Positions 1 to 64,000 of a stretch of DNA of 64,000 bases are shown piece by piece (within the stretch, counting starts at the first letter, position 1; each line of letters starts with the position of its first letter). The stretch comes from Euglena gracilis (taxonomy: Eukaryota), in contig CP154954.1 in assembly GCA_039621445.1 (NCBI GenBank), positions 992,001 to 1,056,000 on the forward strand, given 5' to 3'. The notes under the pieces are model-generated. The model was not told where the DNA came from. It saw nothing but the letters and a program-made list of their open reading frames with translations, and did not search any database. The translations under genes were made by a program, and so were the position numbers.

Positions 1-167
1 GACAAGATCATAGCCTCCCACCTATTCTGCGCAAAAAAAGCCCGAAACCAATTTCAGGATACAGTAAAGCTTCATAGGGTCTTTCTGTCCAAGTGCAAGT
101 AGACCGCATCTTCACAGTCAATTCTATTTCACCGAGTCTCTTTCTGAGACAGTGTCCAAATCGTTAA

Positions 168-220
<53 letters not shown>

Positions 221-2142
221 AATTATAGTTATTGCCGCTGTTCACAGGGGCTTCAGTCACTAGCTTTGCTTACGCTAACCAATTTCTTTAACCTTCCTGC
301 ACTGAGCAGGCCTCGGCCCCCATACATCGTTTTTCAACTTCGCGGAGACCTGTGCTTTTGGTAAGCAGTCGCTTGGACCTCTTTTCTGCCACCTCATTAG
401 AGGTACTTCTTCTTCCGAAGTTACGAAGTCATTTTGCCGAGTTCCTTAGAAAGAGTTATCTCGCGCTCCTTAGTATATTCTACTAACCTACCTGTGTCAG
501 TTTACGGTACAGGCGAGCTCACTATACATAAACAAAAGTTTTTCTTGGAAACATGACATCAATCACTTTCAATACCGTAGTATTTATACTATTCAGGCCT
601 TAAGACAAAATATTTTTTTTAATATTTGATACCTCTTGAACCCTTAAACCACAAACCATCACGTGGCCGATCTAGCCTTTTTCGTCACTCCTTACAAGTG
701 AGCATTCGGTACAGGAATATTAACCTGTCATCCATCAATTTACGTTGTTAAACCTTATTTTAGGACCTGACTAACCCTTAGAGGACGAACCTGGCTAAGG
801 AAACCTTAGGTTTTCGGAGCATAGGATTTTCACCAATGTTTTCGTTACTTAAGCCGACATTCTCACTTCTGTTTAATCCAGAACTATTTTCACTATTCCT
901 TCTCTTCAACACAGAACGCTCTTCTACCGATTTCTCTCACACCTTCGGCAAATTACTTAGTCCCGTTCATTTTCGGCGCACTATCACTTGACCAGTAAGC
1001 TATTACGCACTTTTTAAAGGAATGGCTGCTTCTAAGCCAACCTCCTGGTTGTCTATGTAATAGTACATCCTTTACCACTTAGTAATTATTTAGGGGCCTT
1101 AAGTAGTGATCTGGGCTGTTTCCCTCTTGACAATGAAGCTTATCCCCCACTGTCTCACTGATTAATTGAAATATAACTTAGTATTCAGAGTTTGCCACAA
1201 CTTGGTACCATTTTCATAGCCCGCATCGAAACAGTGCTTTACCCCTAATGTTTACCATAATTAAACGCTGCGCCTCAACGCATTTCGAAGAGATCCAGCT
1301 AGCTCCAAGTTCGATTGGAATTTCTCCCCTAATCACAGTTCATCCCCCAATTTTTCAACATTGGTGGGTTCGGTCCTCCATTCTGTTTTACCAAAACTTC
1401 AACCTGACCATGATTAGATCACCTGGGTTCGGGTCTATAAGCAATGACATAAACTTTCAAGAAGAAAGTTTTTCGCTTTATTTAAGCTCGATTTCACTAT
1501 GGCTCCGGAAAAACCTTAACCTTGCCATCACCTATAAGTCGCCGGCTCATTCTTCAACAGGCACACAGTCAATCTTTAAATAGATCTCCTACTGCTTGTA
1601 AACTTATGCTTTCATATTCTATTTCACTCACTTCTCAGTGTTCTATTTCAGCTTTCCCTCACGGTACTCGTACACTATCGGTCATTTAGGAGTATTTAGC
1701 CTTACGAGATGGTCCTCGCTGATTCACACAGAATTCCACGTGCTCTATGCTACTCGGGAAAATCAAAAATTACTTTTTAAAAACAAATACGGGATTTAAA
1801 ACCCTCTTTGATTTTGTTTTCAACAAATTCTCTATCTTTTTCAGTAATTATAATATACCCACAACACCCATAAAGGTTTAGGCTGATTTCCGTTAGCTCG
1901 CCACTAATAAGAAAATCGCTTTTGCTTTCTTTTCCTTCGGCTACTAAGATGTTTCAGTTCACCAAGTTCTCTACATTATTTGTATACCATTTCATTGTAA
2001 TGTTAAAGTAATAGGTTGCCCCATTCGGGAATCTTTAGATTAAAGCTCGTCTTTAGCTCCCTAAAGCATATCGTTAATTTCTACGCCCTTCTTCGACTCT
2101 AAATGCCAAGCAATCCCGCATAAGCCCTTGTTCATTTGAACC
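1..2142 (-). rRNA. rrl: 23S rRNA, repeat 1 (3' part lies outside the window)
   Basis: Reverse complement of conserved LSU motifs (e.g. cggaacttacccgacaaggaatttcgctacc); 5' end GGTTCAAATGAACAAGGGC at 2142. Confidence 0.97.
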
Positions 2143-2158
2143 TACATCAAAACCTTTT

Positions 2159-2231
2159 TGGAGATAAGCGGACTCGAACCGCTGACATCTGCCTTGCAAA
2201 GGCAGCGCTCTACCAACTGAGCTATACCCCC
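2159..2231 (-). tRNA. trnA: tRNA-Ala(UGC), no intron
   Basis: GGGGGTATAGCTCAGTTGGTAGAGCGCTGCCTTTGCAAGGCAG...TTCGAGTCC...CTCCA; folds as a cloverleaf; lies in the 16S-23S spacer. Confidence 0.96.
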
Positions 2232-2240
2232 AAAACCAAG

Positions 2241-2314
2241 AGGGCCATGCTAGACTTGAACTAGCGACCTTACCCTTATCAAGGGTATGCTCTAACCAAC
2301 TGAGCTAATAGCCC
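2241..2314 (-). tRNA. trnI: tRNA-Ile(GAU), no intron
   Basis: GGGCTATTAGCTCAGTTGGTTAGAGCATACCCTTGATAAGGGT...; anticodon GAT; lies in the 16S-23S spacer. Confidence 0.96.
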
Positions 2315-2396
2315 TCTTGGAAAAATAAGAGGTTTCCCTACTTATTTTTTTTATTTTTCATTGTTTCCAATCTATACATTTTTTAGTTAAAAAACT

Positions 2397-2518
2397 AAAG
2401 GGAGTTGTTCCAGCCACACCTTCCAGTACGGCTACCTTGTTACGACTTCACCCCAGTCACCAGCCAGGCCTTAGGTATTTCCCTCTTTTCAGGCAAGATA
2501 ATAACTTCGGGCACAGCC

Positions 2519-2556
<38 letters not shown>

Positions 2557-2812
2557 AGAACGTATTCACCGCCGTATAGCTGACCGGCGATTACTAGCGA
2601 TTCCGGCTTCATGTAGGCGAGTTTCAGCCTACAATCCGAACTTAGGCTAAGTTTTAAGATTAGCTCATTTTCACAAAATTGCAACTTATTGTCTTAACCA
2701 TTGTAGCACGTGTGTAGCCCAGGATATAAGGGGCATGATGACTTGACGTCGTCCTCACCTTCCTCCGGTAATAACCAGCAGTATTTCTAAATGACAAGCG
2801 TTAATTAAAAAA

Positions 2813-2877
<65 letters not shown>

Positions 2878-2945
2878 CCACCTGTGTCTAGATACCCGAA
2901 GGTACTGCGTTCTTTCAAACTTCCTCCTAGATCCTGTCAAATCCT

Positions 2946-3026
<81 letters not shown>

Positions 3027-3119
3027 CTTGTGCAAGCGTACTCCCCAGGCGGGATACTTAACGTGTTAACTACAGCAGTGCACTTTCAGCACCACTTAGT
3101 ATCCATAGTTTACGGCCAA

Positions 3120-3151
<32 letters not shown>

Positions 3152-3895
3152 TCAGCTTTCGTTTCTCAGCGTCAGTATTGGCCTAGAAAAGTGCCTTCGC
3201 CATTGGTGTTCTTTCCAATCTCTACGCATTTCACCGCTACACTGGAAATTCCCTTCACCCCTACCATACTCAAGTCTAGCAGTTTTTAATGCCCTTCCAA
3301 AGTTAAGCTTTGACTTTTAACATTAAACACACTTGACCGCCTACAAACTCTTTACGCCCAATAATTCCGGATAACGCTCGCATCTCCCGTATTACCGCGG
3401 CTGCTGGCACGGAATTAGCCGATGCTTATTCCTCAAATACCGTCATTTCTTCTTCTTTGAGAAAAGAAGTTTACAACCCAAAGGCCGTCTTCCTTCACGC
3501 GGTATTGCTCCGTCAGGCTTGCGCCCATTGCGGAAAATTCCTCACTGCTGCCTTCCGTAGAAGTCTGTTCCGTTCTCAATCCCAGTGTGGCTGATCATCC
3601 TCTCAAATCAGCTACTGATCGTCGCCTTGGTAAGCCTTTACCTCACCAACAAGCTAATCAGATGCAAGCTCATGCCTAGGCGAAATTCTCTTTAACTAGC
3701 TACTCACATAGATCTAGTAAATTATGAGGCATTAGCAAACGTTTCCATCTGTTATTCCTCGCCCAAGCGCAGATTCTTACATATTACTCACCCGTCCGCC
3801 ACTAAATTACTATTGCTAGTAATTTCGTTCAACTTGCATGTGTTAAGCATACCGCCAGCGTTCACCCTGAGCAAGGATCAAACTCGTCATTTCCA
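2397..3895 (-). rRNA. rrs: 16S rRNA, repeat 1
   Basis: Universal SSU motifs on the minus strand (GAGTTTGATCCT, GTGCCAGCAGCCGCGGTAA, AAGTCGTAACAAGGTAGC). Confidence 0.98.
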
Positions 3896-3974
3896 AAACA
3901 TCAAAGTTGGTCAAATCCTCTCACCCTCTTGGTGACCAAGCAAGGGGCACATTTACTATAATGTGTACACTAAA

Positions 3975-4030
3975 AGCGCGCTTTGTAGGATTCGAACCTA
4001 CTACATCAGGTTTTGGAGACCTACGCCTTA
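3975..4030 (-). pseudogene. trnW: pseudo-tRNA-Trp(CCA) in the rRNA leader; only the anticodon arm, T arm and 3' acceptor strand remain
   Basis: GTAGGTCTCCAAAACCTGATGTAGTAGGTTCGAATCCTACAAAGCGCGC; no D arm or 5' acceptor strand. Confidence 0.85.
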
Positions 4031-4050
4031 GGATTTTAAAGAAAAGAAAT

Positions 4051-4235
4051 ATTTGGCTAATACAAGGATTCAATCCACGACCCTACCCTTATCAAAGGTA
4101 TTCTATAATAATAAAAGATAATAGTGATCTTTGAAAAATAAAAAATTTTCCTTTTGATTTTTTTATTTTTTAAAATTTATACGGTATTTTAATTAAAAAT
4201 AAAAAAATTGTCCCAGCCACACGTTAAAGTACGGA
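4051..4235 (-). pseudogene. decayed duplicate of trnI, the spacer and the 16S 3' end in the rRNA leader (pseudo-trnI)
   Basis: cgaccctacccttatcaaaggtat matches trnI cgaccttacccttatcaagggtat; tcccagccacacgttaaagtacgg matches 16S ttccagccacaccttccagtacgg. Confidence 0.8.
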
Positions 4236-4978
4236 AAAATTTACACTAGGAATTAAGCTAAGTTATTTCTTGTGAATGAAAAGAATTCACAAGATCAGGG
4301 GTAAAAGCATAACACCTAAACTGTGCGCATGAGCATTTACGTATGAAAGTCTAGGAACCTTACCTTAATATTTTTCAATATCACAAAATATAGGGTACTC
4401 AGCAGCAATATAAGAAGTATAAAGACATTTTGGTCTCTTGTAGCATTTTATAAATATTCGTCCAAATCGACAATGAACGACACGCTTCTTACTAGCAAAA
4501 GATTTACAACTAAAAAGCACACACATAACACAAAGAACCAAATACAAAGTAGCAATAACTATAATGTACAACAAAATAAAACTCTTATCAGAAGATTACC
4601 TAATATTCTCACTATGATTCAACCTATCTTGTTGAATTTTGTGATTAATCTTTTATATTAGCGAAGAAACATAGTCATTTTCCAAACACTCGAGGATATT
4701 ATTCATATCGTTTAAAATTTTAAAAGAAAAATATTACGAAATTCACTGATTTCTATAAACAGATTGTCTTATTTTTCCGAAGCATCATGTTTTGGCCAAA
4801 AAAAATTCAAACTTAAAGGAAACGTGGTTTGACAAATTCCTTGGTTTAATTATACCACAATACATTTATCCATGCAATAAAACACTAACGTAACGGCAGT
4901 CATAAAAATTACTCGAAAATCGAGTTAATATTAATAAATAAACTCACTAAGAGACAATTAAATAAATTAAACTTCCCA

Positions 4979-5095
4979 TAAGGGCACTAAAATCTTTTCC
5001 CGGAAAGTAACCTTTCAAGTATCTATTTACCCTTTATGTTTAACTTGCAAGTTCGAAATGTTTTAAGTGGATCCATAAAGACAAGAGCACCCTAA
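4979..5095 (-). rRNA. rrf: 5S rRNA (AT-rich), repeat 2
   Basis: ~117 nt with a terminal stem AGGGTGCT/AGTGCCCT and ATTTCGAAC...GTTAA motifs, directly downstream of 23S. Confidence 0.85.
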
Positions 5096-5169
5096 AATAA
5101 AAGTTCATTCAAGAAACTTTTAAATCTTAAAAAAGTGACAAGTAAAAATAAATGTTTTGTTTTCATATA

Positions 5170-5485
5170 GGAAAAAATTTTCGGTCGGTTAGTATATCTC
5201 GGCTAAAATTGTTACCAATTGTACACCTAATACCTATCAAACGGTTCGTCTTACCGTGACCTATGAAGAGTACTTATCTTAAGGTGGGCTTCCTACTTAT
5301 ATGCTTTCAGCAGTTATCCACTCCGCACTTGACTACCCAGCGTATTCTGTTGGCACAAAAACTGGTACATCAGTGGTGCGTCCTTCCCGGTCCTCTCGTA
5401 CTAAGGAAAGCGCCTTTCAATACTCTAACGCTCACACCGGATATGGACCGAACTGTCTCTCGACGTTCTGAACCCAGCTCACGTA

Positions 5486-5520
<35 letters not shown>

Positions 5521-5537
5521 GTACTACCGCCCCAGGT

Positions 5538-5597
<60 letters not shown>

Positions 5598-6085
5598 CAG
5601 CCTGTTATCCCTAGAGTAACTTTTATCTGTTTACGACGGCCTTTCCATACAGCACCGTCGGGTCACTAAGACCGACTTTAGTCTCTGTTTGACTTATAAG
5701 TCTCACAGTCAAGCTTTCTTATGCCTTTACACTCCACAACTAATTTCCGTCTAGCCTGAGAAAACCTTTGTACGCCTCCGTTACTTTTTAGGAGGCTACC
5801 GCCCCAGTAAAACTGCCCACCTGAAACTGTCAATTATCATGATTGTACATAAGATTAAGATTAGATTTCTAGCTTTCTCAGAGTGGTATCTCATTTTTCG
5901 GCTCCCCGTATCCCAAAAGACAAGATCATAGCCTCCCACCTATTCTGCGCAAAAAAAGCCCGAAACCAATTTCAGGATACAGTAAAGCTTCATAGGGTCT
6001 TTCTGTCCAAGTGCAAGTAGACCGCATCTTCACAGTCAATTCTATTTCACCGAGTCTCTTTCTGAGACAGTGTCCAAATCGTTAA

Positions 6086-6138
<53 letters not shown>

Positions 6139-8060
6139 AATTATAGTTATTGCCGCTGTTCACAGGGGCTTCAGTCACTAGCTTTGCTTACGCTAACCAA
6201 TTTCTTTAACCTTCCTGCACTGAGCAGGCCTCGGCCCCCATACATCGTTTTTCAACTTCGCGGAGACCTGTGCTTTTGGTAAGCAGTCGCTTGGACCTCT
6301 TTTCTGCCACCTCATTAGAGGTACTTCTTCTTCCGAAGTTACGAAGTCATTTTGCCGAGTTCCTTAGAAAGAGTTATCTCGCGCTCCTTAGTATATTCTA
6401 CTAACCTACCTGTGTCAGTTTACGGTACAGGCGAGCTCACTATACATAAACAAAAGTTTTTCTTGGAAACATGACATCAATCACTTTCAATACCGTAGTA
6501 TTTATACTATTCAGGCCTTAAGACAAAATATTTTTTTTAATATTTGATACCTCTTGAACCCTTAAACCACAAACCATCACGTGGCCGATCTAGCCTTTTT
6601 CGTCACTCCTTACAAGTGAGCATTCGGTACAGGAATATTAACCTGTCATCCATCAATTTACGTTGTTAAACCTTATTTTAGGACCTGACTAACCCTTAGA
6701 GGACGAACCTGGCTAAGGAAACCTTAGGTTTTCGGAGCATAGGATTTTCACCAATGTTTTCGTTACTTAAGCCGACATTCTCACTTCTGTTTAATCCAGA
6801 ACTATTTTCACTATTCCTTCTCTTCAACACAGAACGCTCTTCTACCGATTTCTCTCACACCTTCGGCAAATTACTTAGTCCCGTTCATTTTCGGCGCACT
6901 ATCACTTGACCAGTAAGCTATTACGCACTTTTTAAAGGAATGGCTGCTTCTAAGCCAACCTCCTGGTTGTCTATGTAATAGTACATCCTTTACCACTTAG
7001 TAATTATTTAGGGGCCTTAAGTAGTGATCTGGGCTGCTTCCCTCTTGACAATGAAGCTTATCCCCCACTGTCTCACTGATTAATTGAAATATAACTTAGT
7101 ATTCAGAGTTTGCCACAACTTGGTACCATTTTCATAGCCCGCATCGAAACAGTGCTTTACCCCTAATGTTTACCATAATTAAACGCTGCGCCTCAACGCA
7201 TTTCGAAGAGATCCAGCTAGCTCCAAGTTCGATTGGAATTTCTCCCCTAATCACAGTTCATCCCCCAATTTTTCAACATTGGTGGGTTCGGTCCTCCATT
7301 CTGTTTTACCAAAACTTCAACCTGACCATGATTAGATCACCTGGGTTCGGGTCTATAAGCAATGACATAAACTTTCAAGAAGAAAGTTTTTCGCTTTATT
7401 TAAGCTCGATTTCACTATGGCTCCGGAAAAACCTTAACCTTGCCATCACCTATAAGTCGCCGGCTCATTCTTCAACAGGCACACAGTCAATCTTTAAATA
7501 GATCTCCTACTGCTTGTAAACTTATGCTTTCATATTCTATTTCACTCACTTCTCAGTGTTCTATTTCAGCTTTCCCTCACGGTACTCGTACACTATCGGT
7601 CATTTAGGAGTATTTAGCCTTACGAGATGGTCCTCGCTGATTCACACAGAATTCCACGTGCTCTATGCTACTCGGGAAAATCAAAAATTACTTTTTAAAA
7701 ACAAATACGGGATTTAAAACCCTCTTTGATTTTGTTTTCAACAAATTCTCTATCTTTTTCAGTAATTATAATATACCCACAACACCCATAAAGGTTTAGG
7801 CTGATTTCCGTTAGCTCGCCACTAATAAGAAAATCGCTTTTGCTTTCTTTTCCTTCGGCTACTAAGATGTTTCAGTTCACCAAGTTCTCTACATTATTTG
7901 TATACCATTTCATTGTAATGTTAAAGTAATAGGTTGCCCCATTCGGGAATCTTTAGATTAAAGCTCGTCTTTAGCTCCCTAAAGCATATCGTTAATTTCT
8001 ACGCCCTTCTTCGACTCTAAATGCCAAGCAATCCCGCATAAGCCCTTGTTCATTTGAACC
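5170..8060 (-). rRNA. rrl: 23S rRNA, repeat 2 (full length)
   Basis: Peptidyl-transferase motifs present; same sequence as repeat 1 at offset 5918. Confidence 0.97.
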
Positions 8061-8076
8061 TACATCAAAACCTTTT

Positions 8077-8149
8077 TGGAGATAAGCGGACTCGAACCGC
8101 TGACATCTGCCTTGCAAAGGCAGCGCTCTACCAACTGAGCTATACCCCC
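8077..8149 (-). tRNA. trnA: tRNA-Ala(UGC)
   Basis: Same sequence as 2159-2231. Confidence 0.96.
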
Positions 8150-8158
8150 AAAACCAAG

Positions 8159-8232
8159 AGGGCCATGCTAGACTTGAACTAGCGACCTTACCCTTATCAA
8201 GGGTATGCTCTAACCAACTGAGCTAATAGCCC
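8159..8232 (-). tRNA. trnI: tRNA-Ile(GAU)
   Basis: Same sequence as 2241-2314. Confidence 0.96.
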
Positions 8233-8315
8233 TCTTGGAAAAATAAGAGGTTTCCCTACTTATTTTTTTTATTTTTCATTGTTTCCAATCTATACATTTT
8301 TTTAGTTAAAAAACT

Positions 8316-8437
8316 AAAGGGAGTTGTTCCAGCCACACCTTCCAGTACGGCTACCTTGTTACGACTTCACCCCAGTCACCAGCCAGGCCTTAGGTATTTC
8401 CCTCTTTTCAGGCAAGATAATAACTTCGGGCACAGCC

Positions 8438-8475
<38 letters not shown>

Positions 8476-8731
8476 AGAACGTATTCACCGCCGTATAGCT
8501 GACCGGCGATTACTAGCGATTCCGGCTTCATGTAGGCGAGTTTCAGCCTACAATCCGAACTTAGGCTAAGTTTTAAGATTAGCTCATTTTCACAAAATTG
8601 CAACTTATTGTCTTAACCATTGTAGCACGTGTGTAGCCCAGGATATAAGGGGCATGATGACTTGACGTCGTCCTCACCTTCCTCCGGTAATAACCAGCAG
8701 TATTTCTAAATGACAAGCGTTAATTAAAAAA

Positions 8732-8796
<65 letters not shown>

Positions 8797-8864
8797 CCAC
8801 CTGTGTCTAGATACCCGAAGGTACTGCGTTCTTTCAAACTTCCTCCTAGATCCTGTCAAATCCT

Positions 8865-8945
<81 letters not shown>

Positions 8946-9038
8946 CTTGTGCAAGCGTACTCCCCAGGCGGGATACTTAACGTGTTAACTACAGCAGTGC
9001 ACTTTCAGCACCACTTAGTATCCATAGTTTACGGCCAA

Positions 9039-9070
<32 letters not shown>

Positions 9071-9814
9071 TCAGCTTTCGTTTCTCAGCGTCAGTATTGG
9101 CCTAGAAAAGTGCCTTCGCCATTGGTGTTCTTTCCAATCTCTACGCATTTCACCGCTACACTGGAAATTCCCTTCACCCCTACCATACTCAAGTCTAGCA
9201 GTTTTTAATGCCCTTCCAAAGTTAAGCTTTGACTTTTAACATTAAACACACTTGACCGCCTACAAACTCTTTACGCCCAATAATTCCGGATAACGCTCGC
9301 ATCTCCCGTATTACCGCGGCTGCTGGCACGGAATTAGCCGATGCTTATTCCTCAAATACCGTCATTTCTTCTTCTTTGAGAAAAGAAGTTTACAACCCAA
9401 AGGCCGTCTTCCTTCACGCGGTATTGCTCCGTCAGGCTTGCGCCCATTGCGGAAAATTCCTCACTGCTGCCTTCCGTAGAAGTCTGTTCCGTTCTCAATC
9501 CCAGTGTGGCTGATCATCCTCTCAAATCAGCTACTGATCGTCGCCTTGGTAAGCCTTTACCTCACCAACAAGCTAATCAGATGCAAGCTCATGCCTAGGC
9601 GAAATTCTCTTTAACTAGCTACTCACATAGATCTAGTAAATTATGAGGCATTAGCAAACGTTTCCATCTGTTATTCCTCACCCAAGCGCAGATTCTTACA
9701 TATTACTCACCCGTCCGCCACTAAATTACTATTGCTAGTAATTTCGTTCAACTTGCATGTGTTAAGCATACCGCCAGCGTTCACCCTGAGCAAGGATCAA
9801 ACTCGTCATTTCCA
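8316..9814 (-). rRNA. rrs: 16S rRNA, repeat 2
   Basis: Near-identical to repeat 1. Confidence 0.98.
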
Positions 9815-9893
9815 AAACATCAAAGTTGGTCAAATCCTCTCACCCTCTTGGTGACCAAGCAAGGGGCACATTTACTATAATGTGCCCACTAAA

Positions 9894-10154
9894 AGCGCGC
9901 TTTGTAGGATTCGAACCTACTACATCAGGTTTTGGAGACCTACGCCTTAGGATTTTAAAGAAAAGAAATATTTGGCTAATACAAGGATTCAATCCACGAC
10001 CCTACCCTTATCAAAGGTATTCTATAATAATAAAAGATAATAGTGATCTTTGAAAAATAAAAAATTTTCCTTTTGATTTTTTTATTTTTTAAAATTTATA
10101 CGGTATTTTAATTAAAAATAAAAAAATTGTCCCAGCCACACGTTAAAGTACGGA
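9894..10154 (-). pseudogene. pseudo-trnW (9894-9949) and pseudo-trnI/16S-3' remnant in the rRNA leader
   Basis: Copy of 3975-4235 at offset 5919. Confidence 0.8.
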
Positions 10155-10898
10155 AAAATTTACACTAGGAATTAAGCTAAGTTATTTCTTGTGAATGAAA
10201 AGAATTCACAAGATCAGGGATAAAAGCATAACACCTAAACTGTGCGCATGAGCATTTACGTATGAAAGTCTAGGAACCTTACCTTAATATTTTTCAATAT
10301 CACAAAATATAGGGTACTCAGCAGCAATATAAGAAGTATAAAGACATTTTGGTCTCTTGTAGCATTTTATAAATATTCGTCCAAATCGACAATGAACGAC
10401 ACGCTTCTTACTAGCAAAAAATTTACAACTAAAAAGCACACACATAACACAAAGAACCAAATACAAAGTAGCAATAACTATAATGTACAACAAAATAAAA
10501 CTCTTATCAGAAGATTACCTAATATTCTCACTATGATTCAACCTATCTTGTTGAATTTTGTGATTAATCTTTTATATTAGCGAAGAAACATAGTCATTTT
10601 CCAAACACTCGAGGATATTATTCATATCGTTTAAAATTTTAAAAGAAAAATATTACGAAATTCACTGATTTCTATAAACAGATTGTCTTATTTTTTCGGA
10701 AGCATCATGTTTTGGCCAAAAAAAATTCAAACTTAAAGGAAACGTGGTTTGACAAATTCCTTGGTTTAATTATACCACAATACATTTATCCATGCAATAA
10801 AACACTAACGTAACGGCAGTCATAAAAATTACTCGAAAATCGAGTTAATATTAATAAATAAACTCACTAAGAGACAATTAAATAAATTAAACTTCCCA

Positions 10899-11015
10899 TA
10901 AGGGCACTAAAATCTTTTCCCGGAAAGTAACCTTTCAAGTATCTATTTACCCTTTATGTTTAACTTGCAAGTTCGAAATGTTTTAAGTGGATCCATAAAG
11001 ACAAGAGCACCCTAA
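10899..11015 (-). rRNA. rrf: 5S rRNA, repeat 3
   Basis: Same sequence as 4979-5095. Confidence 0.85.
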
Positions 11016-11089
11016 AATAAAAGTTCATTCAAGAAACTTTTAAATCTTAAAAAAGTGACAAGTAAAAATAAATGTTTTGTTTTCATATA

Positions 11090-11405
11090 GGAAAAAATTT
11101 TCGGTCGGTTAGTATATCTCGGCTAAAATTGTTACCAATTGTACACCTAATACCTATCAAACGGTTCGTCTTACCGTGACCTATGAAGAGTACTTATCTT
11201 AAGGTGGGCTTCCTACTTATATGCTTTCAGCAGTTATCCACTCCGCACTTGACTACCCAGCGTATTCTGTTGGCACAAAAACTGGTACATCAGTGGTGCG
11301 TCCTTCCCGGTCCTCTCGTACTAAGGAAAGCGCCTTTCAATACTCTAACGCTCACACCGGATATGGACCGAACTGTCTCTCGACGTTCTGAACCCAGCTC
11401 ACGTA

Positions 11406-11440
<35 letters not shown>

Positions 11441-11457
11441 GTACTACCGCCCCAGGT

Positions 11458-11517
<60 letters not shown>

Positions 11518-12005
11518 CAGCCTGTTATCCCTAGAGTAACTTTTATCTGTTTACGACGGCCTTTCCATACAGCACCGTCGGGTCACTAAGACCGACTTTA
11601 GTCTCTGTTTGACTTATAAGTCTCACAGTCAAGCTTTCTTATGCCTTTACACTCCACAACTAATTTCCGTCTAGCCTGAGAAAACCTTTGTACGCCTCCG
11701 TTACTTTTTAGGAGGCTACCGCCCCAGTAAAACTGCCCGCCTGAAACTGTCAATTATCATGATTGTACATAAGATTAAGATTAGATTTCTAGCTTTCTCA
11801 GAGTGGTATCTCATTTTTCGGCTCCCCGTATCCCAAAAGACAAGATCATAGCCTCCCACCTATTCTGCGCAAAAAAAGCCCGAAACCAATTTCAGGATAC
11901 AGTAAAGCTTCATAGGGTCTTTCTGTCCAAGTGCAAGTAGACCGCATCTTCACAGTCAATTCTATTTCACCGAGTCTCTTTCTGAGACAGTGTCCAAATC
12001 GTTAA

Positions 12006-12058
<53 letters not shown>

Positions 12059-13980
12059 AATTATAGTTATTGCCGCTGTTCACAGGGGCTTCAGTCACTA
12101 GCTTTGCTTACGCTAACCAATTTCTTTAACCTTCCTGCACTGAGCAGGCCTCGGCCCCCATACATGGTTTTTCAACTTCGCGGAGACCTGTGCTTTTGGT
12201 AAGCAGTCGCTTGGACCTCTTTTCTGCCACCTCATTAGAGGTACTTCTTCTTCCGAAGTTACGAAGTCATTTTGCCGAGTTCCTTAGAAAGAGTTATCTC
12301 GCGCTCCTTAGTATATTCTACTAACCTACCTGTGTCAGTTTACGGTACAGGCGAGCTCACTATACATAAACAAAAGTTTTTCTTGGAAACATGACATCAA
12401 TCACTTTCAATACCGTAGTATTTATACTATTCAGGCCTTAAGACAAAATATTTTTTTTAATATTTGATACCTCTTGAACCCTTAAACCACAAACCATCAC
12501 GTGGCCGATCTAGCCTTTTTCGTCACTCCTTACAAGTGAGCATTCGGTACAGGAATATTAACCTGTCATCCATCAATTTACGTTGTTAAACCTTATTTTA
12601 GGACCTGACTAACCCTTAGAGGACGAACCTGGCTAAGGAAACCTTAGGTTTTCGGAGCATAGGATTTTCACCAATGTTTTCGTTACTTAAGCCGACATTC
12701 TCACTTCTGTTTAATCCAGAACTATTTTCACTATTCCTTCTCTTCAACACAGAACGCTCTTCTACCGATTTCTCTCACACCTTCGGCAAATTACTTAGTC
12801 CCGTTCATTTTCGGCGCACTATCACTTGACCAGTAAGCTATTACGCACTTTTTAAAGGAATGGCTGCTTCTAAGCCAACCTCCTGGTTGTCTATGTAATA
12901 GTACATCCTTTACCACTTAGTAATTATTTAGGGGCCTTAAGTAGTGATCTGGGCTGTTTCCCTCTTGACAATGAAGCTTATCCCCCACTGTCTCACTGAT
13001 TAATTGAAATATAACTTAGTATTCAGAGTTTGCCACAACTTGGTACCATTTTCATAGCCCGCATCGAAACAGTGCTTTACCCCTAATGTTTACCATAATT
13101 AAACGCTGCGCCTCAACGCATTTCGAAGAGATCCAGCTAGCTCCAAGTTCGATTGGAATTTCTCCCCTAATCACAGTTCATCCCCCAATTTTTCAACATT
13201 GGTGGGTTCGGTCCTCCATTCTGTTTTACCAAAACTTCAACCTGACCATGATTAGATCACCTGGGTTCGGGTCTATAAGCAATGACATAAACTTTCAAGA
13301 AGAAAGTTTTTCGCTTTATTTAAGCTCGATTTCACTATGGCTCCGGAAAAACCTTAACCTTGCCATCACCTATAAGTCGCCGGCTCATTCTTCAACAGGC
13401 ACACAGTCAATCTTTAAATAGATCTCCTACTGCTTGTAAACTTATGCTTTCATATTCTATTTCACTCACTTCTCAGTGTTCTATTTCAGCTTTCCCTCAC
13501 GGTACTCGTACACTATCGGTCATTTAGGAGTATTTAGCCTTACGAGATGGTCCTCGCTGATTCACACAGAATTCCACGTGCTCTATGCTACTCGGGAAAA
13601 TCAAAAATTACTTTTTAAAAACAAATACGGGATTTAAAACCCTCTTTGATTTTGTTTTCAACAAATTCTCTATCTTTTTCAGTAATTATAATATACCCAC
13701 AACACCCATAAAGGTTTAGGCTGATTTCCGTTAGCTCGCCACTAATAAGAAAATCGCTTTTGCTTTCTTTTCCTTCGGCTACTAAGATGTTTCAGTTCAC
13801 CAAGTTCTCTACATTATTTGTATACCATTTCATTGTAATGTTAAAGTAATAGGTTGCCCCATTCGGGAATCTTTAGATTAAAGCTCGTCTTTAGCTCCCT
13901 AAAGCATATCGTTAATTTCTACGCCCTTCTTCGACTCTAAATGCCAAGCAATCCCGCATAAGCCCTTGTTCATTTGAACC
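11090..13980 (-). rRNA. rrl: 23S rRNA, repeat 3
   Basis: Near-identical to repeat 2 at offset 5920. Confidence 0.97.
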
Positions 13981-13996
13981 TACATCAAAACCTTTT

Positions 13997-14069
13997 TGGA
14001 GATAAGCGGACTCGAACCGCTGACATCTGCCTTGCAAAGGCAGCGCTCTACCAACTGAGCTATACCCCC
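13997..14069 (-). tRNA. trnA: tRNA-Ala(UGC)
   Basis: Same sequence as the other copies. Confidence 0.96.
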
Positions 14070-14078
14070 AAAACCAAG

Positions 14079-14152
14079 AGGGCCATGCTAGACTTGAACT
14101 AGCGACCTTACCCTTATCAAGGGTATGCTCTAACCAACTGAGCTAATAGCCC
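14079..14152 (-). tRNA. trnI: tRNA-Ile(GAU)
   Basis: Same sequence as the other copies. Confidence 0.96.
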
Positions 14153-14235
14153 TCTTGGAAAAATAAGAGGTTTCCCTACTTATTTTTTTTATTTTTCATT
14201 GTTTTCAATCTATACATTTTTTTAGTTAAAAAACT

Positions 14236-14358
14236 AAAGGGAGTTGTTCCAGCCACACCTTCCAGTACGGCTACCTTGTTACGACTTCACCCCAGTCACC
14301 AGCCAGGCCTTAGGTATTTCCCTCTTTTCAGGCAAGATAATAACTTCGGGCACAGCCA

Positions 14359-14395
<37 letters not shown>

Positions 14396-14655
14396 AGAAC
14401 GTATTCACCGCCGTATAGCTGACCGGCGATTACTAGCGATTCCGGCTTCATGTAGGCGAGTTTCAGCCTACAATCCGAACTTAGGCTAAGTTTTAAGATT
14501 AGCTCATTTTCACAAAATTGCAACTTATTGTCTTAACCATTGTAGCACGTGTGTAGCCCAGGATATAAGGGGCATGATGACTTGACGTCGTCCTCACCTT
14601 CCTCTGGTAATAACCAGCAGTATTTCTAAATGACAAGCGTTAATTAAAAAAAAGG

Positions 14656-14707
<52 letters not shown>

Positions 14708-14775
14708 CCACCTGTGTCTAGATACCCGAAGGTACTGCGTTCTTTCAAACTTCCTCCTAGATCCTGTCAAATCCT

Positions 14776-14856
<81 letters not shown>

Positions 14857-14949
14857 CTTGTGCAAGCGTACTCCCCAGGCGGGATACTTAACGTGTTAAC
14901 TACAGCAGTGCACTTTCAGCACCACTTAGTATCCATAGTTTACGGCCAA

Positions 14950-14981
<32 letters not shown>

Positions 14982-15573
14982 TCAGCTTTCGTTTCTCAGC
15001 GTCAGTATTGGCCTAGAAAAGTGCCTTCGCCATTGGTGTTCTTTCCAATCTCTACGCATTTCACCGCTACACTGGAAATTCCCTTCACCCCTACCATACT
15101 CAAGTCTAGCAGTTTTTAATGCCCTTCCAAAGTTAAGCTTTGACTTTTAACATTAAACACACTTGACCGCCTACAAACTCTTTACGCCCAATAATTCCGG
15201 ATAACGCTCGCATCTCCCGTATTACCGCGGCTGCTGGCACGGAATTAGCCGATGCTTATTCCTCAAATACCGTCATTTCTTCTTCTTTGAGAAAAGAAGT
15301 TTACAACCCAAAGGCCTTCTTCCTTCACGCGGTATTGCTCCGTCAGGCTTGCGCCCATTGCGGAAAATTCCTCACTGCTGCCTTCCGTAGAAGTCTGTTC
15401 CGTTCTCAATCCCAGTGTGGCTGATCATCCTCTCAAATCAGCTACTGATCGTCGCCTTGGTAAGCCTTTACCTCACCAACAAGCTAATCAGATGCAAGCT
15501 CATGCCTAGGCGAAATTCTCTTTAACTAGCTACTCACATAGATCTAGTAAAGTATGAGGCATTAGCAAACGTT
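14236..15573 (-). rRNA. rrs: 16S rRNA, repeat 3: 5'-truncated by ~150 nt, with a 9-nt deletion and several SNPs
   Basis: Homology ends at attagcaaacgtt (15573); gggttgc[gctcgttgc]gggac deletion at ~14660. Confidence 0.9.
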
Positions 15574-16112
15574 CCCTGTCCTTCTCTCTCTTCCTGTCCT
15601 TCTCTTCTTCTCTCTATCTCTCTCCCCCTGTCCTTCTCTCTCTGTCCTGTCCTTCTCTCTATTCTCTCCTCTCTCTCTCCCCCTGTACTTTCTCTTCCTG
15701 TACTTCTCTCTTAATCTCTCTATATACCAATGTACTTATCTCTATTCCTGTCCTTATATATCTCTTCTATATATTCTCCTCCCTGTACTTCTCTCTATTC
15801 CTGTCCTTCTCTCTCTTCTCTATCCTCTCTCTCCCAATGTCCTTATATCTCTTCCTGTACTTATATATATTATATACTATATATACCAATGTACTTATAT
15901 ATATTAATGTACTTATATATCTTATATATCCTATATTACCAATGTACTTTATATATTAATGTACTTATATATATTATATATATACTATATATACCAATGT
16001 ACTTATATATTTAATGTACTTATATATATTATATATACTATATATACCAATGTACTTATATATATTAATGTACTTATATATATTATATATACTATATATA
16101 CCAATGTACTTA
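15574..16112 (+). repeat. 54-nt VNTR, corrupted copy (A->C gradient at the left end)
   Basis: The unit ccaatgtacttatatatattaatgtacttatatatattatatatactatatata is clean at the right end and reads cccctgtccttctctctct... at the left end. Confidence 0.85.
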
Positions 16113-16145
16113 AATGGTCTTTACTGAATATTTTCTACATCAGTC

Positions 16146-16250
16146 CCCTTGGTGACCAAGCAAGGGGCACATTTACTATAATGTGTACACTAAAAGCGCG
16201 CTTTGTAGGATTCGAACCTACTACATCAGGTTTTGGAGACCTACGCCTTA
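16146..16250 (-). pseudogene. trnW: isolated copy of the rRNA leader with pseudo-trnW (16195-16250)
   Basis: cttggtgaccaagcaaggggcac...ctacgcctta matches 3928-4030. Confidence 0.85.
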
Positions 16251-18107
16251 TGGTTTTTTATTGATTATTAACCCTGATTTATTAATTATTAAGTACTTTA
16301 TGGTTAAATTCCGTAACGTTTATTGTAATCCAAAGAACCACACAAACTGCTTTCTATTTAGCTATGTGTGTGGCTAATGCATACGTAATTTCTTAAAGGG
16401 TAAAAAGGAAGTGAACCCATTGCCGAGGAAATGCTTAGATTCGATTCTATTGCTCAATCAGGTTGTATCCATCCATAATCCATCCATACGTCAAGTCCGG
16501 ATGGAAGAACTGGTTGGTTATTTCTGCCAGATAAAAGATGTTTACTTTCCAAGATAATATTTTAAGGTTTAAGATTTCAAGATAAACAAAGTTTATAAGT
16601 GTTAGTTAATTATTACAGTTCATTATCAGAGATAGGTTTTTCAGAAAAATGATATAATGAAAAAATAGAAGATGTTTAGAGCTAACAATATTTTTACATG
16701 AGTTACATATTTAATGTAATATAAAATTGTATGTTTCGTAGGATTTTACTTAGAAACAAACAGAAATGTCTAGATATATATATAGAGTTTTTCTCAATTT
16801 CTATTATTCTTGTTCTTATTCAATGTTAGATTATTATTCGTGATGATAGATTATCTTACTTATTATTATTATTCCTGTAATCACTTATGCTATTATTCTT
16901 CTGAAACGTCATATTCAAGTTACTTAATATATAATTATGGTAGACTAAATGATTGTACTCTAAAAGTTCGATCTCATTTTTTATGAATAAATACAATACT
17001 AAAAATTAATTGTAAGGTATTAAATATTAATAATATTTTGTAACTACTTTTGATTTATTCATCTGTACTTCTTGTAATACTTCTTTATATCAAAAATGTG
17101 GGTAAATTATTTGTATTAGTTTAATCGGCAAAAAGCTTTGTTAAACAAAATTTTGCTTGTTGCTGGAAATTAAAATTTTACGAAAATGACAATGATTACA
17201 CTATTTGTGATAATAGTTTATTACTAAATATGTATATTTATACTAATATTATTTCAAAAATAGGTAATAATAATAGATTATTTAAGATTTAAAATAATCT
17301 ATATAAATACTTTATAGTAGTTATTATGTATTAAACGCGTTTTTATTATTTTTTACTGTCACTAAAATTTTTCAAGAAGCTATTAAAATTTTAAAAGTGT
17401 TATAATTTATATATTTTTAAAAATAAATTTTTGTATATATATAATTCTGTTGTACACTTTTTTGTAATAAAGTTTGTAAATTCCAGAAAATTATATGTTT
17501 TAGAATATTTTATTTTTATTCAATTATTATTCTATGATATTTTTTATACACCCAGATAGTTTTATCTTGTTAACTCATCAATACTCATCAATATAGTAAA
17601 CAATAAAAATTTTGAAAACAATGTGAATCATGTTCGTTTCAAAAGTAATCCAAGTCATTAAAATTATTACTTTGCAAGAGAATTTATGATTTGAAATTAG
17701 ATTCATTTTAAAAATCAAAATTTTGAATTAATTTAATTTCCTTTTATCCATAAATAGTAATTTAAAATTCAAAATTAGCTTTTCTAATGTTTTTTGCTTA
17801 AACCTATAAGTTTGTCTTTAAGAAGTAAATCTAGTTCACATTTTACTTTTTCTTTTTAGTTTCATAATTTTTCAAAGTCTATATTATTATTTTAACTAAT
17901 AATAAAATTTTTACATAATTATGTAAAAAACAAAAAATCAATATCAACTATTGTTTTGTAAGATTTCAATCTACGACATCACGTTTTGGGTACTTTCCAT
18001 TATTCAAATTTTGTTATAAATTTAACATTTTTCAAAATAAAAGACGTTGATTTTAATCTAGATATATATTGCAACTTTTTTATTAACGTTTTTTATTTCG
18101 AGAGTTT

Positions 18108-18186
18108 TACCTTCGACCGGACTCGAACCGGCAAGCTTATGCATGTGATTTTGAATCACACGTGTTTACCATTTCACCACGAAGGA
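18108..18186 (-). tRNA. trnL: tRNA-Leu(CAA)
   Basis: TCCTTCGTGGTGAAATGGTAAACACGTGTGATTCAAAATCACATGCATAAGCTTGCCGGTTCGAGTCCGGTCGAAGGTA; anticodon CAA; variable arm present. Confidence 0.92.
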
Positions 18187-18267
18187 AGAATATTTTTAAC
18201 ATTTTTAATGTATTTTCTGAAATACTTCTCAGAAAATGTAAATTAGTTTTCTTGTTTTAGCTATTTT

Positions 18268-19646
18268 TTAGTAATTGAACACTTTTTTAAAGGTTTCTTG
18301 CACTTTATATCCCGAATCTATTGATTCTAAAGGGTCTTTACGTAATCGATGTCGTAAACAAAGCGTAATTACAGTGAAAATGTCTTTAGGTGTTACTTCT
18401 GTGCGATCTTCAAATGCTACTAATGCTTTTGCTGCACGACTTGTTACCATATCTCCTCTTAGTCCATCAACATTTAGTTCAGAACAGATTTGTGATATTT
18501 TTTCTAAAAGTTCGTATTTTATTATTATGTTTTTTAATTTTTTTCTTGCATTTATAATTTTTTCCATTAGTTTATTTTGTTCTTCCTTATATTTTTCTTT
18601 GAACTCTTTAGGGCTTTTTTCAAATAGTTCTCGTTGTTGTACTATTTTTACACGAAGCGCTGGTTCCTTTAGTGTTTTAATTTGTGCATGCATTCCGAAT
18701 CTATCTAGTAATTGTGGTCTAAGTTCTCCTTCTTCAGGATTTCCTGATCCTACTAGTATAAATCTTGCAGGATGGCAAATCGAAACTCCTTCTCTTTCTA
18801 CCGTGTTCCATCCTGAAGCAGCGGAATCTAATAAAACGTCAACTAAATGGTCATCTAATAAGTTAACTTCATCAACGTACAATATTCCTCTATTTGCTTG
18901 TGCTAGTAGACCAGGTTCGAATGGTTTTTTTCCTTCGGATATTGCTTTTTCTATATCTATTGTTCCACAAACACGATCTTCAGTTGCACCTAATGGTAAA
19001 TCAACCATAGGTGTTTTAACTTGAATTATCGATACTTTTTCGTTTTTTTTTATTTTTTCTAGAACGTCATCTGACATTAATTCTGTATCATATGGATCAG
19101 AATTATATGGGTCGTTTTCTATTACATCAATAGGTGGTAGTAAGTCAACAAGCGCTCTAACTATTGTTGACTTTCCTGTTCCTCTATCACCCATTATCAT
19201 AACACCTCCTATTTTTGGATCTATTACATTTAAGATTAATGATAATTTCATAAAACTAAATTTTATTTGTTTTCAAACTATACGTGGTTTATCCTTTTAG
19301 CTTTGTTTTTTATTTATAAATTGTTATTTTATGTTCTTTTGGATTTTCTATAGTTTTCCAAACTGCTTCCAATTAGCTACAATAAATTTTAATAATTTAC
19401 AAAATTTTTTTAGTTGTGTTGAAAATTCAGTATTTTATTTGCCAATTTGTTTTATTTTTTATTTATTAATTGTAGTTTAGAGGGTAGTAATTATTTTTAA
19501 TAATAATAATTATTATTTTTTAAATTTATAATATTATTTTATTAAGTTTTTTATTTGAATGTGCAATGTGTTTAGCCACACATCTCTTCTTGTCCAACAA
19601 TAGAAGTAAAAGGAAATACAGGCCTTTCGTTAGTTTTTTTATTCAT
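18268..19646 (-). CDS. chlI: Mg-chelatase subunit I, 348 aa; exons 19646-19582 and 19249-18268; 332-nt group II intron at 19250-19581
   Basis: Exon 1 [22 protein letters not shown]; Walker [25 protein letters not shown]; intron GTGTG...TTTAGTTTTAT restores the reading frame. Confidence 0.96.
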
Positions 19647-19784
19647 AGTAAATTGATAGATTGTTATGCAATATTTTTTGCTTGTGTTCCCTTTTTTAGT
19701 ATATAAATAGGGGATCTTAATACCTAAAATTAGCTCTTTAGTTAATATTAGAGATTACTTATTTTATATTACAAAATATTATTT
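19647..19784. promoter_or_regulatory. divergent chlI/psbD promoter region
   Basis: 138-bp gap between head-to-head start codons; no exact -35/-10 pair could be assigned. Confidence 0.45.
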
Positions 19785-25000
<5,216 letters not shown>

Positions 25001-25820
25001 GGGTACGGCTAATAGTATTCAGTTACAATACCACGGTTATTCTATAGAGTAGAGTGGTCTCTTTGGTACAAGATGCGTATTTTTAATGCCGAAAAACAAA
25101 TGTGTTTATTAGGAAAGTAGTTTAGAATAAAAATTACAGTTGTGTAGTTATACGTTTTGCTACTTTAATAAATATGTGTTAAAAACCGTGAATGCTAGAA
25201 ACCAATCTTTTATTTATTACTTTTTTATTTTTAAGAAATTTGACTTGGTTAATCTAATCATGTTTGATTTTTCTTTGCAAAATAAGCTTTGCATATTGGG
25301 TTAGTTATTGTACCTTGTAGTTATGTCGGTAAATTAGCGTATTTTTAATTTGTAGTTTTTATGTGTAATTGAAAAGATCTTAGTAAAAATCAATAATTTT
25401 TTTTGGTTGAACGACAATGTGAAAAAGCAAATGTTTTGAAATAATAGTTCAAAAATGACATGGAAAAGTTAAATACTTGATCATGCAATTATGCTAACGT
25501 TACATTAGCTCAAAACATTTTTTATGTTGAATTCGGCAATTCAATTTTGTTTTTTAAAAGTTTATGTGAATTTTGATAAAAGAAGTTTTTAACTTTTCAA
25601 TGTTATATTATATAATTTTATAGATTAATTTGATATTTAGTATAAATTTTACTTATATTTTTTGTTTTTTAGTTTATAATAAGCGTTATGAACGTTAACT
25701 CATTTTTAAATTTTGAACGACCGTTTTACTATTAATGCTTACTGTTTTCCTTATGTTAATAGATATAATATTCAATCTGTAAAAAATATTTTAATAGCTG
25801 ATTATTTGAGTACAGAAATA

Positions 25821-26666
25821 ATGTTTTTAAAAGATATACATCAATTTTTTCTTGGTTTTGTTATTACAAATACTATTATTGTTATTATAGGTCAAATAAA
25901 CCTTCAGTTTAAAAATTCTTATAATATTGTAAGTGGTTTAAAAGTGCAGCAACTTGATTCTATTAAGTATTATTGTAAAGTATTAACGCACGATAGTAGT
26001 TGTTTGTTTTTTAGAAATTGTTTAGCTGTAATTGATAGTATTATTGTTAATATTGACGAATATCTTTCATTATCTCCTTTTAAAAGACGAGAAAAGTTTT
26101 TACAAGATGTGGAATCTTTGAATAACCCTTCTGTGCCTGCTCGTTTATTTATAAATCCGAAAAAAGATTTTATTTTGATACATCGTAAGGGAGTATCTTT
26201 GAAGATTCGAAGTACTTTTCAAATGTATTCAATTTATAAGTTTAATGTTTCAGTTAGTAAGAATGCAGCTATATTTAATACTTTAAGACCGAGTGATTTC
26301 ATTTCTTTTTTAGAATATTATAGTGATATGAACATTAATGAAATACTTATTAATGTTCTGAATAACTATGGATTAAATGATATTTCCTTGTTTTTGGTAA
26401 AAAAGATTTTTTATTTATTTGATTCAGATAAGATTTTTTTTAATGAGTTTATAGGTGTTGATAGCGTTCCTTTAGAATATTTTTTACTTTTTTTATCAAA
26501 AAAGTACATTATTAGAGCAAGGAAAGAATCGCCTTTAAAAATATATACTGACTTTGAAGATTTTTACATACACGGTTCATTTAAAAATATTTTAAAAATG
26601 CAACAGCAAAAAATTAAACAAAACCTTGGTTTTAAAACAAAATCTAATTTTTTTACAGGAATATAG
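25821..26666 (+). CDS. psbD intron 8 ORF, 281 aa from ATG (317 aa from TTG at 25713); orf281a-like
   Basis: Long open frame in ~80% AT intron DNA, identical in all three copies. Confidence 0.7.
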   Translation: MFLKDIHQFFLGFVITNTIIVIIGQINLQFKNSYNIVSGLKVQQLDSIKYYCKVLTHDSSCLFFRNCLAVIDSIIVNIDEYLSLSPFKRREKFLQDVESLNNPSVPARLFINPKKDFILIHRKGVSLKIRSTFQMYSIYKFNVSVSKNAAIFNTLRPSDFISFLEYYSDMNINEILINVLNNYGLNDISLFLVKKIFYLFDSDKIFFNEFIGVDSVPLEYFLLFLSKKYIIRARKESPLKIYTDFEDFYIHGSFKNILKMQQQKIKQNLGFKTKSNFFTGI

Positions 26667-26668
26667 TT

Positions 26669-27338
26669 GTGGCAAATTTGAAAAAATTTTTGTGTAAATT
26701 TCGCACTAAGAAAATACGTAGAAGAGATAATTTTATGTTAATAAAAGTAAATTTTATGGAGCATTATCTTTTAAATAAACAATTTGAGTTAGCCTCTGCT
26801 ATTAAATCAAGAAACAAAATTTTAATCCATAAATTAGTATCTGATGTCTTAGTTTCTTATAATTCATTATGTTATGCTGTATACAAAACGTTGAAGAATT
26901 CGGATGATAAATCTTCATCGAATATTCAAAAAAAAAAAAAAAAAAGAAAAATTTTCAAAATTTAGTTGATTCTTTAAAATGTTTTGTATTGAATTATGAT
27001 TTTTATAAAATCAGATGTTTAAATTTATATTATCTTCGCAATTTTATCGATTGCAAAGAACAATTCTTACACTTTCATTTTTTGGATATAGCTTTGCAAA
27101 ATCTATATAGTTTTATATTTTTTCCTTTTCTTGAATCAAATTTGGATAAATTTACGTATGGACCGAGAGTTTTTCGGTCTTCTATTGATGCGGTAAAAGT
27201 ATTGTTTTTGTTGGGTAAACAAAAAAAGTATAGTAATTATAATAAATATCTCTTTTGTTTTGCTTTTAACTATACGATTGTAAAATGCTTTGATGCAGTT
27301 TTTAATAGTTGGGTGTTATCTAATGTTTCATTTATTGA
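26669..27338 (+). CDS. 5' part of the intron 8 maturase/RT-like ORF, cut by the fold-back
   Basis: Same sequence as 60332-61001. Confidence 0.7.
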
Positions 27339-27347
27339 GATTCAAAA

Positions 27348-27385
<38 letters not shown>

Positions 27386-27781
27386 AAAAAACGAAAAATT
27401 TCAAAAATTAGTGAGTCTTTAATTATATGTCTTAGATTTGTAATTGATAGTATTGTTTTATATCATTATATCAGATGTTTAAAGGTTTATAGTTATGTCT
27501 TACGCAAGTTTTATCGAGTGCAAGAATCACATATATGTTGACACTTTCATTATTTTGTGATATAGATTTGCAATCAATCTGTATGTATTCGCGTTTTTTA
27601 TATTTTTTCCTTTTTTTCTTGCAATCCAAATCTGTCTATGTTTAAATTTACGTAGGACCGAGAGTTTTTCGGTCTTCTATTGATGCGGTACAACGTCATT
27701 GTTTTTGTTGGGTGGAATCCTATCTTTCCCTAATCCTCCGTTGTGTCGTGTTTTTCTCCGCTGCCAGCATGGAGAGAGATT
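27339..27781. other. fold-back junction 1: noisy re-read of ~26925-27213 followed by a degraded SMRTbell adapter (27717-27780)
   Basis: atcctatctttccctaatcctccgttgtgtcgtgtt...gagagagat resembles the adapter ATCTCTCTCTTTTCCTCCTCCTCCGTTGTTGTTGTTGAGAGAGAT. Confidence 0.88.
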
Positions 27782-28331
27782 ACACAACAAAAACAATACT
27801 TTTACCGCATCAATAGAAGACCGAAAAACTCTCGGTCCATACGTAAATTTATCCAAATTTGATTCAAGAAAAGGAAAAAATATAAAACTATATAGATTTT
27901 GCAAAGCTATATCCAAAAAATGAAAGTGTAAGAATTGTTCTTTGCAATCGATAAAATTGCGAAGATAATATAAATTTAAACATCTGATTTTATAAAAATC
28001 ATAATTCAATACAAAACATTTTAAAGAATCAACTAAATTTTGAAAATTTTTCTTTTTTTTTTTTTTTTTTGAATATTCGATGAAGATTTATCATCCGAAT
28101 TCTTCAACGTTTTGTATACAGCATAACATAATGAATTATAAGAAACTAAGACATCAGATACTAATTTATGGATTAAAATTTTGTTTCTTGATTTAATAGC
28201 AGAGGCTAACTCAAATTGTTTATTTAAAAGATAATGCTCCATAAAATTTACTTTTATTAACATAAAATTATCTCTTCTACGTATTTTCTTAGTGCGAAAT
28301 TTACACAAAAATTTTTTCAAATTTGCCACAA

Positions 28332-29177
28332 CTATATTCCTGTAAAAAAATTAGATTTTGTTTTAAAACCAAGGTTTTGTTTAATTTTTTGCTGTTGCAT
28401 TTTTAAAATATTTTTAAATGAACCGTGTATGTAAAAATCTTCAAAGTCAGTATATATTTTTAAAGGCGATTCTTTCCTTGCTCTAATAATGTACTTTTTT
28501 GATAAAAAAAGTAAAAAATATTCTAAAGGAACGCTATCAACACCTATAAACTCATTAAAAAAAATCTTATCTGAATCAAATAAATAAAAAATCTTTTTTA
28601 CCAAAAACAAGGAAATATCATTTAATCCATAGTTATTCAGAACATTAATAAGTATTTCATTAATGTTCATATCACTATAATATTCTAAAAAAGAAATGAA
28701 ATCACTCGGTCTTAAAGTATTAAATATAGCTGCATTCTTACTAACTGAAACATTAAACTTATAAATTGAATACATTTGAAAAGTACTTCGAATCTTCAAA
28801 GATACTCCCTTACGATGTATCAAAATAAAATCTTTTTTCGGATTTATAAATAAACGAGCAGGCACAGAAGGGTTATTCAAAGATTCCACATCTTGTAAAA
28901 ACTTTTCTCGTCTTTTAAAAGGAGATAATGAAAGATATTCGTCAATATTAACAATAATACTATCAATTACAGCTAAACAATTTCTAAAAAACAAACAACT
29001 ACTATCGTGCGTTAATACTTTACAATAATACTTAATAGAATCAAGTTGCTGCACTTTTAAACCACTTACAATATTATAAGAATTTTTAAACTGAAGGTTT
29101 ATTTGACCTATAATAACAATAATAGTATTTGTAATAACAAAACCAAGAAAAAATTGATGTATATCTTTTAAAAACAT
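28332..29177 (-). CDS. intron 8 281-aa ORF (inverted copy)
   Basis: Identical translation to 25821-26666. Confidence 0.65.
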   Translation of the reverse strand: MFLKDIHQFFLGFVITNTIIVIIGQINLQFKNSYNIVSGLKVQQLDSIKYYCKVLTHDSSCLFFRNCLAVIDSIIVNIDEYLSLSPFKRREKFLQDVESLNNPSVPARLFINPKKDFILIHRKGVSLKIRSTFQMYSIYKFNVSVSKNAAIFNTLRPSDFISFLEYYSDMNINEILINVLNNYGLNDISLFLVKKIFYLFDSDKIFFNEFIGVDSVPLEYFLLFLSKKYIIRARKESPLKIYTDFEDFYIHGSFKNILKMQQQKIKQNLGFKTKSNFFTGI

Positions 29178-29997
29178 TATTTCTGTACTCAAATAATCAG
29201 CTATTAAAATATTTTTTACAGATTGAATATTATATCTATTAACATAAGGAAAACAGTAAGCATTAATAGTAAAACGGTCGTTCAAAATTTAAAAATGAGT
29301 TAACGTTCATAACGCTTATTATAAACTAAAAAACAAAAAATATAAGTAAAATTTATACTAAATATCAAATTAATCTATAAAATTATATAATATAACATTG
29401 AAAAGTTAAAAACTTCTTTTATCAAAATTCACATAAACTTTTAAAAAACAAAATTGAATTGCCGAATTCAACATAAAAAATGTTTTGAGCTAATGTAACG
29501 TTAGCATAATTGCATGATCAAGTATTTAACTTTTCCATGTCATTTTTGAACTATTATTTCAAAACATTTGCTTTTTCACATTGTCGTTCAACCAAAAAAA
29601 ATTATTGATTTTTACTAAGATCTTTTCAATTACACATAAAAACTACAAATTAAAAATACGCTAATTTACCGACATAACTACAAGGTACAATAACTAACCC
29701 AATATGCAAAGCTTATTTTGCAAAGAAAAATCAAACATGATTAGATTAACCAAGTCAAATTTCTTAAAAATAAAAAAGTAATAAATAAAAGATTGGTTTC
29801 TAGCATTCACGGTTTTTAACACATATTTATTAAAGTAGCAAAACGTATAACTACACAACTGTAATTTTTATTCTAAACTACTTTCCTAATAAACACATTT
29901 GTTTTTCGGCATTAAAAATACGCATCTTGTACCAAAGAGACCACTCTACTCTATAGAATAACCGTGGTATTGTAACTGAATACTATTAGCCGTACCC

Positions 29998-35203
<5,206 letters not shown>

Positions 35204-35341
35204 AAATAATATTTTGTAATATAAAATAAGTAATCTCTAATATTAACTAAAGAGCTAATTTTAGGTATTAAGATCCCCTATTTATATACTAAAAAAGGGA
35301 ACACAAGCAAAAAATATTGCATAACAATCTATCAATTTACT

Positions 35342-36720
35342 ATGAATAAAAAAACTAACGAAAGGCCTGTATTTCCTTTTACTTCTATTGTTGGACAAGA
35401 AGAGATGTGTGGCTAAACACATTGCACATTCAAATAAAAAACTTAATAAAATAATATTATAAATTTAAAAAATAATAATTATTATTATTAAAAATAATTA
35501 CTACCCTCTAAACTACAATTAATAAATAAAAAATAAAACAAATTGGCAAATAAAATACTGAATTTTCAACACAACTAAAAAAATTTTGTAAATTATTAAA
35601 ATTTATTGTAGCTAATTGGAAGCAGTTTGGAAAACTATAGAAAATCCAAAAGAACATAAAATAACAATTTATAAATAAAAAACAAAGCTAAAAGGATAAA
35701 CCACGTATAGTTTGAAAACAAATAAAATTTAGTTTTATGAAATTATCATTAATCTTAAATGTAATAGATCCAAAAATAGGAGGTGTTATGATAATGGGTG
35801 ATAGAGGAACAGGAAAGTCAACAATAGTTAGAGCGCTTGTTGACTTACTACCACCTATTGATGTAATAGAAAACGACCCATATAATTCTGATCCATATGA
35901 TACAGAATTAATGTCAGATGACGTTCTAGAAAAAATAAAAAAAAACGAAAAAGTATCGATAATTCAAGTTAAAACACCTATGGTTGATTTACCATTAGGT
36001 GCAACTGAAGATCGTGTTTGTGGAACAATAGATATAGAAAAAGCAATATCCGAAGGAAAAAAAGCATTCGAACCTGGTCTACTAGCACAAGCAAATAGAG
36101 GAATATTGTACGTTGATGAAGTTAACTTATTAGATGACCATTTAGTTGACGTTTTATTAGATTCCGCTGCTTCAGGATGGAACACGGTAGAAAGAGAAGG
36201 AGTTTCGATTTGCCATCCTGCAAGATTTATACTAGTAGGATCAGGAAATCCTGAAGAAGGAGAACTTAGACCACAATTACTAGATAGATTCGGAATGCAT
36301 GCACAAATTAAAACACTAAAGGAACCAGCGCTTCGTGTAAAAATAGTACAACAACGAGAACTATTTGAAAAAAGCCCTAAAGAGTTCAAAGAAAAATATA
36401 AGGAAGAACAAAATAAACTAATGGAAAAAATTATAAATGCAAGAAAAAAATTAAAAAACATAATAATAAAATACGAACTTTTAGAAAAAATATCACAAAT
36501 CTGTTCTGAACTAAATGTTGATGGACTAAGAGGAGATATGGTAACAAGTCGTGCAGCAAAAGCATTAGTAGCATTTGAAGATCGCACAGAAGTAACACCT
36601 AAAGACATTTTCACTGTAATTACGCTTTGTTTACGACATCGATTACGTAAAGACCCTTTAGAATCAATAGATTCGGGATATAAAGTGCAAGAAACCTTTA
36701 AAAAAGTGTTCAATTACTAA
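35342..36720 (+). CDS. chlI: Mg-chelatase subunit I (inverted copy); exons 35342-35406 and 35739-36720
   Basis: Spliced length 1047 nt = 348 aa plus stop. Confidence 0.95.
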
Positions 36721-36801
36721 AAAATAGCTAAAACAAGAAAACTAATTTACATTTTCTGAGAAGTATTTCAGAAAATACATTAAAAATGTTAAAAATATTC
36801 T

Positions 36802-36880
36802 TCCTTCGTGGTGAAATGGTAAACACGTGTGATTCAAAATCACATGCATAAGCTTGCCGGTTCGAGTCCGGTCGAAGGTA
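36802..36880 (+). tRNA. trnL: tRNA-Leu(CAA) (inverted copy)
   Basis: Same sequence as 18108-18186. Confidence 0.92.
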
Positions 36881-38737
36881 AAACTCTCGAAATAAAAAAC
36901 GTTAATAAAAAAGTTGCAATATATATCTAGATTAAAATCAACGTCTTTTATTTTGAAAAATGTTAAATTTATAACAAAATTTGAATAATGGAAAGTACCC
37001 AAAACGTGATGTCGTAGATTGAAATCTTACAAAACAATAGTTGATATTGATTTTTTGTTTTTTACATAATTATGTAAAAATTTTATTATTAGTTAAAATA
37101 ATAATATAGACTTTGAAAAATTATGAAACTAAAAAGAAAAAGTAAAATGTGAACTAGATTTACTTCTTAAAGACAAACTTATAGGTTTAAGCAAAAAACA
37201 TTAGAAAAGCTAATTTTGAATTTTAAATTACTATTTATGGATAAAAGGAAATTAAATTAATTCAAAATTTTGATTTTTAAAATGAATCTAATTTCAAATC
37301 ATAAATTCTCTTGCAAAGTAATAATTTTAATGACTTGGATTACTTTTGAAACGAACATGATTCACATTGTTTTCAAAATTTTTATTGTTTACTATATTGA
37401 TGAGTATTGATGAGTTAACAAGATAAAACTATCTGGGTGTATAAAAAATATCATAGAATAATAATTGAATAAAAATAAAATATTCTAAAACATATAATTT
37501 TCTGGAATTTACAAACTTTATTACAAAAAAGTGTACAACAGAATTATATATATACAAAAATTTATTTTTAAAAATATATAAATTATAACACTTTTAAAAT
37601 TTTAATAGCTTCTTGAAAAATTTTAGTGACAGTAAAAAATAATAAAAACGCGTTTAATACATAATAACTACTATAAAGTATTTATATAGATTATTTTAAA
37701 TCTTAAATAATCTATTATTATTACCTATTTTTGAAATAATATTAGTATAAATATACATATTTAGTAATAAACTATTATCACAAATAGTGTAATCATTGTC
37801 ATTTTCGTAAAATTTTAATTTCCAGCAACAAGCAAAATTTTGTTTAACAAAGCTTTTTGCCGATTAAACTAATACAAATAATTTACCCACATTTTTGATA
37901 TAAAGAAGTATTACAAGAAGTACAGATGAATAAATCAAAAGTAGTTACAAAATATTATTAATATTTAATACCTTACAATTAATTTTTAGTATTGTATTTA
38001 TTCATAAAAAATGAGATCGAACTTTTAGAGTACAATCATTTAGTCTACCATAATTATATATTAAGTAACTTGAATATGACGTTTCAGAAGAATAATAGCA
38101 TAAGTGATTACAGGAATAATAATAATAAGTAAGATAATCTATCATCACGAATAATAATCTAACATTGAATAAGAACAAGAATAATAGAAATTGAGAAAAA
38201 CTCTATATATATATCTAGACATTTCTGTTTGTTTCTAAGTAAAATCCTACGAAACATACAATTTTATATTACATTAAATATGTAACTCATGTAAAAATAT
38301 TGTTAGCTCTAAACATCTTCTATTTTTTCATTATATCATTTTTCTGAAAAACCTATCTCTGATAATGAACTGTAATAATTAACTAACACTTATAAACTTT
38401 GTTTATCTTGAAATCTTAAACCTTAAAATATTATCTTGGAAAGTAAACATCTTTTATCTGGCAGAAATAACCAACCAGTTCTTCCATCCGGACTTGACGT
38501 ATGGATGGATTATGGATGGATACAACCTGATTGAGCAATAGAATCGAATCTAAGCATTTCCTCGGCAATGGGTTCACTTCCTTTTTACCCTTTAAGAAAT
38601 TACGTATGCATTAGCCACACACATAGCTAAATAGAAAGCAGTTTGTGTGGTTCTTTGGATTACAATAAACGTTACGGAATTTAACCATAAAGTACTTAAT
38701 AATTAATAAATCAGGGTTAATAATCAATAAAAAACCA

Positions 38738-38842
38738 TAAGGCGTAGGTCTCCAAAACCTGATGTAGTAGGTTCGAATCCTACAAAGCGCGCTTTTAGTG
38801 TACACATTATAGTAAATGTGCCCCTTGCTTGGTCACCAAGGG
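38738..38842 (+). pseudogene. trnW: pseudo-trnW plus rRNA leader fragment (inverted copy)
   Basis: Reverse complement of 16146-16250. Confidence 0.82.
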
Positions 38843-38876
38843 GACTGATGTAGAAAATATTCAGTAAAGACCATTT

Positions 38877-40080
38877 AAGTACATTGGTATATATAGTATA
38901 TATATTATATAAGTACATTAATATATATAAGTACATTGGTATATATAGTATATATAATATATATAAGTACATTAATATATATAAGTACATTGGTATATAT
39001 AGTATATATAATATATATAAGTACATTAATATATATAAGTACATTGGTATATATAGTATATATAATATATATAAGTACATTAATATATATAAGTACATTG
39101 GTATATATAGTATATATAATATATATAAGTACATTAATATATATAAGTACATTGGTATATATAGTATATAATATATATAAGTACATTAATATATATAAGT
39201 ACATTGGTATATATAGTATATATATATATATATATATATAAGTACCTTGGTATATAGTATATATAGTACATTTATCTAAGTACATTGGTATATATAGTAT
39301 ATATATATATAAGTACATTATATATATAAGTACATTGGTATATATAGTATATATAATATATATAAGTACATTAATATATATAAGTACATTGGTATATATA
39401 GTATATCTATATATATAAGTACATTAATATATATAAGTACATTGGTATATATAGTATATATAATATATATAAGTACATTAATATATATAAGTACATTGGT
39501 ATATAGTATATATTATATATATACTTAATATATATGTACATTGGTATATATAGTATATATATATATAAGTACATTATATATATAAGTACATTGGTATATA
39601 TAGTATATATATATAAGTACATTAATATATATACATTGGTATATATAGTATATATATATATATAAGTACATTAATATATATAAGTACATTGGTATATATA
39701 GTATATATAATATATATAAGTACATTAATATATATAAGTACATTGGTATATATAGTATATATATATATAAGTACATTAATATATAAGTACATTGGTATAT
39801 ATAGTATATATAATATATATAAGTACATTAATATATAAGTACATTGGTATATAGTATATATAATATATATAAGTACATTAATATATAAGTACATTGGTAT
39901 ATATTATATATAATATATATAAGTACATTAATATATATAGTACATTGGTATATATAGTATATATCTATATATTTTTTTTATTATTGGTATATTAGTATTT
40001 AATTATATAAGTACATTATTATTTTTTATATTTATCATTATATATAGTACATTTTATATTATTGGTATATAGTTTCTATA
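38877..40080 (-). repeat. 54-nt VNTR (inverted, error-rich copy)
   Basis: aagtacattggtatatatag and aagtacattaatatatat units, with indels accumulating to the right. Confidence 0.92.
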
Positions 40081-40565
40081 TTCTACCCTTGATTCTTGGG
40101 TTTTTTGCAAAATTACTTCGGGAATTTTTTGCATTTAACCTACAATGCAATTAAAATATAGTTATTGATATATATTCAATGATCTATTTTTTTTTTTTTT
40201 TTTTTTTAGTTTGATTAAGAATTATTATTTTTTTATTTTTTATGACACATTCATAGAAATAGGTAAAGAAAATTAAAAGCAAAAAAAACGATTTCTTATA
40301 TTCATTTTATGATTTTTACGATGTATTTCTTTAGAAATTTTGTTTTTTTACACTCTTTTATGAACTATATAATTAAAGTAAAATCTATTTTAATTAATCG
40401 ATATTCGTTGGCTACCTGCAATGCAATTTTATTGTATTTTTTTCAAACAAATTATTATAAAATTTATTTGTTAGTTAATACTAGTTTATCTTTTTACAAT
40501 TTAATTTTTTTCCTTAGGAATTTTCTAAGGATAGTAAAAAAAAAAACGATCCAAAAGTTTTTCTT

Positions 40566-41453
40566 TTGGCTTTATTGATAATTTCGAAAAATTATATCCA
40601 ATATGCGCTTTACTGTAATTTTTTGTTTCAAGTTGGTAACAGAACATTAAAAGTAATCAAGTCCGTTGAAATTTCTAAAAATGAAATTTTGAAAAACGAC
40701 CCTTCGTTGAAGGCTTTGGAGTTTTGGAAAAAAATTAAAATATTTTATAGTAAGAATTTTATTTCCAAAATTGCCGTAATTATGGTAATTAGTTTTTCTG
40801 GTTATTGCGCATTTAATTTTGCATTTAAATTTTTTGGTGTACTTAAAGAATCTTCAAAAATCTTGGCTTCTTTTTTCTCTTTTAATCATGATCAAAAAAA
40901 TGATAATTCTGAAGACAATCGTTCCGAAGATGATTTAAAGTCAAGTCAAGACCCAGTAAATATTCCTTCTATCGAACAAAGTTTCAAAGTTGAAGATTTT
41001 TCAATTTTCAATCCTGATTTTTGGTCAACTGATTTTGATAAAATTTTATTGGAAGAGGGTTATGACCTAGAGGGTTCATTAAGCACTTTATGGTTAACTC
41101 CAAGAACATTTATTGTGATGAAAAGGATCGTGCAAACTGGTTTCTATTTAAGTATGTGTGTAGCTAATGCATATGCAATTGCTGAAACCGTAAAAAGAGG
41201 TCAGCCGGTTAGCAATGATATGTTACAATTTAATCCGACTTTGCAAACAGGATTTGTCTACCCATACGGGCAGTCAATGTCAGCACCCGGTCAAATACCT
41301 GGGGGGAATTTGGGCCGAACGTTTGTTCCTGAAGAAAAAATGTTTACTTCACAAGATCTAGCAGTTTCATCCAACTGTAATGTGGGGGATGGATTTGTTG
41401 AGGTTATAGAAATCCCATTTAATTATTATAAGGATGCATTACCCCCCGAGTAA
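40566..41453 (+). CDS. hypothetical protein, 295 aa (orf295-like), one hydrophobic segment
   Basis: Long ORF with elevated GC and a TTG start; no recognisable family. Confidence 0.65.
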   Translation: MALLIISKNYIQYALYCNFLFQVGNRTLKVIKSVEISKNEILKNDPSLKALEFWKKIKIFYSKNFISKIAVIMVISFSGYCAFNFAFKFFGVLKESSKILASFFSFNHDQKNDNSEDNRSEDDLKSSQDPVNIPSIEQSFKVEDFSIFNPDFWSTDFDKILLEEGYDLEGSLSTLWLTPRTFIVMKRIVQTGFYLSMCVANAYAIAETVKRGQPVSNDMLQFNPTLQTGFVYPYGQSMSAPGQIPGGNLGRTFVPEEKMFTSQDLAVSSNCNVGDGFVEVIEIPFNYYKDALPPE

Positions 41454-41787
41454 TATTCCTTTCTATTTTCGATTTCAAAGAAAAATATCAATATATTAAA
41501 TTTTTTATGTATTAAATAACTTGATACATAATTATTAGTAGTCACTACGTTTTTTATACGTAATATTATTTCTTTAACACATGGTTTTTTATATAAAAAT
41601 AGGTCAATTTTTTTTTATTATTTTTTTTAGAAAAAAAAAAATGCTTTGTAGACTATGTGGTAACTACATTTCAGTATCGTAATTAGTACGACAGCTCGAA
41701 TTTGGGTTTTGCAATTTTTTTTTTTCATTTTTTTTTTTTTTTTTTGCAAATAGGGGGGGTTGTTCTAAAATTCGGTGATTTTATTTA

Positions 41788-41892
41788 TGGGAGATTTTTA
41801 TGCATTCAATAGTGCCGGGTAAAAATTGGCATGTTTTTATTAAGACAGGATTCGGTAGTTTTGAGGATTTTAACTTATTATTCATCAAAAAA
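41788..41892 (+). pseudogene. degenerate copy of the orf350 N-terminus
   Basis: atgggagatttt..atgcattcaatagtgccgggtaaaaattggcatgtttttattaagacaggattcggtagttttgaggattttaacttattattcatcaaaaa encodes ...VPGKNWHVFIKTGFGSFEDFNLLFIKK, with a frameshift after MGDF. Confidence 0.8.
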
Positions 41893-42359
41893 AGCAATTT
41901 CTTACATTTTATTTATGATTTTTAGGATGTATTTATTCAGAAAATTTATTTTTTTCTTTAAGCAAAACTGTGTTATTTTTTTTGCTTATATATTTTTCCT
42001 TGATTCCAGAGTTCTTGCAATTTACTTCGGGATTTTTTAAAATTTAACCTACAACGAAATTGTAGTTAAGATATATTTTAATGATCTATTTTTTTATATT
42101 TTTTAAAAAGTTGTTATTTGTTATTATTTTTTTTTTCAATTAAGATTTTTATATTTTTCACACTCATTTTTTTTTAAAAAAATTATTATTATAGAAAAAA
42201 AATCCTTAATTGGTAACGTTGTGATTATGTTACTTCATCGTAGTGGGTCGCAAGTTCGAATTGAAGGTTTGCAAATTTTTTTTTTCATTTTTTTTTTTTT
42301 TTTGCATAATGGAGATATGGAAGTTTGAGGTTTTCAAAAAATGATTTATTTTTTTATTT

Positions 42360-43415
42360 ATGGGAGATTTTATTATGTATTCAATGGTTCCAGGAAAAAA
42401 CTGGCATGTTTTTATTAAAACAGGGTTCGGTAGTTTTGAGGATTTTAACTTATTATTCATCAAAAAGTGGAAAGAGTTAATTAATTATAACTCTATTTCT
42501 TTTATTATTTATGGTTTTGATTTGTCTGAAAATAATTTAAACAACTTTTGTGAAGTGACTATAGAGGTCTATATAGAATTTAATAAAAATTACCGAAGGC
42601 ATGGTCTTAAAAAATTATTTTCTTTTGAAAAAAATTCTGTTATTGTAGAAAAGGGATCGAGTAGTAAAACTTCACTTGATAATTTTTTTTCTAAAACAGG
42701 GAATAAAAACATTGAAGTTTGTTGGTCAGGTGTTCCAAGGTTTGAAAATGGTTTAAAAAATTCTTTAAGTTTTGATTTTGTTATTAAAAATAATTTATTA
42801 AGTCGTGCGCGAAAAGATCATTGTTTTCCTTCGTTTTTTTCTAAATTGATTTCCAATTCCTCAGAAAATTATTTAAAAGTGAAAGAAAAAATAACAGAAG
42901 AGAAAAAGGAATTAGAAATAAATGATTCTAATAATTTTTTACACGATCATTTTAATGTTTTGAAAGCTAATGATCAATTTTTAAACATCATTGAAAAATA
43001 TATAATAGAGTACAAAAATTTGTTTTTTTTAACGAGTAAAAACGATGCAATAAAACTTCGTTCTATGTTGTTGAAGTATATATCTGAAGTCGCAGTATTA
43101 GAAAATAGTATCTCAAATTCTAATATTTCTAATATTTTTTTATTTAAGCAAGCTTCTAAGTTTTATAAACATAATTCTTTAAAAAACGATAATTATAAAA
43201 ACTGGGATTTTAACTGGATTTTTGTGGAAATGCTTCTTATTTTTTTTCTAGAAAAAGCAAAAAATAAAAAAATTGATAAATTTGAATTATATACTTTAGT
43301 GAACAAAGAAATTTATGGTGAAGAACAGTTAGATATAATGGTTAAAAACTTTAGAAAAAGAGCTTGTGAAAATGTCGATTTACGGCAGATTCGGTCTTCA
43401 TTGCCTTGTTTTTGA
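42360..43415 (+). CDS. hypothetical protein, 351 aa (orf350-like); N-terminus resembles a degenerate HUH Rep endonuclease domain
   Basis: Long ATG-initiated ORF; motif spacing described in the findings. The product call is inference. Confidence 0.72.
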   Translation: MGDFIMYSMVPGKNWHVFIKTGFGSFEDFNLLFIKKWKELINYNSISFIIYGFDLSENNLNNFCEVTIEVYIEFNKNYRRHGLKKLFSFEKNSVIVEKGSSSKTSLDNFFSKTGNKNIEVCWSGVPRFENGLKNSLSFDFVIKNNLLSRARKDHCFPSFFSKLISNSSENYLKVKEKITEEKKELEINDSNNFLHDHFNVLKANDQFLNIIEKYIIEYKNLFFLTSKNDAIKLRSMLLKYISEVAVLENSISNSNISNIFLFKQASKFYKHNSLKNDNYKNWDFNWIFVEMLLIFFLEKAKNKKIDKFELYTLVNKEIYGEEQLDIMVKNFRKRACENVDLRQIRSSLPCF

Positions 43416-43554
43416 TTTTTATATAGGGAGAAAAGTATAAAAAAAAAAGAAGAAAAAAATTTAAATAATACAAAAATCAATTTAACAGTAAAAAAAATTT
43501 ATAAAAAATATTGTTCTTATAAAGCACAATATGATGAAAAAAACCTGGACCAAA

Positions 43555-43959
43555 AATTTAGTTGAAAGAAATGGAATCATGCTTCCGATTGTGGAGATCT
43601 TCCTTCTTCCCCTCTTTGGGGTTTGGTAGCAGGGACAAGGGGATAGTGAAACGATAGGAGAAGGAGATATTGTTCGTAAAGCGTGGCAAACAAAAGCGAC
43701 TGAATAAAATAAGTATGGCATTGGAAAATGTGATTAGTCTATCATCTTATTATTCTACAAATTGGACATGATAAAAAAGCATCTTTTAAATTAAGTTCAT
43801 AGACACTATATTTCACATTTTCCAATCGATTTTTTGACACGCTGGTAATTAAAATCGTCTACGGGATTTTGAACGCTTAGAAAATATTTCTACTTCTACT
43901 ACGTTTACAAATATGCCCATTTTCAAGGATAAAAAAAAAAGCTGGGGGCAACGAAAGTG
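43555..43959. other. fold-back junction 2 (noisy, centre ~43743-43798)
   Basis: attggaaaatgtgattagtctat (43720) pairs imperfectly with atagacactatatttcacattttccaat (43799); the flanks are clean inverted arms. Confidence 0.82.
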
Positions 43960-44098
43960 TTTGGTCCAGGTTTTTTTCATCATATTGTGCTTTATAAGAA
44001 CAATATTTTTTATAAATTTTTTTTACTGTTAAATTGATTTTTGTATTATTTAAATTTTTTTCTTCTTTTTTTGTCATACTTTTCTCCCTATATAAAAA

Positions 44099-45155
44099 TC
44101 AAAAACAAGGCAATGAAGACCGAATCTGCCGTAAATCGACATTTTCACAAGCTCTTTTTCTAAAGTTTTTAACCATTATATCTAACTGTTCTTCACCATA
44201 AATTTCTTTGTTCACTAAAGTATATAATTCAAATTTATCAATTTTTTTTATTTTTTGCTTTTTCTAGAAAAAAAATAAGAAGCATTTCCACAAAAATCCA
44301 GTTAAAATCCCAGTTTTTATAATTATCGTTTTTTAAAGAATTATGTTTATAAAACTTAGAAGCTTGCTTAAATAAAAAAATATTAGAAATATTAGAATTT
44401 GAGATACTATTTTCTAATACTGCGACTTCAGATATATACTTCAACAACATAGAACGAAGTTTTATTGCATCGTTTTTACTCGTTAAAAAAAACAAATTTT
44501 TGTACTCTATTATATATTTTTCAATGATGTTTAAAAATTGATCATTAGCTTTCAAAACATTAAAATGATCGTGTAAAAAATTATTAGAATCATTTATTTC
44601 TAATTCCTTTTTCTCTTCTGTTATTTTTTCTTTCACTTTTAAATAATTTTCTGAGGAATTGGAAATCAATTTAGAAAAAAACGAAGGAAAACAATGATCT
44701 TTTCGCGCACGACTTAATAAATTATTTTTAATAACAAAATCAAAACTTAAAGAATTTTTTAAACCATTTTCAAACCTTGGAACACCTGACCAACAAACTT
44801 CAATGTTTTTATTCCCTGTTTTAGAAAAAAAATTATCAAGTGAAGTTTTACTACTCGATCCCTTTTCTACAATAACAGAATTTTTTTCAAAAGAAAATAA
44901 TTTTTTAAGACCATGCCTTCGGTAATTTTTATTAAATTCTATATAGACCTCTATAGTCACTTCACAAAAGTTGTTTAAATTATTTTCAGACAAATCAAAA
45001 CCATAAATAATAAAAGAAATAGAGTTATAATTAATTAACTCTTTCCACTTTTTGATGAATAATAAGTTAAAATCCTCAAAACTACCGAACCCTGTTTTAA
45101 TAAAAACATGCCAGTTTTTTCCTGGAACCATTGAATACATAATAAAATCTCCCAT
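44099..45155 (-). CDS. orf350-like, second copy; apparent stop at 305 aa caused by one extra base in a homopolymer at ~44245
   Basis: Identical translation to 42360-43415 up to LEKAKNKK. Confidence 0.7.
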
Positions 45156-46048
45156 AAATAAAAAAATAAATCATTTTTTGAAAACCTCAAACTTCCATAT
45201 CTCCATTATGCAAAAAAAAAAAAAAAATGAAAAAAAAAATTTGCAAACCTTCAATTCGAACTTGCGACCCACTACGATGAAGTAACATAATCACAACGTT
45301 ACCAATTAAGGATTTTTTTTCTATAATAATAATTTTTTTAAAAAAAAATGAGTGTGAAAAATATAAAAATCTTAATTGAAAAAAAAAATAATAACAAATA
45401 ACAACTTTTTAAAAAATATAAAAAAATAGATCATTAAAATATATCTTAACTACAATTTCGTTGTAGGTTAAATTTTAAAAAATCCCGAAGTAAATTGCAA
45501 GAACTCTGGAATCAAGGAAAAATATATAAGCAAAAAAAATAACACAGTTTTGCTTAAAGAAAAAAATAAATTTTCTGAATAAATACATCCTAAAAATCAT
45601 AAATAAAATGTAAGAAATTGCTTTTTTTGATGAATAATAAGTTAAAATCCTCAAAACTACCGAATCCTGTCTTAATAAAAACATGCCAATTTTTACCCGG
45701 CACTATTGAATGCATAAAAATCTCCCATAAATAAAATCACCGAATTTTAGAACAACCCCCCCCTATTTGCAAAAAAAAAAAAAAAAATGAAAAAAAAAAT
45801 TGCAAAACCCAAATTCGAGCTGTCGTACTAATTACGATACTGAAATGTAGTTACCACATAGTCTACAAAGCATTTTTTTTTTTCTAAAAAAATAATAAAA
45901 AAAATTGACCTATTTTTATATAAAAAACCATGTGTTAAGGAAATAATATTACGTATAAAAAACGTAGTGACTACTAATAATTATGTATCAAGTTATTTAA
46001 TACATAAAAATTTAATATATTGATATTTTTCTTTGAAATCGAAAATAG
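45137..46048. repeat. ~912-bp direct repeat, copy 1 (upstream region and first codons of orf350)
   Basis: Near-identical to 46405-47318 (offset ~1269). Confidence 0.92.
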
Positions 46049-46075
46049 TATGTATTGACATCAGAGGTAATTTTT

Positions 46076-46423
46076 TTACTCCTCCGTTTTTTGCATTTCT
46101 ATAATAGTATTATCTGTGTATAAGTTACGCGGTAACTCAACTCCTTTTTCCTCAAGAAATTTTTCAATAAACTCATAAAATTGCTTTTCTCTTTGCTTAG
46201 AATCATATTCATATGATTCGCCATACTGTTTTCTGCGACGTTTTTCAGCAATTTCGTTTCTCAGAACAACATCTTCCCAACTAAAAAGTTGATCATTAGG
46301 TTTTTTTTCATTAAAAATAGGATAATCATTTCTTTCTAATTCCTTTTTATCTTCCATTAATTTTTGATAATCCCTTTCGGGAACCATTGAGCACATAAAA
46401 TAAAACATAATAAAATCTCCCAT
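46076..46423 (-). CDS. hypothetical protein, 115 aa, partial paralogue of orf350
   Basis: MGDFIM...SMVP start and an EDKKELERND segment match orf350 MGDFIMYSMVP and EEKKELEIND; charged C-terminus. Confidence 0.55.
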   Translation of the reverse strand: MGDFIMFYFMCSMVPERDYQKLMEDKKELERNDYPIFNEKKPNDQLFSWEDVVLRNEIAEKRRRKQYGESYEYDSKQREKQFYEFIEKFLEEKGVELPRNLYTDNTIIEMQKTEE

Positions 46424-47318
46424 AAATAAAAAAATAAATCATTTTTTGAAAACCTCAAACTCCCATATCTCCATTATGCAAAAAAAAAAAAAAAATGAAA
46501 AAAAAAATTGCAAACCTTCAATTCGAACTTGCGACCCACTACGATGAAGTAACATAATCACAACGTTACCAATTAAGGATTTTTTTTTTCTATAATAATA
46601 ATTTTTTTTAAAAAAAATGAGTGTGAAAAATATAAAAATCTTAATTGAAAAAAAAAATAATAACAAATAACAACTTTTTAAAAAATATAAAAAAATAGAT
46701 CATTAAAATATATCTTAACTACAATTTCGTTGTAGGTTAAATTTTAAAAAATCCCGAAGTAAATTGCAAGAACTCTGGAATCAAGGAAAAATATATAAGC
46801 AAAAAAAATAACACAGTTTTGCTTAAAGAAAAAAATAAATTTTCTGAATAAATACATCCTAAAAATCATAAATAAAATGTAAGAAATTGCTTTTTTTGAT
46901 GAATAATAAGTTAAAATCCTCAAAACTACCGAATCCTGTCTTAATAAAAACATGCCAATTTTTACCCGGCACTATTGAATGCATAAAAATCTCCCATAAA
47001 TAAAATCACCGAATTTTAGAACAACCCCCCCTATTTGCAAAAAAAAAAAAAAAATGAAAAAAAAAAATTGCAAAACCCAAATTCGAGCTGTCGTACTAAT
47101 TACGATACTGAAATGTAGTTACCACATAGTCTACAAAGCATTTTTTTTTTTCTAAAAAAAATAATAAAAAAAATTGACCTATTTTTATATAAAAAACCAT
47201 GTGTTAAAGAAATAATATTACGTATAAAAAACGTAGTGACTACTAATAATTATGTATCAAGTTATTTAATACATAAAAAATTTAATATATTGATATTTTT
47301 CTTTGAAATCGAAAATAG
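46405..47318. repeat. ~914-bp direct repeat, copy 2
   Basis: Near-identical to 45137-46048. Confidence 0.92.
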
Positions 47319-47327
47319 AAAGGAATA

Positions 47328-48212
47328 TTACTCGGGGGGTAATGCATCCTTATAATAATTAAATGGGATTTCTATAACCTCAACAAATCCATCCCCCACA
47401 TTACAGTTGGATGAAACTGCTAGATCTTGTGAAGTAAACATTTTTTCTTCAGGAACAAACGTTCGGCCCAAATTCCCCCCAGGTATTTGACCGGGTGCTG
47501 ACATTGACTGCCCGTATGGGTAGACAAATCCTGTTTGCAAAGTCGGATTAAATTGTAACATATCATTGCTAACCGGCTGACCTCTTTTTACGGTTTCAGC
47601 AATTGCATATGCATTAGCTACACACATACTTAAATAGAAACCAGTTTGCACGATCCTTTTCATCACAATAAATGTTCTTGGAGTTAACCATAAAGTGCTT
47701 AATGAACCCTCTAGGTCATAACCCTCTTCCAATAAAATTTTATCAAAATCAGTTGACCAAAAATCAGGATTGAAAATTGAAAAATCTTCAACTTTGAAAC
47801 TTTGTTCGATAGAAGGAATATTTACTGGGTCTTGACTTGACTTTAAATCATCTTCGGAACGATTGTCTTCAGAATTATCATTTTTTTGATCATGATTAAA
47901 AGAGAAAAAAGAAGCCAAGATTTTTGAAGATTCTTTAAGTACACCAGCCAAAAATGCAAAATTAAATGCGCAATAACCAGAAAAACTAATTACCATAATT
48001 ACGGCAATTTTGGAAATAAAATTCTTACTATAAAATATTTTAATTTTTTTCCAAAACTCCAAAGCCTTCAACGAAGGGTCGTTTTTCAAAATTTCATTTT
48101 TAGAAATTTCAACGGACTTGATTACTTTTAATGTTCTGTTACCAACTTGAAACAAAAAATTACAGTAAAGCGCATATTGGATATAATTTTTCGAAATTAT
48201 CAATAAAGCCAA
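47328..48212 (-). CDS. orf295-like, second copy (294 aa)
   Basis: Differs from 40566-41453 only at FAFLAG versus FAFKFFG. Confidence 0.65.
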   Translation of the reverse strand: MALLIISKNYIQYALYCNFLFQVGNRTLKVIKSVEISKNEILKNDPSLKALEFWKKIKIFYSKNFISKIAVIMVISFSGYCAFNFAFLAGVLKESSKILASFFSFNHDQKNDNSEDNRSEDDLKSSQDPVNIPSIEQSFKVEDFSIFNPDFWSTDFDKILLEEGYDLEGSLSTLWLTPRTFIVMKRIVQTGFYLSMCVANAYAIAETVKRGQPVSNDMLQFNPTLQTGFVYPYGQSMSAPGQIPGGNLGRTFVPEEKMFTSQDLAVSSNCNVGDGFVEVIEIPFNYYKDALPPE

Positions 48213-48696
48213 AAGAAAAACTTTTGGATCGTTTTTTTTTTTTTACTATCCTTAGAAAATTCCTAAGGAAAAAAATTAAATTGTAAAAAGATAAACTAGT
48301 ATTAACTAACAAATAAATTTTATAATAATTTGTTTGAAAAAAATACAATAAAATTGCATTGCAGGTAGCCAACGAATATCGATTAATTAAAATAGATTTT
48401 ACTTTAATTATATAGTTCATAAAAGAGTGTAAAAAAACAAAATTTCTAAAGAAATACATCGTAAAAATCATAAAATGAATATAAGAAATCGTTTTTTTTG
48501 CTTTTAATTTTCTTTACCTATTTCTATGAATGTGTCATAAAAAATAAAAAAATAATAATTCTTAATCAAACTAAAAAAAATACAAAAAAAAAATAGATCA
48601 TTGAATATATATCAATAACTATATTTTAATTGCATTGTAGGTTAAATGCAAAAAATTCCCGAAGTAATTTTGCAAAAAACCCAAGAATCAAGGGTT

Positions 48697-49776
48697 ATGT
48701 ACTTATATATACCAATGTACTTATATATACTATATATACCAATGTACTTATATATATTAATGTACTTATATATATTATATATACTATATATACCAATGTA
48801 CTTATATATATTAATGTACTTATATATATTATATATACTATATATACCAATGTACTTATATATATTAATGTACTTATATATATTATATATACTATATATA
48901 CCAATGTACTTATATATATTAATGTACTTATATATATTATATATACTATATATACCAATGTACTTATATATATTAATGTACTTATATATATTATATATAC
49001 TATATATACCAATGTACTTATATATATTAATGTACTTATATATATTATATATACTATATATACCAATGTACTTATATATATTAATGTACTTATATATATT
49101 ATATATACTATATATACCAATGTACTTATATATATTAATGTACTTATATATATTATATATACTATATATACCAATGTACTTATATATATTAATGTACTTA
49201 TATATATTATATATACTATATATACCAATGTACTTATATATATTAATGTACTTATATATATTATATATACTATATATACCAATGTACTTATATATATTAA
49301 TGTACTTATATATATTATATATACTATATATACCAATGTACTTATATATATTAATGTACTTATATATATTATATATACTATATATACCAATGTACTTATA
49401 TATATTAATGTACTTATATATATTATATATACTATATATACCAATGTACTTATATATATTAATGTACTTATATATATTATATATACTATATATACCAATG
49501 TACTTATATATATTAATGTACTTATATATATTATATACTATATATATACCAATGTACTTATATATATTAATGTACTTATATATATTATATATACTATATA
49601 TACCAATGTACTTATATATATTAATGTACTTATATATATTATATATACTATATATACCAATGTACTTATATATATTAATGTACTTATATATATTATATAT
49701 ACTATATATACCAATGTACTTATATATATTAATGTACTTATATATATTATATATACTATATATACCAATGTACTTA
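48697..49776 (+). repeat. 54-nt VNTR, 19 full units plus partial units; the region associated with the replication origin in E. gracilis cpDNA
   Basis: Units start at 48739 and the final partial unit starts at 49765 (1026 = 19 x 54). The origin association is recalled from literature, not shown by the sequence. Confidence 0.97.
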
Positions 49777-49809
49777 AATGGTCTTTACTGAATATTTTCT
49801 ACATCAGTC

Positions 49810-49914
49810 CCCTTGGTGACCAAGCAAGGGGCACATTTACTATAATGTGTACACTAAAAGCGCGCTTTGTAGGATTCGAACCTACTACATCAGGTTTTGG
49901 AGACCTACGCCTTA
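49810..49914 (-). pseudogene. trnW: rRNA leader fragment plus pseudo-trnW (49859-49914)
   Basis: Same sequence as 16146-16250. Confidence 0.85.
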
Positions 49915-51771
49915 TGGTTTTTTATTGATTATTAACCCTGATTTATTAATTATTAAGTACTTTATGGTTAAATTCCGTAACGTTTATTGTAATCCAAAGA
50001 ACCACACAAACTGCTTTCTATTTAGCTATGTGTGTGGCTAATGCATACGTAATTTCTTAAAGGGTAAAAAGGAAGTGAACCCATTGCCGAGGAAATGCTT
50101 AGATTCGATTCTATTGCTCAATCAGGTTGTATCCATCCATAATCCATCCATACGTCAAGTCCGGATGGAAGAACTGGTTGGTTATTTCTGCCAGATAAAA
50201 GATGTTTACTTTCCAAGATAATATTTTAAGGTTTAAGATTTCAAGATAAACAAAGTTTATAAGTGTTAGTTAATTATTACAGTTCATTATCAGAGATAGG
50301 TTTTTCAGAAAAATGATATAATGAAAAAATAGAAGATGTTTAGAGCTAACAATATTTTTACATGAGTTACATATTTAATGTAATATAAAATTGTATGTTT
50401 CGTAGGATTTTACTTAGAAACAAACAGAAATGTCTAGATATATATATAGAGTTTTTCTCAATTTCTATTATTCTTGTTCTTATTCAATGTTAGATTATTA
50501 TTCGTGATGATAGATTATCTTACTTATTATTATTATTCCTGTAATCACTTATGCTATTATTCTTCTGAAACGTCATATTCAAGTTACTTAATATATAATT
50601 ATGGTAGACTAAATGATTGTACTCTAAAAGTTCGATCTCATTTTTTATGAATAAATACAATACTAAAAATTAATTGTAAGGTATTAAATATTAATAATAT
50701 TTTGTAACTACTTTTGATTTATTCATCTGTACTTCTTGTAATACTTCTTTATATCAAAAATGTGGGTAAATTATTTGTATTAGTTTAATCGGCAAAAAGC
50801 TTTGTTAAACAAAATTTTGCTTGTTGCTGGAAATTAAAATTTTACGAAAATGACAATGATTACACTATTTGTGATAATAGTTTATTACTAAATATGTATA
50901 TTTATACTAATATTATTTCAAAAATAGGTAATAATAATAGATTATTTAAGATTTAAAATAATCTATATAAATACTTTATAGTAGTTATTATGTATTAAAC
51001 GCGTTTTTATTATTTTTTACTGTCACTAAAATTTTTCAAGAAGCTATTAAAATTTTAAAAGTGTTATAATTTATATATTTTTAAAAATAAATTTTTGTAT
51101 ATATATAATTCTGTTGTACACTTTTTTGTAATAAAGTTTGTAAATTCCAGAAAATTATATGTTTTAGAATATTTTATTTTTATTCAATTATTATTCTATG
51201 ATATTTTTTATACACCCAGATAGTTTTATCTTGTTAACTCATCAATACTCATCAATATAGTAAACAATAAAAATTTTGAAAACAATGTGAATCATGTTCG
51301 TTTCAAAAGTAATCCAAGTCATTAAAATTATTACTTTGCAAGAGAATTTATGATTTGAAATTAGATTCATTTTAAAAATCAAAATTTTGAATTAATTTAA
51401 TTTCCTTTTATCCATAAATAGTAATTTAAAATTCAAAATTAGCTTTTCTAATGTTTTTTGCTTAAACCTATAAGTTTGTCTTTAAGAAGTAAATCTAGTT
51501 CACATTTTACTTTTTCTTTTTAGTTTCATAATTTTTCAAAGTCTATATTATTATTTTAACTAATAATAAAATTTTTACATAATTATGTAAAAAACAAAAA
51601 ATCAATATCAACTATTGTTTTGTAAGATTTCAATCTACGACATCACGTTTTGGGTACTTTCCATTATTCAAATTTTGTTATAAATTTAACATTTTTCAAA
51701 ATAAAAGACGTTGATTTTAATCTAGATATATATTGCAACTTTTTTATTAACGTTTTTTATTTCGAGAGTTT

Positions 51772-51850
51772 TACCTTCGACCGGACTCGAACCGGCAAGC
51801 TTATGCATGTGATTTTGAATCACACGTGTTTACCATTTCACCACGAAGGA
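51772..51850 (-). tRNA. trnL: tRNA-Leu(CAA)
   Basis: Same sequence as 18108-18186. Confidence 0.92.
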
Positions 51851-51931
51851 AGAATATTTTTAACATTTTTAATGTATTTTCTGAAATACTTCTCAGAAAA
51901 TGTAAATTAGTTTTCTTGTTTTAGCTATTTT

Positions 51932-53310
51932 TTAGTAATTGAACACTTTTTTAAAGGTTTCTTGCACTTTATATCCCGAATCTATTGATTCTAAAGGGTC
52001 TTTACGTAATCGATGTCGTAAACAAAGCGTAATTACAGTGAAAATGTCTTTAGGTGTTACTTCTGTGCGATCTTCAAATGCTACTAATGCTTTTGCTGCA
52101 CGACTTGTTACCATATCTCCTCTTAGTCCATCAACATTTAGTTCAGAACAGATTTGTGATATTTTTTCTAAAAGTTCGTATTTTATTATTATGTTTTTTA
52201 ATTTTTTTCTTGCATTTATAATTTTTTCCATTAGTTTATTTTGTTCTTCCTTATATTTTTCTTTGAACTCTTTAGGGCTTTTTTCAAATAGTTCTCGTTG
52301 TTGTACTATTTTTACACGAAGCGCTGGTTCCTTTAGTGTTTTAATTTGTGCATGCATTCCGAATCTATCTAGTAATTGTGGTCTAAGTTCTCCTTCTTCA
52401 GGATTTCCTGATCCTACTAGTATAAATCTTGCAGGATGGCAAATCGAAACTCCTTCTCTTTCTACCGTGTTCCATCCTGAAGCAGCGGAATCTAATAAAA
52501 CGTCAACTAAATGGTCATCTAATAAGTTAACTTCATCAACGTACAATATTCCTCTATTTGCTTGTGCTAGTAGACCAGGTTCGAATGCTTTTTTTCCTTC
52601 GGATATTGCTTTTTCTATATCTATTGTTCCACAAACACGATCTTCAGTTGCACCTAATGGTAAATCAACCATAGGTGTTTTAACTTGAATTATCGATACT
52701 TTTTCGTTTTTTTTTATTTTTTCTAGAACGTCATCTGACATTAATTCTGTATCATATGGATCAGAATTATATGGGTCGTTTTCTATTACATCAATAGGTG
52801 GTAGTAAGTCAACAAGCGCTCTAACTATTGTTGACTTTCCTGTTCCTCTATCACCCATTATCATAACACCTCCTATTTTTGGATCTATTACATTTAAGAT
52901 TAATGATAATTTCATAAAACTAAATTTTATTTGTTTTCAAACTATACGTGGTTTATCCTTTTAGCTTTGTTTTTTATTTATAAATTGTTATTTTATGTTC
53001 TTTTGGATTTTCTATAGTTTTCCAAACTGCTTCCAATTAGCTACAATAAATTTTAATAATTTACAAAATTTTTTTAGTTGTGTTGAAAATTCAGTATTTT
53101 ATTTGCCAATTTGTTTTATTTTTTATTTATTAATTGTAGTTTAGAGGGTAGTAATTATTTTTAATAATAATAATTATTATTTTTTAAATTTATAATATTA
53201 TTTTATTAAGTTTTTTATTTGAATGTGCAATGTGTTTAGCCACACATCTCTTCTTGTCCAACAATAGAAGTAAAAGGAAATACAGGCCTTTCGTTAGTTT
53301 TTTTATTCAT
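51932..53310 (-). CDS. chlI: Mg-chelatase subunit I; exons 53310-53246 and 52913-51932
   Basis: As for the other copies; has the conserved KAFEPG. Confidence 0.96.
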
Positions 53311-53448
53311 AGTAAATTGATAGATTGTTATGCAATATTTTTTGCTTGTGTTCCCTTTTTTAGTATATAAATAGGGGATCTTAATACCTAAAATTAGCTC
53401 TTTAGTTAATATTAGAGATTACTTATTTTATATTACAAAATATTATTT

Positions 53449-63489
<10,041 letters not shown>

Positions 63490-64000
63490 GTGTGGCATGG
63501 ATTCCAATAATCGCTAGGTTTAGGATTAAAAAATAATTTTTAACTTAAGTCATTTAAGTTAATTTATATTTTTTATTGGTATAAAAACATTGATAAAAAA
63601 TTTATAAACTTGTTTTTTTTTTTTTTTTTTTTTACTATTAATTTTTTGGTGAAAAAGGTTTTAAGTTTAAATAATTAAATTTTTTGTTTAATTAATTTTT
63701 GGCATATTTTATTCTTTTGTTTTTTTATTGTGATTTGAAGTTTAGATTTATCCGCTTTGGGTAACATAATTATGTTAAATTACGATTTTAAAAAAGATGA
63801 TAAAAAAATTGTTTTTAATTAAGGGAAATTAACTAAAATCTAAGGTACTAGGTAAAAATTAATTGTCCTGACTGGCATTTTTCATGAATTTTATTTTTTA
63901 ATTTATTATGTAGTAAATATTTTTGTGCGATTCGTTTTTTTATATTTTTTACCGAAAATGTAAAATATGGTTTATTTTTAAAACAAACTTTTTGTTTATA
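63490..64000 (+). mobile_element. psbC intron 2 (group II), 5' part
   Basis: GTGTGG start after the 11-nt exon; no CP43 coding sequence up to the window end. Confidence 0.75.

What the first reader, a model, noticed from the sequence alone, without database searches (positions are those of the whole stretch)
42360..42755. Orphan ORF near the VNTR/origin looks like a catalytically dead CRESS-DNA (circovirus-type) rolling-circle Rep domain
Seen: residues ~11-130 read PGKNWHVFIKT...FIIYGFDLSE...VTIEVYIEFNKNYRRHGLKKLF...IVEKGSSSKTSLDNFFSKTGN...IEVCWSGVPR. Established: circovirus-type HUH Rep domains (Pfam Viral_Rep) run KRWVFTLNN (motif I)...YFIVGEE...PHLQGF-xF (motif II)...HIEKAKGTDQQNKEYCSKEGN (motif III)...GAPR. 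The order matches throughout. The EK-to-SKxGN spacing is identical, with no gap. The metal-binding His is replaced by Thr and the catalytic Tyr by Phe, and no SF3 helicase Walker A follows. Inference: this is a relic of an ssDNA virus or rolling-circle plasmid integrated a few kb from the VNTR/origin region. Because the 351-codon frame is still open, it may have been kept as a non-nicking DNA-binding protein. I know this ORF only as a hypothetical protein. The other copy of the domain is at ~44760-45155 (-).
Basis: partly seen in the sequence, partly recalled or inferred. Interest (0 to 1): 0.85.

Follow-up and report, generated by a model that had tools for sequence, protein, structure and literature searches.

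The report
Dead Rep-like domain in Euglena plastid gene
A 351-codon gene next to the tandem-repeat replication-origin region of a Euglena gracilis chloroplast genome starts with a domain folded like the DNA-nicking Rep enzyme of small circular ssDNA viruses, but it lacks every catalytic residue, so it is probably a captured replication protein that now only binds DNA.

Summary
ORF 42360-43415 (+) is open for 351 codons in 24% GC DNA and reads as quoted. It is not an orphan. An all-against-all HMMER search found 14 distant relatives (28-42% identity, all unnamed or "hypothetical"). With them AlphaFold2 gives a confident model of residues 1-167 (pLDDT 87, pTM 0.82).

- **Fold:** The model's best matches among 48,161 PDB chains are Rep endonuclease domains of nanovirus, circovirus and geminivirus (Z 9.9-7.7). 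The first unrelated fold scores Z 5.9.
- **Sequence:** A profile-profile comparison with 71 environmental CRESS-virus Reps is modest but beats all 60 shuffles.
- **Active site:** Motif II His, motif III Tyr and motif I Thr are lost across the family. No Walker A or helicase similarity follows.
- **Pfam:** Pfam itself gives no significant hit, so this is a new, inactivated branch of the Rep/HUH superfamily, not a Viral_Rep member.

DNA binding near the VNTR/origin is inference. The "second copy" lies in a palindromic, visibly error-prone assembly and may be an artefact. Expression could not be tested.

The parts
42360..43415 (+). ORF351, the whole gene (351 codons plus stop)
   Evidence: The longest shuffled ORF was 125 codons against 356 observed. 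It has 14 distant homologues.
42387..42749 (+). Rep/HUH-fold domain, residues 10-130 (b1 12-20, a1 31-41, b2 46-58, b3 63-78, a2 80-87, b4 93-98, a3 102-113, b5 119-124)
   Evidence: AlphaFold2 model me641550e1b53, pLDDT 87.2. Fold searches.
42396..42422 (+). Motif I remnant, KNWHVFIKT (residues 13-21). The Thr position is Phe18.
   Evidence: hhalign register KNWHVFIK / RNFCFTLN. Thr is at this column in 3 of 14 family members.
42555..42581 (+). Motif II (HUH) remnant, VTIEVYIEF (residues 66-74). Thr67 replaces the first His and Glu69 replaces the second His/Gln.
   Evidence: hhalign pairs VTIEVYIEF with PHLQGYVCF. PCV2 H57/Q59 were mapped through. His occurs in 0 of 14 members at column 67 and 1 of 15 at column 69.
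42675..42704 (+). Motif III (YxxK) remnant on helix a3, LDNFFSKTGN (residues 106-115). Phe109 sits where the catalytic Tyr would be.
   Evidence: The spacing is identical to PCV2 E84..S98. VIA ranges: model 10-128 against chain 12-112. Tyr occurs in 0 of 14 members at columns 108 and 109.
42750..42860 (+). Conserved extension after the fold (PRFE, NYxF, LxxKA; residues 131-167), short helices
42927..43412 (+). C-terminal helical region (residues 190-351) of unknown fold. It is conserved in some homologues (NYKNWxFNW, DLKQIR). There is no Walker A.
   Evidence: Alignment A1. No hhalign similarity to the Rep helicase. Walker A regex.
44238..45155 (-). Second copy on the inverted arm, 305 codons, cut short by a one-base homopolymer difference. 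The tail continues out of frame at 44230-44102.
41800..41892 (+). 31-codon copy of the gene's 5' end (also at 45715-45623 and 46984-46892 on the - strand), followed by unrelated sequence
   Evidence: It differs from ORF351 by 7 synonymous and 2 non-synonymous changes.
38850..40040 (.). VNTR of 54-bp units, the tandem-repeat region to which the E. gracilis plastid origin was mapped. Mirror copy at about 48560-49780.
   Evidence: Origin location is from a passage of PMC3308993.
40309..41453 (+). Neighbouring gene, the E. gracilis 'Uncharacterized 40.9 kDa protein in 16S rRNA 3' region' (ORF350). Here it is split and retailed by homopolymer-length differences.
43565..43948 (.). Unique 384-bp centre between the two inverted arms (35% GC), with no similarity elsewhere in the window

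Best explanation
ORF351 is a real protein-coding gene of Euglena gracilis plastid DNA, 2.3 kb from the VNTR/origin repeats. It belongs to a small, unnamed family encoded in very AT-rich (organelle-like) genomes.

Its first ~130 residues are a diverged homologue of the rolling-circle Rep (HUH) endonuclease domain. The closest relatives are the Reps of CRESS-DNA viruses (nano-, circo-, geminivirus type).

All three catalytic motifs are lost across the family: motif I Thr, the motif II metal-binding HUH, and the motif III nucleophilic Tyr. No SF3 helicase follows. The domain therefore cannot nick and join DNA in the canonical way.

Inference: like the origin-binding domains of papillomavirus E1 and polyomavirus large T, which are also inactivated HUH domains, it acts as a DNA-binding module. 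It was captured long ago from a Rep-encoding plasmid or virus and kept under selection. Its target is possibly the nearby repeat/origin region.

Shown: the gene, the family, the fold, the register and the missing residues. Inferred: homology rather than convergence (strongly), the source, DNA binding, and any role at the origin.
For: Gene and family:
- A 351-codon ORF in 24% GC DNA, against a shuffled maximum of 125 codons.
- 17 hits at E<=1e-3 among 1.84 billion representatives. 3 are near-identical fragments and 14 are distant homologues at 28-42% identity, with E down to 1.5e-22.
- Conserved columns include W37, F48, Y51, Y71, W122 and F140.
- The 31-codon paralogous fragment differs by 7 synonymous and 2 non-synonymous changes (binomial P about 1e-4).
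- An independent fragment, P0004, reads through the A-run in the 351-codon frame.

Fold:
- AlphaFold2 with 15 sequences gives pLDDT 87.2 and pTM 0.82, with topology b-a-b-b-a-b-a-b.
- Foldseek against PDB: all 8 hits at E<=1e-3 are CRESS Rep nuclease domains.
- VIA-align over 48,161 chains: 6h8o Z 9.9, rmsd 2.2 A, 94 of 95 residues. Rows 1-14 are all Rep, RepB, E1, large T or SIRV Rep. Row 15 is unrelated at Z 5.9.
- BFVD: 287 hits at E<=1e-3, and all 16 named rows among the 50 listed are Rep proteins.

Sequence:
- hhalign of the family profile against 71 non-redundant IMG/VR Rep N-domains gives score 32.1, P 6.9e-5, probability 63%. 5 of 5 of those Reps checked are PF02407.
- The reversed target scores 13.9, and 0 of 60 column shuffles reach the real score (maximum 22.4).
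- ESM Atlas on residues 1-165: the best hits are all Cressdnaviricota Rep clusters, score 0.94, about 200 of 256 shared features.

Inactivation:
- His occurs in 0 of 14 members at the first HUH position and 1 of 15 at the second.
- Tyr occurs in 0 of 14 at columns 108 and 109. Thr occurs in 3 of 14 at the motif I position.
- No Walker A in this protein, in the 18 family-related proteins P0002-P0019, or in the unrelated neighbour P0020.
- The C-terminal half has no profile similarity to Rep helicases.

Precedent: Kazlauskas et al. 2019 describe E1 and large T origin-binding domains as inactivated HUH domains lacking all three motifs (passages of PMC6668415).
Against: - No Pfam, PHROG or PDB sequence hit for the protein.
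- The family profile finds nothing in PDB at E<=10.
- Only 1 of 15 members touches PF02407, at E 0.093.
- The hhalign probability is only 63% and covers residues 10-88 (10-105 with full-length rows). Motif III is placed by spacing and structural ranges, not by a significant sequence alignment. hhalign's own extension would put the Tyr opposite Asn108 rather than Phe109.
- The family profile against a single Rep gave nothing.
- The fold is a ferredoxin-like b-a-b variant, and such variants recur.
- The model rests on 15 sequences.
- 3 of 14 members carry a Tyr one helical turn earlier, at column 105.
- The genomic context of the homologues could not be obtained, so 'plastid family' rests on amino-acid composition (FYMINK 0.40-0.53 against 0.27 for CRESS Reps) and on contig sizes.
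- No transcript, protein or DNA-binding evidence exists.
- The nonanucleotide TARTATTAC occurs at chance level, 7 against 4.7 expected.
Confidence: 0.75

Rival explanations
1. The gene is a decaying, functionless relic in E. gracilis. On this view it is an integrated Rep pseudogene whose frame happens to remain open, and it is neither expressed nor selected today.
For: The catalytic motifs are lost. The region is full of partial duplicates and deletion derivatives of the gene: three 31-codon fragments and ORF115 at 46076-46423, which shares the start and an internal stretch. The full-length protein is absent from a 5.8-billion-protein collection. No expression data could be obtained.
Against: A 351-codon open frame in 24% GC DNA. 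14 homologues at 28-42% identity keep the same non-catalytic columns and a conserved C-terminal region. A 7:2 excess of synonymous changes. Loss of the motifs is shared by the whole family, so it is old and the frame has survived since.
Confidence: 0.1
2. The resemblance is convergence. On this view the domain is an unrelated ferredoxin-like b-a-b fold that AlphaFold2 and the aligners happen to match to Rep domains.
For: No significant Pfam or PDB sequence hit. The hhalign probability is 63%. Ribosomal S6, ACT and NikR folds also appear at Z 5-6.6. All signature motifs are absent.
Against: There is a gap between Rep-type hits (Z 9.9-6.6, rows 1-14) and the first unrelated fold (Z 5.9). Structural alignments to CRESS Reps show 15-20% identity, against 4-6% to RepB. 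The profile alignment lands in the structurally correct register and beats 60 of 60 shuffles. Flanking non-catalytic residues match: NW before b1, GY-x-E/Q-F/L after the HUH site, and EK..SKxGN spacing identical to PCV2. ESM features point to the same families.
Confidence: 0.08
3. The domain is still a nuclease or transferase that uses a non-canonical active site. Candidates are the near-invariant Tyr71/Glu73 on strand b3, or Tyr51.
For: Y51 is invariant. Y71 is present in 14 of 15 members and E73 in 13 of 15. By strand alternation, Y71 and E73 lie on the same face of b3 as the lost HUH residues (inference). A subclade, 3 of 14 members, has a Tyr on helix a3.
Against: The positions equivalent to Y71 and E73 are also aromatic and polar in active CRESS Reps (HLQGY/F-x-x-F). 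That suggests a structural role. No conserved His or Asp cluster is available to hold a metal.
Confidence: 0.05

Closest known systems
Rep endonuclease domain of CRESS-DNA viruses (Pfam Viral_Rep PF02407; structures 6H8O nanovirus M-Rep, 6WDZ/5XOR PCV2, 7KII duck circovirus, 7VG8/1L2M TYLCV)
   Same: Same b1-a1-b2-b3-a2-b4-a3-b5 fold (Z 9.9-7.7, rmsd 2.2-3.7 A, 15-20% identity). Same register of the motif I, II and III regions, and the same EK..SKxGN spacing as PCV2.
   Different: No Pfam-level match. The uuTu Thr, the HUH residues and the YxxK Tyr are all lost. No SF3 helicase. It is encoded in a plastid chromosome, has extreme AT-driven composition, and carries a different helical C-terminal half.
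Origin-binding domains of papillomavirus E1 and polyomavirus large T antigen
   Same: These are HUH-fold domains that lost all three catalytic motifs and bind origin DNA (PMC6668415 passages). They are structurally matched here at Z about 7. This is the best functional analogy.
   Different: The structural score is lower than for CRESS Reps. Those proteins are fused to an SF3 helicase and belong to dsDNA viruses, whereas here no helicase is present. Origin binding by ORF351 is untested.
RepB of plasmid pMV158 (Rep_OBD PF01719) and CRESS-derived plasmid Reps of red algae and phytoplasmas
   Same: Same superfamily fold (RepB Z 8.1). The red-alga and phytoplasma plasmids show that Rep genes move between viruses and plasmids of algae and bacteria (PMC6668415 passage).
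   Different: RepB is an active nuclease with only 4-6% identity in the structural alignment. tblastn of the domain against 72,556 plasmids and 50,697 phage records found nothing.

Membership tests
CRESS-DNA virus Rep / Pfam Viral_Rep (PF02407) | Score above the Pfam gathering threshold | tested here: not met
   No hit for ORF351 at E<=10. 1 of 15 family members hits, at E 0.093. As a positive control, 5 of 5 IMG/VR Reps score 70-79 bits.
CRESS-DNA virus Rep / Pfam Viral_Rep (PF02407) | HUH-endonuclease fold (five-stranded antiparallel sheet, b-a-b-b-a-b-a-b) | tested here: met
   Model pLDDT 87. Z 9.9 to 6h8o, and rows 1-14 of 48,161 chains are Rep/OBD. Searches agree.
CRESS-DNA virus Rep / Pfam Viral_Rep (PF02407) | Motif I uuTu | tested here: not met
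   The Thr position is Phe18. Thr is present in 3 of 14 members. Motif definition from PMC6668415.
CRESS-DNA virus Rep / Pfam Viral_Rep (PF02407) | Motif II HUH (metal ligands) | tested here: not met
   Thr67 and Glu69 occupy these positions. His is present in 0 of 14 and 1 of 15 members at the two columns.
CRESS-DNA virus Rep / Pfam Viral_Rep (PF02407) | Motif III YxxK (catalytic Tyr on helix a3) | tested here: not met
   Phe109 (or Asn108 in the alternative register). Tyr is present in 0 of 14 members at either column. 3 of 14 have a Tyr at column 105.
CRESS-DNA virus Rep / Pfam Viral_Rep (PF02407) | C-terminal SF3 helicase (Walker A/B, motif C) | tested here: not met
   No Walker A in this protein, in the 18 family-related proteins P0002-P0019, or in the unrelated neighbour P0020. 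hhalign of residues 166-351 against full-length Reps gives probability 0.2%. The ESM lead of 0.84 is below the tool's own threshold.
CRESS-DNA virus Rep / Pfam Viral_Rep (PF02407) | Profile-level sequence similarity to the nuclease domain | tested here: inconclusive
   hhalign P 6.9e-5, probability 63%, and 0 of 60 shuffles reach it. However, a PDB profile search was empty.
Inactivated HUH origin-binding domains (papillomavirus E1, polyomavirus large T) | HUH fold with all three motifs lost | tested here: met
   Z about 7 to 1ksy, 1r9w and 4gdf. Motifs lost.
Inactivated HUH origin-binding domains (papillomavirus E1, polyomavirus large T) | Fusion to an SF3 helicase | tested here: not met
Inactivated HUH origin-binding domains (papillomavirus E1, polyomavirus large T) | Sequence-specific binding to origin repeats | not testable with these tools
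   Needs EMSA or footprinting with VNTR units.
pMV158 RepB / Rep_OBD (PF01719) | Pfam match and active HUH/Tyr site | tested here: not met
   No Pfam hit. Fold-only match at Z 8.1 with 4-6% identity.

The most novel reading that the evidence does not exclude
The VNTR origin and the adjacent dead-Rep gene may together be the remains of a Rep-encoding plasmid or CRESS-like replicon that inserted into an ancestral euglenid plastid chromosome. Its origin would then have been taken over as the chromosome's replication origin. ORF351 would be a plastid-encoded, non-nicking origin-binding protein that marks the repeats for nuclear-encoded helicase and polymerase. That would make it the first organelle-encoded replication initiator of viral or plasmid descent in a plastid.
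Probability: 0.1. Interest if true: 0.9.

Novelty: new variant of a known kind. Interest (0 to 1): 0.66.

Why it matters
How the Euglena chloroplast origin in the tandem-repeat region is recognised is unknown. PMC3308993 states that no replication model has been proposed for it. A conserved gene beside that region, with the fold of a replication initiator and the inactivation pattern of viral origin-binding domains, gives a concrete candidate that can be tested.

The finding also adds an organelle-encoded, helicase-less, inactivated branch to the Rep/HUH superfamily. It would be evidence that a Rep-encoding mobile replicon once entered a secondary plastid.

I found no paper linking euglenid plastid ORFs to Rep/HUH proteins. 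These searches cover open-access text only.

Tried and rejected
**Sequence searches of ORF351**
- Pfam, PHROGs and PDB phmmer gave nothing usable.
- A word-indexed search of 5.8 billion proteins found none at 193-615 aa. With the profile it returned only 3 proteins already known.
- A PDB hmmsearch with the family profile found 0 at E<=10.
- The family profile against a single Rep sequence gave no signal.
- tblastn against plasmids and phages found no match.

**Structure**
- Single-sequence AlphaFold2 was useless (pLDDT 36).
- The C-terminal half's ESM hits to CRESS helicase clusters score 0.84, a lead only. hhalign found nothing there.

**Expression and assembly test**
No reads or contigs were laid.
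- The run listing shows 18 of 24 rows holding at least half the words, from 12 studies. That includes 4 rows only guessed to be RNA and 2 true RNA rows with shares of 0.06-0.09. None was laid, so this is no evidence of transcription.

**Context of the homologues**
- The alignment was too divergent for the search for related loci.
- Single-protein scans of metagenome contigs, viral contigs and genome contigs all came back empty.
- No whole genome is held for the window.

**Origin signals and RNA**
- TARTATTAC occurs 7 times against 4.7 expected. The one between ORF350 and ORF351 (41560-41568) has no flanking stem.
- Promoter and terminator scans were at shuffle level.
- Rfam found nothing above threshold in 39.9-48.8 kb.

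**Other**
- Earlier findings of this scan: nothing.
- The papers PMC331456 and PMC553147 are not held.
Full report
**What is in the window.** The window carries three tandem rRNA operons on the minus strand (1-15.7 kb), chlI, trnL-CAA, a group II intron and 19-29% GC elsewhere. The ORF pair at 40309-41453 is 100% identical, over 84% of its length, to the UniRef entry 'Uncharacterized 40.9 kDa protein in 16S rRNA 3' region, Euglena gracilis'. The DNA is therefore E. gracilis plastid DNA. Arrays of 54-bp repeats (the VNTR) lie at about 38.85-40.04 kb and 48.56-49.78 kb. A passage of PMC3308993 says the E. gracilis plastid origin maps to the tandem-repeat region about 6 kb upstream of the extra 16S gene, and that no replication model exists.

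**The observation.** In 200 shuffles of 40001-44000 the longest open frame was 125 codons, against 356 observed. The PCV2 Rep chain printed reads KRWVFTLNN, YFIVGEE, PHLQGF, HIEKAKGTDQQNKEYCSKEGN, GAPR. The E-K to S-K-x-G-N spacing is 14 residues in both proteins.

**Not an orphan.** The word-indexed search found nothing. HMMER over 1.84 billion representatives found 17 proteins at E<=1e-3.
- Three are 94-99% identical fragments (P0002-P0004).
- Fourteen are distant relatives (28-42% identity, E 1.5e-22 to 3.5e-5; 93-339 aa).
- Ten were looked up. They are unnamed or 'hypothetical protein', from metagenome or run assemblies, on contigs of up to 71,871 and 81,125 bases.
- All are extremely rich in AT-codon residues (FYMINK 0.40-0.53), against 0.27 in CRESS-virus Reps. 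This fits organelle genomes, but their loci could not be fetched.
- The alignment shows invariant W37, F48 and Y51, near-invariant Y71, W122 and F140, and blocks G-R/K-N-W, F-I-x-Y, Y-V/I-E-L-x-K-x-x-R, F-W-x-G-x-P-R-x-E and N-Y-x-F-I.

**Fold.** Without an alignment AlphaFold2 failed (pLDDT 36). With the 15-row alignment, residues 1-167 gave pLDDT 87.2 and pTM 0.82, and all five models scored 85-87. The order of elements is b1 12-20, a1 31-41, b2 46-58, b3 63-78, a2 80-87, b4 93-98, a3 102-113, b5 119-124.
- Foldseek against PDB: all 8 hits at E<=1e-3 are Rep nuclease domains of Vientovirus, duck circovirus, PCV2, faba bean necrotic yellows virus and wheat dwarf virus.
- VIA-align against 48,161 representative chains, independent of Foldseek:
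  - 6h8o scores Z 9.9, rmsd 2.2 A, over 94 of 95 residues. 7kii and 8h56 score Z 9.2.
  - Rows 1-14 are all CRESS Rep, pMV158 RepB, papillomavirus E1, SV40 large T or SIRV1 ORF119.
  - Row 15, a mitoribosomal protein, scores Z 5.9.
- BFVD gave 287 hits at E<=1e-3. All 16 named rows among the 50 listed are Rep proteins.
- The ESM Atlas, given residues 1-165, returned only Cressdnaviricota Rep-type clusters. The score was 0.94 with about 200 of 256 shared features. By the tool's own calibration this is a lead, not proof.

**Sequence-level test.**
- *Negative searches.* Pfam gives no hit for ORF351. Only 1 of 15 family members touches PF02407, at E 0.093. The family profile finds no PDB chain at E<=10.
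- *Rep comparison set.* I fetched 120 IMG/VR loci carrying a Rep motif II pattern and extracted 87 Rep ORFs, of which 71 are non-redundant. I confirmed 5 of 5 as PF02407, and 3 of those 5 also carry an SF3 helicase (PF00910) match.
- *Profile-profile result.* hhalign of the family profile against these N-domains gave score 32.1, P 6.9e-5 and probability 63%, pairing residues 10-88 with Rep 2-64. The reversed target scored 13.9, and 0 of 60 column-shuffled targets reached the real score (maximum 22.4).
- *Verdict.* Homology is well supported but below database-search thresholds. This is a new family in the superfamily, not a Viral_Rep member.

**Catalytic residues.** Motif definitions (uuTu, HUH, YxxK) are from PMC6668415.
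- Through the hhalign register and the L004-to-PCV2 alignment, PCV2 His57 maps to Thr67, Gln59 to Glu69 and Tyr96 to Phe109. Extending hhalign's own alignment without gaps would give Asn108 instead.
- Across the family, His occurs at column 67 in 0 of 14 rows and at column 69 in 1 of 15.
- Tyr occurs in 0 of 14 rows at columns 108 and 109.
- The motif I Thr column holds Thr in 3 of 14 rows.
- Three members (P0011, P0012, P0014) have a Tyr one turn earlier, at column 105, but they lack any HUH residues.
- Inactivation is therefore a property of the whole family and is old.

**The rest of the protein.** No Walker A occurs in ORF351, in the 18 family-related proteins P0002-P0019, or in the unrelated neighbour P0020. 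Residues 166-351 show no profile similarity to full-length Reps (probability 0.2%). The ESM hits for this half (0.84, CRESS helicase clusters) are below the tool's threshold. The half is predicted helical only by the poor single-sequence model. It is conserved with P0007, P0016/19 and P0018.

**Selection.** The gene's first 31 codons recur at 41800-41892 (+), 45715-45623 (-) and 46984-46892 (-). The copy differs from ORF351 by 7 synonymous and 2 non-synonymous changes, where 17% of possible changes are synonymous. The binomial P is about 1e-4 under a crude uniform model. Together with the conserved family, this argues for a protein under constraint.

**Context and the second copy.** The window is arranged as nested palindromes. 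15.8-27.2 kb is the reverse complement of 27.8-39.2 kb and recurs directly at 49.4-61.0 kb. 40.0-43.56 kb mirrors 43.95-48.7 kb around a unique 384-bp centre.

Several features suggest assembly problems:
- Published E. gracilis plastomes have no inverted repeats (PMC3308993 passage) and have 'three and a half' rDNA copies (PMC9728796 passage).
- The copies differ by homopolymer lengths: A7/A8 truncates the second ORF to 305 codons, and similar differences split ORF350 relative to P0020.
- At 15570-15800 a 16S gene lacking its 5' end is fused to a VNTR-like stretch in which many T positions read as G. That looks like a low-quality chimeric join.
- The right arm carries an extra 1269-bp unit.

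I therefore treat the large-scale arrangement, and with it the 'other copy', as unverified and probably an assembly artefact. P0004, an independent fragment, supports the 351-codon frame across the A-run.

**Mechanism.**
- Shown: a conserved gene whose N-domain has the Rep fold and lacks the residues needed to bind the metal and form the phosphotyrosine link.
- Inferred: it binds DNA without cutting, as the E1 and large T origin-binding domains do. It descends from a Rep-encoding plasmid or CRESS-like virus that entered a plastid genome before these hosts diverged. Its target may be the adjacent repeats.
- No hairpin-nonanucleotide origin, capsid gene or other mobile-element gene was found.

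**Novelty.** Four literature searches found no paper linking euglenid plastid ORFs to Rep/HUH proteins. They cover open-access text only, and supplements were not consulted. I rate this a new variant of a known kind: an organelle-encoded, helicase-less, inactivated Rep domain family.

Noticed in passing
window 15718-61001: The window is built of large palindromes. 15.8-27.2 kb is the reverse complement of 27.8-39.2 kb and equals 49.4-61.0 kb directly. 40.0-43.56 kb mirrors 43.95-48.7 kb. The copies are 99.1-99.7% identical, not 100%, and differ in homopolymer runs and single residues (chlI KKPFEPG against KKAFEPG). This conflicts with the published IR-less map and suggests a chimeric long-read assembly or replication/recombination intermediates.
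   Followed up: partly
window 15570-15800: The 16S gene next to the VNTR loses similarity to the other two copies about 130 nt before its 5' end. It runs into a VNTR-like sequence in which many T positions read as G (AAGGACAGGAAGAGAG...). This looks like a low-quality or chimeric join.
   Followed up: partly
window 46076-46423 (-): ORF115 shares the MGDFIM...SMVP start with ORF351. It then jumps to a stretch resembling ORF351 residues about 175-195 (KELERNDYPIF against KELEINDSNNF). It looks like an internally deleted derivative without the Rep-like domain. It sits in a 1269-bp unit present twice on the right arm and once on the left.
   Followed up: partly
window 40309-41453 (+): The known E. 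gracilis ORF350 (40.9 kDa protein) is split here into an 89-aa and a 295-aa ORF, and it has a different C-terminus because of run-length differences in an A-run and a G-run. It has no Pfam hit and no homologue other than itself.
   Followed up: partly
window 42225-42275 and 15959-16264: Sequences resembling tRNA T-arm/acceptor halves (GGGTCGCAAGTTCGAAT...; translated as GFEPTTSGFGD) lie just upstream of ORF351 and beside the VNTR. ARAGORN and Rfam call no tRNA there.
   Followed up: no
window 43565-43948: The unique centre of the inner palindrome has 35% GC, no long ORF, no Rfam match above threshold and no similarity elsewhere in the window.
   Followed up: partly
window 25713-27411 (+) and mirror 27677-29285 (-): A run of three ORFs (317, 98 and 140 aa) of unknown identity sits at the centre of the outer palindrome. 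Part of the 440-bp centre is 79% similar to the adjacent 26928-27216.
   Followed up: no
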